This document shows positions 1 through 28,424 of a stretch of 28,424 bases of DNA, one piece after another. Below the pieces are notes generated by a model that searched no databases, was not told the DNA's origin, and was given only the letters and a program-made list of their open reading frames with translations. This DNA is from a virus. The DNA lies in UHGV virus genome UHGV-0364842. The stretch is one strand, 5' to 3'. The position numbers and the translations under genes were made by a program. Positions within the stretch are counted from its first letter, which is position 1. Each line of letters starts with the position of its first letter.

Positions 1-10
1 TGTATATGGC

Positions 11-325
11 TTGCAGAGAAAGAAGAACGCGAGCGAATTTACCAGACATCAATCCGACCATTCCGCAAAGCCACATATACCCACTTCCCTGAAATTGACC
101 CGCGCCTGCGTAATTACCGCTCACGCTATGGTGCTATCAGTAATGACTGAGGAATTTACCATGAGAGGACTTGCATACAATCCCGGCATTCTTCCGGCAG
201 AAATGATTATTCGCCAACGCGTAAAGCCAATGCCATCTAGAGAGGAATTGCTTAAGAGAAATTCTTTTCCATCAGTGAATCAAAACAAATATCTGAATGC
301 GATGTTGCGGAGTGGGAAGAAATGA
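11..325 (+). CDS. hypothetical early-region protein; frame is open to the window start, so the true start may lie upstream (possible 5' partial)
   Basis: ORF with TTG/ATG starts; its stop overlaps the next gene's ATG (ATGA at 322-325), suggesting translational coupling. No recognisable domain. Confidence 0.35.
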
Positions 326-978
326 AACAAATGTCACTAATTGAGATGGATGGTTTTCTGAAAGGTAAATGCATCCCACGAGATTTAAAGGTTAACGAAA
401 CAAACGCTGAATATCTTGTCCGTAAGTTCGGTGAACTTGAATCAAAACTGGAAACGGCGTTGCGGGAGTGTCGTTCTGCTGGAATCACGATTGATAACCT
501 TGAGGCCAAGTGCGCGGCGCTGGCGGCGGAGAATGCTGGGCTGAAGTCTGAAACTCCACTTGGTGCCATCGAGAATGGCAGAGCGTTTGCAGACCGTTTA
601 GAGAATTACCAGTTCGAGTGTGAAGGCGGAAACCTAAACATGTGCAGTGATTGGCAGGAGTTTCGCCGTTGCTTCGAGTATTTATCTGAATGGGCAATGC
701 ATAGCCAGACAGAGCACCCAGCCACCGATGCTTTCCTGGCTGAAGTGAAGACTGAAGCACGCAAGGAAGGGGCTTACTTTGTGGCGAACAGAATGTTGGC
801 TGCCTGGAAAGCTGGTTTTATTGATGATACTGCGAAGAACGCCGAGGATATTGCCCGGATGATTCTTACCTCTACTGAGTTTATGGCTAATGCGCCGGAA
901 GGCGATTTTGACCGCTCATTCTCTGATGGCGTTCTCGAAGATATCGCTGAACAGCTTCGTAAAGGAGTCATCCAGTGA
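322..978 (+). CDS. hypothetical phage early-region protein (ea/ead-like accessory gene)
   Basis: 218-aa ORF, coupled to the upstream gene (ATGA) and downstream gene (GTGA overlap at 975-978); sits in the pL-distal accessory region upstream of xis-int. Confidence 0.55.
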
Positions 979-1667
979 GCAAGATTGATTATCAGGCACT
1001 GCGTGAAGCGGCAGAGAAAGCCGGTGAAGATAAGTGGCAGGCTAAAAAAATAAATGGTGATTTTTTCGTTATTCGTCACGGTAGTTATACAAGACAGCAT
1101 GGCTACACATCGTATCAACACATTGCGGAGATTGATTGTAAGTCAGTCCGGGATTTTGTTGCCAAGGCTAATCCGGCTACCGTGCTTGCGCTTCTTGATG
1201 AACTGGAAGCTCAAAGCAAACGCATTGCAGAGCTGGAGAAAAAAGCTGCACCAGATTCGTTTGGCATCATCGGTGAAAATATTCGAACACAGGATAATCG
1301 AATAACGTCAGACCCTATGTTTTGTGTGTATCAAAAGCGCGAAATCGTTGTTGATGCTGATTATGACTATGACCGGATTGTCTGGGTTGATGAAGATGGT
1401 AATGAAGCCAATAAACGCCAAAGTCGTCGTCTCGAACTACTTCACGAAAACTTTCGAGAGCCACCAGAAAAATGGCGGCGCGTTGCTGTGAAAGATATTG
1501 ATGAATTCGTTACCTGCTGTTTCACCGAACAGGGTTGTAAAGACTACCTGGCAGCCAATGGTCACAATCTTCGCTTGCCATTTATATATGTAAAAAGCGG
1601 TTTCAGGAACGCTGAATATATCGGCATAAGAAACTGGCTTGCTGGCATTCGCATCAAAGGAGAGTGA
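975..1667 (+). CDS. ead/Ea22-like family protein (tentative)
   Basis: 230-aa ORF; N-terminus [18 protein letters not shown] resembles Ea22/ead-type prophage proteins as recalled; contains a coiled-coil-like segment; chained to neighbours. Confidence 0.5.
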   Translation: MSKIDYQALREAAEKAGEDKWQAKKINGDFFVIRHGSYTRQHGYTSYQHIAEIDCKSVRDFVAKANPATVLALLDELEAQSKRIAELEKKAAPDSFGIIGENIRTQDNRITSDPMFCVYQKREIVVDADYDYDRIVWVDEDGNEANKRQSRRLELLHENFREPPEKWRRVAVKDIDEFVTCCFTEQGCKDYLAANGHNLRLPFIYVKSGFRNAEYIGIRNWLAGIRIKGE

Positions 1668-1668
1668 T

Positions 1669-1932
1669 ATGGCAACTTTGACAAAAAAGGAACAGGCATG
1701 GTTGAGCGAATTACAGAACGTTCTTGATCGCTGCCCGTCACCGAAAAAAATTGGTTTTTACACCATTGGCGATAAAAGCATTTACCTGTATGACCTGCGC
1801 CGCATGGATGAAATCATGGAGGCTCTTGATAATCGTTCGTCGATGGATTGGTGTGTTGCTGTTCATGATATGAATGCAGGGTTTGATGAAAAGATTTTGT
1901 TCCCCTCATCAGTTGAAAGCACTGCGGGTTAA
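1669..1932 (+). CDS. hypothetical small phage protein
   Basis: ATG at 1669 preceded by AAAGGAGAG RBS; 87 aa (MATLTKKEQAWLSELQ...). The ORF-track start at 1639 is probably too far upstream. Confidence 0.5.
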   Translation: MATLTKKEQAWLSELQNVLDRCPSPKKIGFYTIGDKSIYLYDLRRMDEIMEALDNRSSMDWCVAVHDMNAGFDEKILFPSSVESTAG

Positions 1933-1942
1933 GGAGTAACAC

Positions 1943-2446
1943 ATGACCACTATTACCAAAGAACGTATTGAATTGTTCATTAAAAATCCGCTTGAAAACG
2001 GACTTACCCGTGGCGAACAAATGGAACTGGCACGAATTGCTCTGGCATCGCTGGAAGCAGATCCGGTGGCGTGGAAGGTAACCTTCACGCAAATTGACCG
2101 TGAATATAACACGTTCACTGGTATGTATTCTGACAAAGCAGAAGTCGAACGTTGGGTGCGGCTGCATAAAGCATGTAATTTTCGGGCAGATATAACACCG
2201 CTTTATACCGCCCAGCCAGCGCCGGTAACTCCGGATGGTTGGATAAGCTGTAGTGATCGAATGCCGGAAGAAACCAAAATGTTACTGGCATTTAGTCAAG
2301 GTGAAATCGTGGCAGCATATTGGAACTGGGTTGTAAATCCAATTGATTACAAAAAATATAGAGCTTTCACATATTTATCAGGATATATCTTGGATGACGT
2401 AACCCACTGGATGCCGCTACCAGAACCGCCGCAGGAGACAAAATGA
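1943..2446 (+). CDS. DUF551-domain protein
   Basis: TAAGGAG RBS; the C-terminal WMPLPEPP motif is typical of prophage DUF551 proteins (from memory). Confidence 0.6.
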   Translation: MTTITKERIELFIKNPLENGLTRGEQMELARIALASLEADPVAWKVTFTQIDREYNTFTGMYSDKAEVERWVRLHKACNFRADITPLYTAQPAPVTPDGWISCSDRMPEETKMLLAFSQGEIVAAYWNWVVNPIDYKKYRAFTYLSGYILDDVTHWMPLPEPPQETK

Positions 2447-2703
2447 TGGATGTAAAAGAGAAGGTATTGCAGGTGATACGTTCCCGTGCTGCCCTGCAAG
2501 AGAAAGCTCTCGGCTGGGAATATCCATTCACGATAGCAACCTGGAATCTGCGGTTGGCAATGGAGAAGGAATTTCCTGATGAAGAATGGCGTTCGGCAGA
2601 TTTGCGCAAAATTCTTATGGAGATGGCTAAAGACGGAACAGTATCTAAAGATAACCATGCCAGCCGGATTGGTCAGGCGATATGGAGACTGGAGGTGCGG
2701 TAA
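2443..2703 (+). CDS. hypothetical small phage protein
   Basis: 86-aa ORF with start overlapping the upstream stop (ATGATGG); stop overlaps the next start (TAATG). Confidence 0.45.
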   Translation: MMDVKEKVLQVIRSRAALQEKALGWEYPFTIATWNLRLAMEKEFPDEEWRSADLRKILMEMAKDGTVSKDNHASRIGQAIWRLEVR

Positions 2704-2987
2704 TGGCTAACCTGCAACTTGCCGTTAAAGGTGAATACTTCGATGCCATGATTCGCGGGGAGAAAACGGAAGAGTATCGCCTGTGTAATGACTACTGGAA
2801 TAAGCGAATTATGTTCCGGGAATATGACCGCCTGATTATCACAAAGGGATATCCGAAGCGCGACGATTCCAGCCGCAGAATTGATGTTCCGTATGACGGA
2901 TATGAGATCAAGACAATCACACATCCGCACTTCGGTGATAAACCGGTAAAGGTGTTCGCGATAAAGGTGAATATCAGCAATGAATAA
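2703..2987 (+). CDS. ASCH/DUF3850-like (PUA-fold) protein
   Basis: ATG at 2703 after a GGAGG RBS; N-terminal LQLAVKGEYFDAMIRGEKTEEYR fits the ASCH/DUF3850 pattern as recalled. Confidence 0.45.
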   Translation: MANLQLAVKGEYFDAMIRGEKTEEYRLCNDYWNKRIMFREYDRLIITKGYPKRDDSSRRIDVPYDGYEIKTITHPHFGDKPVKVFAIKVNISNE

Positions 2988-3059
2988 CAATCCTCGCACT
3001 GACGGGGATTTCTTTTATCTGAGCTCGCTACGGCGAGTTTTGTTTTATGGAGACAAGAA

Positions 3060-3404
3060 ATGTCAGATTTGGCTATGAAAGTTTTGAAATGGCAATCGAC
3101 TGGCGATGTCGGCATCAGTAGCGCAACTCTTGCCTCAATCGCATGTGGACTGAAAAAGAATATCTATGGTCATCACTTTGGAGCTCCCCATGACGCAGCC
3201 GATTTCCGACGATGCGTTGCACTTGTTGAGCAGATCCCAGAAATCAGAGATTCATTCGACAAGGTTGCAAAGCGCGTTCCGGCATTCAAAGGCATCCTCA
3301 ACGAATGGGATTCCCTCGTTGCTCTGTTGAAATCTGAAATGAAGATACACGGAAACAAAGCACCAGAGACTTACAGAAGAATTAGCGAGTTACGCAAGGA
3401 CTAA
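3060..3404 (+). CDS. hypothetical phage protein
   Basis: 114-aa ORF with a GGAGA RBS; no recognisable domain. Confidence 0.45.
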   Translation: MSDLAMKVLKWQSTGDVGISSATLASIACGLKKNIYGHHFGAPHDAADFRRCVALVEQIPEIRDSFDKVAKRVPAFKGILNEWDSLVALLKSEMKIHGNKAPETYRRISELRKD

Positions 3405-3462
3405 CCACAGCCTCACACTCGATGAGGTCTGTTCATTGCTCAATGATATCCAGACTTACCAT

Positions 3463-3488
3463 CGCCGCATCAATGCGGTTTTTTATTG
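3463..3488 (+). terminator. candidate rho-independent terminator (short stem)
   Basis: CCGCA-tcaa-TGCGG hairpin followed by TTTTTTATT; lies between the accessory genes and xis. Confidence 0.35.
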
Positions 3489-3529
3489 CCTGATTTGCAG
3501 GTTCGATTCCCTATTCGGAGATAGCACTC

Positions 3530-3730
3530 ATGCAACACGAACTACAGCCTGATTCACTGGTTGATTTGAAATTCATCATGGCCGATACTGGCTTCGGTAA
3601 AACCTTCATCTACGACCGGATTAAGTCCGGCGACCTGCCAAAAGCCAAAGTTATCCACGGGCGAGCAAGATGGTTATATCGTGACCATTGTGAATTCAAA
3701 AATAAGCTCTTAAGCCGCGCCAATGGGTAA
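3530..3730 (+). CDS. xis: AlpA-family excisionase / DNA-binding regulator
   Basis: 66 aa; FIMADTGFGKTFIYDRIKSGDLPKAKVIHGRARWLYRD resembles AlpA/Xis-type helix-turn-helix proteins; immediately upstream of the integrase. Confidence 0.7.
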   Translation: MQHELQPDSLVDLKFIMADTGFGKTFIYDRIKSGDLPKAKVIHGRARWLYRDHCEFKNKLLSRANG

Positions 3731-3979
3731 AATAGCGGGTAAAATATTTCTCACATCTAAAAAATACCATTCCAATCAATCCCCTGCTGTCTCAAGTAGA
3801 TGTCTGCAGGGGACACCATTTATCAGTTCGCTCCCATCCGTACCAGTCCGCAAAATCCCCTGAATATCAAGCCTTCCGTAGATTCACGGTTCGTCATGGT
3901 TCGCGTCAGATCGTTGACAGCCGCACACCATGACGGGTAAAAAGTGGATAAAATAATTTTACCCACCGGATTTTTACCC
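3722..3979. other. candidate attP / integrase arm-site region (GGGTAAAA direct and inverted repeats)
   Basis: GGGTAAAAT at 3725-3733 and 3737-3745, GGGTAAAAA at 3935-3943, inverted TTTTACCC at 3957-3964 and 3972-3979; an 8-bp inverted repeat TCCCCTGC...GCAGGGGA lies between them. Confidence 0.3.
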
Positions 3980-5125
3980 ATGCTCACCGTTAAGCAGATT
4001 GAAGCAGCAAAGCCGAAAGAAAAACCATACCGCCTACTCGATGGTAATGGCCTGTACCTTTATGTCCCTGTGTCAGGGAAAAAGGTATGGCAGCTTCGCT
4101 ACAAGATTGACGGTAAGGAGAAAATCCTGACCGTAGGAAAATATCCGCTAATGACTTTGCAGGAAGCAAGAGATAAAGCATGGACCGCGAGGAAAGACAT
4201 CTCGGTTGGCATCGATCCGGTAAAAGCGAAAAAGGCTTCGTCTAACAACAATTCCTTTAGTGCGATTTACAAGGAATGGTACGAGCACAAGAAGCAAGTC
4301 TGGTCAGTAGGCTATGCAAATGAACTTGCAAAAATGTTTGATGACGACATTTTACCTATCATCGGCGGCCTTGAAATTCAGGATATTGAGCCGATGCAAC
4401 TGCTGGAAGTAATCCGCAGATTTGAAGATCGCGGTGCAATGGAGCGAGCAAATAAAGCCCGCAGAAGATGCGGCGAGGTTTTCCGTTACGCTATTGTCAC
4501 TGGTAGGGCTAAATATAACCCGGCACCTGACCTTGCTGACGCCATGAAGGGATACCGCAAGAAAAACTTCCCGTTTCTTCCTGCAGACCAGATCCCGGCA
4601 TTTAACAAAGCACTGGCAACATTTTCAGGAAGCATCGTATCGCTCATTGCGACCAAGGTTTTACGCTATACAGCCCTCAGAACAAAAGAGCTTCGTTCCA
4701 TGCTATGGAAGAACGTCGATTTTGAAAACAGGATTATCACCATCGACGCCAGTGTGATGAAGGGACGCAAAATTCATGTAGTTCCTATGTCAGACCAGGT
4801 AGTTGAACTTCTCACTACGCTAAGCTCAATCACCAAACCAGTATCAGAGTTTGTTTTTGCCGGGCGCAACGATAAGAAAAAGCCAATCTGCGAGAACGCG
4901 GTGCTACTTGTGATCAAACAAATCGGCTATGAGGGTCTGGAAAGCGGTCACGGATTCAGGCATGAATTCAGCACGATTATGAACGAGCACGAATGGCCTG
5001 CTGATGCTATTGAAGTGCAACTGGCACATGCCAACGGCGGATCTGTGCGCGGGATTTACAACCATGCTCAGTATCTCGATAAGCGCAGAGAAATGATGCA
5101 GTGGTGGGCTGATTGGTTAGGGTAG
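3980..5125 (+). CDS. int: tyrosine integrase, P4/IntA-like
   Basis: N-terminus MLTVKQIEAAKPKEKPYRLLDGNGLYLYV is typical of P4-type integrases; C-terminal catalytic region with the HxxR...Y pattern. An in-frame GTG at 3944 is an alternative start. Confidence 0.9.
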   Translation: MLTVKQIEAAKPKEKPYRLLDGNGLYLYVPVSGKKVWQLRYKIDGKEKILTVGKYPLMTLQEARDKAWTARKDISVGIDPVKAKKASSNNNSFSAIYKEWYEHKKQVWSVGYANELAKMFDDDILPIIGGLEIQDIEPMQLLEVIRRFEDRGAMERANKARRRCGEVFRYAIVTGRAKYNPAPDLADAMKGYRKKNFPFLPADQIPAFNKALATFSGSIVSLIATKVLRYTALRTKELRSMLWKNVDFENRIITIDASVMKGRKIHVVPMSDQVVELLTTLSSITKPVSEFVFAGRNDKKKPICENAVLLVIKQIGYEGLESGHGFRHEFSTIMNEHEWPADAIEVQLAHANGGSVRGIYNHAQYLDKRREMMQWWADWLG

Positions 5126-5214
5126 CCATCCTTGGCATTAACACAGCATTTTTACGCAACAACACGGCACACCACGTTACGCGTCGGCACAGTGCGACAC
5201 GCGGATGTCACAAA

Positions 5215-7593
5215 TTAAACAGTGTATCCAGAAAATACGTATCGCTGAGTAACTGATGCTTCTGCTTGTATCTCAATTCCAGTTGAGCTAACTACGCAGT
5301 TAACTTCAAAAGATGTTGCTGAACCGATATTCATCGCAAACGTTCCGTTATTAACTCCTGTAGTTTTAGTAACTTTCTCTCCTGTTGACTTAGTAAATTC
5401 GATCGTTGTTGCTGTTGAACTTTTTGATATCGTGAATTTTAAATTACGATCACCAGAATCGCCATTATTTATAATAATAAATCTATCTCCAGTAGCGATA
5501 TTAGTAGTGGTTGGTACCCCAACCCTAAATAATACAACTGGAGATGATGAAATTCCATCAAACCCAACACGCATAATACCAACTGAGTTCCATAAGTGAC
5601 CAAAGTCTAACTCTGTACCAGATAGTACATTCCCGGTGCATGTACACATATCTGATAACGTAGGGTTTGATGATGGATTAGTTATCCTGCATCTTGTTTT
5701 TGAATTAAACTTATTATCAGAAATGACAAGATTCATATTAGAATACCCATCATTGTTAGTGGTGTAATCAGTAAATACAGTAAGGTCGCCAAACATACCT
5801 TTGTTATTTGATATATTCAGTGTGCCAGTAAACCCGCCACCACCAGATTGACTACCTGTGTTCATTTGCACCAATCCAACTACTAACGCATCTGGCAGAT
5901 CGAAAATATTGTCCGTAACCGTAATCTGCTGACGCAAGTTGTACGGGTACAAAGAAACACGTACAAAGTTAGTGCTAGTATTAGCAGGTGAAGAGAAGTG
6001 ACAGCCGGATATAACTACGTTAGTTAGAGGTGTGCCATTCGCAACGTAGTTAAGAGTAATTAGCTCGATATCACAGTTATGAATATGCACGAACCTATTA
6101 CCATACACCAACGGACCTACTGTTGGTGATCCTACCCAATCGCGTGTTTCTGCGAACAGGAATGTACCCTTGGAGTTGGCAAGTGTAATGTCCGGGAATA
6201 GCTCCTGCATGACACTGACGTAGTTACGGCGGTAGAACCAGCGCTTGTTAGTGCTACTGTACTGATAGGCCTCTTTGATTTTATGCGGCACCATAAGGCA
6301 GGAGTTCCAGCCAATGCAGTCTTCGATAGTGATATCACTCTCTTGAACAAGGTGCGCTTTATTGTAAATGTCGTACATTTCTAGAGTAGCATTAGATCTG
6401 CATTTAACTCCTTTTTGATATCCTTTGTAATGGCTAAGTGACCAGCAAGACACTAACGCCATTGCTGTATATCCGTTAGAACCATCTGCCCAAAAATCGT
6501 CATCATTATCAATAGAGTAGTCATGTATTGAAACGTTCTTCATAGCATGGCGAATTTGTTTTTCGTAGATATTTTCGTTAACACTACCTATTTGTATAAA
6601 TGTGCCAGCCATATTATGAACTGTGAAATTTGAAATATCTATTGTCTCGTGAGGGAAGTCTCGCGTAAGAAGAATGAAATCGTAAGGACTCTCAGCGTGA
6701 AAATGCGTTAATGAAATGCTATCGCAACCATAGCTTACTTCATCTGGATTTATATTTAATGGGCCGATCGCAGTAAATATTTCAACCCGACCAGTTGTAT
6801 AGAATTTAGATGCTTTTATGGATTTTATTTTTGTTATTGATCCATCAACCACACCAACCAGCCTTGGCCTGATAGATGAAATTTCGCTGCCATGGACAAT
6901 GAAATCTTCACCATAGAAATACCCATTTGTTTTTAAATAAAAGTTATAACCGTTACCTGGGTATATATCCCCACCCCCCCAAATATTAAGGAAAGATACT
7001 GAAATATTCATATCATCAGGAAGATATACGGATTTACCCATTAGATTTAGATTGACACCGCCAAACAAAGACTCCATCTCTTCAAGAGCGGTTTTGTTTA
7101 AAGACGCTGATAGCGGTGCATTATAAACGCCACCAAATGCGGATATGTCACCGTTCATCCATGATAAATACTTATCAAGTGATGCGTTAGATACATTTTC
7201 ACCTGAATGATGAATATATGATGTCCCATTTGGTTCAACCAGTCTTTGAGCCAACTGATCAGGGTCGTATTTCAGCACATTCGGAAAATAGAACTGCTGT
7301 GCACCATACGCATCATAAACAGCCATAGAATGGCCTTGCACGGTAACGAATTTGGCAATCTGTCCGTTATATACCGGATATCCGGCAGCGTTAATGATGA
7401 TTGGTTGCGAAACAGGAACGTGAGAACCGTCTTCGTTCTCCACATAAACCTGAATCTGGTTTTCAGGATTTACCGGGTCAGTGTCAATTTTACCGATATA
7501 AATTTTTCCATTGGCTACGGCTTTAAAAGAACGCGCCATAGTGAAGAGTTGCGAAGGCATGCTTACCACAACATTGGCTGTAATGTCTGTCAT
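5215..7593 (-). CDS. tailspike protein: P22 gp9-like head-binding domain with a divergent receptor-binding domain
   Basis: The first ~115 aa closely match the recalled P22 tailspike N-terminus ([11 protein letters not shown]...VLKYDPDQ); the remaining ~680 aa are unrelated to the P22 endorhamnosidase domain. Confidence 0.9.
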
Positions 7594-7693
7594 TTAATTT
7601 GCTCCAGATGCAAGGAATCGCCGCAGCATGGCTACGGTGAATTTTGGGCATAAAAAAACCCAGCCGAAGCTGGGTCGTTGCGTTGGTTATCTG

Positions 7694-8617
7694 TCAGTAG
7701 CTATGTACTGAAGGAGGTAATTCTTTATTCTTAAGTCTCATCCATGCGGAAAGATTCGTTGGTCCGTCTGGCTCATTGATATCAACATCTCGTGTGTGAT
7801 TGATTAAAACGTCCCTCGCCATTCCGATAACATACGAGAACTCATGACCGTAGTCGTAGCATCTGCCGGAATAATTCGATTGAATTTGTTTTAGCGCCGG
7901 ATACAGTTCGCGGAATAATGCCTGTGAGCGGTTGGCATAATCCCATAACCATACAAGGCTGTTTGCTTCTTTTGCAGAAAGCTCGTTGGTTTTCTTCTCT
8001 TGTTTGCCAATGAACTCACCTTCAAGCGGAACGCGAGCAGCAAGTGACAGTGCTTCGGTAAACTGCTCCTCACTGATTTCTTTGTACGAACATCCAAAAT
8101 GGGATTTCAGTGACGACCACATGGTGATCATCGCCTTAGCCTGTTTTTCTTTTGGCAGAGACTGACCGCGACTCATGACGAGTTGTTTAATGGCTTCCTG
8201 CTGTTCAGTGGTGATTTTACCCGGCAACGCTTTTTTAGCTTTGCGTGGGTTAACTACATGGCCTTTAGTCCAGTACTCGTATAGCACATCGTCACACTCT
8301 TCTTGATACTGGATTACATTGTCGCGGATTTCAGGGCGGACTTTGTTAGGGCTGATGGTTTGCAACCAGCCATTCAGTTTACGTAAAGCAAGGCAAATCA
8401 TGGTCTGCACACCGCCAACTGAAGGTATTGCGATTTCCACAATACCTTTAGCAAATCTTTGTTTTAACTTTGTAAACTGTGAAGCCCAATCCATACCCAT
8501 TCCCTCAACGATAGGTTTCATTGGGGTGTACGGCTCACCGTTGTGATTGACAACATAAAGCTCTGCGCCGTGGAATGGTACATTGATAGTAGATACTGCT
8601 GTTGCTATACTTTTCAT
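7694..8617 (-). CDS. ant: antirepressor Ant
   Basis: 307 aa; N-terminus [23 protein letters not shown] matches P22-type Ant/BRO-N antirepressors; sits downstream of arc. Confidence 0.8.
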
Positions 8618-8680
8618 GTCGTTAATTCCTATGCGTGGTTTTACGATATCGAAGCCCTGACTGTTCCCGCAGTTGGGGCT

Positions 8681-8863
8681 TCACTGTTTTATGTTCACAT
8701 CTAACATTGTTTTTCTAGAATTTAACTCTTTCCCCATCGCTTCAACGCAAAGAGATACACAACCACTACAGATAAATATCTCTGCTTTAGCGCGAATCAA
8801 CATTGCACATTCATGCTGAGGCTTTCCGCAGAAGGAGCACTTAAAGCCATCTTCTTTATTCAT
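8681..8863 (-). CDS. ClpX N-terminal zinc-binding-domain-like mini-protein
   Basis: 60 aa; CSFCGKPQHE...LI...FICSGCVSLC matches the ClpX N-domain signature (CSFCGKSQHEV...YICDECVDLC in E. coli ClpX, from memory). Start overlaps the arc stop. Confidence 0.6.
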   Translation of the reverse strand: MNKEDGFKCSFCGKPQHECAMLIRAKAEIFICSGCVSLCVEAMGKELNSRKTMLDVNIKQ

Positions 8864-9012
8864 ATCGCCACCCCCTCTTTCTTCAGGCTGTCTATCAGGC
8901 GCTTGATAACCTCTGAGTTAAACGACCTGCACTCTTCCTTTGCCCTGCTACCGATAGCATCCTTTAACGACTGCGGCATCCTTACCAAAATCTTACTTAT
9001 TTCTTTCTCCAT
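8860..9012 (-). CDS. arc: Arc-like ribbon-helix-helix repressor
   Basis: 50 aa from the ATG at 9012 (GGAGGG RBS); RSFNSEVIKRLIDSLKKEG resembles P22 Arc RSVNSEIYQRVMESFKKEG. Confidence 0.75.
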   Translation of the reverse strand: MEKEISKILVRMPQSLKDAIGSRAKEECRSFNSEVIKRLIDSLKKEGVAI

Positions 9013-9126
9013 GTTACCCTCCACACAAACAACTCTTTTCGAATACAAAAGATAGCAAAGTGAGTATATCTAGTCAAAATTTTTTTGCATACACTTTGAT
9101 ATCAAATTGAATACCAAAGGTGTGTT
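9013..9126. promoter_or_regulatory. divergent immI promoter/operator region (arc-ant operon versus mnt operon)
   Basis: Intergenic region between divergent arc and mnt; perfect 12-bp palindrome TTTGATATCAAA at 9095-9106, flanked by ACACTTTG / CAAAgGTGT. Confidence 0.5.
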
Positions 9127-9375
9127 ATGGCAAAGGGTGTGTCAATTTCTCCAACTACGGTAAGAATCCCTGAATCTTTACGCGAGGCTCTTGCTGTTAG
9201 AGCATCAAAAAATGGTCGCTCTGTTAACTCCGAGATCGTCATGATTTTGCAAGCCGCGATTGATGAAGATAGGTCGCCAAAGTCAGTTGAGTCATTTGCT
9301 CAGCAAGAAGCTGACAAATTCAAAGAGGCGCTGCTGGAGACGCTGAAAACCATGTATGGTAAGGATGATAAATAA
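9127..9375 (+). CDS. mnt: Mnt-like repressor (Arc/MetJ family)
   Basis: 82 aa; NGRSVNSEIVMILQAAI resembles the P22 Mnt N-terminal ribbon-helix-helix domain; divergent from arc. Confidence 0.8.
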   Translation: MAKGVSISPTTVRIPESLREALAVRASKNGRSVNSEIVMILQAAIDEDRSPKSVESFAQQEADKFKEALLETLKTMYGKDDK

Positions 9376-9911
9376 TGCTGCACACAATTCATTTCTTATG
9401 CCCCGTTAACACCGCCACTGTTGGGCAACTTCAGAACCACTGTCTCACCGCATTATCTCAAGGCGCAACTGAATTAAATATCCATATATCAAGTCAGGGA
9501 GGGGAAACTGCCGCTGGTTTTACTGCGTATAACTTTCTTAAGTCACTCCCTGTTACCGTTAGAACTCACAACATAAGCAATGTTGAATCCATAGCTAATA
9601 TCGTTTTCCTGGCTGGCTCAGAACGTTTCGCAAACCCATTATCAAGATTCCTGTTACATCCTCTATTATGGGGCTTTGCCACCCCAGCCGCCGACCATGC
9701 CAGACTGAGAGAGTACGGGAAATGCCTCGATAACGATCTTGATCGCTTCGTTGAGACGTTCAATATCGACATCGGAACCCATATTAGGTGGGCATCCCTG
9801 ATAGCAGACTCGACCATTTTGGATGCTAACAAGGCTCTTGAGCATGGCATAATTAATTCCATAAAAACTGCAAGGCTGGCATCCAATCAGGCAAACTGGT
9901 GGGTTGTTTGA
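9375..9911 (+). CDS. ClpP-family serine protease-like protein, N-terminally truncated relative to ClpP
   Basis: 178 aa; aligns with the ClpP core by eye: ISSQGG vs INSPGG; Ser in NVESIAN vs GQAASMG; His in LLHPL vs MIHQP; Asp in ADSTILD vs ERDRFLS; ALEHGIINSI vs AVEYGLVDSI. Start overlaps the mnt stop (TAATG). Confidence 0.6.
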   Translation: MLHTIHFLCPVNTATVGQLQNHCLTALSQGATELNIHISSQGGETAAGFTAYNFLKSLPVTVRTHNISNVESIANIVFLAGSERFANPLSRFLLHPLLWGFATPAADHARLREYGKCLDNDLDRFVETFNIDIGTHIRWASLIADSTILDANKALEHGIINSIKTARLASNQANWWVV

Positions 9912-9936
9912 TGGGTAAATCATGATTACTCCTTAT

Positions 9937-9962
9937 AAAAAACCCACCTGACGGTGGGTTTC
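9937..9962. terminator. bidirectional rho-independent terminator
   Basis: AAAAAA-CCCACC-tgac-GGTGGG-TTT; sits between the convergent ClpP-like gene (+) and lipoprotein gene (-). Confidence 0.6.
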
Positions 9963-9967
9963 ATTTC

Positions 9968-10387
9968 TTAATCTTGCTTCGTGGAAGGTATAAGAGATGC
10001 ATTTGCCTCTTTTGGCTTCAATGTATACATCCCACCATTAAATGGATCAACAGCAAGCCAACCAATTAACCCACCAAACACAAGGTTTCCACCAATATAC
10101 CAACCATTAGCATTGGCTTTGATTGGCAGGGTAACTGGTTCGTACCCATCCTTCTCCATAGTGATCTGGTAGCTCTTTTTGCCAAAATAGCTACCATCTG
10201 ACTTGGCGAGTGTTACACCTTGTGGAGTCTTACCTTGCGCAACAATCACACCCGATTCATCTTTTACCTTAAAGCTCGCGCCAGAAGGATTGCTGTTCAC
10301 TTGCACAAGTTGCGTTTCATCACCAACAATAGTTGCGCACCCAGATAACATGATAACGCCAGCAACGACGCTAATAATCCTCTTCAT
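9968..10387 (-). CDS. lipoprotein with PEGA-like domain (candidate moron / superinfection exclusion)
   Basis: Signal peptide MKRIISVVAGVIMLSGC with an LSGC lipobox; PEGA-like segment (SNPSGASFKV...GKTPQGVTL...KDGYEPVT). An alternative start at 10399 is possible. Confidence 0.6.
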   Translation of the reverse strand: MKRIISVVAGVIMLSGCATIVGDETQLVQVNSNPSGASFKVKDESGVIVAQGKTPQGVTLAKSDGSYFGKKSYQITMEKDGYEPVTLPIKANANGWYIGGNLVFGGLIGWLAVDPFNGGMYTLKPKEANASLIPSTKQD

Positions 10388-10504
10388 ATCAATTTCCATA
10401 TTTAAAAAACCGGAAACATCCTAATGACAAAACATTCAAATGTGAAGTAGGCAAAAGATGTTTACTTTTTTCATGGTATCCTGCTCAAAACTAAGGAGGT
10501 TGGT

Positions 10505-10732
10505 GTGAAGCGATGGTTCCTCATAATTACTGTTTTCGCGATCATTTACACTATTTTCCCTGCATTAAAAGCACCAATGCAAATAATTTCACTAGCAATA
10601 ATTTCGATTGGTGCTTTCATTGCAGTAGCCGTACTTGTGTTTAAGGTTTTAAAGTTTTTAGTTTGGCTATCAAAAGATGATGGATGCAAAGTTCATCAAG
10701 AAAAAGAAGGCAAAATAACCAAAGTTGACTAA
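10505..10732 (+). CDS. small hydrophobic membrane protein (two predicted TM helices)
   Basis: GTG start after an AAGGAGG RBS; 75 aa with two hydrophobic stretches; AT-rich. Confidence 0.45.
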   Translation: MKRWFLIITVFAIIYTIFPALKAPMQIISLAIISIGAFIAVAVLVFKVLKFLVWLSKDDGCKVHQEKEGKITKVD

Positions 10733-12852
10733 CTGTCACTAGCGAGCCATGTAATAATCCCCGTGCGGGCAATGGTTTTTGCTTCATCTGTTGATAAGGT
10801 TTTCTCCCATCTCTTAAATGCCCCAGATTGCATCAGTTTCCTTTCTATTGCGCGTCTCACTTCTGCTCTGTCTACTGGTGCGTTTTGCAGGCGAAATAGC
10901 ATTGATTTAAACTCAGGAGAAGATAGCAGAGCATCAGCAGCCTTTATCCTGCTTGTTTTCCCTGACATCAATGCAGACGTTATCACCCCTGTTGCACCTA
11001 CACCAGGGAGACCAGATAAGCTTGTAATACCTTCCGCCGCAGCAGCTTTTGAGGCTATTCCATAAATTTTTGCGAGACTACCCTTTTCTTTCAGAAAGTT
11101 ATTAACTTGCTGATCCACAAGACTACTAGCATACTGCTTACCAGTATTGAGTCTATTCATAGCCTTAGCTGCTTGATAAATCGTATCAAGGCGCTTTGAT
11201 GCATCTGTGCCAATAGCATCACGGAGAGCCTTCATATTGGCCCCATTGCGTGACATTCCGTTATACCATTTTACAAATCCATCAACTCCTAATTGCTGAC
11301 CAGGTGATTTGGCATAGCTGGTAAATGCTTTATTCATTGAGGTGAGCGCAACTTCCTGCCGCATATCCTTTGGAATCGACTTCATTAATTGCCTAAAGTC
11401 GCCACCGTTTCCTTTTGCCATATTAACAACAGCACTTTCAACTTTTGGAATTGCTGATTGCTGAAGTTTTCTACCCAAGACGGTTACAGCATCATCTTCA
11501 ATGGATTTTCGTTTTTTTACCAACTCCTTACCAAGCGTCCATAATTCCCCTGCGCCATATTTTTCTGCGACAGCCTGTTGGTCATCTGTTATGGCTGCAT
11601 ATAACTTTTTAAGAACACCTGTTTCTTCATCCTTGAATGGACCAGAGCCTTTGCCAATAGCTTGTCCAACCTGCTTTCTAGCGAGATCTAAACGCCCATA
11701 CGTTGGCAAGGTGTTTGGATCAAGTCGGTTCAATGTCCGCTTCATTATTGGAGATAATTCATCAATTCCACCTATGTCATCAGCAAAATCCTCTAAAAAA
11801 TTCAATGTATTAGTTGCCTCAATCCGGTCTCTTACAGGAACCTTTTCGGCAATTTTGTTGTAGATGTTATCTGACTGATTTTGTAATGATGAAATGGTTT
11901 TATCAAAATTATCTGCAAGCCTGTCAGAAACCAGTTGCTTATCAAGGCTTCCCCCAAATGAAGTTATCATTTCATCAGCTTTTCTTCCTAATTCAGTAAT
12001 AAAACGCTTATGCGCCTCACTAATCTCTGTTCCAGGGAGACTTGCCACTGCATTATCAAGAGCCCTGACAGCAGGATTATTAGAGATCATGCCTGGAGTG
12101 GCATAATTTTCCAGTTCTAGCTCACGAATAGCATTTATCGCGTTAAAATCAGGATTAACTTCATCGGCGAAATCTTGAATAGCTCGTTGCCCGCCGATAA
12201 ATTTATTGTCCATTGCGCCAGCAGCTTTCTTTAACGTTGCTTTAGATGATTTACTACCCATCCCTACGGATGAGCGATAAATATCTCCGGCACTATTTTT
12301 AATTTTTCCTGCAATCTTCCCAAGCGCTGGACCAACAATCTCGGCTACAGGGCCAGCCACAGCGCCAATAGCAGCGCCGGAAGCAACATCGCTATTTGTT
12401 CCATTGGCTACAATAGCCCCTTCTCCAGCACCAAGCCCTGCGGCGGCAGCCAGCCTTGCCGCCCCTTTCGGAACCTGAGAAATAATCCCACCACCACTAA
12501 CAAATGGCGCTGCTTGTCCAACGAACTCACCAACATCTTGTGCGGTTGATGGTTTTGCCGCTAACTTCTGCTGTAGAGACTGAATTGCGGCTTGCTCTTC
12601 TGGTGTCATGTCCTGAAACAGGCCAACACCTTTACCAACATCCATCAATCCACTGAGAACGCCATACATAAAACGGTCGAAGCCGTTAGCATTATTAACA
12701 ACATTTTCCTGTCTGGAATTTTCCTCTAGTGAAACCAAAGGAGATTGCTGCTGTTCTGGTTGTGCATCAAGCACAAAGCCATCAGGAAGCTGTGAGTTAT
12801 CAGGCTGTTCATCCAGAACAAACCCCTCTGGTAAACCTACATTGGTTGCCAT
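10729..12852 (-). CDS. DNA ejection/transfer protein, gp16-like
   Basis: 707-aa ORF in the position of P22 gene 16 (last of the 7-20-16 ejection gene block); Ala/Gly-rich. Confidence 0.75.
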
Positions 12853-14186
12853 TGTCCGTTCCTGTAAATAATTTTCTGACCAGTTTTAGGATTTTTCGCG
12901 GTCATACCTTCTCGAAATGTTTGACCGCCAGATGTTGCTTGTTGTGTCTGTTGTTGCGCAGGCTGCTGAATATCTTCATACAGCTTGGCTTTTCTGGATT
13001 GCAATTGCTTAGTTAGTCCGCTGGGGAGAGAATCCCCATAAGTTGAAAGATAATCATCCATTTGCTGATTAAACTTTTCTCCTTCAGTATTTGCCATCAG
13101 TTTTGAGGTGTTGATTAAGTCTTGGACTTGCTCATTATTCAGCATCTTGCCGTTAGATAATTGGCTAACATAGTTACCAAGTGTGCCGAATATTCCATCA
13201 GTGCGTTTTACCTGCACTTGCTCACCTTCGCGTACCACAGATTGCGGATCCAGCGATTTCATATAGTTGAAAATCATTCCCAACTGCGCGGCAGGAGTGT
13301 TGCGCTTCCCAAGGGCTTGTAGGTTGTCAGCAGCACTGCGCATTGCAGAATAATTCTTTGAGAACCCATTAATATCACTATTCAGATCTCGAACAAGTTT
13401 TGGGTCAATCTTTCCGCTTTCCTGTTGTTTCATCCCTAATTCCTGCAACTTCAGGGCTACGTTATCATTATGCATTTGTGCCCGCTGAGCCCTGTCTAGT
13501 TGAGCGTTTTGGATATTTGCCCATCCTCTCGCGTTCTCCATGTCAGCCTGACGGATGCTTTCATCCAATCGCCCTTTCTCAAGTTGGCGACCAACCATCT
13601 TATCCTGATAATCCAGCATTTTATCCGGACCAACAGCCCCTAGCGTCATAGTAGTCAGCATGTGTGATAGCTGCTCTGGATTCTGGATACCTGTCTGAAT
13701 CATCCAGTCAGCATTCGCCCCCACGCGATTTAACCTGTCCTTGTTGTCAGTAATGAATTTACTGTAGGCTTCCGGTCCCTGAGAAAGAGCGACGTTAGCC
13801 CTCATGGCTAAATCGCCCATATCGTTGCGTTGCTGCTCATTAAGACCGGAAAACGCCTGTTGTGCCTGCGCAACAAACGCTGGATTTTCCTGGGCAAACT
13901 TAAATAGTCCCGATGGATCACCAGAAGCCCATGCATCAGCGTGAACCTTATTGAACGCACTAATCGCTTTCTGTTGCTGTTCCTGATTGTAAATATCAGC
14001 AACTCCAGCCAGACCACGTAACGCGGTCAGACCAACGTTATTTACACCTGAGCGAGCCAGTTCATTGTTTTCGCGGATCAGACCAAGCGTTGCGTTAATG
14101 TCGCTTGCCTTTGGCGCATTCTCATTTTGTGTACCGATGCCAGCCAGAAAACCACCAGAATTAATACCCTGTTGCCACGTAGCCAT
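12837..14186 (-). CDS. DNA ejection protein, gp20-like
   Basis: 449 aa; position and size match P22 gene 20 (about 471 aa). Confidence 0.75.
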
Positions 14187-14196
14187 TGATTACCCC

Positions 14197-14889
14197 TTAA
14201 AACAACGAGCCAAGCAGACCAAGACCGCCGCCGATCGCAGCCCCCCACGGAGTTGATGAACCAATTAATTTCGCAAGTCCGGCCCCAGCAATAGCACCAG
14301 ACGCACCTCCGCCAATAGCAGATTGCATTGCTGATGGTCTGTTGGCATTTGCCGCTGCAAGAGCCGCACTTTGCTGCGAAATCTGACTCATATTGTTGGC
14401 ATATGTTTGCCCGGCGTTTGCCTGACCTTGCAGTGCGCCAAGACCAATATTTGCCAGATTCTGGTAGTTGTTCATCTGACCAGATAGCCATTGCTGACCA
14501 AGCGTTGGTGCGATTGTTGCTAACTGATTACCGGTTGCAGTGGAACCCAATCCACCTGTTGCTTCCGCTGCCGCCAGACTCTGATAGCGAGCCTGACCAG
14601 CAAGATCTTTGTACTGCTGAGAGTTGTAATACTGGTTAAGTGCCTGACCTTGCCCTTCCAGAGACGATAAGTTCTCGAGGCTGCCGACATACTTATCAGC
14701 CAGAGGAGTAAACGGCTTCAGGTTGTTCATGATGGTGTTGAACTGCTGATTTTGCAGGTCTGCGGCATACTTCTGGGCTTCTGCTGCATACTTTGCGCTT
14801 TTATCAGAGCTGCCACCTTTCCCGCCTTTTTCAGGGCAATAAGGTTCCTCGCCGCGCAGTTTTCTGCCCAGCTTAAATGCATATAACAT
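14197..14889 (-). CDS. DNA ejection protein, gp7-like
   Basis: 230 aa; N-terminus MLYAFKLGRKLRGEEPYCPEKGGKGG matches the recalled P22 gp7 (229 aa). Confidence 0.8.
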   Translation of the reverse strand: MLYAFKLGRKLRGEEPYCPEKGGKGGSSDKSAKYAAEAQKYAADLQNQQFNTIMNNLKPFTPLADKYVGSLENLSSLEGQGQALNQYYNSQQYKDLAGQARYQSLAAAEATGGLGSTATGNQLATIAPTLGQQWLSGQMNNYQNLANIGLGALQGQANAGQTYANNMSQISQQSAALAAANANRPSAMQSAIGGGASGAIAGAGLAKLIGSSTPWGAAIGGGLGLLGSLF

Positions 14890-14891
14890 GG

Positions 14892-15350
14892 CTATCTCCC
14901 GTGATTCAGGAAGTCGATTAGTTCTTCGCGTGTGGCGCTGTAAAAAGTCACGTCATCCACGCCTTTAAAGTATTTCTTGATGGTTCCGACACGCTTAAGG
15001 CCAATCATTGCGCAGTACATCTGACCGTGGCGGAATTTGCGTGCGGCGAACGATGTGACGCACTGAACGGTGGTGTTAGCCAGAATGTATCGCCAGAACG
15101 CCAGCCCGATTTCCTTGCTGAAGCCGCGAATCTCTGGCAGGTACATGGCGTGGCAATCGAATGTCAGCGGCTGAATCTCCTGATAGTAAACAATGCCGCC
15201 GAACTGCCCGTGCACGTTCACCTCAAAGTAACGGCATTCAGGTTTGTAGTCGTATCCATCACCGTTGTTGCTACCAGCGATAATGTCAGGGTGATTTCCG
15301 ACTGCTTCGATCAGGTCGATGTTTCGCGTTGGTTTGAACTGAATCATCAC
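14892..15350 (-). CDS. gp14-like head/tail assembly protein
   Basis: 152-aa ORF in the P22 gene 14 position between gp26 and gp7. Confidence 0.7.
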
Positions 15351-16195
15351 TGCTCCGCGATTATCTTGATGGTTGTGGCAGTAAACGCCGCACCATTTGA
15401 CTGAATGGTTAACGTGCTGCCATTTGTGGCAAGAAAGCCGTCTTTATCCACGCTGAAGAACGTAGCTAACAGGATGTTATCGGTTGTTGTCGCCGCATTG
15501 CGACTGCTCACAAGTGTGTCAGGAACAGAGCCGGAAAAGGTTAGTTGCATTGATCTGTTGGCGGTTCCGCTGGGCCACGTCCCGACAATCGACAGCTTGA
15601 AGAACAAGGTTTTGTTCTCGTTGAACACAACCATCTTGTTGTTAACGGTGTCGAAGAATGGTGCCAACGAGCCGGATGACGGCGTGAGCGTTTTCAGCAG
15701 ACTAACAAGGTTAGTCGGCGCTGTCGGGATGGTTACAGATACGCCAGAGTAAACAACCTCTGACTTCTTGCGAGTAGTGGCATACTCCAGAGCATCGATG
15801 CGCGTTTCATGGTCTGAAAGCGTGTTTTGAATGGCGACAACTTCATCCGTCAGGTAATCAATATCGTTTTCTGCTGTCGTTAATCGTGAATCAAGGCCGA
15901 CTATCGCCGATTCTGCGTTAGTGATCCTTGTTTCGTGGTCCTGAATCTTAGCTTCAGCTGATGCCAGTCGAATTTCGTGATCGACAAGAATCACATCCTG
16001 CTCATCGTTCCTGACTTGTGCGTCATAAGCGCCCTGTCCGGCCTCGTTGGCCTTGTTAGCCACGTTACCAACATCAGTACCCTGTGCGATAACATAAAGC
16101 AGATACGACTGAGAGAAGATATTGCGTGGAAGTACTGATGTGTCGAGTCGTGTAGCCTGAATGATTACCGGAACATTGAGATTCGAATCCGCCAT
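15347..16195 (-). CDS. tail needle protein, gp26-like, with extended C-terminal knob-like domain
   Basis: N-terminus [43 protein letters not shown] matches P22 gp26; heptad-like coiled-coil repeats; 282 aa versus ~233 in P22. Confidence 0.85.
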
Positions 16196-17613
16196 TACTC
16201 AATCCTTATCTGGCAGCCAGACAGAGTTACAGGTGACTTCGTGATAACGCGCAATTTGAAGCCAACATTTTTCCTGATGCGCCCTACTCGCTTCCACAAA
16301 ACGCGTTTGTCGTAAACGAACGGTTCATTCTGTTCAATCATCTGCTCACGTCCGTAATTTATGCCGTCAGTGGTTGCAGAGAGGAACAGGCGGTCGGCGT
16401 ACTGCGCAACGCCAGTTGACGATTCAACCTCAAGATCGAACACTCTGGCGTTATCCGCTTTGAACAACGGAGTAAACAGCAGGTGTTCCTGTTGCTTGTC
16501 GTACTGGCTGCTGATATCGAACTGCAATTTCCCTGTCATCGATTCAAGCTTATCGCCGCACGTTATTTGGTTGCCTTCGTAAATGAAGTCGATAGCGCGG
16601 TACACATCGTCATACAGGCCTGTTTTCAGTACACACCATTGCGGACCATTGGCGCTTGAAGATGCGTCGTACACGAGAACATGGCGCGGAAGGTGGATAA
16701 TCAGCAACTCATGAGCATCAAATCGCAGCGATTCCATCACACCATCAGCCAGTTCATCAGCAGTGTAGGAGCGGAGGATTTTCTCAATGCTCGCGCTGGC
16801 GATTGGTGAAACCTGACCGGATCCGATGATGTAAACAGACGGCGCACCTGTTGCCGGATTGCTGATGAACGCATACGAATCAGCGAATGGAGTTTTACAG
16901 TAGGTTCCGGCAATACCTTTCTGCACCATCAGCGATGGTTGTGCGACATACAAAGCGGCACCAACGGTGGTTGCACCAGTCAGGGAGAAATATTCAATCG
17001 TTGATGAACCAAAGCAGACGATGAAGTCTCGCCATGTGCCGATACCGATGATGCCGTCCGGCTGCGATTCTGCGCGATATTGTGCGCTGTAACGGTCAGG
17101 ATGCGATTCGTCTTCAAGGTCAGTGATAAACCATGAATCAGTACCGTCTTTTGACCACGCATAACGCCCACGTAAGCGCGTAATGTCGCGGACTGAGCCT
17201 AACTCATACTGCGTGAATCCGCTGTCTGTAGGCCAGTTTGAGACGGTTTTAACCGTGCCATCATAGCGATACTCGACCAGTTGACCATTAACGCCTACCG
17301 CCTGTGATGTTCGACCATGCGCCATTGATACGCGACCACTTCCGGCAACATCACCAACCTCGCTTTCGCCCTTATACAGCTTGCCACCACACACGCGATA
17401 AACAGCATTCTGCGCCATGTTGTACTCGACGCCTCGCGATACGCCGTTCACATCAGAACGTTTGGCAATGCCCGGGAATGAGCGAAGATATCCGCTGCTG
17501 TTCAGGATTTCTTTGGGTGTAGCCAACATATTCACTGGCAGATAGTCGATATAGTCGGCGTTTCTGAAGTCTTTGCCGACACCTTTCATAAGCGGAAGTT
17601 GCTGAATCGGCAT
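16195..17613 (-). CDS. tail hub / head completion protein, gp10-like
   Basis: 472 aa, the same length as P22 gp10 and in the conserved position. Confidence 0.8.
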
Positions 17614-18114
17614 TTATTCGCTCCCGTTATCGCAAGGTTCCTTCCGGTGGAAGTAATTCCAACCGTTCCACTTCGCCAACTGGTTACCGCTACCAACAGG
17701 CATACGGTTTGGATAACCGGACTTACATTTAGCGGCTTTTGCTCTGTCCATTGCAGACAGTTTGACGAGTCGCTCTTTCCCGTATCTGGCAGTGGTTATA
17801 AGTTTTGCAGACGCTTCCAGCGCATAATCTGGAGCAATGCGGCAGGCAAGGTTGAAAATGACGGCATTGATAGCGTTATTTGATAAACCGTGCTCATCGC
17901 CCGGATCCGGAGCAACATCTGCATCAGCAAAAATGTAGCCAACGTTGATACCAGGTGACGCATCACCGCCAAGCCATTCAGCCATCATCATTTCAAGGTC
18001 GTTGACGCCGTCTTCCATAGACTGCGGTTCGACATCTGTTAACGTGGCATTTGATGCCACACCGAGCTTACGTAATGCCGCAAGAACTAAATCACCCTTC
18101 GTTGTCAGGTTCAT
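17614..18114 (-). CDS. head completion / tail adaptor protein, gp4-like
   Basis: Start set at the internal ATG (18114), giving [33 protein letters not shown], which matches the recalled P22 gp4 N-terminus; 166 aa. Confidence 0.75.
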
Positions 18115-18328
18115 CTGCTGCCGCCTTAGGTTTTCTACCAGGCTTTTTACGCTGTTTTTCTTCTGGCTCTGGCTCTGGCTCTGCAACATCCTTCAGAAGA
18201 TCATCAGGATGTGCAAACCAGCCAGCATCCAGATATTCCTGAAGCTCTTCGGCTTTCACGATTTCAAAGTCGTATCCAACGCCTTTCCACTTCTTCATGT
18301 CTCCATGACGAAAGATCATGTGTGTCAT
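18092..18328 (-). CDS. small hypothetical protein between coat and gp4
   Basis: 78 aa from ATG 18328 (GGAG RBS); acidic EPEPEPE stretch and basic tail; P22 has a small ORF at this position (from memory). Confidence 0.4.
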
Positions 18329-18340
18329 GCTTGTCTCCAG

Positions 18341-18364
18341 ATAAAAAAGGGAGCCGAAGCTCCC
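18341..18364 (-). terminator. rho-independent terminator downstream of the coat gene
   Basis: On the minus strand: GGGAGC-TTCG-GCTCCC followed by TTTTTTAT, immediately after the coat stop codon. Confidence 0.65.
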
Positions 18365-18372
18365 TCTGGTTA

Positions 18373-19668
18373 TCACGCGGTCTGGTTAGGCAGACCAACA
18401 CCAATTGCCTCTGGTCGTACAGCACATGCTGAATACCACACAGCAATACGGCACTTACCAGACAGAGTATTGATATCACCCTGCGTTGCGAAGATGCCGT
18501 TAACACCAATACCAGGAATGCTGAAGGAAGAAGTTTTCATGCCAGCAAACAGTTCATGGGTTACCGGGATCGGCTGAGACAGCAGACGGATTGAGTCATC
18601 AGCCCAGAACACGTTAGCGGTGGTTGTTGCCACGTTCAGAACGTTTACCGGAGTGGCATCAGCAAGATGGGTGTTTACGTTAGCGTAAGCCTTCTCTTCT
18701 TTTGTCAGTGACGCGTCATCCAGCGCAATCGGCTTCGGCGTGATTTCGATGTGAGTACCATCGATCACACGGGTGATTGAGAAAGTCGCATCATCAGTCA
18801 GCACGTTCTTCGCCATCTGAGACAGGAATTTCACACCAGTGAAGCTGATTTTGTCGCCGCGCTTAAATCCGGTGGTGGAGGATACGGTCACCGTTGCAAC
18901 ACGGTTATCGACGTTCTCTTTGTTACCATCGGTATCAAGGGTGTATGCCTGCGGCTTAAACTTCTGCGCACCAGAAACAGTTACACCAGTAGCGGTTGAC
19001 TTGGTAACTGCGGGAAGTTTCGGTGAGCGAAGAATTTCATCAAAGCCAGCAATCTGACGCTGAATAGTACCGTTGCGATACGCTTCTTCAGGAACGCGAC
19101 CGAAGATGTCACCATCTACCAGGTTGCGGCCTGCTTTGCGGTAATCGTCAGGGTTCAGGAAGTAACTGATGCCCATATCGCGGTTTAGCTCACGGGAGAA
19201 CATCAGGCGCTCTGCATCAGACACAAAATCCCAGCCAGACAGGCCAGTCGATGGACCAATTGCGCGGGTATCGTGAACAACAAGCGAGCCCATTTCAGTT
19301 GCCTGTTTGGCAATCGCTGACTCAATGTTATTCGCCAGTTTTTTGGCGGATGCCTGGATGCGGCGACGGTAAGAACGCTCATCACGCAGGTCATCTGCAC
19401 GAAGCTCGAAGAAATCGTTATCCGGATCACCCATGTTGCATTTCACGGAGAGTTCCAGAATCCCGGTTGCGTTGCCAGTTAAATCCCAGCCAGTCTGGGT
19501 TGGCGCTTCCTGCTCAACAGGCATCCACACGGTGTTGCTTGAACGCTGCATGGATTCTGCCGGAGGGGTGTATTTTGTCACTTTGGACGCCATTGGCGTC
19601 AGGTTCTGGACGGTTTCGATGATTTCATCGATAGCGTAAGTAACTAACTGCCCTTCTTTGAGAGTCAT
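18373..19668 (-). CDS. major coat protein, gp5-like
   Basis: 431 aa; extensive identity to the recalled P22 coat protein (EIIETV..., [27 protein letters not shown]). Confidence 0.9.
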
Positions 19669-19735
19669 ATATTGAATACCTTACTTTCTTTATGTGCTAT
19701 ACTATTGTTATATCAACATATAGCGCATTAGGGTT

Positions 19736-20257
19736 ATGAGCATGGAACTGAATGAATACTTCGAATACCGCGATGGCTCTTTGGTTTGGAAAGCCAGAAG
19801 CTCTGAATTTTTCAACAACAAAAAGAATCGCAACTATCACAACGTTTGGAATGCAAAACACGCTGGGAAAGTTGCTGGTCTTTTAGAAAGCAATGGATAT
19901 ATCCGCATAAGAATTAACGGCATTAAGTGGCTAGCACACCGCATCGTATGGGTGATGTTTAACGGAGATATTCCAGAAGGCATGGAAATTGACCATATAA
20001 ATGGGATTCGCCACGACAACAGAATTGAAAATCTTCGTCTTGTGAAAAAATCAGCAAACCAAAGGAATAGAATCAAACTATCTAAAAATAACTCCAGCGG
20101 AATATCTGGAGTTTACTTTTGCAACACGCGGAAAAGATGGATCGCTCATAAGCGACTGCTTAATGCAAGAGTGCAAAAAGTATGTTCTTCATTCGAAGAG
20201 GCGAAAGAAGTAATCAGAAAGTTTGACGAGGAAAACAACATCACGATATCGAAATAA
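19736..20257 (+). CDS. HNH homing endonuclease with AP2-type DNA-binding domain
   Basis: 173 aa; IDHINGIRHDNRIENLRLV HNH motif, then GISGVYF...RWIA AP2-like motif; AT-rich; opposite strand to the flanking structural genes. Confidence 0.75.
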   Translation: MSMELNEYFEYRDGSLVWKARSSEFFNNKKNRNYHNVWNAKHAGKVAGLLESNGYIRIRINGIKWLAHRIVWVMFNGDIPEGMEIDHINGIRHDNRIENLRLVKKSANQRNRIKLSKNNSSGISGVYFCNTRKRWIAHKRLLNARVQKVCSSFEEAKEVIRKFDEENNITISK

Positions 20258-21169
20258 TTATCGAATTCCTTTATTCAGTTGCACCTTGAGCTTGCGGTAT
20301 GTCTCTACATCCCCTTTGTTTGCTGCCGCTTCCATCTGCTTTTCAATCGCAGATATATTTGCAGCAACAGCGTGTCCCTGAATGGGTTCATCAGGTAGCG
20401 GGGCTTCTGAAACAGGTTTGGCTCGAGGCTTGAGAGTTAAACGTTCTGACAGTCGAGTGAGTTCAATCAGCGCGGATTGCCCGTCCATCGCCAGCAACTG
20501 GCGTGTTTTCTCAGGATTAGCACCAAGGTGATACATGAGAGCGGCGGATTTCTCCGGGAAGAGGCGCATGATGTCGGCACCGACTGCTGGCGGCACCAGT
20601 TGCATGAATGCATCCTCTTTCTCCTGATAGTCAGGGATATTGAGCTTTTCCGCTGCGTCGTAGTGCTTACGGGCTGCCTCGACGTATTGCGCTGATTGCT
20701 GGGTGAACTCCTGAGTTTTGCGACCCTGCTCGGCGACAGCCTGGCTTCGTGCGTCCATAGCCTTGATCTGCCATTCACTGTTTGCCTGCTGGAAGGCAGC
20801 CAGTGCGCGGCTCTGGTCATAGTCGTACTTAGCCAGTGCATCTTCGGAAAGATAATCGTTAGGGTCTGGTTGTTTTGGTAACTCAGGGTTCACCCGCAGG
20901 TGCTCCGGCAATTCTCCACGCTTAACCGCTTCCATCTGCTGCTCAAGCTCACGCTGGCGTTTGCGTTCGATGCGGCGACGGGCAAATTCAGCATTAGTTG
21001 CCGGGTCTTGTTTTGGTTTCTCATCGTCTTTCAGGACAATCTCGAAGCCTTCTTCCTGACCTGCGTTGTCGTTGGCATTATCGACAACTAAGCCATCAGC
21101 AGATGCCGCTGCATGATTGCCGGGCAGGGTTAATTCTTCAGAAGCCTGAATGTCGGTGGTTTGGTCCAT
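20258..21169 (-). CDS. scaffolding protein, gp8-like
   Basis: 303 aa, the same length as P22 gp8 and near-identical over long stretches (e.g. [59 protein letters not shown]). Confidence 0.9.
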
Positions 21170-21182
21170 GATTAACTCTCTC

Positions 21183-23348
21183 TTATTGAGGTGTCTCGGC
21201 TACTCCGCCGGAGGGGATTTGAACTTGACGCATAAGATTCGCGAAATCCATGCGTTGTGAATGAGTCTGGTCTGCATCTTTAAGAAGCAGCTCAGCGTTA
21301 GCACGAGCATCTTTGCTGCGCTGTTGCTGGAATTGACCTACGAGCTTGAGGTACTCACGCAGTTCTGCCTGCTTGTCGAGGTCCATATTGTTGAAGATTT
21401 CCGCAATCTTCGCGGCGTTGAGTTGGTTTTGGGCTTCAACCTTGGCGGCTTCAACCTGAATCTGCGCCTGTTGGTTCTCTGCCTTGAGCAATTCAGCCTG
21501 ACCTTGCAGAAGGATACCCTGCGCCTGAATTTGCTCTGCTGATGGCTGCTGCGGCTGTTGTTGTGCCTGCTGCACCATCTCCATCTCTTCAGGTGTTTCT
21601 GGTTTCTTCAGCCCCATCATCACCAGTTGCTTGTTCGCGTACTCTCGCATCATCTCGACGCCTTTACCGTCAAGCAGCGTGAAGTATTGCAGCATCAGCA
21701 TCTGGAACTCTGGAGTACCTTGTGGAACCTTGGTGAGTAACTCCTGAATCTCTGCGCGGTTCTGTTCCTTCATACTCTGGAAGGATGGTCCAACGTCTGT
21801 ATAGCACTCATAGCGACCGCGAATGTCGTTGAGTGTGACCACATTGCCGGACTGGTAATCTACAACTTGCGCGTAGAGTTGAACGTCTTTCTCGCTTCCG
21901 TCTTCAAGAGTCAGCGTTACATGGCGAGGAACGTCATAAATATCGTTGACCATTGAGGCATAAATCTCGCCATCACGTCGCATTGCGGTAGCCAGGTTAT
22001 CCTGAAACACGTATGTCTCAAGGTCTGCCCGCATGTTCAGTTGATTGACGGTATCGAAAGCGACCTGAGAGTTTGCTGCCTGCGCATCCACACCAAGACT
22101 AGCCACCTCTTTCACTGCGTTGGTGGCAGCCTCAAGCATGTAAGCGTTGGCTTGCGGCACTTCAGGGTTTTCCATGTAGGAGATTGGACCAATCGGCAGG
22201 TCGTTACCGTTTTCATCGGTCCTGTTCTGCAGATAGTACGGATAGTCATCATTTCCACCGTACATGTATTCGTAGCCTTCGATTTGCTCAGGGAAGAAGG
22301 TCGGTTTCTTCTTCGGTGAACGAGCAACAATATCGGCGTTGAACGACATGATCATGTTACGAAGGCGTTGACCGTCTTTCGTCAGCCTTACCACGCCCTC
22401 GTAGCACTCCTTGTCACCAGCGAATGACCATTCGCCGTACACAGGAACGATTGGGATATGCTCTCCAGCTATCTTCTCGCGGTCTTTCAGTATCTGCGTG
22501 CAGGTGATGATCGACTTATACACACGCCGACGCTTGACCTTACGCTCTGCTACCTTAATGAATCCACGATTAGCCAGGTCGTCGATGACGTCTTTGATAT
22601 CCTGCTGGAAATAGCTGACCGGCTCACCTGTCAGCGGGTCGCGGTAGATGAAGACTTTCTCCTTCTTCTCTTCGACCTCGTAATACTCAGCGACGTAGAC
22701 GACATCATTCGATACCCACGGAAACAGCCATGTATCGTTCGGATTCTGGAAAGATGGCAGCGTGTCAGGATCAATGCCGTAATCCTCTGCGAACTCTTTC
22801 CAGCCATTGCGTGACAAGGCGTTAATCACCGTGCAGTGCTTAGCGTCGCTCTTATCCATCTGCTTGCTGTTTGCGTCCCATATGACGTGTGAGCAGGCTT
22901 CATGGATTGGCAGGCGTCGAATTACCTGATTGTTGCTTGTTGGGTCGTTGTCTTCGTACTGTGTGACCAGACGCCATGCACCAACGCCGGACTCTATCTG
23001 CTCACGAACACCAACGTTAACGGCAATCTTTGCCGTGTTATGGCGCATATCAGTACGATACATCCCCATCAACACATCGGCAGCATCAGGATTAGCGCCG
23101 TCTTTTGGTCTGAAGAGAACGTCGATAGGGTTACGGCGCATCTCTGCGACCAGCTTCCTGACCACCGGGCGGACAACATCGAATTGTCCGCGATATTGCA
23201 GGGTGGTGTAGTTTGATAGCCAGTCATCCCATTGCGACACTCGGCTAAAATACAGGTCATTTGTCGCCTCGGTTCTGGCTTCATCGCTCGCCATCCAGTC
23301 CGCGTCAAACTTACACAGAATGGAATTGAGTCTGTTTTCGTCGGCCAT
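21183..23348 (-). CDS. portal protein, gp1-like
   Basis: 721 aa; strong similarity to the recalled P22 portal ([26 protein letters not shown]-terminal helical barrel region). Confidence 0.9.
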
Positions 23349-24848
23349 TTAAGTTCTCCGTGCGATGGGCCTGATTGGGGCTGGTATCTTTTTCTCTTTT
23401 GGCTTTTTGATGTCGCGCATCATTTTTGCGAAGCGGCGCATCATGTATGCATAGCGAACGGCGGATAGCACGTCGTCGTTAAGCTTGACGATTTTCCCGT
23501 TTTCATCACGGTGATAGAGGCGGAACTCCTCAAAGAATGGCTCACAGGTGTTGAATACTTTGAAGCGACCGTCGAGCATCATGTCTCGCAATTCAGTGAT
23601 GCCAGGCTCAACAGCATTACCGCCATCAGGCCATGTCGCATGCTCCTGCAACATCATAAAACCAGCGTCCGCGTACTGCCCTTTGAGCTGCTCACCGCCG
23701 CCCTTCTCGTGCTGGTTTCCGTCATGAGGCCATGCGGTTGGCACTTTATGCGCCCATGATTTAACGGCTCCCCATGCCTGAACGGCTGTTTTTTCTTTCG
23801 CCTTCCAAACGCGTGAAAGGTAGATTATGTCTGCGTCCTTATCCCACCAAAGCTGAACCTGCGCCTGTGGGTGATCCCATCCGAAATCCATCCCGCCAAT
23901 TACGTAGAAGTGATCAGGACACTCGAACGGCTGACACTTAATCGTCTCTTCCGGTATCTGGAAGATTCGACCGCTACCCATCGTAGGAATACCGCGAGCA
24001 CGCGCCTCTCTCTCATGCTCGGGATAGGATGCGATGATTTGCTCTTTCTGCTCGTCGGTGTAGTGCTCAGCGTCATAGATGGTCATGTTGACCACTTTCT
24101 GCGACTTGCTGGGATTCTTCAGGAACTTGGTAACAACGTCAGACATCCCCATCAGCGGGGTAAACGTCAGAATTGAGAATTGCCCGTATTTGTTGGTACG
24201 GGTAAGGCCTTCGCCATAAATGCTATATGGTGGTTCTTCGTCAAACCACACGCCGTGGATTGTGTCACCCTGCCAGCGAGCACGGCCTTGCGAGTATGGT
24301 TTGAAGTAGCAGATTGAAATGCCATCTTCAACGCCATCAGCCGTGTGATGCTTAACCAGAAGATGATCAACAAGGTTCGGAAAGAAAGGAGACTTCTTCC
24401 AGCTAATGATGTCTTCTTTAGGTATGGAGCCGTAGCCTGGCTCATCATTCTCTTCGATACGACCACACAGGATGCGTTGAGTCGTTTTGGTTACAGTCTC
24501 GTTTGTCTCGCCGCCAATCCAGAAGACAACAGGCTCATAGAAACGCTTACCTTTCCACTCCCCACCATATTTACCATCAGCCGGATAGCCTTTTGTTCCC
24601 GGATAACGCCCGGTAAGGTGAAACGCGACTTCAGCAGCCCCAGTAAATGACTTACCAAGCTGGTTACCAGCCATAAAACAGCGCTCTGGATAGTCATGCC
24701 CGGCATCGATGAACTCACGCTGTTTGCTGTATGGCGTAAATTCATATAGCAGGTGTGTGTTCCGGTAGTTCTCTTCTTCTTCGAGTAGCTCGAGCAATTC
24801 GATTTGCTCTTCGTCGCTCAGGTTATCAAGAATCGCGTCCAGTTCCAC
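23349..24848 (-). CDS. terminase large subunit, gp2-like
   Basis: 499 aa, the same length and position as P22 gp2; conserved N-terminal ATPase and C-terminal nuclease regions. Confidence 0.9.
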
Positions 24849-25320
24849 GGTTGAATAGCTCCTTGATACGAGAGCGTCGCTTATCGCGATCTCCCTTATC
24901 AGGTGTCACGTCTTCAACTTGCGACTGCTCTTTGAGGCCCAAATCACGGGCGATGATGTTAGCGTTGAGAAGGTCAGCGGCTGCGCCAGAGAATTTCTGG
25001 TCGTAGATGATGTCTTCCGCTCGTGATGTGACGTCAGAAAAACCTTCCATTGACCGGAAGGTTCCCCACGTTTGCCTGGTGATATCAAGGAAGGTACACA
25101 ATCCTGAAATAGTCATGGCTCGCATCTTAGGGACATTAGCCTTAATTATTTCTCCCTGATATGAAAATACCTTACCCTCCCATAGCGGGTTATCATCAGC
25201 CCACTCGAAGTATTCACAACAAGCAGCCCACAGCGCCTCAGGCGATTCGAATTTAGGATTTCGCCCATGACTACTGCGGGCCTCCCAAAATCGGTTGCCC
25301 TTTGGTGCTGCCATATTCAT
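24826..25320 (-). CDS. terminase small subunit, gp3-like
   Basis: N-terminus [38 protein letters not shown] and C-terminus match P22 gp3; the central segment is divergent. Start at 25320 or 25314. Confidence 0.85.
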
Positions 25321-25349
25321 CTCACTTAGTTGTTATTTCAGGTTGAGCA

Positions 25350-25592
25350 TCATGCTCCGGTAGTGAACAGGTCTAACGCTTCCTTCGATTTACGCACCGC
25401 TTCGATAGTGCGGGTCGTGATATCTGAATTAGCGCCACCTGACTGGAAGTGAATTTTGAATAGCTCAAGCTTCAGCTCGTCAGTGCCAATGAATTGAAAT
25501 GCTTCTTCTGCGGCTGCGTTCTGGTTCATGACCAGTTTGTAAATCTCTAACTGGAATTTCTGTTCTTCAGTCATGGGAATAATCTCTGCCAT
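25350..25592 (-). CDS. hypothetical protein (80 aa) upstream of the terminase genes
   Basis: ATG preceded by an ACGGAG RBS; in the position of the small ORF that precedes gene 3 in P22-like phages (from memory). Confidence 0.5.
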   Translation of the reverse strand: MAEIIPMTEEQKFQLEIYKLVMNQNAAAEEAFQFIGTDELKLELFKIHFQSGGANSDITTRTIEAVRKSKEALDLFTTGA

Positions 25593-25738
25593 TATTGGCT
25601 CCGTTTATCCGTTAAAAGGGATATCAGTTAAGTTATCCCGTGTAGGGTATAAGCCATTATCAAAGCCACTCTGTAGGGAATGGCTTTTGTGATGGCAATA
25701 AAAAAGGCCGACTTAGCGACCAATTTAATAATTAATTA

Positions 25739-25981
25739 TCAATAATGTGGGAATTGGTTACTATTTTGCAAGATAACCCAAGATGGGCGAAACAAGTCAA
25801 AAACATTGATGCTTAACAGGGCTTCATTTATTGATTTTTTTTCATCCGCAGAAACTCCGCGTCCTGCATTTGACATTACAAGCTGACCATTAACTATTTC
25901 ACTACATTGTTTTACATAACTACCTGGCGGCATTGATTGAAAGTTACATGTACCATTTATTATTTTATCAATTTCACTCAT
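25739..25981 (-). CDS. hypothetical AT-rich small protein (moron candidate)
   Basis: 80-aa ORF with a GAGGT RBS; AT-rich; no recognisable domain. Confidence 0.4.
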   Translation of the reverse strand: MSEIDKIINGTCNFQSMPPGSYVKQCSEIVNGQLVMSNAGRGVSADEKKSINEALLSINVFDLFRPSWVILQNSNQFPHY

Positions 25982-26220
25982 ATCAACCTCGTCTAGTTGT
26001 TCGTCATAGATTCAGTGGCTGGCGGTGACGATTCCGCTTTTCGGGAGCTACCCTAGCCACTGTTTTATTCTATCCGATGTCTTTCCATCAGTCCGCCACC
26101 ACAAAGAATCTTTTTTGCCATAAGGCAGGGGGTTCATCTTTCAGTGGCTGCCAGTGTTATTTCCCCACTTACTGGCTTGGGTTGTTTCGTGGTACTGCTG
26201 TTAATTAGTGAGTCCGGGGA

Positions 26221-26706
26221 TTATTTCAGTTCGTTACCAGGCATTTCTTTTAGCTCTTTCAAATGACAACGATTGAGACTAAACCACTCCCCGTGCGACC
26301 TATAGTTGTAATATTTTTGGTGCAATTTGGTTTCAAGCTCTCTATCGGCCGGAATCTTTGCAATTAGATTTAGCTTCCCACCACTCATGCGAGATATCTC
26401 TGAAATTCGTTTATTAACCCTGCGACTAAACCCTATTTTTGTTAGCCCACTATCTTCAGCATGCAGAACGTACACATATGATTTTTGCGAAGCACTGGGT
26501 GCGACTTTGTTGTAATTAATCATGTCAAACATGAAGCCTTGCTTTAGCAAAGTTTCAAAAAAGATAGAATTAACACACCCATTCCTTCTCAGCTCTGCAC
26601 TTAGCTTGTCAATTTCCTCTATGATGTCGCCAGACCCCTTTCCACTTATAAGAAAATCTTGGTACATGCGACCAATTCTTGAGGTAATTTCAACAAAGTT
26701 ATTCAT
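26221..26706 (-). CDS. T5orf172 / GIY-YIG-like domain protein
   Basis: 161 aa; C-terminal half YVYVLHAEDSGLTKIGFSRRVNKRISEI...HGEWF fits the GIY-YIG/T5orf172 pattern; N-terminal ~65 aa unassigned; AT-rich. Confidence 0.6.
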   Translation of the reverse strand: MNNFVEITSRIGRMYQDFLISGKGSGDIIEEIDKLSAELRRNGCVNSIFFETLLKQGFMFDMINYNKVAPSASQKSYVYVLHAEDSGLTKIGFSRRVNKRISEISRMSGGKLNLIAKIPADRELETKLHQKYYNYRSHGEWFSLNRCHLKELKEMPGNELK

Positions 26707-26846
26707 AGCGTTTACCTTTTAGAAAGTGAGCCTGTCTCACAGAAAAGCCGCCCGAGAGAGGTCGCCACCTATAACGGCTTTTCTCAGGCTCGCTTACTGA
26801 AAGGCTCTCGTTAATATGCGCGTGAGATGCGCTGTGAAATTCAGAT

Positions 26847-26873
26847 ATAAAAAAGCCCCGCAAATGCGAGGCT
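26847..26873 (-). terminator. rho-independent terminator, minus strand
   Basis: Minus strand reads AGCCTCGC-attt-GCGGGGCT followed by TTTTTTATA: an 8-bp stem including one G-U pair. Confidence 0.55.
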
Positions 26874-27047
26874 AAATCCTGGTATTTGTAATGAACTGGC
26901 TCTTATCTCAACGCAGCCCCTTACTGCGCGCCAGATGCTCAATATCAAGCATCAGCAATGAGATGTTTAATCTGGATTCACTCCAGAAGTGATCATCACC
27001 CTGTCTATAGAGCCAGATGTGAAGGATGATGAGTAAAATTATCGCTA

Positions 27048-27515
27048 TCATCGAAGGCATTGCGTCTTGATATATTCCTGAAGCGTTCTCAGTGCTGTTT
27101 GGTCGCGGATAATTCCGTCCCGGACACCGAGAACGTTTCGTCCAGCAACTGGAGAGAGTTCGACGGTGGCATCATTGCCCATGCCGGAGGCGCCGGAGGT
27201 TTCGGCTGAGGATGGCACAGGGCATTTTCCTTTGACGAGCACCCTGCCACCATTATCAAGATTGCGCCGAAGAGCATCATTTTCAGCTTTCGCATCAGCT
27301 AACTCCTTCGTGTATTTAGCATCGAGTGCATCAGCAGCACGCTGGCGTTGCTGCATGTCAGTAATGGTGGAGGTCGCCTGCTTCAGCTCAATGACTTTTT
27401 TATCACGCTGTTCTTTGTAGGCGATGGCGTTATCACGGTAATGATTAACAGCCCATGACAGGCAGACGATGATGCAGATAACCAGAGCGGAGATAATCGC
27501 GGTTACTCTGCTCAT
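27048..27515 (-). CDS. Rz: i-spanin Rz
   Basis: N-terminus [31 protein letters not shown] matches lambda Rz from memory; the C-terminal part diverges. Confidence 0.85.
27089..27295 (-). CDS. Rz1: o-spanin Rz1, embedded in Rz in an alternate frame
   Basis: Lipoprotein signal with a VAGC lipobox, then a proline-rich segment ([11 protein letters not shown]); fully nested within Rz. Confidence 0.7.
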
Positions 27516-27988
27516 ACCTCAATCTCTCTGACCGTTCCGCCTGCTTCTTTGAATTTTGCAATCAGGCTGTCAGCCTTATGCTCGAACTGACCATAACCAG
27601 CACCCGGCAGTGAAGCCCAGATATTGCTGCAACGGTCGATTGCCTGACGGATATCACCGCGATCAATCATCGGTAAAGCGCCACGCTCCTTAATCTGCTG
27701 CAGCGCAACAGCGTCCTGGCTTTTGGGAGAGAAGTCTTTCAGGCCAAGCTGCTTGCGGTAGGCATCCCACCAACGGGAAAGAAGCTGGTAACGTCCGGCT
27801 GCTGTTGATTTGAGTTTGGGGTTTAGCGTGACAAGTTTGCGAGGGTGATCGGAGTAATCAGTGAATAGCTCTCCGCCAACAATGACGTCATAACCATGAT
27901 TTCTGGTTTTCTGACGTCCGTTATCAGTTCCCTCTGACCACGCCAGCATATCGAGGAACGCCTTACGTTGATTATTGATTTCCACCAT
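27512..27988 (-). CDS. R: endolysin, lambda R-type lytic transglycosylase
   Basis: 158 aa; essentially identical to the recalled lambda R sequence ([35 protein letters not shown]...). Confidence 0.9.
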
Positions 27989-28295
27989 CTTCTACTCCGG
28001 CTTTTTTAGCAGCGAAGCGTTTGATAAGCGAACCAATCGAGTCAGTACCGATGTAGCCGATGAACACGCTCGTTATATAAGCGAGATTGCTACTTAGTCC
28101 GGCAAAGTCGAGAAGGTCACGAATGAACCAGGCGATAATGGCGCACATCGTTGCGTCGATTACTGTTTTTGTAAACGCACCGCCATTATATCTGCCGCGA
28201 AGGTACGCCATTGCAAACGCAAGGATTGCCCCGATGCCTTGTTCCTTTGCCGCGAGAATGGCGGCTAACAGGTCATGTTTTTCTGGCATCTTCAT
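27972..28295 (-). CDS. S: holin, lambda S-type (S107/S105 dual start)
   Basis: 107 aa; near-identical to recalled lambda S, including the MKM dual-start motif. Confidence 0.9.
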
Positions 28296-28424
28296 GTCTT
28301 ACCCCCAATAAGGGGATTTGCTCTATTTAATTAGGAATAAGGTCGATTACTGATAGAACAAATCCAGGCTACTGTGTTTAGTAATCAGATTTGTTCGTGA
28401 CCGATATGCACGGGCAAAACGGCA
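28296..28424 (-). promoter_or_regulatory. lambda-type late-operon leader upstream of S (promoter itself probably beyond the window)
   Basis: The reverse complement matches the recalled lambda sequence immediately upstream of S, including the AAGACATGAAGATG S-start region. Confidence 0.4.

Follow-up and report, generated by a model that had tools for sequence, protein, structure and literature searches.

A probable IntS/TorI-type attP with an argW core between xis and int in a P22-like phage genome

The window analysed here is the whole stretch of viral DNA, 28,424 bases in length. To judge from sequence comparison, its segment 3707–4003 is almost certainly the attP of a P22-like (Lederbergvirus) phage equipped with the IntS/TorI argW module of KplE1, HK620, Sf6 and CUS-3. 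An IntS/TorI argW attP is already known, being annotated in HK620 and dissected in KplE1. As the preliminary description had proposed, the site lies between xis and int. The crossover falls at 3804–3819, within the ~190-bp segment bracketed by repeats. The features of the region are as follows.

3530–3730, + strand: xis (torI/hkaC), recombination directionality factor (RDF) of 66 aa, from K-12 TorI identity, PDB 1Z4H and HK620 hkaC
3707–4003, + strand: attP, taken between the ends of the substrates published for in vitro excision (primers attR-IHF2 to attL-SpeI), from primer mapping
3725–3733, + strand: P-arm integrase arm-type site, copy 1, GGGTAAAAT; overlaps the Gly-stop codons of xis, inside an HK620 'attP' repeat_region (maps to 3724–3746)
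3737–3745, + strand: P-arm integrase arm-type site, copy 2, GGGTAAAAT; 12 bp from copy 1 (start to start), inside the same HK620 'attP' repeat_region
3774–3786, + strand: IHF-like match AATCAATCCCCTG, one mismatch to WATCAANNNNTTR; predicted placement
3799–3817, + strand: putative core-type sites and overlap, GATGTC / TGCAGGG / GACACC, an imperfect inverted repeat around a 7-mer
3804–3819, + strand: att core CTGCAGGGGACACCAT, 16 bp, the last 15 nt of argW plus 1 nt; crossover region
3824–3851, + strand: TorI sites I1 CAGTTCGC (3824–3831) and I2 CAGTCCGC (3844–3851), from published chromosome coordinates 2464409–2464436
3887–3914, + strand: TorI sites I3 (3887–3894), I4 (3897–3904) and I5 (3907–3914), from published coordinates 2464472–2464499 and mutagenesis
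3914–3943, + strand: promoter PintS, -35 TTGACA (3914–3919), 18-nt spacer, -10 TAAAAA (3938–3943); identical to the mapped KplE1 promoter
3935–3943, + strand: P' arm-type site (P'1 of the literature), GGGTAAAAA; overlaps the intS -10 box
3946–3954, + strand: P' arm-type site, degenerate direct copy, GGATAAAAT; GAGTAAA or GGGTAAA in relatives
3956–3964, - strand: P' arm-type site, inverted copy, ATTTTACCC on the + strand; inside an HK620 'attP' repeat_region (maps to 3955–3980)
3971–3979, - strand: P' arm-type site, inverted copy, TTTTTACCC on the + strand; abuts the int ATG, from HK620 annotation and relatives
3980–5125, + strand: int (intS), heterobivalent tyrosine integrase of 381 aa, from K-12 IntS identity and Pfam domains

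The product of xis is identical to K-12 TorI at all 66 residues and matches the 'Tor inhibition protein' of PDB 1Z4H (E=6.6e-43). None of the NCBIfam and Pfam models matched TorI, so its identity rests on the direct comparison and the PDB match. The int product shares 379 of 380 residues with K-12 IntS, and at the nucleotide level int is 96–97% identical to the genes of HK620, Sf6 and IME10. Pfam places a separate N-terminal arm-type DNA-binding domain (PF13356, Arm-DNA-bind_3, residues 2–86, E=2.1e-25) ahead of PF22022 (Phage_int_M) and the catalytic domain PF00589 (Phage_integrase, E=4.8e-39).

The limits of the site follow from the primer sequences in PMC3509656, which map to 3707–3726 and 3980–4003 of the window. 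Between them, 289 of 297 positions are identical to a composite of the K-12 attR left part, core and attL right part, and the mismatches spare the arm motifs, the core, the -35 and the -10, all of which the window shares with KplE1 (CPS-53) of E. coli K-12. The core CTGCAGGGGACACCAT occurs once in the window; nucleotides 61–75 of argW correspond to 3804–3818, which together with 3495–3510 are the longest argW matches in the window. Both the 16-nt KplE1 core sequence and its argW target have been published (PMC2951348). GenBank records label this core 'attP core' in HK620 and Sf6 and 'attL core' in CUS-3. A tRNA gene search over the window returned none, as expected for an attP since the core is only a 15-nt tRNA fragment, and Rfam at a permissive threshold gave only chance-level matches in 3400–4100 (all E>=1).

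The preliminary description had advised comparison with integrated relatives and a search of the spacer against tRNA 3' ends, and both located the core. The region was matched in 1,901 of 5,426 E. coli genomes, split at 3804–3819, which places the phage/host junction and shared core there in ~1,900 genomes. Among the matches listed, all attL pieces start at 3804 and adjoin tRNA-Arg and intS, and all attR pieces end at 3818–3825 and adjoin torI. The junctions have the layout argW-core-intS (attL) and torI-core-dsdC (attR), and an empty argW-dsdC site (attB) is present in 912 E. coli genomes. The spacer matched the 3' end of argW, tRNA-Arg(CCU), at 3804–3818. Around the crossover, GrTGTm / TGCAGGG / GACAyy is kept in six attPs and partly in attB, with the 7-mer invariant. 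From this pattern we infer a 7-bp overlap TGCAGGG (3805–3811) with flanking half-sites GATGTC and GACACC; the P and P' sites, in number and name, and the exact core-type and IHF sites are likewise putative.

According to the proposed mechanism, the N-terminal domain of IntS would recognise the GGGTAAA(A/T) repeats in the P and P' arms, and its core-binding and catalytic domains would act on the 16-bp core. Recombination with the identical argW 3' end would insert the phage and rebuild the tRNA from phage DNA, giving attL (argW-core-P'-intS) and attR (torI-P-core). The predicted lysogen junctions are argW...TTCGATTC/CTGCAGGGGACACCAT/TTATCAG for attL and AGATGT/CTGCAGGGGACACCAT/CCTTGTG for attR. 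Excision would depend on TorI, bound at five 8-mers of the GTTCG type that lie past the core and ahead of the P' arm, with IHF assisting. Binding of IntS, TorI and IHF to their sites and recombination have been published on KplE1 and HK620 substrates (PMC2951348, PMC3509656), IHF being used in the KplE1 in vitro reaction (PMC2951348). By analogy, protein binding, in vitro recombination, transcription start and autoregulation, as published for DNA and proteins of 97–100% identity, may be carried over to the window.

The repeats themselves are where the preliminary description had placed them: GGGTAAAAT twice, GGGTAAAAA once and, as inverted copies, the 8-mer TTTTACCC twice (3957–3964 and 3972–3979). 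The first copy does overlap the xis stop (TAA at 3728–3730), and the last ends at 3979, directly before the int ATG at 3980–3982. Exact GGGTAAAA occurs six times on both strands of the window against 0.64 expected, a number reached in 0 of 100 shuffles, and five of the six copies are packed into 255 bp (3725–3979). The motif is short and A-rich and has an extra copy at 8215–8222, outside the cluster, which might suggest a chance or low-complexity A/T-rich feature without function. We give this reading no credence, given the enrichment and the conservation of copy number, orientation and position across Enterobacterales despite divergence of the flanking sequence. Including the degenerate GGATAAAAT at 3946–3954, which holds the TAAA published as the common element of P' sites, arm-type copies lie on both sides of the core, two in the P arm and four in the P' arm (two direct, two inverted). 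This sixth, degenerate copy had gone unnoticed in the preliminary description, as had the five GTTCG/GTCCG/GATCG 8-mers at 3824–3914.

Relatives were compared by footprinting across species-representative genomes and GenBank phages; a scan of viral contigs with the integrase returned only copies of 99–100% identity, useless for footprinting. The integrases, 58–100% identical, all lie ~160 nt 3' of tRNA-Arg(CCU), in at least 30 loci. At least three copies of a single motif type abut the ATG in 36 of 38 loci, of the GGGTAAA type in 25 and of the GGGCAT type in 11. In g341c and phiEt88, both unintegrated phage genomes, the P arm switches motif in step with the P' arm, GGGCATA taking the place of the 3725–3733 repeat. 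The phiEt88 integrase has a catalytic part like that of the window (79–84% identity) and an N-terminal domain like that of g341c (69% vs 55–60%), and its motif is GGGCAT. The RDF sites differ between the two phages: GGGCAT arms are combined with GTTC(G/T) sites in g341c and with GT(T/A)ACC sites in phiEt88. These comparisons support the view that the arm motif follows the N-terminal arm-binding domain of the integrase and varies independently of the RDF-site motif.

The same comparisons bear on whether the GGGTAAAA repeats might be TorI/Xis excisionase sites rather than integrase sites. Such sites would fit the overlap of the first copy with the end of xis, the usual form of RDF sites (direct repeats within one arm) and the divergent RDFs (36–45% identical) that the GGGCAT-type phages also carry. 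Published mutagenesis on KplE1, however, puts TorI on GTTCG/GATCG/GTCCG 8-mers and IntS on the TAAA-containing sites (PMC2951348). Furthermore, g341c and phiEt88 show that arm and RDF motif classes vary independently, and the phiEt88 arm motif tracks the N-terminal domain of its integrase. We therefore consider an assignment of the repeats to TorI very improbable. The sequence evidence supports the assignment of the repeats between xis and int as IntS arm-binding sites; the TAAA-containing repeats of the near-identical KplE1 attL are IntS arm-type sites (PMC2951348). Hence, where the preliminary description had offered integrase arm-type or Xis sites, the first half holds, by the published assignment and the covariation with the N-terminal domain, and the second does not, TorI binding the GTTCG-type 8-mers.

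The TorI sites were placed in the window by carrying over their published coordinates via the intS ATG. Their 8-mers are preserved relative to KplE1, save one R-to-R change in I3. The five sites are bound cooperatively, as reported in the study that defined the in vitro attL and attR substrates (PMC3509656), and I4 and I5 mediate the repression of intS by TorI (PMC2951348).

The P' arm also contains the intS promoter, which in KplE1 is repressed ~5-fold by IntS and ~5-fold by TorI (PMC2951348). The TTGACA/TAAAAA promoter (3914–3943), absent from the preliminary description, has its transcription start at ~3949–3952, and its -35 is kept as TTGAC(A/T) in 38 relatives. A consensus promoter/terminator scan did not recover PintS because the 18-nt spacer and TAAAAA -10 fall under the scanner threshold; the assignment thus rests on published primer extension. 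Since the promoter is embedded among their sites, both proteins would repress intS, IntS from the repeat that overlaps the -10 box, TorI from I4/I5 beside the -35 box. P'1 overlaps the -10 box in KplE1 too, and single P' site mutations did not relieve repression by IntS (PMC2951348); the autoregulatory copy is therefore assigned from the overlap. The suggestion of an int autoregulatory region is borne out in that the -10 box lies inside the 3935–3943 repeat, in agreement with the IntS repression just cited. With the int promoter inside attL and the tRNA upstream in the orientation of int, the arrangement has the 'STI' shape of Panis et al. 2010.

A -10 box inside one copy and repression of the promoter by IntS (PMC2951348) would also be expected if the int-proximal copies served only as an operator for int autoregulation, the two xis-proximal copies being coincidental. 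This is highly unlikely: in divergent phages the two copies near xis change motif in step with those near int, both sets are included in the minimal attL and attR fragments competent for recombination in vitro (PMC3509656), and HK620 annotates both as attP repeats. For heterobivalent integrases such as lambda Int, arm sites flanking the core on both sides are the norm.

The preliminary description had named the 90-bp int-tailspike junction (5126–5214) as an alternative location of attP, which would leave the xis-int spacer merely regulatory. A short non-coding gap does follow int, similarity to other IntS phages stops near it, at ~5116–5124, and the attP of lambda lies just beyond int. However, the gap lacks a tRNA-like segment, and the ~1,900 genomes break at 3804–3819, not in 5126–5214. 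In the prophages of CUS-3 and K-12 the bacterial junction lies upstream of int, and int is followed by further phage sequence (neuO and tailspike in CUS-3, yfdG/gtr in K-12). Moreover, the gene after int varies by phage (oac in Sf6, gtr in g341c, a tailspike here), so that the loss of intS similarity marks a mosaic joint with phage DNA downstream. We reject the alternative as extremely improbable; the window's own int-tailspike joint was sought in E. coli genomes and found in none, so the rejection rests on these other grounds. The xis-int spacer is thus retained as the location of attP. The same joint explains why the last residues of Int differ from those of KplE1 (K-12) IntS.

Several known systems resemble the window to different degrees. 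KplE1 is a 10-kb defective prophage whose site exists only as attL and attR, whereas the window holds a joined attP in a complete P22-like phage. HK620 (AF335538) and Sf6 (AF547987) have the same order xis(hkaC)-attP-int, with identities over 3707–4003 of 288/297 and 290/297, respectively. The attP annotation in HK620 takes in the same core plus the corresponding three repeat blocks; in Sf6 the same core is annotated. Their flanking modules differ from those of the window: the window tailspike is a different protein of 792 aa, and upstream similarity to both phages begins only at 3475. The argW recombination module has been described as conserved in HK620, Sf6 and CUS-3 (PMC2951348).

The comparison with P4-type elements made in the preliminary description is one that the KplE1 authors also draw (PMC2951348). 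P4 shares the kind of integrase with its N-terminal arm-binding domain, a tRNA 3' end as target, attP upstream of int, an int promoter overlapping Int sites, and repression of int by Int and the RDF, the last two being part of the published parallel (PMC2951348). It differs in target tRNA, arm motif and RDF (Vis), the likeness being taken from published description rather than from sequence. Vis reportedly works at the level of the int mRNA, TorI at that of DNA (PMC2951348).

The attP of lambda is laid out as P1/P2 - H1 - X/F - H2 - COC' - H' - P'1-3. Like it, the site in the window is complex and ~250–300 bp long, combines a short core with arm-type repeats on either side, uses IHF and has its direction set by an RDF. 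It departs from lambda in its position (between xis and int instead of beyond int), in having the RDF sites in P', on the attL side, where lambda has them in P (attR), in an autoregulated int promoter located inside attP, and in targeting a tRNA gene.

For annotation, the analysis fixes the integration site (argW), the attP limits (3707–4003), the core (3804–3819) and the regulatory logic of int; related records show a small ORF spanning attP, which is probably no gene. The scientific gain is small: few attP/attL/attR systems had already been dissected in vitro, and this module is one of them. The first mapping of these sites is reportedly that of Panis et al. (J Biol Chem 2007, 282:21798), together with Virology 2010, 404:41. 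The switch from GGGTAAA to GGGCAT provides a confirmation of the published site assignment by natural variation and could guide specificity-swap experiments.

The 8-bp inverted repeat of the preliminary description is present as TCCCCTGC (3780–3787) and GCAGGGGA (3806–3813), 18 nt apart. Its right arm falls within the att core and is thus part of the tRNA 3' end, a point missed in the preliminary description. The hairpin folds with z=-2.6, a value expected anyway from an 8-bp GC-rich inverted repeat, which gives an RNA structure no support. The left half, CCCCTGC (3781–3787), lies within the region of the IHF-like match and is kept in six divergent attPs, 18 nt (24 in g341c) to the left of GCAGGGG.

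A second conserved element, GTTCGATTCCC (3495–3510), stands in the leader ~20 nt ahead of the xis/torI start and repeats, letter for letter over 16 nt, the T-arm segment of argW directly next to the attB core. No description of GTTCGATTCCC or CCCCTGC was found in PMC2951348, PMC3509656 or the HK620 and Sf6 annotations. The retrievable members of the RDF family all adjoin an argW core, and among them the leader motif and the target tRNA are not separable. That the two elements are extra core-type (B-like) IntS sites is a doubtful but conceivable reading; if true, the leader site would let the integrase control the expression of its own RDF. The promoter and regulation of torI were described as uncharacterised in 2010. 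For the xis leader, folded from the window and from three relatives, z ranged from -1.3 to +0.9, leaving a structure unsupported. Upstream of xis, the promoter/terminator scan found a single item, a terminator-like hairpin at 3464–3479.

The product of xis is identical to TorI, the recombination directionality factor (RDF), at 66 of 66 residues (TorI structure, PDB 1Z4H), and the window integrase matches IntS of the KplE1/CPS-53 prophage at 379 of 380 residues. Reading of the sequence from 3300 to 5400 and a repeat search recovered every repeat and palindrome element of the preliminary description, with its first repeat running over the xis stop and its last repeat touching the int start. A sixth degenerate motif copy, five 8-mers and a promoter had been overlooked, and it had gone unnoticed that the palindrome's right arm is part of a tRNA 3' end.

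Elements between xis and int (window coordinates)
3530-3730: xis ORF, with its TAA stop within the first arm repeat
3725-3733 and 3737-3745, + strand: arm repeat GGGTAAAAT
3780-3787 / 3806-3813: 8-bp inverted repeat TCCCCTGC / GCAGGGGA
3824-3914: five 8-mers based on GTTCG/GTCCG/GATCG
3824-3831, 3844-3851, 3887-3894, 3897-3904, 3907-3914: TorI sites I1-I5, from published chromosome coordinates transferred via the intS ATG
3914-3943: promoter TTGACA-N18-TAAAAA
3935-3943, + strand: arm repeat GGGTAAAAA
3946-3954: sixth, degenerate copy of the arm motif, GGATAAAAT
3957-3964 and 3972-3979: inverted arm repeat TTTTACCC
3980: int ATG, immediately 3' of the last arm repeat

The motif GGGTAAAA is present six times in the window (28.4 kb), where 0.64 copies would be expected; five of the six lie inside 255 bp, and a count of six was reached in none of 100 shuffles. 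Its sole copy outside the att region (8215-8222, minus strand, within a minus-strand 307-aa ORF) fits the chance expectation. Within the int coding sequence, CATTTTACCTA at 4348-4358 differs from the arm motif by one mismatch and corresponds to a fourth 'attP' repeat_region of HK620; it lies beyond the attL fragment that is sufficient in vitro and is probably dispensable.

In a search of GenBank phages, HK620, Sf6, IME10, N7 and HK633 matched 3475-5116 at 96-97% identity, and the match to the prophage records CUS-3, phiv205-1 and VT2phi_272 began only at 3804. The 'attP core' of the HK620 record maps to 3804-3819, and its attP repeat regions map to 3724-3746, 3934-3955 and 3955-3980, i.e., to the repeats of the preliminary description. 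The same core is annotated in Sf6, and the CUS-3 record has an 'attL core'. A 501-nt query spanning the spacer gave matches in 1,901 out of 5,426 complete genomes of E. coli, and in almost every case the match was split into two pieces. Among the matches listed, the attL piece starts at 3804, under tRNA-Arg plus intS, and the attR piece ends at 3818-3825, under torI. The window reads exactly as a recombinant in which the 16-bp core joins the left arm of K-12 attR to the right arm of attL. The core, CTGCAGGGGACACCAT, comprises the final 15 nt of argW plus one base, and the empty site, in which argW adjoins dsdC, is present in 912 E. coli genomes. Because the core is the argW 3' end, prophages split there and an empty argW-dsdC site exists, attP lies between xis and int. 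Hence, the proposed placement upstream of int holds, and the suggested comparison of the spacer with host tRNA 3' ends leads to argW. Uninterrupted attP (torI-attP-intS) was found in 17 complete E. coli chromosomes, including that of ET151 (NZ_CP100996.1); this listed example matches in three places, the pattern expected of tandem prophages at argW, and its internal intS is frameshifted.

The region has been described before, in the HK620 annotation of 2001 and in the KplE1 papers of 2007-2012. In these, argW holds the 16-nt core bordering KplE1, and the KplE1 module is kept in HK620, Sf6 and CUS-3 (Panis et al. 2010, PMC2951348). In KplE1 attL, the TorI sites number five and fall into two blocks, with mutations made at GTTCG, GATCG and GTCCG; the same attL has IntS arm-type P' sites, every one with TAAA (PMC2951348). 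The published TorI-site spacings, 8+12+8 and 8+2+8+2+8, are matched exactly in the window. P'1 overlaps the intS -10 box (TAaAAa), with a TTGACA -35 upstream; the intS transcription start was mapped by primer extension, and IntS and TorI each repress intS about 5-fold, TorI via I4 and I5 (PMC2951348). The int autoregulatory region that had been suggested is thus borne out by the intS promoter (PintS) sequence within the P' arm and by the repression published for KplE1 (PMC2951348). IntS, TorI and IHF support in vitro recombination between a 220-bp attL and a 135-bp attR fragment (Panis et al. 2012, PMC3509656). The primers of these fragments delimit 3707-4003, of which 289 of 297 positions are identical to the K-12 composite; the arm motifs, core, -35 and -10 are all free of differences, and I3 has one purine-to-purine change. 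By its sequence, the window attP belongs to the KplE1/HK620/Sf6 argW module, with all defining features that can be assessed in this way present.

The repeats had been proposed as either integrase arm-type or Xis binding sites. We compared integrase relatives, sampled as one genome per species, and examined the xis-proximal arm in unintegrated phage genomes. Integrases of 58-100% identity are all encoded about 160 nt downstream of tRNA-Arg(CCU), and the layout upstream of int is constant: TTGAC(A/T), two direct and two inverted motif copies, the last abutting the ATG. The int-proximal motif is GGGTAAA/TTTACCC in 25 loci, GGGCAT/ATGCCC in 11 and ambiguous in two. Just past xis, two copies of GGGTAAA spaced 12 bp apart are present in Chronis, Midgardsormr38 and vB_EhrS_49; in g341c and phiEt88, the two copies keep this position and spacing but read GGGCATA. 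Variation in the pentamers between core and promoter is independent of that in the arm motif: the window group has GTTCG, g341c has GTTC(G/T) and phiEt88 has GT(T/A)ACC. From residue 87 to its end, the phiEt88 integrase is 79-84% identical to the window group, but residues 1-86 show just 55-60% identity to that group and 69% to g341c, the phage whose arm motif it shares; phiEt88 is a natural domain swap. In the window integrase, residues 2-86 form the Pfam arm-DNA-binding domain. The switch of motif with the N-terminal domain in phiEt88 argues that the repeats track the arm-binding domain of the integrase, and neither the RDF nor the catalytic domain. Published P' sites and this covariation favour the arm-type reading, whereas the Xis reading fails, TorI acting on the GTTCG-type 8-mers. 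In the Xenorhabdus hominickii locus, about nine tandem copies of CCCTTAAAT occupy the attL spacer about 90-185 nt 5' of int, with the tRNA side on one flank and the RDF-type sites on the other; the array is an expansion of the element AAATCCC(T/C)T, of which the window has a single copy (3853-3862).

Alignment of six attP cores and attB gave G(A/G)TGT(C/A), TGCAGGG and GACA(C/A)(C/T) in succession, an imperfect inverted repeat flanking an invariant 7-mer, and 3799-3817 is likely a C-O-C' arrangement. CCCCTGC (3781-3787), the palindrome's left arm, is retained in 6/6 divergent attPs and is complementary to core GCAGGGG, from which it is separated by 18 nt (24 in g341c) of drifting spacer. It overlaps the only good IHF-consensus match on its strand (AATCAATCCCCTG, 3774-3786, one mismatch). 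As RNA, the palindrome would fold into a hairpin (z=-2.6, a value that a GC-rich 8-bp inverted repeat would produce in any case). Our preferred reading of CCCCTGC is a candidate IHF site.

In the proposed mechanism, IntS would bridge arm sites and core while IHF bends the P arm, and exchange between attP and argW in the shared core would integrate the phage and rebuild argW from phage sequence. TorI at I1-I5 on attL would steer excision. IntS and TorI would hold int expression low because PintS is located between I5 and the P' sites; low expression has been tied to a narrow IntS-concentration optimum for excision (PMC2951348). The comparison with P4-type elements in the preliminary description is apt, since in P4, too, attP lies upstream of int and int is repressed by both Int and the RDF (PMC2951348). 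In contrast to lambda, the window module has a different gene order, RDF sites in the P' arm and an embedded int promoter.

The alternative attP location, the int-tailspike junction at 5126-5214, was rejected: comparison of argW with the window revealed no argW-like stretch in this gap, and in prophages int is followed by phage DNA, namely neuO and tailspike (CUS-3), yfdG (K-12), oac (Sf6) or gtr (g341c). About 2,280 E. coli genomes match intS only as far as 5120-5124, and the int-tailspike joint of the window occurs in no E. coli genome searched. The gap is a mosaic module boundary and no att site. The end of int is itself a mosaic joint. Resemblance to all IntS genes ends 2-10 nt before the stop codon (~5116-5124), the window Int has 381 aa vs 385 aa in K-12, and 5075-5201 (int 3' end and gap) resembles Pectobacterium phages phiA41 and A38 (86.6% over 127 nt). 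The 792-aa tailspike ORF (5215-7593, minus strand), convergent with int, has no close match beside intS in any complete E. coli genome. The whole window is a P22-like mosaic, with Dewey, CurroJimenez_Bas106, Louie and IME10 as nearest phages at only ~50% coverage.

A 46-aa ORF (3723-3863, + strand) is a homologue of HK620 hkaB, Sf6 gene 17, g341c gene 18 and Midgardsormr38 ORF36. As it begins in the first arm repeat and extends over the core and over I1-I2 of the TorI sites, integration would split it. It has no Pfam match, a ribosome-binding site is not obvious, and the ORF is probably an artefact of annotation passed between records.

About 20 nt before the xis ATG (3530), outside the in vitro att fragments, TTGCAGGTTCGATTCC (3495-3510) repeats argW nt 46-61 without a mismatch over 16 nt; in attB, this T-stem/T-loop segment lies directly 5' of the core. 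The string GTTCGATTCCC + N4-5 + CGGAGAT(A/G)AAACC-ATG recurs before TorI-family genes only 36-88% identical to TorI. The GTTCGATTCCC leader is present in K-12, HK620, Sf6, Midgardsormr38, phiEt88, g341c and many viral contigs, and in two tandem copies in the Erwinia phage Midgardsormr38; in the family comparison it was missing before other TorI-family members. Folding gave no stable RNA structure, and no Rfam family matched. All TorI-family members retrieved target argW, and the torI promoter is described as uncharacterised in the literature. The leader may act as a B-like core half-site for IntS, as an operator for TorI, or in translation initiation as a conserved leader. Just 5' of it lies a terminator-like hairpin with a T-run (GCCGCATCAATGCGGTTTTTTATT, 3464-3486); in HK620 and Sf6, the same T-run follows a hairpin with another stem (GCCGCCTGATGGCGG). 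The similarity boundary with HK620/Sf6 (3475) falls within the hairpin, which places a module joint inside the terminator.

Follow-up and report, generated by a model that had tools for sequence, protein, structure and literature searches.

What does the tailspike of this P22-like virus bind, and does the narrow gap between its gene and the integrase gene, where P22 carries O-antigen conversion genes, set the phage apart? The question was raised by an earlier note on the virus genome UHGV-0364842, and it has been followed here in a stretch of 28,424 nucleotides ('the window', to whose positions all coordinates refer). The reading held here, with fairly high confidence, is that the locus codes for a tailspike from a temperate, P22-like phage of E. 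coli (Lederbergvirus), in which a head-binding domain is joined to a Kapi1-type module that would bind and cleave O-antigen, and that the gap is an unoccupied cargo slot. The gene and its parts are laid out as follows.

5215..7593, minus strand: complete tailspike gene (792 aa and stop), from the list of open reading frames and its full-length identity (58%) to Kapi1_067
7255..7593, minus strand: head-binding (virion-attachment) domain, residues 1-113, from PF09008, PDB sequence matches and nucleotide identity
7054..7254, minus strand: neck or linker, residues ~114-180, partly helical, from the model (helices at 139-177), the junction alignment and phrog_8280, which reaches residue 177
5614..7053, minus strand: predicted right-handed parallel beta-helix, residues ~180-660, from the AlphaFold2 model
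5218..5586, minus strand: predicted C-terminal beta-sandwich, residues ~670-792 (all-beta at 674-791 in the model), from model secondary structure and segment identities

The protein is identical to a 792-aa tailspike already in public data (P0001). Its residues 1-113 match the full Head_binding profile (PF09008, E 2.9e-67, Pfam scan), and the only PDB sequence matches of the protein are the N-domains of Sf6 gp14 and P22 gp9. The N-terminus had been described as nearly identical to P22 gp9 up to about residue 115; a P22-type domain does occupy residues 1-113, but the degree of likeness was overstated, with 87 of 113 residues (77%) identical by BLASTP to P22 gp9 as read from NC_002371. Identity is ~95% to Sf6 gp14 (over residues 1-102), 93% to Kapi1-type proteins and 99% to a prophage protein (P0019), and these values assign the domain to the E. 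coli/Shigella subtype. At the DNA level, the 5′ part of the gene is 90-96% identical to HK620, Sf6 and CUS-3, ending at about nt 341; more specifically, nt 339-343, corresponding to residue 113-114, mark the end of the similarity to HK620, Sf6, CUS-3, IME10 and more than 1100 E. coli prophages.

The classical recombination joint of tailspikes lies just after the head-binding domain, and the swap point that the earlier note had put there coincides with the end of the DNA similarity to related spikes. Past residue 113, BLASTP finds no significant similarity to P22 gp9, as expected from the claim that the sequence is thereafter unrelated to the P22 endorhamnosidase. The described richness of the distal part in Gly, Asn, Ser and Thr is likewise borne out, these residues making up 36% of it as against 23% of the N-terminal domain.

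The distal part was also taken to be a new receptor-binding domain, which it is not. A tblastn search of residues 121-792 against 50,697 phage records returned a single match, Kapi1_067 of the E. coli phage Kapi1 (vB_EcoP_Kapi1; QOC59583.1; MT813197), with 100% query cover, 52% identity and E=0, and near-identical copies have already been deposited from E. coli draft genomes (e.g. WP_249818335.1, WP_244579882.1, WP_319850671.1 and EOW3254119.1). Kapi1_067 is annotated as 'hypothetical protein', and the 90% cluster of the tailspike, which holds 49 sequences, contains E. coli RefSeq entries with the sole name 'phage head-binding domain-containing protein'. The authors of the Kapi1 study reported that the distal part of its spike matched nothing (PMC8787464). 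Kapi1 is the only experimentally studied homologue of the module, with its tailspike known at the phage level only, and no characterised tailspike of higher identity than its 52% was met with in these searches.

A search of 5.8 billion protein clusters gave 28 relatives of the module (clusters at 90% identity), all of which cover 100% of the module query except one (P0028, 586 aa, 87%), and the family alignment contains 98 invariant columns. An HMMER pass over 1.84 billion representatives yielded five strong clusters only, and Pfam scans of ten of its matches (three strong, seven weak) returned nothing informative on the helix. Among 5426 complete E. coli genomes, megablast and blastn found the module of the 792-aa tailspike in none, whereas the Kapi1-type module is present in three, all of them rodent isolates and including MP1, the host of Kapi1. 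The module family is represented by five loci in IMG/VR, and the GTDB species-representative genomes hold no relative of the module. Taken by its matches, the receptor module is thus a member of a small, rare Kapi1-type family.

The tailspikes of the two phages share their architecture and nearly their length (791 aa in Kapi1, 792 here), as well as 58% identity overall and 52% over the receptor module from end to end. The likeness extends to the phages themselves, which are of the same genus-level type, have an argW-type integrase and carry no conversion gene between spike and integrase. In contrast, about half of the residues of the receptor module differ.

Profile libraries have little to say about this module, in that no Pfam, NCBIfam or PHROG model covers residues beyond ~177. 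PDB sequence searches with the protein and with two family profiles matched N-terminal adaptor domains only, and when the family profile was compared with the HK620 and Sf6 tailspikes by HHalign, the probabilities stayed below 1%. Sf6 gp14 and HK620 gp9 resemble the tailspike in the head-binding domain, at over 90% on the DNA level, whereas their receptor domains are unrelated even by HHalign. An AlphaFold2 model of the monomer, built on an alignment of 28 sequences, has a pLDDT of about 90 over residues 150-792; for the N-terminal domain the model is poor, since the aligned sequences have adaptors of different kinds. For the distal part it predicts a right-handed beta-helix followed by a C-terminal beta-sandwich. 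In the Foldseek ranking, the neighbours of the model are the spikes of HK620 and Sf6, the phi92 colanidase spike and Acinetobacter depolymerases, and its neighbours in BFVD are generic tailspikes. No PDB fold neighbour stands out, with sequence identity of ~10% and none close enough to assign chemistry. In the structure prediction that the earlier note had suggested, model and tailspike neighbours agree on the fold class, so that the proposed beta-helix stands as a prediction, and the predicted fold class (a beta-helix and then a C-terminal domain) is also that of P22 gp9.

The module has been combined with more than one kind of virion attachment. Family members have N-termini of three kinds, namely the P22-type PF09008, the G7C gp66/CBA120 TSP1-type PF18668, and neither of these, and homology among them begins at a common point, at about residue 116-123 of the query. 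The neck is the first part of the exchanged module, being ~60-70% conserved in all family members regardless of the N-terminal adaptor. The closest relative, P0002 (DAE42956.1), is encoded within a 73.7-kb N4-like contig of an uncultured phage and has 77% identity over the receptor module. It differs from the tailspike in its adaptor (PF18668 of the G7C gp66 type instead of PF09008), in belonging to a virulent phage of ~74 kb, and in its C-terminal ~100 residues. By segment, identity to P0002 is 92% over residues 301-560 and 46% over the last 97 residues (696-792), and these last residues are ~60% identical to the Kapi1-like group, the reverse of what is seen in the central helix. Judging by these identities, the C-terminal domain has an evolutionary history separate from that of the central helix. 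Therefore, the gene reads as a three-part mosaic of a P22-type adaptor, a helix that a virulent N4-like phage also has, and a C-terminal domain from a different lineage.

On the DNA level, the exchanged unit is larger than the module itself. When window positions 3301-8800 were compared by blastn with the Sf6, HK620, IME10 and Kapi1 loci, a cassette at 5117..7252 was without DNA homology to Sf6, HK620 and IME10; similarity ends at 5116, in the 3′ end of the integrase gene, and resumes at ~7253, the head-binding joint (7240 in IME10). A 7049-bp contig (L002, from Logan SRR9990212) carries the same tailspike, at 98.7% nucleotide identity over window positions 5007-7637. Its immI region differs, with a SocA_Panacea-domain gene and without ant; downstream of the spike, the C-terminus of the integrase is matched in tblastn by no more than a diverged stretch of 54 aa (74% identity), and 5007 is where the nucleotide similarity to the window ends. 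From this layout it follows that the cassette, including the spacer and the last ~120 nt of the integrase gene, moves between P22-like backbones.

The surroundings of the gene are those of a P22-like late operon, with the expected order of ejection proteins, immI/ant, tailspike and integrase, and the structural genes are 95-96% identical in DNA to E. coli Lederbergviruses. The neighbours upstream of the tailspike are as follows.

7657..7676, minus strand: terminator-like hairpin and T-run between ant and the tailspike start, found by a terminator scan, in the position of P22 t-ant (the annotated terminator after ant)
7694..8617, minus strand: antirepressor Ant (immI), upstream neighbour of the tailspike as in P22 (Pfam P22_AR_N and P22_AR_C)
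10729-12852: gp16-like protein

Several accessory genes in the window deserve mention in their own right. In the immI region (8681-9911), a Mnt-like RHH gene (9127-9375, plus strand) is followed directly by a gene for a ClpP-like protease (9375-9911, plus strand; PF00574, E 4e-12), and a 60-aa ClpX-type C4 zinc finger protein (8681-8863, minus strand) is encoded beside Arc (8860-9048, minus strand); this unusual cargo might interfere with host ClpXP or form a defence/anti-defence pair. A predicted lipoprotein of 143 aa (9968-10399, minus strand), with a signal peptide and Cys, a match to phrog_6823 and a weak PEGA match, lies between the ejection-protein gene and immI, the position of P22 sieA, and is a candidate superinfection-exclusion or surface-modifying moron. 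An HNH_3 endonuclease ORF (19736-20257, plus strand; E 4e-22) sits antisense between the coat (18373-19668, minus strand) and scaffold (20258-21169, minus strand) genes, in a low-GC patch (0.43 versus about 0.50), and is probably a mobile homing endonuclease; the HNH gene of Kapi1 adjoins the tailspike instead. Finally, the lysis genes are separated from the small terminase by an ORF with T5orf172/MUG113 (GIY-YIG-like) domains (26221-26706, minus strand), in a stretch of low GC at about 25000-26500.

On the other side of the tailspike lie the spacer and the integration module.

5126..5214, no strand: spacer of 89 bp between the convergent integrase and tailspike stops (with the integrase ORF running to 5125 and the tailspike stop codon beginning at 5215)
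3980..5125, plus strand: integrase of the Sf6 IntS type (P4-like, with an Arm-DNA-binding domain), from Pfam and tblastn
3804..3819, plus strand: attP core CTGCAGGGGACACCAT, which includes the final 15 nt of argW, tRNA-Arg(CCU), mapped onto the annotated Sf6 attP core
3530..3730, plus strand: excisionase (AlpA/TorI-like), from phrog_66 (E 2.7e-8), collinear with Sf6 gene 18

The comparison with P22, in which the order gene 9 - gtrCBA - attP - int had served as the reference, turns out to be the wrong one for this side of the gene. The tailspike does share with P22 its position after ant, but the integrase is a different one, 98.9% identical to that of Sf6 over 380 aa (tblastn), and attP lies upstream of it. 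An attP in the gap between spike and integrase, as in P22, was considered and rejected, the argW core being found upstream of the integrase gene. The listed integrase ORF starts at a GTG at 3944, and the homology to Sf6 Int at the ATG at 3980. By blastn, the DNA is 96-97% identical to Sf6 over 3464-5116 and to IME10 over 3406-5116, the int-attP-xis module being shared with HK620 at the same level as with Sf6; the match to Kapi1 begins at 3821, the end of the Kapi1 record, with 96.1% identity. The similarities to Sf6, IME10 and Kapi1 all end 9 nt before the integrase stop. The same attP/argW junction can be read beside tRNA-Arg(CCU) argW in a related prophage (L014). On these matches the integration module is of the Sf6/HK620/Kapi1 type, with attP between int and xis.

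As a side observation, TTGCAGGTTCGATTCC at window 3495-3510 is an exact 16-mer of the argW T-arm, and within the tRNA this 16-mer is immediately 5′ to the attP core. The two argW pieces (3495-3510 and 3804-3819) are ~294 bp apart in the phage and flank xis. The 16-mer found no match in any of 100 shuffles, overlaps the putative pI promoter of the Sf6 record, and may be a relic of a longer ancestral attP identical to the tRNA.

The gap itself was described accurately in the earlier note: the distance of ~90 bp between the tailspike and integrase stops is 89 bp when measured, and no gtr genes lie between them. The spacer contains neither an ORF nor a cargo gene, nor any terminator hairpin that convinces (sequence and terminator scan), and its RNA folding is not unusual (z-scores of +0.3 and -0.3). 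Queries with P22 GtrA/B/C, Sf6 Oac and HK620 HkcF gave nothing at E<0.01 in the window (tblastn; ~11 kb of the genome lies outside it), and Pfam and PHROG scans of the accessory ORFs of the window revealed no glycosyl- or acyl-transferase. Hence the window holds no gtr, oac or wzy-like gene, either between tailspike and integrase or elsewhere, and gtr-like genes at another place, which would have spoken against the note's view of the phage, were not found in it.

The slot between spike and integrase is occupied in various ways among relatives, by oac in Sf6, by the wzy-like hkcF in HK620, and in Kapi1 only by a 34-aa ORF (hyp24) that the phage of the window lacks. Two further genomes have cargo between a Kapi1-family spike and the integrase: an OafA-like acyltransferase in L014 (8405-10240; Acyl_transf_3+SGNH, 611 aa) and a Wzx-like Polysacc_synt protein in L017 (8421-9647; 408 aa). 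These two are sister P22-like prophages at argW, and their cargo genes are candidates for the unexplained type of O-antigen modification seen with Kapi1. Given the cargo in the sister prophages, Sf6 and HK620, the absence of conversion genes here is real but ordinary. By this comparison the 89-bp gap is an unoccupied lysogenic-conversion position, one state of a variable cargo slot and not a special feature. Kapi1 seroconverts despite an empty slot, and an empty slot is therefore no proof against seroconversion (PMC8787464).

How the tailspike would work can be set out from these parts. The 113 N-terminal residues are the standard head-binding domain, of the type that docks trimeric spikes onto the tail hub, and past the usual recombination joint at residue ~114 follows the module, made up of the helical neck, the predicted beta-helix of ~480 residues and the predicted beta-sandwich. 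For one particular O-antigen of E. coli, the helix would then bind the repeating units and cleave them, and this cleavage would let the virion progress to the outer membrane before its DNA is ejected. The tailspikes of P22, Sf6 and HK620 are precedents for O-antigen binding and cleavage, and by analogy with them and homology to Kapi1 this is the most likely function here. The receptor of Kapi1 is polymerised O-antigen, since wzy and waaL mutants are resistant, and Kapi1 virions change the ladder of purified LPS (PMC8787464). The sugar specificity is probably unlike that of Kapi1, because the receptor domains share only 52% identity.

Within the beta-helix, a polar core comprises NP..G at 282-289, N327, N339, E344, NDDDFWAD at 363-370, S382 (Glu elsewhere), D408 and K440. 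Distant homologues with 15-18% identity keep this core within residues 260-450, specifically P283, G289, N327, N339, D365 (in the NDDDxW motif), Y375, a Glu at 382, G395, D408 and K440; two of them carry ChW repeats or Big_7, which are domains of bacterial cell-surface proteins. Conservation over such distances would suit an active site better than a plain scaffold. Glu at position 382 is present in 25 of the 28 family members and in 24 of the 25 sequences of the distant-homologue alignment. In the 792-aa tailspike this position is Ser, and in its two closest relatives, P0002 and P0003, Thr, all other core residues being present in the tailspike. A one-residue insertion that supplies a Glu at 405, 23 residues downstream, is present in precisely these three; Kapi1 (P0011), in contrast, keeps Glu382 and lacks the insertion. 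If the Glu at 382 is catalytic, the tailspike may be inactive or may act in another way. The segment of residues 382-405 is encoded at window 6376-6450 (minus strand) and could hold a relocated active-site residue.

The loss of so conserved a residue would fit a binding-only adhesin, which recognises the glycan and has lost catalysis in this clade through the change of Glu382 to Ser or Thr. This is improbable when set against the rest of the helix, in which the other conserved acidic positions (E344, D364-366, D370, D408, E418 and D425) are intact, and in which Glu405, roughly one helix turn on, could substitute for Glu382, itself a putative catalytic residue only. Moreover, the central helix has been kept 85-92% identical across P22-like and N4-like phage, which suggests that it is functional. 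A more specific proposal, put forward tentatively and on balance unlikely, is that Kapi1-type modules form a distinct beta-helix glycanase family, with the signature NP..G, NDDDxW, Glu 382 and YD 407-408, in which the catalytic Glu has been displaced, in the clade of this tailspike, by about one helix turn (from E382, now S/T, to the inserted Glu405), shifting the cleavage register or specificity, and that the re-tooled helix was recently exchanged between temperate P22-like and virulent N4-like coliphage.

The receptor could alternatively be a capsular or other exopolysaccharide (a K antigen or colanic acid). P22-like head-binding domains can carry capsule-specific modules, as in CUS-3, with its tailspike annotated as endosialidase; among the structural neighbours are capsule depolymerases and the phi92 colanidase, and phrog_8280, the best PHROG for the N-terminal 177 residues, has a name that refers to colanic acid degradation. 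That match, however, ends before the helix, the sister prophages with the module family carry O-antigen-type cargo (OafA-like, Wzx-like) beside the spike, and the one studied homologue needs polymerised O-antigen (PMC8787464), so that a capsular receptor is rather improbable here. The further idea that the module is enzymatic without being a glycoside hydrolase, acting as a polysaccharide lyase or a group-modifying enzyme, is given little probability.

The mosaic is of an ordinary sort for a phage, and the current understanding of how tailspikes work is unchanged by these findings. Tailspike receptor domains decide the O-serotypes that are open to a phage, whether by infection or through engineering, and the chemistry of the module family, once worked out, would help to explain the O-antigen effects reported for Kapi1. 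The helix, at 92% identity, serves two virion platforms that are unrelated, the P22-like and the N4-like, and this sharing makes it a clear case in nature of a module passed between temperate and virulent coliphage, and a candidate part for host-range engineering.

Follow-up and report, generated by a model that had tools for sequence, protein, structure and literature searches.

Two Clp-related genes lie in the immI region of a P22-like (Lederbergvirus) prophage found in the window, by which we mean the whole 28,424-nucleotide stretch of viral DNA analysed here. One gene encodes a 178-aa ClpP-like protein, and the other encodes a 60-aa ClpX-type zinc-finger mini-protein that we denote ZF-A. 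We lean towards reading them as two unconnected accessory ("moron") genes brought together by coincidence in one prophage's immI region, the first specifying a ClpP isoform that would be expressed in the lysogen and the second a competitor for ClpX docking that would act in the infection phase. An earlier note, made from the DNA letters alone, had allowed that the two genes might turn out to be common, already characterised components of P22-like immI regions. Common they are, and both are real genes that have been annotated automatically in hundreds of genomes (WP_021566261.1, WP_047668240.1), but the characterisation was not to be found: our literature search, which covered PDB entry 9UXT, the zf-C4_ClpX domain, Clp proteases in connection with immI, ClpP in prophages and phage inhibitors of the ClpX zinc-binding domain, gave nothing on these phage genes, and returned only the paper on a Pseudomonas ClpP described below and general ClpX papers.

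The canonical parts of the immI region, namely mnt, arc, ant and the sar RNA, were all identified with Pfam, PHROG and Rfam. The features of the region are the following.

7694..8617, minus strand: ant antirepressor, 307 aa (Pfam P22_AR_N, 2.8e-44, and P22_AR_C, 5.6e-30; phrog_245, 9.3e-100)
8583..8611, plus strand: Psar-like promoter within the start of ant (TTGATA-17-TATACT, 10/12 matches, extended TG; consensus match only)
8619..8685, plus strand: sar antisense RNA (Rfam RF00262, full length, 73.8 bits against a gathering score of 43, E 1.1e-14)
8651-8682, plus strand: terminator-like hairpin of sar (hairpin scan)
8681..8863, minus strand: ClpX-type zinc-finger mini-protein ZF-A, 60 aa (Pfam zf-C4_ClpX, 7.6e-11)
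8860..9012, minus strand: arc, 50 aa from the RefSeq ATG (Pfam Arc, 2.5e-12); the ORF is open to a TTG at 9048
9049..9077, minus strand: Pant-like promoter, in the control region from which arc and mnt diverge (TTGACT-17-TATCTT with TG; consensus match only)
9127..9375, plus strand: mnt, an 82-aa ribbon-helix-helix repressor (Pfam Arc, 9.6e-11, and FitA-like_RHH, 2.1e-08)
9375..9911, plus strand: ClpP-like ORF, 178 aa, N-terminally truncated, of the PpClpP1 type (Pfam CLP_protease, 4.3e-12)
9940..9961, strand undefined: GC-rich hairpin of 9 pairs between the convergent ClpP-like and lipoprotein genes (terminator-like site)

The promoter and terminator calls in this list are consensus matches, which occur no more frequently than in shuffled sequence. 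The location of the Psar-like site agrees with that of the annotated Psar of epsilon34, and the positional counterpart of the Pant-like site is the Pant/Pmnt of the same phage. The hairpin at 9940..9961, with a stronger T-run on the minus strand than on the plus strand, is likely a bidirectional terminator that closes the mnt-clpP transcript. The Pectobacterium counterpart of mnt also matches Repressor_Mnt.

When compared with the immI regions of P22 and epsilon34, this region has the same canonical parts in the same order and orientation, including a sar RNA that is antisense to the stretch upstream of ant. It differs from them in two added genes, one situated between arc and sar, and the other ending the mnt transcription unit. 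In epsilon34 a terminator directly follows mnt, whereas here mnt is followed by the ClpP-like gene. The zinc-finger gene is followed by an intact sar RNA and by ant. Each added gene overlaps its upstream neighbour: the stop codon of mnt and the start codon of the ClpP-like gene share TAATG at 9373-9377, and the stop codon of arc and the start codon of the zinc-finger gene share ATGA at 8860-8863. The ClpP-like gene belongs to the mnt (Pmnt) operon and the zinc-finger gene to the arc-ant (Pant) operon, and these two operons are divergent and oppositely regulated. The earlier note had picked out both ORFs, the coupling of one to mnt and the overlap of the other with the end of arc, and had stated that P22 has neither gene. 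All of this stands, and epsilon34 lacks the two genes as well.

The 178-aa protein matches Pfam CLP_protease (PF00574) over residues 24-165, with an E value of 4.3e-12 and 46.7 bits against a cut-off of 20.2. Its AF2 monomer model (pLDDT 89.5) has the ClpP alpha/beta fold, including the handle helix, and in a Foldseek search the best match of this model was PDB entry 9UXT (TM 0.93, rmsd 1.7 A), with canonical ClpPs at about 0.75. The protein sequence also matches 9UXT in the PDB (E 4e-35, residues 3-175). The ClpP-family assignment and the ClpP fold, which had been proposed from an alignment by eye, are thereby borne out. With E. coli ClpP (peptidase family S14, PF00574), the protein has this fold in common (TM ~0.75), along with the handle helix and an aligned Ser and His. 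However, the two are 22% identical, and the phage protein lacks both the conserved catalytic Asp and the N-terminal region that serves in gating and in contacting ClpX and ClpA. Met1 of the 178-aa protein falls opposite Leu38 in the precursor of E. coli ClpP, and the phage protein therefore lacks the propeptide and about 23 residues of the mature protein, a larger loss than the approximately 20 residues that the earlier note had given. The N-terminal axial loops, which gate the pore and contact the AAA+ partner, are wholly missing.

The same note had seen Ser, His and Asp in the expected motifs, and here the outcome was mixed. Ser72 and His95 fall at the positions of the catalytic residues Ser and His in both E. 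coli ClpP and Pseudomonas plecoglossicida ClpP1 (PpClpP1), and they are invariant among 27 homologues. The canonical Asp column, on the other hand, is occupied by Ser146 in the 178-aa protein and by Ser or Ala across its family, and the adjacent Asp145 is variable. The family also has a conserved C-terminal NWWV motif. With a dN/dS of about 0.08, the ClpP-like gene is under strong purifying selection.

PpClpP1 (PDB 9UXT) is the closest characterised relative of the 178-aa protein, with 38-40% identity and a length of 183 aa compared with 178. Both proteins have an N-terminal truncation that removes the axial loop and helix A, and both keep the catalytic Ser and His while the canonical Asp is replaced, in PpClpP1 by Pro. 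The N-truncated PpClpP1 forms a homo-tetradecamer, resolved by cryo-EM, with a pore of 42.7 A (PLoS Pathog 2026, PMC12900304). By itself it has weak activity and no binding to ClpX; of its triad, Ser and His are essential, and the third residue is dispensable (PMC12900304). When PpClpP1 and canonical ClpP assemble into a hetero-tetradecamer, the complex binds ClpX and is more active than either protein alone (PMC12900304). This behaviour may not transfer to the phage protein, because the two are 38-40% identical and PpClpP1 sits in a chromosomal stress-protein neighbourhood rather than a prophage. PpClpP1 orthologues are chromosomal and conserved across Pseudomonas, whereas the 178-aa gene and its Enterobacterales relatives are prophage cargo. 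The idea that PpClpP1 might itself be prophage-borne was considered and rejected, as the chromosomal surroundings of the Pseudomonas orthologues are conserved and include KGG stress proteins and DUF6555.

The absence of the ATPase-contacting N-terminal loops, the missing canonical Asp and the failure of the homologue PpClpP1 to bind ClpX (PMC12900304) are also consistent with a different function, in which the phage protein would be a dominant-negative subunit that co-assembles with or caps host ClpP and lowers ClpXP/ClpAP function in the lysogen; in combination with zinc-finger decoys, the result would be a general anti-Clp strategy. Yet the invariance of Ser72 and His95 and the strong purifying selection favour retained catalysis, and in the sole tested homologue, PpClpP1, hetero-assembly raised activity (PMC12900304). 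We regard a dominant-negative subunit as quite unlikely.

The annotation of the gene raises another alternative, namely that it is a displaced or relic prohead (head-maturation) protease with a role in capsid assembly only, or with none. The top PHROG match of the protein is indeed phrog_94, "head maturation protease" (4.9e-21), the record of phage phiv205-1 annotates it under that name, and the next-best tblastn matches are phage prohead proteases with 25-32% identity. This similarity, however, covers the protease core alone (positions 110-254 of the 622-position phrog_94 profile), and in comparison with phrog_94 proteases such as that of Streptococcus phage phi3396, the 178-aa protein has no scaffold/C-terminal domain. 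Its gene is located in immI, coupled to a lysogeny repressor and distant from the head gene cluster, and relatives that are found within late operons lie on the opposite strand. The bacterial ClpP paralogue, at 38-40% identity and a TM of 0.93, is closer than any prohead protease. In addition, P22-type capsids mature without a protease, and the dN/dS value excludes a decaying relic. We give the prohead protease explanation almost no credence, and the name "head maturation protease" is likely a mis-annotation that is corrected here.

The ClpP-like gene is present in about 128 of 5,426 complete E. coli genomes, with APEC O1 and the type strain ATCC 11775 among the carriers. In P22-like prophages, the gene is 98-100% identical next to mnt alleles that are only 36-100% identical. 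Its relatives are found as single genes, on the strand opposite to their neighbours, in unrelated prophage types: between the lysis and packaging genes of Klebsiella lambdoid prophages, adjoining the N antiterminator in Proteus lambdoid prophages, in a Chromobacterium myovirus-type prophage, and in a Mu-like tail cluster. Same-strand ORFs upstream of the distant ClpP-like genes had no informative Pfam match, save one to DUF4145, and promoter and terminator scans around the ClpP-like genes of other prophages were no better than those of shuffled sequence. We also scanned PADLOC-DB (E <= 0.1) with the two proteins of interest and two neighbours, and no defence-system model matched either the ClpP-like or the zinc-finger protein.

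We turn now to the zinc-finger protein. It matches Pfam zf-C4_ClpX (PF06689) with an E value of 7.6e-11 and 42.2 bits against a cut-off of 27, as well as the PDB entry for the ClpX zinc-binding domain (ZBD), 1OVX (E 1.7e-07), and it shares 49% identity with E. coli K-12 ClpX over residues 15-52 of the latter. All four Cys zinc ligands (C9, C12, C32 and C35, in the pattern CxxC...CxxC) are present, which confirms the ClpX zinc-ribbon signature that had been spotted in the translation. Their spacing is the same as in the ClpX ZBD (1OVX, 2DS5), and a beta-hairpin followed by a helix is predicted. Unlike ClpX, the protein has no AAA+ module, its ORF ending 18 residues past the last Cys; it also has a 15-residue basic tail for which ClpX has no counterpart, and it is encoded in a phage antirepressor operon. 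Judged by its sequence, the 60-aa protein is a free-standing ClpX zinc-binding domain and not a ClpX. A single-sequence AF2 model of it had a pLDDT of 58.7, and Foldseek ranked ClpX first for this model, with matches that were non-significant. The GC content of the gene is 38%, compared with 46.5% for the window. The adaptors SspB and RssB dock on the ClpX ZBD, and the isolated ClpX ZBD, supplied in trans, inhibits RssB-mediated breakdown of sigma-S by ClpXP (PMC7226468).

Are the two genes parts of one system? The earlier note had proposed that they may form a phage proteolysis module. In such a module the ClpP-like protease and the zinc finger would cooperate, for example on the repressor or the antirepressor, with the zinc finger providing substrate recognition. 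Both genes are Clp-related, they flank the immI control region less than 500 bp apart, and at least three further sequences also have the pair (L001/L027, L018, L028), all of which speaks for such a module. The co-occurrence of the genes across genomes speaks against it. The zinc-finger gene is found in 10 of the 5,426 complete E. coli genomes, and just one complete genome, APEC20/16, has both genes adjacent to each other, which is 1 of 10 zinc-finger genomes and 1 of about 128 ClpP-like genomes. Among viral contigs with ClpP-like relatives, 1 of 80 also has the zinc finger, and the ClpP-like gene was present in 2 of 10 zinc-finger contexts. Even when a second zinc-ribbon mini-protein of the arc-ant gap, ZF-B, is counted too, there are 7 joint occurrences where independence predicts at least 9, whatever the number of prophages, and hence there is no positive association. 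Outside immI, no zinc-finger gene lies within about 6 kb of the ClpP-like relatives, and the lambdoid, Mu-like and other myovirus-type prophages that carry these relatives have neither an immI region nor a zinc-finger gene. The ClpP-like and zinc-finger genes are inherited independently, and because they assort in this way the proteolysis module is unsupported. The placement of the genes in divergent, oppositely regulated operons also counts against it, and a ClpX ZBD without the AAA+ ring has no known way of feeding the ClpP chamber. A joint module is strongly disfavoured, and we consider it very improbable. The other suggestions of the note, namely a protease that depends on a host ATPase, a decoy of host ClpXP, or a moron occupying the sieA-like position, may still hold, but for each gene taken singly.

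We return to the two genes as separate morons. The results above establish domain identity, fold, operon position, translational coupling, purifying selection and independent inheritance. The oligomeric state, the host partners and the biological pay-off set out here are inferred, and the likeliest roles would be that of a second ClpP isoform for the ClpP-like protein and that of an adaptor-docking competitor for the zinc finger. The coupling of the ClpP-like gene to mnt predicts its expression from Pmnt in the lysogen, where ant is off. From its coupling to arc, the zinc-finger gene is expected to be expressed along with Arc and Ant, which would be early after infection, or whenever Mnt is absent. 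By analogy with PpClpP1, the ClpP-like protein may be a wide-pore tetradecamer with weak peptidase activity that is unable to dock ClpX alone, and its heptamer could stack on a ring of the host's only ClpP. The lysogen would then have a second ClpP isoform and a changed ClpXP/ClpAP output, the pay-off of which would most likely be lysogen fitness or the exclusion of other phages, rather than the regulation of immI. The zinc finger, for its part, might compete with host ClpX for the adaptors or substrates that dock on the ClpX N-terminal domain, or it might instead pair with the ClpX N-terminal domain itself. By either route, adaptor-dependent degradation by ClpXP would be transiently blunted.

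A more general proposal, which we find rather doubtful, is that temperate enterobacterial phages act on host Clp from both sides, using a wide-pore ClpP isoform made by the prophage and ClpX-ZBD mimics made from the Pant operon. In that case, the isoform would alter ClpXP/ClpAP as ClpP1 does with ClpP2 in Pseudomonas, and could exclude phages or stabilise lysogeny, and the mimics would block adaptor docking during infection, an anti-host or anti-defence activity comparable to that of phage-encoded Lon inhibitors.

There is only one ClpP in E. coli. Should a prophage isoform co-assemble with it, about 2% of the E. coli strains sequenced would have an altered ClpXP/ClpAP machinery, and this could affect stress responses, toxin-antitoxin turnover, phage susceptibility and how ClpP-targeting drugs act. 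A free ClpX ZBD produced along with the antirepressor would offer a simple, testable case of a phage decoy for the adaptor site of a host protease.

Comparing immI regions also reveals the arc-ant gap in P22-like prophages to be a general cargo slot, which has at least six alternative occupants or is empty. Two other zinc-ribbon mini-proteins, ZF-B and ZF-C, are among these occupants, and both fall below the Pfam ClpX threshold. In prophages with the ClpP-like gene, the gap mostly contains another small ORF or nothing, and in those with the zinc finger, the cargo that follows mnt is mostly a P63C, Panacea or SieA-type gene. ZF-A is always located between arc and sar/ant (10/10 contexts). This constant position, the use of the same slot by ZF-B and ZF-C, and the fact that many non-ClpX proteins have a zf-C4_ClpX domain, often as tandem repeats, could suggest that the 60-aa protein is a nucleic-acid- or protein-binding regulator of the Pant operon, acting for instance on ant translation or Ant activity, that is not directed at ClpX and resembles it through shared ancestry. 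However, an identical zinc finger precedes Ants that differ in their N-terminal domain (P22_AR_N, Bro-N or KilA-N), and this speaks against a specific Ant partner. The slot may also be empty or hold unrelated ORFs, and therefore its occupant is not required for immI regulation. Moreover, an identity of 49% to the ClpX ZBD of E. coli is more than one would expect from fold sharing alone. Although a Pant regulator deserves some weight, we think it improbable. One of the common occupants of the arc-ant slot carries no RefSeq annotation.

The window is the genome of a P22-like (Lederbergvirus) prophage or phage and contains an immI region together with genes for an integrase, a tailspike, ejection proteins, the head and packaging. 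Across the region of interest, a prophage of E. coli APEC20/16 and an IMG/VR contig match it at 99.7-100% identity; the region is laid out as follows:

7694-8617, minus strand: ant, an immI gene
8619-8685, plus strand: sar antisense RNA (Rfam, 73.8 bits, E 1e-14)
8681-8863, minus strand: 60-aa ORF, here called ZF-A (Pfam zf-C4_ClpX)
8860-9012, minus strand: arc, an immI gene
between arc and mnt: divergent control region
9127-9375, plus strand: mnt, an immI gene
9375-9911, plus strand: 178-aa ClpP-like ORF (Pfam CLP_protease)
9940-9961: hairpin downstream of the ClpP-like gene

Two overlaps described in an earlier note on this DNA were read in the sequence: the TAATG that couples the ClpP-like gene translationally to mnt, and the ATGA in which the arc stop overlaps ZF-A.

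The 178-aa protein lies above the Pfam CLP_protease threshold in a profile search (E 4.3e-12), which bears out its earlier assignment to the ClpP family by eye. It also lacks the ClpP N-terminal region, as had been proposed: in the alignment, its Met1 falls at residue 38 of the E. coli ClpP precursor, so that the propeptide, axial loop and helix A are absent. The claim of a Ser-His-Asp triad stood only in part. Ser72 and His95 sit at the positions of the catalytic Ser and His and do not vary among 27 homologues, but the Asp column is occupied by Ser146; across the family this column holds Ser or Ala, and the adjacent Asp145 is unconserved. A search of solved structures gave a single outstanding match over the whole length, 9UXT_A (E 4e-35), which is the N-terminally truncated ClpP1 of Pseudomonas plecoglossicida (PpClpP1; PMC12900304). 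An AlphaFold2 model based on the family alignment (pLDDT 89.5) superposes on 9UXT with a TM of 0.93 and an rmsd of 1.7 A, as against a TM of ~0.75 for canonical ClpPs. The "triad" of PpClpP1 is Ser-His-Pro and requires Ser and His, the third residue being dispensable; the protein forms a homo-tetradecamer with an axial pore of 42.7 A, and its peptidase efficiency is ~13-fold below that of the canonical paralogue (PMC12900304). Given the full-length match to 9UXT and the model superposition, we assign the phage protein to the truncated-ClpP type represented by PpClpP1, as a new prophage-borne member of these recently characterised paralogues. At the C-terminus of the prophage family (residues 171-178 of the window protein; family alignment A1) stands a nearly invariant NWWV motif, a predicted beta-strand with no counterpart in E. 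coli ClpP.

The genomic settings of the two proteins differ. PpClpP1 orthologues in Pseudomonas are chromosomal and kept across species, so the idea that PpClpP1 is itself prophage-borne is wrong, whereas homologues of the phage protein lie in prophages throughout. In comparison loci L114-L118 (gene 6001-6552), the PpClpP1 orthologues are consistently found beside a DUF6555 protein and stress proteins with KGG repeats. This neighbourhood hints at a stress or stationary-phase role, which the PpClpP1 paper does not discuss (PMC12900304).

Homologues of the phage protein (50-98% identity) occur throughout the Enterobacterales and in Chromobacterium, in prophages of differing kinds: a P22-like mnt-clpP arrangement in Pectobacterium, lambdoid prophages in Klebsiella (between lysis and packaging genes) and Proteus (beside the N antiterminator), a myovirus-type prophage in Chromobacterium and, in a further context, a Mu-like tail gene cluster. 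Outside immI the gene in almost all cases stands alone, inserted on the opposite strand from the genes around it, as is typical of morons expressed in the lysogen. Among P22-like prophages, a 98-100% identical ClpP-like gene directly follows mnt alleles that are just 36-100% identical, which marks the mnt end as a mosaic boundary. Comparison with the Pectobacterium homologue (pN 0.114, pS 0.655, dN/dS ~0.08) indicates strong purifying selection. The Klebsiella homologue P0026 (L009-L011, gene 5001-5717) is annotated as 238 aa; the family N-terminus aligns to its Met53, and its start has probably been placed too far upstream.

One alternative is that the gene is a relic prohead protease. In phage phiv205-1 (L003, MN340231.1 10718-11254) it is labelled "head maturation protease", which mirrors the best PHROG match of the protein, phrog_94. 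This identity is unlikely, because the protease core alone is matched, the gene lies outside the head genes and the prohead proteases are more distant (25-32% identity). The label was probably carried over too freely from prohead proteases of the ClpP type.

Coupled to mnt and with a hairpin behind it, the ClpP-like gene should be expressed in the lysogen. By analogy with PpClpP1, its product would form a wide-pore Ser-His peptidase ring that alone could not recruit ClpX or ClpA but could stack on the one kind of ClpP ring that the host has, yielding a second ClpP isoform and a changed ClpXP/ClpAP output. A less likely rival reading makes it a dominant-negative ClpP subunit. For PpClpP1, the protein alone does not bind ClpX, and its hetero-tetradecamer with canonical ClpP does, with an activity above that of either protein by itself (PMC12900304). 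Whatever the benefit of the gene, a general one is likelier than one directed specifically at Ant or the repressor, because the family behaves as a moron in unrelated prophages without immI; lysogen fitness, exclusion of other phages and control of protease-dependent systems are candidates.

The 60-aa ZF-A, for its part, lies above the zf-C4_ClpX threshold (E 7.6e-11), and the ClpX N-domain signature noted earlier was borne out by 49% identity to residues 15-52 of E. coli K-12 ClpX, with 4/4 Cys ligands. It represents a known domain family in stand-alone form. Its nearest proteins are short ones with 1-6 tandem ClpX-type fingers, not ClpX itself, and small proteins with this domain are encoded by other phages too, for example P88 and Bacillus phage G. 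The identical ZF-A is recorded on 469 contigs (E. coli, Salmonella, Shigella), the variants on record are all near-identical, and clustering at 50% gave no close relatives. In one variant (P0073, L007 3501-3683, E. coli NCCP12480), C9Y replaces the first zinc ligand with Tyr, a change that should abolish the zinc site.

The zinc-binding domain of ClpX is the platform on which SspB and RssB dock, and the isolated domain in trans inhibits RssB-dependent sigma-S degradation (PMC7226468). On that basis, ZF-A, made with Arc and Ant, would most simply be read as a transient competitor of adaptor-dependent and N-domain-dependent ClpXP degradation. Less probably, it would regulate the Pant operon without any link to ClpX. 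The gene lies between arc and ant in 10/10 distinct contexts retrieved, across which the Ant N-terminal domain is P22_AR_N, Bro-N or KilA-N. Both domain assignments had already been made by automatic annotation and are no surprise at the family level, and literature searches on either phage gene found no paper. A ClpP isoform supplied by the prophage and a decoy of the ClpX domain would be noteworthy if confirmed, and both are cheap to test.

The gap between arc and sar/ant is a cargo slot, with these states in the window and in related prophages:

ZF-A: 60 aa, window 8681-8863, minus strand
ZF-B: 67-aa zinc-ribbon ORF, L049 4264-4467 (minus strand) and CUS-3 CP000711.1 6562-6762; MSKECCFCGISES..., phrog_7150
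ZF-C: 63-aa ORF, L029, 37% identical to ZF-B
57-aa ORF unrelated to the zinc fingers: L002 1937-2110 and L003 3560-3733 (both minus strand); GTG start, VIRLDAVVKEIAIT..., phrog_17642
89-aa ORF with a hydrophobic N-terminus: L055
73-aa ORF: L058
empty: P22 and epsilon34

ZF-A, ZF-B and ZF-C all touch phrog_5259, and only ZF-A passes the Pfam ClpX threshold. Phage CUS-3 and 373 of 5,426 complete E. coli genomes carry ZF-B, which has no gene annotation in RefSeq. In prophages that bear the ClpP-like gene, the usual occupant is the 57-aa ORF, for which a Pfam search gave no match.

The earlier note had proposed that ZF-A and the ClpP-like protein may form a proteolysis module. Both genes are common and already auto-annotated; the ClpP-like gene, named "ATP-dependent Clp protease proteolytic subunit" in RefSeq, is found at >=95% identity in ~128 of the 5,426 genomes, including APEC O1 and the type strain ATCC 11775. 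The module is unsupported, with co-occurrence, neighbouring cargo and operon regulation all against it. ZF-A occurs in 10 of these genomes and is adjacent to the ClpP-like gene in one; in the remaining ZF-A prophages, mnt is followed by P63C, Panacea, SieA-type or other cargo. Among 80 viral contigs with relatives of the ClpP-like gene, one has ZF-A. Counting ZF-B as equivalent adds 6 joint cases, for a total of 7. With 383 zinc-finger and 128 ClpP-like genomes among 5,426, independence predicts at least 9 even if every genome carried such a prophage, and the expectation would be far higher for any realistic number of carriers. The two genes also lie in divergent operons under opposite regulation. 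Under the established P22 model, Pmnt is active in the lysogen, while Pant is active only in the early phase of infection or in the absence of Mnt.

Gene number varies on the mnt side of immI too: the P22-like prophages L056 (2310-2567, plus strand) and L057 (4799-5053, plus strand) have an additional small gene separating mnt from the ClpP-like gene, and L008 (3926-4458) has two Arc-family genes annotated in tandem. In the window, two cargo-like genes separate the ClpP-like gene from the ejection-protein gene. The first (9968-10399, minus strand) encodes a lipoprotein-like 143-aa product with a weak PEGA-domain match and falls in phrog_6823, the epsilon34 gp15 family; the second (10505-10732, plus strand) encodes 75 aa of hydrophobic sequence that weakly matches a 4TM effector model. 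They occupy the position that sieA has in P22.

Follow-up and report, generated by a model that had tools for sequence, protein, structure and literature searches.

Independently assorting lipoprotein and small membrane protein genes at the sieA position of a P22-like phage of Escherichia coli

The window analyzed here, the whole 28,424-nucleotide stretch of the virus genome UHGV-0364842, belongs to a P22-like (Lederbergvirus-type) temperate phage of E. coli and has the attP arrangement. It starts with ead/ea22-type early genes, which are followed by the integrase gene (3944-5125, plus strand) and the tailspike gene (5215-7593, minus strand). Next are ant, an ORF with a ClpX zinc finger, arc, the sar RNA, mnt, and a gene for a ClpP-like protein. 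The Arc-family gene mnt (9127-9375, plus strand) and the ClpP-like gene (178 aa; 9375-9911, plus strand) are coupled, as the ATG of the second overlaps the stop codon of the first, and both end at a shared terminator. Further downstream are the gene 16/20/7 ejection genes and then the head genes. The nearest of these encodes a gene 16-type ejection (DNA transfer) protein of 707 aa (10729-12852, minus strand). Two divergent ORFs lie between the ClpP-like gene and the gene 16 homolog. One encodes a lipoprotein on the minus strand and the other a 75-aa membrane protein on the plus strand. A preliminary description of this DNA had reported both ORFs, placed them between the immI operon and the ejection genes, and equated the site with that of sieA. 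The coordinates of the ORFs and of their neighbors bear this out, and in P22, too, sieA runs toward gene 16 and in the same direction as mnt. A prophage of E. coli APEC20/16 matches the 901 bp around the locus at 100% identity, and RefSeq labels its lipoprotein ORF and its 75-aa ORF alike as hypothetical protein. That a variable "ant moron" lies between genes 16 and 9 has been recognized since 2008, when sixteen genomes were seen to contain ten types of it (PMC2629481).

The lipoprotein gene (139 aa; 9968-10387, minus strand) corresponds to gp15 of Salmonella phage epsilon34 and to phrog_6823. It is separated from the ClpP-like gene by a bidirectional intrinsic terminator (9940-9961) that has a T6 run at its 3' side on the minus strand. 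The fold has a free energy of -16.2 kcal/mol on the minus strand and -14.2 kcal/mol on the plus strand (z about -4.1 and -4.3). A strong terminator acting in both directions had been proposed, and with a z of about -4 on each strand it is real on both. On the plus strand it closes the operon of mnt and the ClpP-like gene, and on the minus strand it closes the lipoprotein gene. The intergenic region, earlier described as AT-rich and about 105 bp long, is a divergent spacer of exactly 105 bp (10400-10504) with 33% GC. The GC content is 34% in the 75-aa gene and 43% in the lipoprotein gene, compared with 46.5% in the window. Base composition thus sets the 75-aa gene apart as expected of a moron under the Juhala/Hendrix definition, while the lipoprotein gene is just slightly lower. 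In addition to its strong terminator, the lipoprotein gene has a sigma-70-like promoter candidate (10418-10446, minus strand; TTCACA, 17 nt, TAGGAT), which is a consensus match only (9/12). A promoter scan of the sequence returned no enrichment of promoter-like sites over shuffled sequence, so the promoter calls rest on conservation. Rfam elements were absent from the spacer, the only Rfam match being sar in immI. The 75-aa gene lacks a terminator of its own because it converges on gene 16, and it has the leader that is shared with sieA.

The lipoprotein ORF could also start at an upstream ATG (10399), which would give 143 aa (9968-10399), and the ORF read in this way begins MEIDMKRIISVVAGVIMLSGC. 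The ATG at 10387 (MKRIIS...) is the likelier start, as homologs and RefSeq begin there. From this start, the N-terminus reads MKRIISVVAGVIMLSGC and contains a basic n-region, an h-region, and an LSGC lipobox (pattern used: [LVI][ASTVI][GAS]C) with the conserved Cys. Among 56 diverse homologs, C17 of the lipobox never varies and conservation of G16 is 90% or more, and the Pfam LPAM_1 model matches four members of the family. The identification of this gene product as a lipoprotein with an LSGC lipobox is therefore upheld. Lipoprotein sorting in enterobacteria is known to follow the +2 rule. The residue at +2 after the lipobox Cys is Ala, and by this rule the protein is predicted to be sorted to the outer membrane. 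An AF2 model of the protein has a β-sandwich of the transthyretin/CarboxypepD_reg type, and the mature protein runs from this β-sandwich through a Gly-rich hydrophobic helix to a β-hairpin. The most conserved stretch, NGWYIGGN..FGGLIGW..VDPFNGGMY.L.P, comprises the Gly-rich helix and the turn that follows it. The protein had been called PEGA-like, and the predicted fold agrees with this, but the sequence match is weak. PEGA (PF08308) is matched with an E-value of 0.004 and 17.5 bits, under the gathering threshold of 20.8, and just seven of the 56 family members match it at E<=0.01. Searches of Pfam, NCBIfam, PHROGs, and PADLOC for a function of this or the 75-aa protein returned families of "unknown function" only, and no literature was found on the accession of the lipoprotein or on PEGA lipoproteins in prophages. 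A role as a spanin was considered and ruled out, since Rz is located elsewhere in the window (27048-27515). Late lytic synthesis is also expected, since the lipoprotein gene points the same way as the late operon and no terminator intervenes between it and gene 16.

The family to which the lipoprotein belongs is very large, uncharacterized, and without a Pfam model. It contains 5,691 clusters at 50% identity (E<=0.001). Copies were found in 303 species genomes of Gamma-, Beta-, Delta-, and Zetaproteobacteria at 50-60% identity, a range that spans the E. coli phages and the copies of Halomonas, Nitrosomonas, and Mariprofundus. The family is mostly chromosomal and its context outside Enterobacterales is non-phage, whereas the copies of Enterobacterales are mostly borne by P22-like and lambdoid siphophage prophages. 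In P22-like prophages the gene is always 3' of the mnt or ClpP terminator, while in lambdoid siphophage prophages it occupies several positions in the tail gene cluster. No neighboring gene is common to more than 11 of 80 species loci, and gene context therefore points to no pathway. The 76 prophage copies examined, all of which are intact, comprise 50 nucleotide alleles that encode 19 protein variants. Their pN/pS of 0.044 indicates strong purifying selection, and the phage copies do not diverge at the invariant Gly-rich motif. The lipoprotein is thus captured bacterial cargo. The authors of the epsilon34 study had noted that gp15 matches bacterial genes of unknown function (PMC2629481). Over the lipoprotein gene and the spacer, the DNA is 96% identical to that of epsilon34 gene 15 and the sequence upstream of it, as far as the GTG with which the next gene starts. 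The two phages differ in what follows the leader, which is gp14 (hkcB-like, with a membrane anchor and a coiled coil) in epsilon34 and the 75-aa protein in the window, and in the ClpP-like gene that follows mnt in the window. The locus is therefore a new combination, and its lipoprotein was earlier seen in the ant moron as gp15.

An HK97-like prophage of the E. coli ED1a type carries a lipoprotein homolog between tail-chaperone (T) and tape-measure (H) genes that are homologous to those of HK97. This T/H slot is the exact position of HK97 gp15, and the lipoprotein homolog is thus an allelic replacement. HK97 gp15 is a proven exclusion moron (PMC3594210). It is a small membrane protein derived from YebO, and as with the lipoprotein, its gene adjoins a DNA-delivery gene (tape measure) and was captured from a bacterial family. 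The two proteins have no similarity by inspection, and the lipoprotein is predicted to be exported and lipid-anchored, whereas gp15 is an inner membrane helix. The replacement of the gp15 moron by the lipoprotein appears to be new, as no report of it was found in the literature searched. The same ED1a-type prophage (L009/L011) contains a porin gene of 387 aa (Porin_1/Porin_4; about 10261-11424) between tail genes M and L. In the prophage L010 the porin is absent, and a module of Arc, ClpP, and antirepressor genes is located just 3' of tail gene L.

It had also been pointed out that phage lipoproteins such as Cor and Llp block receptors. Like Cor, Llp, TraT, and Bor, which are phage or plasmid lipoproteins of the outer membrane that act in exclusion or serum resistance, the protein is a small lipoprotein encoded on a mobile element, has a residue other than Asp at +2, and would be made by the cell that carries it. 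Homology to any of these is absent, and the lipoprotein differs from them in its transthyretin/PEGA-type sandwich with a Gly-rich helix. The Cor models match below their cut-offs and cover the signal peptide only (phrog_1119, E 0.0015, residues 1-20; NF047972, 13.1 bits against a cut-off of 31, residues 1-30). A kinship with Cor and Llp is thus not supported.

The second gene encodes a predicted inner membrane hairpin protein of 75 aa (phrog_7294; 10505-10732, plus strand, GTG start). It is convergent with the gene 16 homolog and the two stop codons overlap by 4 nt. A strong Shine-Dalgarno sequence, AAGGAGG, is located at 10493-10499, five bases 5' of the GTG, and other alleles have ATG instead of GTG at the same position. 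The earlier assignment of two transmembrane segments agrees with both hydropathy and the AF2 model. Hydropathy places two hydrophobic helices at about residues 3-22 and 23-56, while AF2 places helices at 3-17 and 19-63 with a break at Pro19. The helices are separated by P-A-L-K-A-P and the C-terminal tail is charged. Basic residues at both ends of the protein suggest that both termini are cytoplasmic. The gene is intact in 24/24 loci, which with the 76/76 intact lipoprotein copies answers the concern that the ORFs might be broken in relatives. Variation is found only in the first helix, where it separates two classes of alleles, and the final 55 residues are nearly invariant among the 24 copies. 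The pN/pS of this gene is 0.62, a value that carries little information due to low divergence. The family is tiny and confined to P22-like prophages. It is found in prophages of E. coli and Salmonella, and a profile search for homologs added just one member, from Erwinia, with 32% identity.

Known exclusion proteins were compared with the 75-aa protein. A Pfam search gave no family at E<=0.1, and we take the YebO and Imm models to be contained in Pfam. No alignment with HK97 gp15 was obtained at E<=100. Assignment of the 75-aa protein to the HK97 gp15/YebO type or to the T4 Imm type was therefore dropped for want of sequence similarity. SieA of P22 (phrog_7745) is also an inner membrane protein, and its gene has the same slot, 41-nt leader, Shine-Dalgarno sequence, and GTG start as the 75-aa gene. 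SieA, however, has 162-164 aa and three or four helices, whereas the 75-aa protein has two. The BLASTP E-value between the two proteins is 3.6, and phrog_7745 is not matched. The cytoplasmic SieA motif, FxRYPxEAxxFNK (PMC10883804), is absent from the 75-aa protein. The 75-aa protein was thus rejected as a member of the SieA family (types A-C) on similarity, motif, size (about 160-200 aa in the family), and helix count, and its lack of similarity to SieA also led to rejection of the idea that the ORF is a decayed sieA fragment.

The connection with sieA lies in the DNA upstream. The 75-aa gene is preceded by a sieA-type leader of 41 nt, acttttttcatggtatcctgctcaaaactaaggaggttggt (10464-10504, plus strand), which includes the AAGGAGG and has one mismatch to the 41 nt before P22 sieA. 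In P22, sieA ends 22 bp from the end of gene 16, is convergent with it and co-directional with mnt, and has its own annotated promoter. The 75-aa gene occupies this very slot, as it lies between genes 16 and 9, converges with gene 16, and follows the PsieA leader. The -35 region upstream of the leader in the window differs from the annotated PsieA of P22, and expression of the 75-aa gene is therefore inferred. A subset of the loci with the 75-aa gene has the full P22-type upstream region, including the annotated PsieA. Leavitt et al. found that, in P22, 85 bp of upstream DNA are enough for sieA to function in single copy, and that sieA is carried by only a third of sequenced P22-like phages (PMC10883804).

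An unbiased scan with 36 nt of the leader against viral contigs recovered 75 contigs, in which the ORFs downstream of the leader fall into ten unrelated families. These are an hkcB/epsilon34 gp14-like protein with a membrane anchor and a coiled coil (19 contigs), a signal-peptide protein of 129 aa (14 contigs), the 75-aa protein and SieA (9 contigs each), a second anchor plus coiled-coil protein (8 contigs), a 62-aa two-helix protein (6 contigs), and four rarer families. A signal or anchor sequence opens all ten, and this makes the slot a cassette site for envelope proteins. SieA is the only characterized member of the set, and the other cassettes scanned are of "unknown function" in PHROGs or without a match. 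It appears that the sharing of the sieA leader with ten envelope cassettes is new, since it was not found in the literature searched. P22-like phages that lack sieA carry unrelated envelope proteins behind the same leader instead. The 41-nt leader and the GTG (10464-10507; loci L248-L322) are conserved to the base before the ten ORF families. Several cassettes also share their first codons (V-K-R-W, V-K-R-L, or V-K-K), and cassette exchange thus seems to take place inside the basic n-region of an export signal.

The cassettes are further linked to the allele of gene 16 on which they abut. The gp16 beside the 75-aa gene is 99-100% identical in the 22/24 loci that could be scored, and this full-length 707-residue allele (99-100%) is always linked to the 75-aa gene. 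In the leader scan, nine of nine contigs with the 75-aa gene were in one gp16 C-terminal cluster. The identity of gp20 beside the 75-aa gene ranges over 55-100%, and that of gp7 over 82-100%. Alleles of gp16 that are 97-98% identical, with the last three codons different, adjoin other cassettes, and the 32%-identical homolog of the 75-aa protein adjoins a gp16 of 72% identity. Each cassette family is tied to one or two gp16 C-terminal clusters in the loci that could be scored. This near one-to-one tie appears to be new, as the literature searched held no account of it. It is notable because the mutations by which phages escape SieA lie in the C-terminal parts of both gp16 and gp20 (PMC10883804), although simple adjacency and plain linkage may account for it. 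Sharp mosaic boundaries are present in the ejection genes (10729-14186; loci L093-L116).

The two genes were at first described as a pair, and this part of the description failed. A count over 5,426 complete E. coli genomes gives 124 with the lipoprotein gene, 34 with the 75-aa gene, and 4 with both side by side. In P22-like viral loci, the 75-aa gene is found in 2/75 loci of the lipoprotein gene, and the lipoprotein gene in 2/24 loci of the 75-aa gene. At least six other gene sets are found upstream of the 75-aa gene, and the lipoprotein gene adjoins six alternative genes or none. The cassettes that have the lipoprotein gene upstream belong to five different families, and sieA is never among them. 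The lipoprotein and 75-aa genes thus assort independently and do not form a functional unit. In some phages (L098, L100, and L101; about 3000-4650), a minus strand pair of ORFs of 149 aa and 140-164 aa replaces the lipoprotein gene, between the ClpP-like gene (mnt in L101) and the 75-aa gene. Other substitutes for the lipoprotein gene are an HTH/S24-like ORF of 213 aa and a plus strand operon of 92-aa and 186-aa ORFs that ends in the 75-aa gene. The description of the locus as a moron fared better, as each gene is present or absent between conserved flanks in related phages and both products are envelope proteins. The two are real, conserved genes of the moron kind whose products are targeted to the envelope.

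Our main reading, to which we assign a probability of roughly one half, is that these are two independently acquired envelope morons, the 75-aa protein being a SieA-like blocker of DNA entry and the lipoprotein an envelope-altering factor. The 75-aa gene is one of ten or more interchangeable cassettes found behind the promoter and ribosome-binding leader of sieA, next to the 3' end of gene 16. Its product is probably made in the lysogen and would form a helical hairpin in the inner membrane, its two ends facing the cytoplasm. There, it may block DNA delivery by incoming P22-like phages by interfering, as SieA does, with gp16, an ejection protein that inserts into the membrane, and the gp16/gp20 conduit would be the putative target. 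The protein would in this case be an analog and not a homolog of SieA. By analogy with SieA, blocking of DNA entry is the most likely role of the 75-aa protein. The lipoprotein would also be made in the lysogen, from its own candidate promoter and up to its strong terminator. It would be sorted to the outer membrane. The protein retains the ancestral fold and the invariant Gly-rich motif of its family and may retain the ancestral envelope activity as well. The most likely role of the lipoprotein is to change the envelope of the lysogen to the latter's benefit, either as lysogenic conversion or as a generic interference with trans-envelope phage channels and DNA delivery. A wider reading takes the sieA leader as the mark of an exchange slot, in which the ten-plus cassettes would all be exclusion factors matched to the C-terminal type of gp16, and in which the lipoprotein family would be a generic, repeatedly borrowed hindrance to DNA delivery. 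We consider this reading doubtful and offer it as speculation. If it is true, the 75-aa protein would be a minimal two-helix version and SieA the one member that has been studied.

The main rival to the SieA-like and envelope-altering roles is that neither gene concerns phages. Both would then be host-fitness (lysogenic conversion) factors unrelated to exclusion, which is possible but somewhat unlikely. The lipoprotein would keep a role in envelope maintenance (stress, detergent, or serum tolerance, as with Bor and TraT), while the 75-aa protein would modulate a host inner membrane protein. Much about the lipoprotein is consistent with this, since its family is ancient, mostly chromosomal, and very conserved, and its prophage copies combine the low pN/pS with an undiverged motif. 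Conservation in free-living Proteobacteria and the undiverged phage copies argue against a phage-specific arms race, and a cellular envelope function that has been retained explains the conservation pattern no less well than receptor blocking does. Many morons, such as bor and lom, serve the host and provide a precedent (PMC3594210). However, the 75-aa gene lies in the sieA slot behind a leader of the sieA type, and the restriction of its family to P22-like prophages speaks against a host-wide role. The lipoprotein gene, for its part, adjoins DNA-delivery genes in several phage types, and in HK97-like prophages it occupies the slot of the proven exclusion moron.

A toxin-like role is less likely. 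With its small size, strong hydrophobicity, two helices, and charged tail, the 75-aa protein could be a membrane-damaging peptide, such as an abortive infection effector or a holin-like or toxin-like protein. PADLOC gave no significant match to the 75-aa protein, and the "4TM effector" model that would favor such a role was matched at an E-value of only 0.095. The leader drives constitutive and harmless expression of sieA in P22 (PMC10883804). A conserved partner antitoxin or sensor does not adjoin the gene, its upstream neighbors vary freely, and the phage already has lysis genes elsewhere. We therefore regard membrane damage as improbable. A joint role of the lipoprotein and the 75-aa protein as a single two-component exclusion system, which their adjacency and divergence from one short spacer might imply, is essentially excluded by their joint presence in only four complete E. 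coli genomes against 124 and 34 counted singly, by the 2/75 and 2/24 viral loci, and by the many alternative neighbors of each gene.

If the cassettes do exclude phages, the slot would be a source of new and very small inhibitors of DNA delivery by short-tailed phages. As each cassette is tied to one gp16 type, the set could also serve as a tool for studying the passage of the gp7/gp20/gp16 conduit through the envelope. The lipoprotein would offer the first functional handle on its very large proteobacterial family. If neither gene has a phage phenotype, the locus would be ordinary prophage cargo.

Some observations concern other parts of the window. The sar antisense RNA (8619-8685, plus strand) is a clear match to RF00262 (73.8 bits), and the immI circuit thus looks complete despite the extra Clp genes. 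One of these Clp-related genes encodes a stand-alone ClpX C4 zinc-finger protein of 60 aa (8681-8863, minus strand) between arc and ant. The product of the other, the ClpP-like protein, is close to PDB 9uxt, a "Clp protease" of 183 aa (E 4e-35). A full-text literature search found no paper on the module of Arc and ClpP-like genes. The module, with or without ant, is present in 6/75 of the P22-like loci that bear the lipoprotein gene, and it recurs in a siphophage prophage (L010), within the cluster of tail genes. Between the lysis genes and the small ORFs upstream of the terminase region is an ORF of 161 aa with a T5orf172/MUG113 domain (26221-26706, minus strand), which is likely a further moron.

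Follow-up and report, generated by a model that had tools for sequence, protein, structure and literature searches.

A probable HNH-AP2 homing endonuclease cassette between the scaffold and coat genes of P22-like phages, linked to a recoded coat gene start

Among homing endonuclease genes, those of the HNH-AP2 type form a recognised family (Magnani et al. 2004, cited in PMC10448857), and its members from phages, cyanobacteria and protists share with the protein described here an N-terminal HNH_3 domain followed by a C-terminal AP2 domain. The likeness extends to the setting, a small free-standing phage gene beside an essential structural gene. However, the present gene differs from that family in being found in temperate P22-like phages and prophages, where it lies antisense within the late operon. 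I-HmuI of the Bacillus phage SPO1 has a similar N-terminal beta-strand DNA-binding region and the same catalytic D-H...N...N residues, but it is encoded by a group I intron and has a helix-turn-helix end, whereas the present gene is intergenic, has no Rfam intron match and encodes an AP2-like end. I-HmuI nicks one strand only. In T4, free-standing endonucleases cut the neighbouring gene and co-convert flanking markers (PMC2988022, PMC2790892). This "intronless homing" by the T4 Seg proteins and MobE resembles the present case in the intergenic position of the gene, the presence/absence polymorphism and the co-conversion of flanking markers, and also in that the putative cleavage site lies in a neighbouring essential gene and not at the insertion point. 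The host here, however, is a temperate podovirus instead of a T-even phage. The endonuclease gene runs antisense to the surrounding operon, and its linked tract, at no more than 39 nt, is very short; the cassette must restore translation initiation of the downstream gene, and mobility is deduced from population data, not from crosses. We found no description in the literature of an endonuclease gene at the P22-like scaffold/coat junction. It is unmentioned in the Dewey/Louie genome announcement and in the BASEL paper, and the HNH insertions described in the epsilon34 and SEN22 papers are different ones.

The window analysed here is a stretch of viral DNA of 28,424 nt (UHGV virus genome UHGV-0364842). 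The sequence-only reading had described, between the minus-strand scaffold and coat genes, an antisense, AT-rich ORF of 173 aa on the plus strand, whose stop adjoins the scaffold stop. All of this was borne out. The ORF occupies 19736..20257 (+) and includes IDHINGIRHDNRIENL; RefSeq PGAP places the start of the same gene at the second ATG, at 19742, for a protein of 171 aa. The GC content is 0.38 in the insert, compared with 0.512 in the coat gene and 0.527 in the scaffold gene. From its sequence and those of its relatives, the locus is probably (at roughly 80%) a free-standing HNH-AP2 homing endonuclease cassette at the scaffold/coat junction of the P22-like (Lederbergvirus) late operon. The features concerned are as follows.

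18373..19668, minus strand: coat gene (Pfam P22_CoatProtein, 1e-164)
19630..19668, minus strand: coat nt 1-39, the recoded tract, inherited with the endonuclease gene
19669..20257, strand not applicable: insert of 589 nt in filled alleles, missing from empty alleles (alignments and BLAST coverage gaps)
19669..19684, minus strand: replacement coat initiation region, GTAAGGTATTCAATAT-ATG on the late strand, with the Shine-Dalgarno sequence AAGGT at 19678-19682
19695..19703, plus strand: candidate extended -10 element TGcTATACT, read from the sequence and pointing away from the coat gene
19736..20257, plus strand: endonuclease gene, free-standing HNH-AP2 (HNH_3, PHROG_99, I-HmuI alignment, AlphaFold, AP2 profile)
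20258..20260, minus strand: scaffold stop codon, adjoining the endonuclease stop (TAA/TTA on the plus strand) and forming the right-hand cassette boundary
20258..21169, minus strand: scaffold gene (Pfam Phage-scaffold, 6e-179)
21183..23348, minus strand: portal gene
23349-25320: terminase genes, separated from the insert by the portal and scaffold genes

Alignment of the junction in relatives (the window and Dewey as filled alleles, Bas106 and APC_JM3.2 as empty ones) bounds the insert to the base and shows the empty site to be the TAATG overlap of the scaffold stop with the coat start. The insertion had been placed at 19669-20257, which is exactly what the empty-site relatives are without, bar one shared base. 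The boundaries are identical in every filled case, and filled alleles are longer than empty ones by 590 bp rather than 589 nt, one base being common to the stop and start codons of an empty allele. The arrangement expected of P22-type phages, with the coat gene directly after the scaffold gene, also holds, as the TAATG overlap is present in L, IME10, Bas106 and APC_JM3.2. The gene is carried by phages Dewey and Louie, which form plaques (PMC12243541), and is missing from IME10, APC_JM3.2, HZ41 and Bas106; Dewey and CurroJimenez/Bas106, both available in culture, come from the same laboratory (PMC12243541, PMC11990801). Among 218 complete E. coli genomes with the junction, 20 (about 9%) are filled and about 198 are without the gene. 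The gene is prophage-borne in the filled strains, which come from varied sources, and since each of these 20 genomes has one junction copy, a test for coexistence of two copies has no power. Empty-site alleles are thus common, in four phages and most E. coli genomes, and they support the earlier view of a selfish mobile insertion. Other types of element are not indicated: no Rfam match to a group I intron was found at E ≤ 1 over 19300-20700, and the position of the insert between the scaffold stop and the coat start does not suit an intein. For an insertion sequence or transposon, no repeat pair was detected around 19669-20257 and no terminal repeats, the sole duplicated element being a diverged copy of the coat ribosome-binding region.

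The endonuclease comprises an N-terminal beta-strand region, an HNH core (residues 66-110) and an AP2-like domain of three strands plus a helix (about 121-166). The HNH motif seen by eye corresponds to a match to Pfam HNH_3 (PF13392) with E = 3.9e-22 and 78 bits against a cut-off of 24.8, in which residues 66-110 align with model positions 2-46 of 46. This score sets the protein apart from the "IPA-HNH" subgroup of ICP1, whose HNH domain is undetected by the HNH_3 model (PMC10448857). PHROG_99, "HNH endonuclease", was matched at E = 1e-50. The closest solved relative is I-HmuI (1U3E), with E = 8e-4 for the single sequence, 3.5e-8 for the family profile and a Foldseek probability of 0.99, and residues D86, H87, N99 and N108 align with D74, H75, N87 and N96 of I-HmuI, which comprise the catalytic general-base histidine and the metal-ligand Asp and Asn residues. 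Seven residues (H68, D86, H87, D94, N95, R96 and N99) are invariant across 70 homologs.

The AP2-like motif of the sequence-only reading stood at the level of the family profile and failed for the protein alone. Searched singly, the protein scored 15.7 bits as a whole and 17.7 bits for its C-terminal 64 aa against Pfam AP2 (PF00847), below the cut-off of 33.3, and the direct match spans only model positions 1-19 of 54; its AP2 domain is thus too diverged to pass the Pfam threshold alone, unlike that of the HNH-AP2 family. The profile of the 70 homologs matched the AP2 domain of WRI1 (E = 1.5e-5) and the AP2/ERF domain of TEM1 (E = 3e-3) in the PDB. PF00847 was matched at E ≤ 0.01 by 44 of the 70 homologs (best 1.4e-11), and both Pfam models, HNH_3 and AP2, by 44 of the 70. 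In the AlphaFold model (pLDDT 89.6), three strands (126-129, 134-140 and 145-150) are followed by a helix (153-166), and the pLDDT there is 86-96. A Foldseek search with this model returned nothing at E ≤ 0.001; its AP2 matches (3IGM, probability 0.85; 7WQ5, 0.80; 6SY0, rmsd 2.1 Å over 48 columns) all had E > 0.01. The family profile supports an AP2-like C-terminal domain, and the confident model is in keeping with one. Empty alleles and HNH/AP2 profile matches, the two points on which the sequence-only reading had staked its claim, were therefore both found. None of the 14 distinct filled haplotypes has a disrupted ORF. Some copies of the gene are decaying, an example being P0005, which is N-terminally truncated.

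The unit that travels extends beyond the ORF. It also takes in 39 nt at the recoded start of the coat gene (19630-19668), a promoter-like element and a duplicate of the ribosome-binding site for coat. The initiation region in the cassette resembles the scaffold 3' end, AAAGGAATTCGATA-ATG, which serves the coat gene in empty alleles, and it is kept in the lineages L005, L006 and L011. Its predicted anti-Shine-Dalgarno pairing is -4.2 kcal/mol in the filled allele, compared with -5.6 kcal/mol in the empty one; the insert breaks the stop/start overlap, yet brings a Shine-Dalgarno sequence whose predicted strength is similar. The sequence-only reading had suggested that the antisense insert could affect scaffold:coat expression ratios; any such effect is hypothetical, and Dewey and Louie, which have the insert, form plaques. 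A pairing of the coat Shine-Dalgarno sequence with coat nt 28-32 of the filled allele was rejected, as it is not kept in L005 and L006. The -10 element reads TGcTATAAT in L005 and TGcTATACT in L006, and its equivalent in L011 is TTGCAT-17 nt-TATAAT. A consensus promoter scanner that needs a -35 hexamer did not report the element at 19695..19703, and the candidate promoter of the endonuclease gene is called solely from the conserved -10 element. A hairpin at 20090-20113 was considered as an attenuator of the late transcript and set aside as incidental: it is terminator-like on both strands, lies within the codons for NSSGISGV, and L006 and L011 have only a weak stem there or none.

The comparison of filled and empty alleles was based on 84 distinct haplotypes (14 filled, 68 empty and two recombinant), the 14 filled ones representing 20 records from the window, Dewey and IMG/VR loci. 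Divergence between filled and empty haplotypes is 35.7% in the first 39 nt of the coat gene, in contrast to 0.7-2.4% per flank window. Fourteen differences are fixed, at coat nt 4, 6, 7, 9, 12, 18, 21, 22, 24, 27, 30, 33, 37 and 39, whereas no site elsewhere in 2.2 kb of flank has a filled/empty frequency difference of at least 0.5 (14/39 in the tract versus 29/1257; Fisher p = 2e-12). The tract is fully associated with gene presence, and the gene was found with an empty-type tract in none of the 14 distinct filled haplotypes and none of the 20 filled E. coli genomes. A recombinant empty allele, with filled-type coat nt 12-39 and no gene, is present in eight genomes of different backbones. In all four carrier lineages, GAAGGGCAG stands at the place of GAAGGTCAA in lineages without the gene. 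Coat codons 6-7 are GGG CAG in each of the four, whereas among 26 distinct coat 5' sequences from lineages without the gene, GGT occurs in 22, CAA in 25 and GGG CAG in none; the wobble positions beside these codons vary freely. A second filled/empty pair (L007 versus L304 and L267) also has excess change in nt 1-39, including nt 18, 21, 24, 27 and 30, although as a replicate it is weak, with 9/39 differences against a background of 12-13%. We infer that coat nt 1-39 represent a co-conversion or cleavage-immunity tract, corresponding to the target region in empty alleles, with coat nt 18 and 21 in particular as candidate immunity positions. The tract could also be hitch-hiking donor DNA with no immunity role, given that the changes are mostly at wobble positions and their density is that of a diverged lineage.

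Diverged P22-like contigs have orthologs, with 82, 74 and 59% identity, at this very junction and likewise antisense, and the divergence of these orthologs tracks that of the coat and scaffold genes. With dN/dS at about 0.06, the ORF is, on the evidence of these comparisons, under purifying selection across diverged lineages. The endonuclease and scaffold stops also abut in L005 and L006, and L011 has an 11-nt spacer. For L006 and L011, the phage collection held no close empty relatives, or only matches of about 70% identity. A degenerate-pattern scan of IMG/VR turned up two relatives of L006/L007 with an empty site, L304 and L267, at about 88%, and neither source yielded a close empty relative of L011 or L005. 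Scanning the GTDB species representatives with the ortholog alignment gave relatives at 49% identity or less only.

Under the homing reading, the most likely place of cleavage is the start of the coat gene. A sigma-70-type promoter belonging to the endonuclease gene would drive its expression, antisense to the late operon; when a carrier phage or prophage meets a relative without the gene, the enzyme would nick or cut at or near the coat start, in a recognition region that probably includes coat nt 13-21 (GAAGGTCAA). Recombinational repair would then copy the cassette together with up to 39 nt of carrier coat sequence. The recoded coat start of the carrier (GAAGGGCAG and neighbouring changes) would be either co-converted donor flank or a protection against self-cleavage. 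Since the scaffold stop and coat start no longer overlap once the insert lies between them, the cassette would supply the coat gene with a ribosome-binding site of its own. Cleavage activity, its position and its form (nick or double-strand break), promoter activity and the timing of expression are inferred only.

A different and, in our view, unlikely explanation is that the cassette is passive, a nuclease-derived "moron" that does not cleave and is spread by homologous recombination of the flanking head genes, the tract being a remnant of the source lineage. Mean r2 in these head genes is about 0.17 at distances up to 50 nt and about 0.04 at 51-100 nt, and with such decay within about 50-100 nt a 630-bp segment could pass between backbones by ordinary recombination. 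Flanking SNPs are not associated with the gene. Linkage equilibrium was dropped as proof of homing, since background disequilibrium is equally low beyond about 50 nt; the missing association is expected from ordinary recombination and is consistent with homing, not diagnostic of it. The general divergence of the tract, in which nearly all wobble positions of codons 2-13 are changed, would also suit a passive cassette, as would the truncated gene copy and the fact that only about 9% of junctions are filled. However, the catalytic residues are intact, and purifying selection on the ORF is strong across lineages with saturated synonymous sites. Hitch-hiking does not explain why GGG-CAG is kept in four carrier lineages while the neighbouring wobble sites have diverged. 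The asymmetry of alleles, in which the gene never occurs with the empty-type tract and the reverse combination exists, also speaks against a passive spread, as does the nucleotide diversity of the 14 filled haplotypes, 0.36% in the insert versus 1.6% in the flanks (about four-fold lower).

A more elaborate version of the homing reading, which we regard as doubtful, is that the enzyme is a sequence-specific weapon, which lysogens express from the promoter of the cassette. It would cut the invariant coat start (GAAGGTCAA) of superinfecting P22-like phages, and the sole escape for these would be to acquire the cassette or the recoded tract, the latter giving the recombinant empty alleles. The insert might in addition retune the scaffold:coat ratio, by uncoupling translation and by antisense transcription into the scaffold 3' end. 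If this were true, a homing endonuclease would have co-evolved with one head-assembly junction across the P22-like group.

It is very improbable that exclusion is the primary role, with a prophage-encoded nuclease, under a promoter of its own, guarding the lysogen or prophage by attacking coat genes in superinfecting P22-like phages without the endonuclease gene, and homing as a by-product. The gene has a conserved sigma-70-type -10 element, antisense to and independent of the late operon, which would fit this role, and so would its carriage by prophages in 20 E. coli strains of varied origin and a putative target in the essential, highly conserved coat 5' end. However, exclusion overlaps homing in mechanism, as in T4 marker exclusion (PMC2988022), and is thus more a refinement of the main explanation than a rival to it. 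Furthermore, no defence-system context was found, in a survey that left out PADLOC. Finally, it is scarcely credible that the gene is a packaging accessory, an HNH partner that terminase requires to package DNA, as HK97 gp74 is in cos phages: although an HNH gene within the head/packaging module might suggest this, P22-like phages package by a headful (pac) mechanism, the gene runs antisense to the packaging operon and does not adjoin the terminase genes, the protein has a sequence-specific DNA-binding domain of AP2 type, and empty-site phages effectively refute the idea, as the gene is missing from about 90% of near-identical relatives, viable phages included.

In sum, the homing endonuclease cassette at this locus is a clear, ordinary case of an already known type of mobile element. 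What is new is the recoded tract, the recombinant empty alleles, the low diversity of the cassette, the conservation of the site among orthologs, and the ribosome-binding site and -10 element of the cassette. For annotation, the cassette explains the recurrent "HNH endonuclease" gene in E. coli P22-like prophages, as well as their hypervariable coat N-terminus (MTLK... versus MALN...). Most work on homing endonucleases has concerned virulent phages such as T4, SPO1 and ICP1, whereas the present group is temperate and genetically tractable. It offers a natural system with three allele classes (filled, empty and recombinant-empty) and boundaries known to the base, and the cultured phages that infect E. 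coli K-12 include both carriers of the gene (Dewey, Louie) and phages that lack it (CurroJimenez/Bas106, IME10). Such a system could show how an insertion mends the translational coupling that it breaks, and what allows an element of this kind to stay at a single junction of an essential operon as the genes on either side diverge by 30-50%.

The window is a genome segment of a P22-like (Lederbergvirus-type) phage and carries the following genes, together with ejection-protein genes and a head-tail adaptor gene.

3944-5125, plus strand: integrase
5215-7593, minus strand: tailspike
7694-8617, minus strand: Ant
18373-19668, minus strand: coat
19736-20257, plus strand: endonuclease ORF of 173 aa, between coat and scaffold and on the strand opposite to both, containing IDHINGIRHDNRIENL
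20258-21169, minus strand: scaffold
21183-23348, minus strand: portal
23349-24848, minus strand: large terminase
24826-25320, minus strand: small terminase

The last base of the endonuclease stop codon is 20257, directly next to the scaffold stop codon at 20258-20260, and the GC content is 0.38 over 19669-20257, against 0.512 in the coat gene and 0.527 in the scaffold gene. The sequence-only reading's description of this ORF, its orientation and the abutting stops was exact to the base. The RefSeq PGAP annotation starts the protein at the second ATG (19742; 171 aa, MELNEY...) instead of the first (19736). This second start may be the real one, because an AGGG at 19730-19733 lies 8 nt ahead of it and only 2 nt ahead of the first; the longer form is the one to which the orthologs align. 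Elsewhere in the window, the convergent integrase and tailspike genes (3944-7593) are 89 nt apart, and no O-antigen conversion genes were found in that gap. Near Ant and on the opposite strand, a 178-aa ORF (9375-9911, plus strand) is similar to S49/ClpP-like PHROGs annotated as "head maturation protease" (phrog_94, E=5e-21); P22-type phages are not known to have a prohead protease, so this one could be a moron or serve in defence. The region directly downstream of coat (17614-18376, minus strand) is variable among close relatives: in the window a 94-aa ORF (phrog_1175) overlaps the 191-aa head-tail adaptor ORF, and in Dewey, Bas106 and APC_JM3.2 small ORFs and adaptors of differing lengths are annotated there.

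Alignment with alleles lacking the gene (empty alleles) showed that the insert is exactly 19669-20257. In the phage collection, the insert recurs at 99% identity in the Escherichia phages Dewey and Louie. It is missing from IME10, APC_JM3.2, HZ41 and CurroJimenez/Bas106, although both of their flanks match at 97%; in empty alleles, and likewise in Salmonella phage L, the stop codon of scaffold overlaps the start codon of coat (TAATG). At a threshold of at least 95% identity, the junction is present in 218 of 5,426 complete E. coli genomes, and 20 of these 218 (strains from humans, poultry, cattle, dog, rat and water) are filled. The four phages and most of the E. coli junctions, all with empty sites, support the proposal of a selfish mobile insertion. 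A transposon was rejected, since no repeats bracketing the insert were found, as was an intron-encoded endonuclease, since Rfam gave no intron match in the insert; a terminase accessory was rejected as well.

The insert is linked to a change in the neighbouring coat gene. Between the window and empty alleles there are 14 differences in coat nt 1-39 (window 19630-19668) but only 25-29 in the other 1,257 nt of the gene (Fisher p=2e-12), and the scaffold side of the insert has no comparable cluster. Among 99 junctions, taken from 92 IMG/VR loci, three E. coli genomes, three GenBank phages and the window, there are 84 distinct haplotypes, of which 14 are filled, 68 are empty and two are recombinant. 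Sites with a filled-empty frequency difference of at least 0.5 were solely coat nt 4, 6, 7, 9, 12, 18, 21, 22, 24, 27, 30, 33, 37 and 39. Filled-empty divergence is 35.7% over coat nt 1-39, and in all other windows it equals the filled-filled and empty-empty values (0.7-2.4%). Eleven of the 14 tract changes are synonymous, and the coat N-terminus (13 residues) is altered between the allele types.

A synthetic junction, in which the filled-type coat start is fused to the scaffold end, was searched against E. coli genomes. Eight complete genomes without the endonuclease gene (namely, ECONIH6, 98195, TO6, NMBU_W05E18, AVS0578, W46, PEC301 and UID2309220041) match it at 97.5%, against about 93% for ordinary empty alleles. 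The three that were read (ECONIH6, 98195 and TO6) combine empty-type coat nt 1-11 with filled-type nt 12-39, and two of them are 31 flank substitutions apart, so that these two lie on different backbones. The converse pairing of the gene with a coat start of the empty type did not occur among the 14 filled haplotypes and the 20 filled E. coli genomes (19 judged by identity to the synthetic junction and one read directly). Such an asymmetry is expected if the enzyme would cut its own genome when this bore the empty-type coat start. The recombinant alleles resemble escape alleles, or short patches left by repair, at a putative break that would lie in coat nt 12-39 or just downstream.

Nucleotide diversity among the 14 filled haplotypes is 0.36% in the insert and 39-nt tract but 1.6% in the flanks (1.7-1.8% within 300 nt to either side), and the ORF is intact in all 14. 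This pattern fits a recent spread of the cassette over already diverged backbones. Some copies are decaying, as an N-terminally truncated endonuclease present in some E. coli genomes (P0005; NCBI E. coli, 102 aa; MGDVYGDIPEGMEIDH...) looks like a frameshifted copy. Within the head genes (18373-21169, 84 haplotypes), mean r2 is 0.17 at 50 nt or less and about 0.04 at 51-100 nt, a sign that the P22-like prophages of E. coli recombine very often. Because background linkage disequilibrium is already so low, the non-association of the gene with flanking SNPs is by itself no evidence for endonuclease-driven transfer.

Identical copies aside, the three nearest homologs in the protein database (82%, 74% and 59% identity by BLASTP) are encoded on metagenomic contigs (loci L005, L006-L010 and L011), again between P22-type scaffold and coat genes and antisense to both. 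Identities to the window are as follows (endonuclease values from pairwise codon alignments, hence 61% for L011 against 59% by BLASTP).

L005: endonuclease 82%, coat 89%, scaffold 75%
L006/L007: endonuclease 74%, coat 72%, scaffold 74%
L011: endonuclease 61%, coat 68%, scaffold 51%

The divergence of the endonuclease therefore follows that of its flanks. Synonymous sites are saturated between lineages and dN/dS is about 0.06 where measurable; judged from these alignments, the element is a long-standing associate of the scaffold/coat junction and is under purifying selection. The abutting stops (TAA|TTA) recur in three of the four lineages. All four keep a Shine-Dalgarno-bearing segment immediately before the coat ATG (GTAAGGTATTCAATAT for the window, AAAGGAATTCGATA for empty alleles). 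Each also has a -10 element, as part of a candidate promoter, ahead of the endonuclease gene; the motif reads TTGCAT-17 nt-TATAAT in L011 and TGcTATACT or TGcTATAAT in the other three. In L011, an 11-nt spacer (3340-3350) and the scaffold stop form a GC-rich hairpin (CAGGGGC-TTACC-GCCCCTG) between the convergent genes; this hairpin, which the other lineages lack, may terminate transcription in both directions.

When IMG/VR was scanned for P22-like coat starts with a degenerate pattern, 120 loci were recovered, and their 26 distinct sequences encode several protein variants. Without the endonuclease gene, coat codons 5-7 are nearly always GAA GGT CAA (GGT in 22 of 26, CAA in 25 of 26), and GAAGGTCAA (coat nt 13-21) is nearly invariant across lineages in which neighbouring wobble positions vary freely. 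None of the 26 has GGG CAG at codons 6-7, whereas all four gene-carrying lineages have GAA GGG CAG. A second, independent comparison, of L007 with its empty IMG/VR relatives L304 and L267 (about 88% identical), gave 9 differences in the 39 nt against a background of 12-13%; those at nt 6, 9, 18, 21, 24, 27 and 30 are common to the window lineage. The two empty relatives differ from each other at 0-1 positions in coat nt 1-99 versus 5-8% elsewhere, so the coat 5' end is unusually conserved; likewise, among P22-like phages without the gene, the first approximately 100 nt of coat are far more conserved than the remainder, which would suit a homing target. From the codon 5-7 pattern, the shared difference positions and this conservation, we predict that, in empty alleles, coat nt 13-21 form part of the recognition site and that immunity is owed in part to G18 and G21.

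The gene is already annotated as "HNH endonuclease" in GenBank and RefSeq, and the HNH assignment made from sequence alone is borne out by Pfam HNH_3 (78 bits; cut-off 24.8), by PHROG_99 "HNH endonuclease" (E=1e-50) and by alignment with I-HmuI, the SPO1 homing endonuclease, which is the nearest solved protein (E=8e-4 for the sequence on its own, 3.5e-8 for a profile built from 70 family members). D86, H87, N99 and N108, which are invariant or nearly so among the 70 homologs, align with I-HmuI D74, H75, N87 and N96, the general base and metal ligands of that enzyme. The AP2-like motif stands at the family level, where the profile finds the WRI1 (1.5e-5) and TEM1 (3e-3) AP2 domains and 44 of the 70 homologs match Pfam AP2, but is weaker for the lone protein, which scores 15.7-17.7 bits (cut-off 33.3) over model positions 1-19 only. 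An AlphaFold model (pLDDT 89.6) folds residues 126-166 into three strands and a helix, and Foldseek ranked I-HmuI first and then several AP2 domains, none at E<=0.001. Among homing endonucleases, an HNH domain with AP2 after it is an established arrangement (PMC10448857, citing Magnani et al. 2004), and by its architecture the protein belongs to the HNH-AP2 family.

On the late transcript, the insert adds 590 untranslated nt between scaffold and coat, and the stop/start overlap is lost. The Shine-Dalgarno sequence of the cassette is predicted to pair with the anti-Shine-Dalgarno almost as well as the original (-4.2 versus -5.6 kcal/mol). Head assembly tolerates the insert, since Dewey and Louie both plaque on E. 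coli K-12 and lysogenise it (PMC12243541, PMC11990801). The scaffold:coat ratio may nevertheless change, and antisense transcription from the candidate promoter may extend into the scaffold gene. A terminator-like hairpin within the endonuclease ORF is not conserved and was disregarded.

The free-standing Seg and Mob endonucleases of T4 perform "intronless homing", with cleavage in a neighbouring gene and co-conversion of flanking markers (PMC2988022, PMC2790892), and the scaffold/coat element appears to behave as such endonucleases do. We found no paper on the position, polymorphism or linked tract of this gene. In short, a mobile homing-endonuclease cassette is well supported (probability about 0.8), with a predicted cleavage site and a candidate promoter. 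Nothing about the locus runs counter to expectation, but it is an exceptionally clear example that lends itself to experiment, in a model group of temperate phages.

Follow-up and report, generated by a model that had tools for sequence, protein, structure and literature searches.

A conserved cis-acting leader RNA of about 120 nt is encoded on the minus strand of the virus genome UHGV-0364842 (26832-26715), and a central hairpin forms its core. The window is the whole stretch of 28,424 nt that was analysed. The element follows immediately on the lysis-cassette terminator, and its 3' end reaches the Shine-Dalgarno (SD) sequence and AUG of a T5orf172 gene. Every helix and both pseudoknots covary, and the structure is far beyond chance. 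The element is independent of T5orf172: the same leader stands before Rha, KilA-N, Bro-N, ANT and HNH-AP2 genes. The leader RNA probably gates translation of the first accessory gene after lysis by keeping the SD paired.

The list of open reading frames identifies the minus strand of the window as a lambdoid or P22-like late region, and a sar RNA at 8619-8685, recovered in an Rfam scan of the window, confirms the P22-like background. From Rz and Rz1 onwards, the minus strand carries an ORF of 50 aa, the terminator, the leader element, a gene of 161 aa and two small genes, followed by the genes for the small and large terminase subunits. According to the terminator scan, the lysis-cassette terminator consists of an 8-bp stem with six G-C pairs, a loop of 4 and the tail TTTTTATATC. 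The 161-aa ORF scores 50.1 bits for the Pfam domain MUG113 (cut-off 22.3) and 39.2 bits for T5orf172 (cut-off 20). A copy of the int-alpA RNA motif (RF02996) lies on the minus strand at 26001-26063, 650 nt downstream of the element. A scan of the window sequence found no promoter-like site inside the leader. Because the element directly follows the lysis-gene terminator, late transcription under Q antitermination, or else read-through, would be its main source. The arrangement recurs among homologs, with a terminator-like hairpin and T-run 5-25 nt before the first hairpin of the element (P0) in 72 of 91 distinct contexts and a terminator-like hairpin within about 60 nt of P0 in 77 of 91. The features of the locus and of the leader RNA, ordered 5' to 3' along the transcribed strand, are as follows.

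28295-27972, minus strand: holin
27988-27512, minus strand: lysozyme
27515-27048, minus strand: Rz and Rz1
26844-26873, minus strand: intrinsic terminator of the lysis cassette (stem 26873-26854, then T-run), directly upstream of the leader element
26818-26832, minus strand: P0 hairpin, GCGC-AUCUCAC-GCGC, its stem 99.5% paired
26827-26822, minus strand: P0 loop UCUCAC, the strand of kiss K that pairs with the bulge
26811-26817, minus strand: linker AUAUUAA, variable in length (6-12 nt) and sequence in the alignments
26805-26810, minus strand: segment a, CGAGAG, 5' strand of pseudoknot A, pairing with a' in the apical loop
26797-26804, minus strand: segment b, CCUUUCAG, the anti-SD 5' strand of the basal helix
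26795-26793, minus strand: 5' strand of helix c, AAG
26791-26785, minus strand: 5' strand of helix d, GAGCCUG
26775-26784, minus strand: 5' strand of helix e, AGAAAAGCCG, the upper stem
26759-26770, minus strand: apical mini-hairpin f, AGGU-GGCG-ACCU
26753-26758, minus strand: segment a', CUCUCG, 3' strand of pseudoknot A inside the 24-nt loop
26741-26750, minus strand: 3' strand of helix e, CGGCUUUUCU
26735-26740, minus strand: K', GUGAGA, the 6-nt bulge, pairing with the P0 loop
26715-26734, minus strand: 3' strands of helices d (CAGGCUC), c (CUU) and b (CUAAAAGG)
26719-26715, minus strand: SD, AAAGG, inside the 3' strand of b
26704-26714, minus strand: spacer UAAACGCU and AUG (26706-26704)
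26221-26706, minus strand: downstream gene of 161 aa with a T5orf172/MUG113 domain, which is cargo and lies outside the RNA family

A sequence-only reading of this locus had described the central hairpin as a stem-loop with a 6-nt bulge and a 24-nt loop, about 20 nt upstream of the start codon of the T5orf172-like gene, and suggested a regulatory role. The sequence is exactly as it had described. On the plus strand, AGCCTG (26729-26734), TCTCAC (26735-26740) and AGAAAAGCCG (26741-26750) are followed by the 24-nt loop (26751-26774), CGGCTTTTCT (26775-26784) and CAGGCT (26785-26790), and the foot of the hairpin lies 22 nt from the ATG at 26706-26704. Folding of the minus-strand leader, which the same reading had proposed as a check, gives -32.4 kcal/mol for the 71-nt RNA compared to -22.0 +/- 3.2 for dinucleotide shuffles (z = -3.3), and none of 200 shuffles folds as well. 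In a context of 211 nt, the stem reaches down to 26712-26808, where CCUUU base-pairs to AAAGG in the ribosome-binding site. The element spans 26715-26832, about twice the size first described, and includes an upstream hairpin and two pseudoknot-type pairings. The bulge and the loop are positioned as reported, but these terms mislead, since the bases of the bulge and of the loop's 3' half are engaged in covarying long-range helices. The perfect 10-bp upper stem of the window is an exception, with one or two mismatches found in most homologs.

A simple stand-alone stem-loop, for example a leftover terminator or a protein-binding hairpin, might be read into the isolated hairpin, which folds about as well on the plus strand as on the minus strand and whose 3' arm has a GC clamp followed by UUUU. 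Such a reading is barely conceivable, given that bulge, loop and flanks covary with distant partners. The terminator scan moreover lists the upstream terminator (26873-26854) and omits the central hairpin, with its loop of 24 nt, compared to 3-8 nt in intrinsic terminators, and with GUGAGA in place of a U-tract after the stem.

Homologs of the leader are widespread among phages and prophages of Enterobacterales. A BLAST search with 26700-26850 retrieved 154 phage records with 80-98% identity over the 150 bp from terminator to ATG, including HK620, phi80, HK106, epsilon34, g341c, CUS-3, Sf101 and Stx1a and Stx2a converting phages, as well as phages of Klebsiella, Enterobacter, Pantoea and Hafnia. 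Homology of the leader is bounded by the ATG on one side and by the lysis-cassette terminator on the other. A degenerate pattern search added 120 IMG/VR loci and, in contigs of one genome per species, about 35 true prophage copies, with about 18 chance matches in GC-rich non-enteric genomes discarded. The prophage hosts include Pantoea, Rouxiella, Rahnella, Providencia, Buttiauxella, Trabulsiella, Klebsiella, Enterobacter, Raoultella and Brenneria, among others. Altogether, phages, IMG/VR contigs and prophages provide about 100 distinct copies from more than 15 genera of Enterobacterales. The covariance model R1 further revealed second, more divergent copies in eight loci, each before another gene. 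The element is present in 946 of 5426 complete E. coli genomes (about 17%), including within Stx phages and phi80. No annotation lies under the 30 E. coli matches listed, save for one partial match. Some phage records have small CDSs annotated over the element, and one leader of phage Dewey is interrupted by an HNH cassette. A protein-coding reading of the element was considered for the 54-aa ORF with a TTG start (26699-26863, minus strand) and for an overlapping ORF on the plus strand. This reading was rejected because alleles carry single-nucleotide indels at several places and because substitutions are pairwise compensatory.

The nested helices are strongly supported by conservation and covariation. 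When 93 distinct copies are aligned with MAFFT, pairing over the full structure reaches 88.3% of cells compared to 38-52% with the partners slid, 25 pairs have changed on both sides, and none of 500 shuffles reaches any of these measures. A covariance-model alignment of 101 copies, which leans towards its own model, has 94.5% of cells paired, with double-sided changes in 30 of its 35 pairs. RNAalifold independently predicted the same helices from the covariance-model alignment, with compensatory changes in 25 of 29 pairs. The basal helix is 96.5% paired, and all 10 pairs of b and c have changed on both sides. The P0 stem changes from GCGC/GCGC to GUGC/GCAC and GCGU/ACGC. In helix e, positions 5-6 form a U.U or C.U mismatch in most homologs and are restored to U-A or C-G in others. 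The closing pair of mini-hairpin f is A-U in 61 rows and U-A in 27, and its stem varies from GGU/ACC to GCU/AGC and GUC/GAC. One divergent copy (locus L018, 8513-8621) has no mini-hairpin f. The lower stem also carries coordinated 1-nt indels on both arms. Most copies were collected with a pattern fixing parts of helices d and e, and conservation of these fixed parts is therefore partly due to ascertainment. Covariation in helix d, where divergent copies pair ACCCUUG with CAAGGUU, rests on the fewer divergent copies found by the covariance model. Conservation and covariation of the stem in homologous loci, named beforehand by the sequence-only reading as the test of a regulatory structure, are thus both found, and its placement of an RNA structure in a 5' leader on the transcribed (minus) strand is supported, the structure being conserved through compensatory changes in about 100 distinct homologous copies. 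Among the nested helices, G.U outnumbers A.C by 86 to 33, including 40 U.G pairs that involve the SD's own G, and this excess supports an RNA on the transcribed minus strand.

The element might alternatively act mainly at the DNA level, as a recombination or homing linker for swaps of accessory cassettes, with the RNA structure being incidental. The leader of the window is 98% identical to HK620 or phi80 and 82% to epsilon34/g341c, whereas its flanks are 96% identical to epsilon34 and g341c, which indicates that the leader was exchanged as a unit. This exchange independently of the flanks, the sharp mosaic boundaries at the ATG and the terminator, the cassette inside the Dewey leader and cargo of homing-endonuclease type (HNH_3-AP2, T5orf172) would all suit a linker. 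Recombination homology, however, selects neither for compensatory changes nor for coordinated indels on two arms or a G.U excess on the transcribed strand, and a role mainly in DNA is highly improbable. The DNA and RNA roles are compatible, and service as a linker probably just follows from the conservation.

Two long-range pairings connect the 5' part of the leader with the central hairpin. Pseudoknot A pairs the hexamer CGAGAG (26810-26805), directly 5' of the hairpin, with CUCUCG (26758-26753). At least 5 contiguous bp are retained in 93 of 93 copies, among 16-22 distinct covarying variants such as CGAGAG:CUCUCG, CCCGAG:CUCGGG, CCAAGAG:CUCUUGG, CCCAGAG:CUCUGGG, CCAUGAG:UUCAUGG, CACAGAA:UUCUGUG, CUCAGAA:UUCUGAG and CGCAGAG:CUCUGCG. 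The kiss K joins the P0 loop UCUCAC to the bulge GUGAGA. Five or more pairs are kept by 91 of the 93 copies, in at least 14 variants, including UCUCAC:GUGAGA, UCGCA:UGCGA, UCGUAC:GUACGA, UAGCAC:GUGCUA, UCACAC:GUGUGA, CUGACAU:AUGUCAG, UUCUCC:GGAGAA and UGCCC:GGGCA. With one strand shuffled, K has P values of about 0.002-0.05 for most distinct haplotypes. The duplex energies are -6.6 kcal/mol for K and -7.3 kcal/mol for A. Column counts under-count both pairings in the MAFFT alignment. Because register shifts of 1 nt between alleles hamper column counting in the MAFFT and the covariance-model alignments, the pseudoknots were assessed with a per-sequence analysis of the best helix, combined with shuffles and contingency tables. 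The lengths of cognate and non-cognate helices discriminate only weakly, as alleles share cores.

The association of alleles provides further evidence for K. UCUCAC loops in P0 occur with a GUGAGA bulge in 34 of 34 cases and UCGCA loops with GUGCGA in 44 of 46, hence the types of P0 loop and bulge, about 90 nt apart, do not separate in these two main classes. Free recombination is seen, by contrast, between the types of P0 loop and segment a, which are separated by only about 10 nt and yield 15 recombinants. Linkage of the distant partners together with the lack of linkage between neighbors is as predicted by selection on pairing. A large clade of Stx2a phages is without half of P0, and the kiss may be dispensable there or these copies may be decaying.

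The diversity of alleles raises the question whether the element acts in trans or as a specificity determinant. P0 and segment a might then form an antisense-like module resembling c4, whose alleles would discriminate between co-resident phages or tandem copies. The element has two short covarying complementary pairs with many alleles, cargo domains of antirepressor type are present (KilA-N, ANT, Bro-N), and in all 7 two-copy loci the copies differ in the A pairing, with at least 3 differing also in K. Both partners are always found on the same RNA and within 90 nt, though, and there is no promoter or terminator to release P0 and a separately. The target sites do not overlap the SD, and neither Rfam C4 nor c4-a1b1 is matched. 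A trans antisense partner was sought within the window, with no complementary match of at least 12 nt and with 10-11-mers at chance level. Neutral compensated drift and the avoidance of mispairing between tandem copies would be equally expected to generate such allele diversity, and action in trans is quite improbable.

The fold sequesters the SD in cis. The basal helix pairs CCUUUCAG with the SD-containing CUAAAAGG, and the AUG follows 8 nt further on. In the thermodynamic ensemble, each base of the SD AAAGG is unpaired with a probability of at most 0.014, with the AUG mostly free, and about 5.2 kcal/mol would be needed to open AAAGG. In RNA thermometers of the fourU or ROSE kind, a short U-rich strand with weak pairs or mismatches holds the SD and melts at 37-42 C. 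In the element, the helix between the anti-SD CCUUUC and AAAGG has a C.A mismatch and frequent U.G pairs, but it is embedded in a large fold. The SD helix covaries, with CCUUU/AAAGG replaced by CCUA/UAGG, and 21-26 nt separate helix d from the start codon in almost every copy. As in the expression platform of a riboswitch, the SD is itself one strand of a paired and covarying helix (b). Segments K' and a' precede the SD by 13-40 nt. Among the roles initially proposed for the hairpin, translational control by a regulatory RNA is the most natural reading because the base of the hairpin sequesters the SD; the structural part of this reading holds, and we infer the step to regulation.

We suggest the following mechanism for such a gate. 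In the outermost helix b, the anti-SD CCUUUCAG holds the SD region CUAAAAGG. The P0 loop pairs with the bulge of 6-7 nt between e and d, which may thereby become a three-way junction, and the hexamer a joins the 3' half of the apical loop. Both contacts tie the 5' module to the hairpin, and two contacts of pseudoknot type would be expected to create a compact and cooperative fold. The gated gene would be the first accessory gene after the lysis cassette, encoding Rha, KilA-N, Bro-N, ANT, T5orf172 or HNH-AP2. From this arrangement we infer an effect on translation with a default state of off, where something opens the RNA. Candidates for the opening are a factor, temperature or Mg2+, processing and folding kinetics. 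As segment a abuts the anti-SD yet pairs with the apical loop, the RNA should either fold back or alternate between states. In a first geometry, which fits as a model, all helices would be present at once, the upper arm bending back to run alongside the lower one, and the P0 kiss would make the bulge a three-way junction at the hinge. The lengths of the helices are about 20 layers for b, c and d combined and about 18-20 layers for e, GG and a:a'. A second geometry also fits, in which the SD helix could close only while the 5' module is undocked, and the RNA would be a switch.

The second geometry would correspond to a true conformational sensor such as a riboswitch, an operator responding to a protein, or a sensor of temperature or Mg2+, in which a ligand, a protein or temperature shifts the balance between docking (K and A) and SD closure and so turns the gene on. 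Only 0-1 nt separate segment a from the anti-SD b, yet the partner of a in the apical loop is about 30 helix layers away, and without folding back of the arm the pairing of a and that of the anti-SD cannot coexist. The energies of K and A are similar in magnitude to the 5-10 kcal/mol needed to open the SD region, which a switch would require, and two pseudoknots within about 120 nt are typical of aptamer-like folds. The helix lengths, however, also fit the fold with all helices coexisting, and no second, mutually exclusive helix with its own covariation was found. The mini-hairpins CUUUCAGAAAG, CUUUCUAAAAG and CUGU-GCGA-ACAG were considered as a second switch state and rejected, as they are not conserved in copies of the L015 type. 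Outside the anti-SD and SD, few unpaired nucleotides are invariant in divergent copies, a small sample ascertained by pattern, and this argues against a small-molecule pocket. With almost nothing invariant outside paired regions in these copies, no conserved pocket is visible, and the cargo genes suggest no metabolite. A true sensor thus appears unlikely.

Alternatively, the element might affect processing or stability of the late transcript, as a site for RNase III, E or P or as a compact 5' structure that shields the downstream message once cleaved. Phage mRNAs are processed at such hairpins, with precedents in T7 and in the lambda N-leader, and the element is a long composite hairpin at a cistron boundary of a polycistronic late mRNA, right after a terminator hairpin. 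An RNase III site, as once suggested for the stem, is not indicated by the fold. The longest uninterrupted helices are just 10 and 7 bp and the junction strand of 6-7 nt between them pairs with P0, hence no double-stranded RNA of 20 bp would form. A processing element would also leave unexplained why the SD is a strand of a covarying helix and why the spacing to the AUG is fixed, which makes this role improbable.

The genes controlled by the putative gate are diverse. The hairpin had been taken for a device of the T5orf172 gene, but most copies precede Rha or KilA-N. Cargo proteins of 171 copies form 41 clusters. Phage_pRha with or without ORF11CD3 accounts for about 94 of the 171 copies and KilA-N with or without ORF11CD3 or P63C for about 32. 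T5orf172/MUG113 follows the element in 15 of 171, HNH_3 with or without AP2 in at least 7, and Bro-N and ANT in 2 each, with a few unknown or membrane proteins making up additional cargo. Phage records annotate the following gene as Rha, KilA-N, GIY-YIG/T5orf172 or hkbK.

The element can be filed as a new family within a known kind, the structured cis-regulatory leader. Scanning 25500-28424 against Rfam 15 with cmscan at E values up to 10 recovered only a chance mir-627 match on the element (23 bits compared to a gathering threshold of 86). A scan of the window and 15 homologous loci at gathering thresholds recovered nothing on the element. No prior description was found in the searchable full-text literature, which was queried also with literal sequences of the element and does not extend to subscription journals. 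In the T4 genes for I-TevI, seg and mob, a hairpin in the leader pairs the ribosome-binding site and read-through transcripts are poorly translated, with the block being relieved by late promoters starting inside the hairpin. The element similarly pairs the ribosome-binding site of a nuclease- or regulator-like accessory gene in a phage operon. In contrast to the T4 leaders, it contains no promoter-like site, consists of five helices and two pseudoknots, and constitutes one conserved sequence family common to unrelated cargo genes. The c4 system of P1/P7 (icd-ant) shares control of antirepressor type and two complementary pairs per transcript that covary between related phages. However, c4 is processed out and acts also in trans, and one of its targets covers the ribosome-binding site, whereas the pairings described here lie in the upper hairpin, the SD is covered by a different helix and there is no match to Rfam C4 or c4-a1b1.

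Pseudoknotted riboswitch aptamers resemble the element in having a compact fold of about 120 nt in the 5' UTR with the SD in a conserved helix. The element differs from riboswitches in having no conserved unpaired core evident in the divergent copies, no candidate ligand and no match to an Rfam riboswitch family, and its cargo consists of regulators and nucleases rather than metabolic genes or transporters. The lambda N-leader and the cIII mRNA contain RNase III-sensitive or alternative structures near the ribosome-binding site. They are likewise lambdoid leader structures next to a start site that set the rate of translation, yet they belong to the early operon, contain no pseudoknots and share no homology with the late element described here, in which features of an RNase III substrate are not evident. 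The int-alpA motif (RF02996) is also a structured RNA in leaders of regulator genes of mobile elements, but its structure and sequence are unrelated and it scores on a different segment.

The product of rha in phi80 and P22 is described as having a late-operon function and as harmful to phage growth in IHF-deficient hosts (PMC4936722). A switch RNA might be the post-transcriptional layer behind the older observation that expression of rha varies with the state of the host (IHF). More broadly, we tentatively consider it possible, though doubtful at present, that the two-pseudoknot cis-RNAs are a hitherto undescribed class of switches, as opposed to passive attenuators, responsive to a factor, ligand or condition. 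In lambdoid, P22-like and Shiga-toxin phages of the Enterobacterales, they would control late-operon genes of two sorts, the antirepressor-like (Rha, KilA-N, Bro-N, ANT) and the homing-endonuclease-like. The phi80-derived DNA of common cloning strains carries the element. If confirmed, the element would be a new structured RNA family in phi80, HK620, epsilon34, CUS-3, Sf101 and Stx1/Stx2 converting phages, and public annotations would be corrected for spurious small ORFs and for rha start codons inside the RNA. The modular and allele-specific tertiary pairings could provide orthogonal parts for synthetic translational control. Confirmation would also explain a sharply bounded and highly conserved linker of mosaic lambdoid genomes and would offer a handle on how phages restrain Rha, KilA-N, antirepressor-type and nuclease-type genes.

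Overall, window positions 26200-27060 (861 bp) are 96% identical to epsilon34 and g341c. The leader itself, the conserved structured RNA ahead of the T5orf172 gene, shows only 82% identity to these two phages (26700-26850) and 98% identity to HK620 or phi80. The leader of the window has been exchanged as an allelic patch. The interval from Rz to the terminator contains a small ORF that is conserved in many phages and corresponds to gene 62 in the g341c annotation:

26908-27060, minus strand: 50-aa hydrophobic ORF

The element is also found in E. coli genomes of DH10B-type laboratory strains (e.g., NZ_CP079736.1 at 2598288-2598409), where it presumably derives from phi80-derived DNA.

In some phages the leader occurs twice, at a distance of about 0.4-2.2 kb, with each copy preceding its own gene; the gene behind the leader is often HNH_3-AP2. 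Leader copies in two-copy loci, in the coordinates of each locus, are:

L017 (phage Dewey), 1201-1239 and 1773-1899
L139, 4844-4970
L121, 571-699
L018, 8513-8621
L035, 3249-3359
L056, 11116-11244
L167, 3505-3635

The a:a' pseudoknot pairing always differs between both copies of a genome, and the kiss, i.e., the pairing of the loop of the 5' hairpin P0 with the bulge, differs in at least three of the two-copy loci. In the Dewey genome, the leader of the KilA-N gene is interrupted by an HNH cassette that brings a leader of its own, and only the last 39 nt of the KilA-N leader are left.

Altered copies were also detected. In a large clade of Stx2a-converting phages, including similar copies in LC616xxx records, P0 has lost its 3' half through a deletion of about 12 nt; the kiss cannot form in this clade, although the bulge is kept intact. 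In Brenneria izbisi, the 5' half of the leader (P0, a and the anti-SD strand b) is exchanged for unrelated sequence, and the copy precedes a truncated T5orf172-like ORF of 61 aa. The cassette appears to be decaying or recombinant.

L011 (Stx2a phage Stx2_EH0787), 1208-1328: P0-deleted leader
L180 (Brenneria izbisi), 2279-2402: copy with exchanged 5' half

Public annotations overlap the leader RNA in L008, L012 and the following loci:

L003 (phi80), 1207-1243
L002, 1220-1390
L005, 1000-1158
L009, 1172-1339

For rha in phi80, CobraSix and Chronis, the annotated start lies 36-71 nt 5' of the conserved AUG, with the phi80 start placed at the GUG within the bulge. g341c gene 63, SPN3UB_0070 and JEP4_59 are small hypothetical CDSs that span the element. 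Both the upstream rha starts and these small CDSs are probably mis-calls.

Rfam matches identified further structured RNAs in the window:

8619-8685, plus strand: sar RNA (RF00262), strong match, 73.8 bits
26001-26063, minus strand: int-alpA RNA motif (RF02996), 42 bits (gathering score 35.8)

The sar RNA match marks a P22-type immI (ant/arc/mnt) region at its position. The int-alpA match, with an orf80-like gene immediately downstream (25981-25739), is a second structured leader within the accessory region that holds the pseudoknotted leader.

Follow-up and report, generated by a model that had tools for sequence, protein, structure and literature searches.

Kongari et al. (2018; PMC6139136) assigned 83 i-spanins, including those of lambda, P22, HK620, SE1 and Sf6, to one lambda Rz family, and most of the partner o-spanins to three families, represented by HK97 (32 members), lambda (28) and HK620 (14); the HK97 family contains the o-spanins of P22, Sf6 and CUS-3, and the HK620 family those of SE1, SPN9CC and mEp460. 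Separate lambda, HK97 and HK620 o-spanin families accompanying one Rz family are thus already known, and they are the same three-type pattern as that seen in the phages compared here. Salmonella P22-like phages carry three holin types and three lysin types, and the same paper, on epsilon34, reports in a P22-like phage a Q protein 98% identical to lambda Q (PMC2629481). The occurrence of lambda-type S and R genes in P22-like phages is likewise known already, as is a boundary sequence within Rz, annotated in the Sf6 record. A boundary-sequence model of mosaic joints is presented in PMC3029335, in a passage that cites Clark et al. 2001 (the HK620 paper) and Susskind and Botstein 1978.

We analysed a viral DNA stretch of 28,424 nt (UHGV-0364842, the whole of which is called the window below), the 5' end of the minus strand of which carries lysis genes. 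This region very probably forms the lysis end of the late operon in a temperate P22-like phage (Lederbergvirus type), equipped with a mosaic four-gene cassette of the lambda family. The mosaic joint in it is real, can be mapped precisely and is already known.

Lysis genes and their setting in a P22-like genome

Positions 27048-28424 are a coding region on the minus strand, in which the open reading frame list contains four lysis genes, S, R, Rz and Rz1. The original prediction had placed a lambda-like cassette on a P22-like backbone here without naming a strand; the cassette is indeed present, and its strand is the minus one. All four frames are open, neither frameshifts nor stop codons being seen when looked for, and all four products match PHROG lysis families. 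An Rfam search gave no match within the cassette, and a promoter scan found sites no more numerous than in shuffled sequence.

The leader upstream of S (28296..28424, minus strand) is truncated by the window end; it includes the S ribosome-binding region and, further upstream, the stem-loop region described in lambda. All of its 129 nt are identical to lambda 45057-45185, and nucleotide identity to lambda continues without a break from 129 nt upstream of the S start into the coding sequence. The leader is diverged in HK620 and P22, and its part 28424-28305 is 118/120 identical in Salmonella phage SE1, the holin of which is non-homologous. S (27972..28295, minus strand; 107 aa) is a lambda-family class I holin/antiholin with 320/324 nt and 106/107 amino acids identical to lambda S. 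It scores 127.3 bits against the TIGR01594 holin_lambda equivalog model (cut-off 55), matches PF05106 (Phage_holin_3_1) at E = 2.4e-30 and shares 89.6% amino acid identity with P22 gp13. The dual start M-K-M (MKMPEK) is intact, with S107 beginning at 28295 and S105 at Met3 (28289). Given its 99% identity to lambda S, the protein would be expected to act as a timed former of membrane holes (holin activity).

R (27512..27988, minus strand; 158 aa), the start of which overlaps the end of S, is a lambda-type endolysin (lytic transglycosylase), 459/477 nt and 156/158 amino acids being identical to lambda R. As no Pfam or NCBIfam model matched R at E <= 0.01, its membership rests on direct comparison with lambda and with the solved lambda lysozyme structures (PDB 1AM7, E = 2.6e-105 over residues 1-158; 3D3D, E = 3e-103), together with the match to the phrog_90 endolysin family. 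The catalytic Glu19 of lambda R, read from the sequence (AWSEGTD), is kept. The predicted near-identity of S, R and the leader to lambda is thereby borne out.

Rz (27048..27515, minus strand; 155 aa), an i-spanin whose N-terminal transmembrane segment precedes a periplasmic domain, overlaps the R stop and matches PF03245 (E = 3e-28) and phrog_13 (E = 3.9e-73). Rz1 (27089..27295, minus strand; 68 aa), an o-spanin lipoprotein, is fully embedded in Rz in the +1 frame; it matches PF06085 at E = 3.9e-21 and, with residues 1-67, the 68-position phrog_3198 profile. Its lipobox VAGC with Cys19, a Ser at +2 and a proline-rich mature part can be read from the sequence. The functions proposed for S, R and Rz/Rz1 derive from how nearly these proteins equal those of lambda. 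Made from the two starts, the S105 holin and S107 antiholin would set the timing of the inner-membrane hole; R would pass through this hole and cut the peptidoglycan; and Rz in the inner membrane would form, with the outer-membrane lipoprotein Rz1, the spanin that disrupts the outer membrane.

The start of a 50-aa open reading frame with a hydrophobic N-terminus (26908..27060, minus strand) overlaps the Rz end. It matches phrog_11822, a family of unknown function, at E = 9.8e-36 and is the equivalent of Sf6 gene 65 and Kapi1_042; its region (27044-26895) has 93-100% nucleotide identity to Sf6, HK620 and Kapi1, and it accompanies the cassette in phages of the HK620, Sf6 and Kapi1 types. Downstream of the lysis genes a consensus scan found a terminator-like hairpin (26854..26873, minus strand) with 8 pairs, 6 of them G-C, followed by the T run TTTTTAT and weakly similar to the P22 stretch after gene 15.

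Elsewhere the window has the character of a P22-like phage, as had been predicted: packaging and virion genes of P22 type stand in P22 order. The window encodes a gp3 small terminase (GP3_package), a large terminase (Terminase_6N/6C), a P22-type portal and scaffold (P22_portal, Phage-scaffold), a tailspike with the P22 Head_binding domain and an Ant antirepressor with P22_AR_N/C domains, sar RNA adjoining ant. The packaging genes 3 and 2 are 92-96% identical to P22 at the nucleotide level, and the best whole-window matches are the Lederbergvirus phages IME10, Dewey and APC_JM3.2. Complete E. coli genomes contained no identical match over the full length, the closest one covering 93% at 95.6% identity. 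The predicted absence of the P22 gene 19 lysozyme holds for the window, a tblastn search with gp19 returning nothing better than E = 0.15.

Since the window includes no more than 129 nt ahead of S, knowledge of Q and pR' comes solely from an identical contig, a metagenome assembly of 38,570 bp (L008). A search for exact copies of the Rz protein retrieved this contig; it equals window 28424-21048 (7377 nt) at 100% identity and reaches 5.1 kb further upstream. Its upstream gene order is ninB, ninE, ybcO, rusA, ninH, Q. Homology to lambda begins within a few bases of the Q ATG and runs through pR', the pause region, qut, tR' and the leader into S; the Q-tR' part, outside the window, aligns to lambda 43875-44800 with scattered substitutions only, and the sole interruption, near lambda 44805-44845, consists of about 35 replaced nucleotides with an 8-nt deletion. 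A lambda-type Q and late promoter, suggested as a check on the exchange, are therefore found upstream on this contig, yet P22 gene 23 and its late promoter are themselves about 96-98% identical to this Q/pR' stretch, so that Q marks no exchange away from P22. Relative to P22, the differing stretch starts after the promoter region and stops inside Rz.

The mosaic structure of Rz and Rz1

Window 28424-27268 aligns to lambda 45057-46213 as a single ungapped blastn match of 95.7% identity, and its part 28424-27435 (990 nt) is 97.8% identical. Within Rz the identity changes in steps. Nucleotides 1-81 (codons 1-27; 27515-27435) are identical to lambda in 80/81 positions (98.8%); nucleotides 82-201 (codons 28-67; 27434-27315, minus strand), a variable patch, in 94/120 (78%); nucleotides 202-248 (codons 68-83; 27314-27268) in 45/47 (96%); and nucleotides 249-468 (27267-27048) in 73/220 without gaps, that is 33%, which is the chance level, nucleotide homology to lambda not being detectable after Rz nt 248. 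At the amino acid level residues 1-31, which include the hydrophobic segment, are 31/31 identical to lambda, residues 32-62 18/31, residues 63-83 21/21 and residues 84-155 25/73. The corresponding values are 31/31, 22/31, 21/21 and 65/72 for HK620 and 30/31, 29/31, 21/21 and 69/72 for Kapi1. The nucleotide identity of the variable patch is 118/120 in Kapi1, 116/120 in phiv205-1, 102/120 in HK620 and 84/120 in SE1; its 78% identity to lambda could reflect either older divergence or a third donor.

The position of the distal joint follows from informative sites in a codon alignment of the window, lambda and SE1. Before the switch, the final site of lambda type falls at Rz nt 234, and from nt 246 a run of SE1-type sites follows; this places the crossover at window 27281-27271 (minus strand), that is in Rz codons 79-82 and Rz1 codons 5-9, just inside the Rz1 signal peptide. 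The original prediction had Rz following lambda for its first ~30 residues and diverging thereafter, with one breakpoint within Rz/Rz1. The identical residues 1-31 and the existence of a sharp joint agree with it, but residues 63-83 are again fully identical, the joint sits at codons 79-82 and not at about residue 30, and Rz shows at least three transitions instead of one, the transition near residue 30 being the start of an internal patch that is still homologous. Uniform moderate divergence from lambda, named beforehand as the outcome that would speak against an exchange, is not what the cassette displays: identity is stepwise across it (33-100%), and the abrupt drop in Rz is neither chance nor uniform divergence.

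The joints lie beside short conserved stretches. An island at Rz nt 61-90 (27426..27455, minus strand; 11 encoded residues), just before the variable patch, has 97-100% pairwise nucleotide identity among lambda, SE1 and P22, and the stretch 27314-27285 around the Rz1 start is 24-30/30 identical in every phage of the panel. The GenBank record of Sf6 carries the label 'bsq7; boundary sequence' at Rz nt 70-117, equivalent to window 27446-27399; this coincides with the first Rz transition and overlaps the conserved island.

Beyond the crossover the spanin pair changes type. The Rz1 ATG at 27295 is homologous to the lambda Rz1 ATG at 46186, and the whole Rz1 has 66/68 residues in common with its HK620 counterpart but no more than 27/70 with that of lambda; the P22 and Sf6 Rz1 proteins are clearly unlike it. 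Salmonella SE1, SPN9CC and S149 and E. coli HK620, Kapi1 and mEp460 match the distal 216 nt of Rz at 94-97% identity; P22 and lambda have no nucleotide match there. Distal Rz nevertheless keeps both cysteines and the C-terminal QC motif common with lambda. The HK620 record describes its Rz as 'similar to Rz protein of Bacteriophage PS119'. Judged from these identities, distal Rz and mature Rz1 are of the known HK620/SE1 (PS119) type, neither lambda- nor P22-type, and Rz1 can be placed in the HK620 o-spanin family as defined by Kongari et al. (2018), by its identity to known Rz1 proteins rather than by a repetition of their clustering procedure. An identification of the distal part with P22 gene 15/Rz1, by which lambda and P22 would have met at the joint, was rejected, since no nucleotide match to P22 reaches past window 27286 and its Rz shows only 26/73 identity over residues 84-155, the donor type being HK620/SE1; gene 15 and Rz1 of P22 are a third type, common to Sf6.

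Distribution and origin of the joint

Over the whole 1725-nt query, identity is 98.1% in phiv205-1, 96.7% in APC_JM3.2, 95.1% in HK620 and 94.7% in JEP4, and in Kapi1 it is 97.5% over window 28424-26847, which makes up the first 91% of that query. Sf6, CUS-3, Sf101, epsilon34 and g341c have the S-R part and the downstream part in common with the window and carry the other distal Rz type. The 201 nt across the joint (27380-27180), counted as a match at 80% coverage or more, are found in 66 phage records, including the siphoviruses mEp460 and Oslo, and in 1715 of 5426 complete E. coli genomes. This distribution indicates that the joint is old and widespread. From the viewpoint of an HK620-type Rz no joint exists, and it is lambda that carries another distal type. 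Such a cassette is the normal condition in a large group of P22-like phages of E. coli and Shigella that has long been known, and with cassette and joint so widespread a direction of transfer from lambda cannot be inferred.

A recent, single graft of lambda's own lysis module onto the P22 backbone, confined to this phage, would explain the 97.8% identity to lambda over 990 nt, the fully identical leader and a lambda homology that starts exactly at the Q ATG of the identical contig. It is nonetheless highly improbable: phiv205-1, APC_JM3.2, HK620 and Kapi1 are as close or closer and remain so beyond the point where the similarity to lambda breaks, the joint recurs in the phage records and E. 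coli genomes counted above, the Q/pR' stretch is common to P22, and the identity table points to S-R nesting among P22-like phages and not next to lambda. The modular exchange with a lambdoid phage in the original prediction stands in so far as S and R are of lambda type and not P22 13/19, and falls as regards a graft special to this phage. That the joint is a chimera made in the assembly of a metagenome scaffold may be given a negligible probability. The sole contig with the exact Rz protein is such a scaffold, but the same arrangement exists in the isolated phages HK620, Kapi1, phiv205-1 and APC_JM3.2 and in complete E. coli chromosomes, and this occurrence excludes an assembly artefact.

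We also considered divergence in place, without any recombination, in which the C-terminal half of Rz and Rz1 would have evolved fast and the N-terminal half under constraint. The distal halves are distantly homologous as proteins (the 25/73 identity to lambda, the cysteines and the QC motif), and overlapping reading frames may distort evolutionary rates. There is very little chance that this is the explanation. Nucleotide identity to lambda is 96-100% in the proximal part, with very few differences even at synonymous sites, and drops to the chance level over some 15 nt. The distal segment itself recurs with 94-97% identity in Salmonella phages, among them SE1, where the holin and endolysin joined to it are non-homologous and exchange is thus required. 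The SE1 arrangement likewise means that the distal spanin segment occurs with different holin/endolysin sets.

We propose, in place of these readings, that the cassette is a mosaic drawn from a shared lambdoid gene pool, with crossovers beside conserved islands. The stretch from Q (on the source contig) through Rz codon 82 is its lambda-like part, the variable patch of codons 28-67 excepted, and the last 72 Rz codons with nearly all of Rz1 past the first signal-peptide codons are its part of HK620/SE1 spanin type. Joints that lie beside stretches conserved in all types would fit homologous recombination at boundary sequences of this conserved kind; illegitimate recombination with subsequent selection would also be compatible with the sequence.

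In lambda, the C-terminal part of Rz and mature Rz1 are reported to be in mutual contact. With a crossover only a few codons into Rz1, the C-terminal domain of Rz (72 residues) is passed on jointly with the whole of mature Rz1. This co-inheritance may be adaptive; Rz and Rz1 must move together anyway because Rz1 is embedded in Rz. A further reading, which we regard as tentative and rather doubtful, is that Rz nt 61-90 and ~200-245 are recurrent recombination linkers, that the Rz C-terminus and mature Rz1 are swapped as a co-adapted pair, and that the placement of the crossover is selected. Were it true, such swaps would be independent of the Rz membrane anchor, the holin and the endolysin.

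The main value of these results lies in correct annotation, with little beyond it. The late operon is a clean instance of lambdoid mosaicism, uniting a lambda/P22-type Q, lambda-type S and R, an HK620-type spanin tail and a P22-type virion, and its breakpoint illustrates how an embedded gene pair can be exchanged without splitting interacting partners.

Comparison with described lysis regions

The lysis region of HK620 (NC_002730 16539-17786) belongs to a P22-like phage in which Q, S and R are of lambda type and Rz is 155 aa long, and it has 95.1% nucleotide identity over window 28403-26702, the close Rz1 match (66/68) and the downstream 50-aa reading frame region in common with the window. 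It differs in its diverged leader (~70-77% identity), in the Rz patch (102/120) and further downstream, where HK620 has a KilA-N gene and the window a T5orf172/MUG113 gene. The closest cassettes, with the same Rz patch type and the same joint, are those of phiv205-1 (MN340231) and vB_EcoP_Kapi1 (MT813197). phiv205-1 also has a lambda-type Q and pR' and differs by a downstream Rha gene and by being without the equivalent of lambda 44782-44944, whereas Kapi1 differs by phage 21-type tRNA genes between Q and S.

Lambda (NC_001416 43886-46427) is alike in S, R, Rz codons 1-82, the gene overlaps and the Rz1 start position and, on the identical contig, in Q, pR', qut, tR' and the leader. It differs in Rz codons 28-67 (78%) and, in another type, in Rz residues 84-155 and in Rz1 from about residue 9; unlike lambda, the window cassette has no bor gene downstream, and lambda is a siphovirus with another virion module. 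P22 has genes 13, 19, 15 and Rz1 at the same late-operon position, between gene 23 (Q) and the packaging genes, but its gene 19 encodes a T4-type lysozyme that is not homologous to R, and its gene 15/Rz1 is of the HK97/P22 type. The SE1/PS119-type cassette resembles the window in the 120 nt of leader ahead of the holin and in the spanin genes, with Rz residues 84-155 identical in 64/72, a nearly identical Rz1 and 94.4% identity over the distal 216 nt, and it differs in carrying a 67-aa holin and a 167-aa endolysin, annotated as PS119-like and without a nucleotide match to S or R.

Gene order and the immI-type region

The tyrosine integrase gene (3944-5125, plus strand) adjoins the tailspike gene (5215-7593, minus strand), with the early-left Ead/Ea22 and DUF551 genes located at 975-2446. 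This arrangement is the attP-intact gene order of a phage and not of a prophage, and it agrees with the reading of the 38.6-kb metagenome contig as a whole phage genome. A P22-type antirepressor gene (7694-8617, minus strand; P22_AR_N/C) directly adjoins a sar antisense RNA (8619-8685, plus strand; Rfam RF00262, 73.8 bits), and the two together form an intact region of the P22 immI type. The stretch between the ejection-protein genes and ant is a variable region housing a 178-aa ORF for a ClpP-like protease (9375-9911, plus strand; PF00574, E = 4e-12) and a 143-aa ORF (9968-10399, minus strand), whose PEGA-domain match is sub-threshold (17.5 bits vs a cut-off of 20.8). In phiv205-1 a similar "head maturation protease" is annotated in this region.

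Genes between the spanins and the packaging genes

The Rz stop is overlapped by an ORF of 50 aa whose N-terminus is hydrophobic (26908-27060, minus strand; phrog_11822); its counterparts are Sf6 gene 65 and Kapi1_042. Since its position directly 3' of the spanin genes is kept in several P22-like phages, this ORF may either have an accessory role in lysis or be a moron. Further on, between the lysis and packaging genes, lies a gene encoding a 161-aa protein of the T5orf172/MUG113 family (26221-26706, minus strand), annotated in E. coli genomes as a member of the GIY-YIG nuclease family. In relatives its place is taken by Rha or KilA-N genes, and the interval 26700-26200 has a nucleotide match in none of the seven panel phages compared. 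An int-alpA RNA motif (26001-26063, minus strand; Rfam RF02996, 42 bits vs a gathering score of 35.8) is intergenic, with the T5orf172 gene on one side and an 80-aa ORF on the other.

The late control region and the leader of S

Upstream of the window, in the overlapping metagenome contig L008, the Q/pR' region of this phage (positions 3919-4650) shares about 96-98% nucleotide identity with gene 23 and the late promoter of P22 (L003, 37186-37900), which are likewise about 96-98% identical to the lambda Q/pR' region. The P22 homology with the contig stops shortly past the late promoter. Between tR' and S, in the orf-64 region of lambda, contig positions 4848-4880 (outside the window) correspond to lambda 44805-44845 and carry a replacement of ~35 nt with an 8-nt deletion, in surroundings roughly 97% identical to lambda; in phiv205-1, lambda 44782-44944 is missing altogether. 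The S leader behaves as a conserved linker, and a mosaic boundary falls exactly at the holin start: 118 of 120 nt (28305-28424) are the same in Salmonella phage SE1 (L005), yet the SE1 holin and endolysin are, despite this shared leader, non-homologous to S and R.
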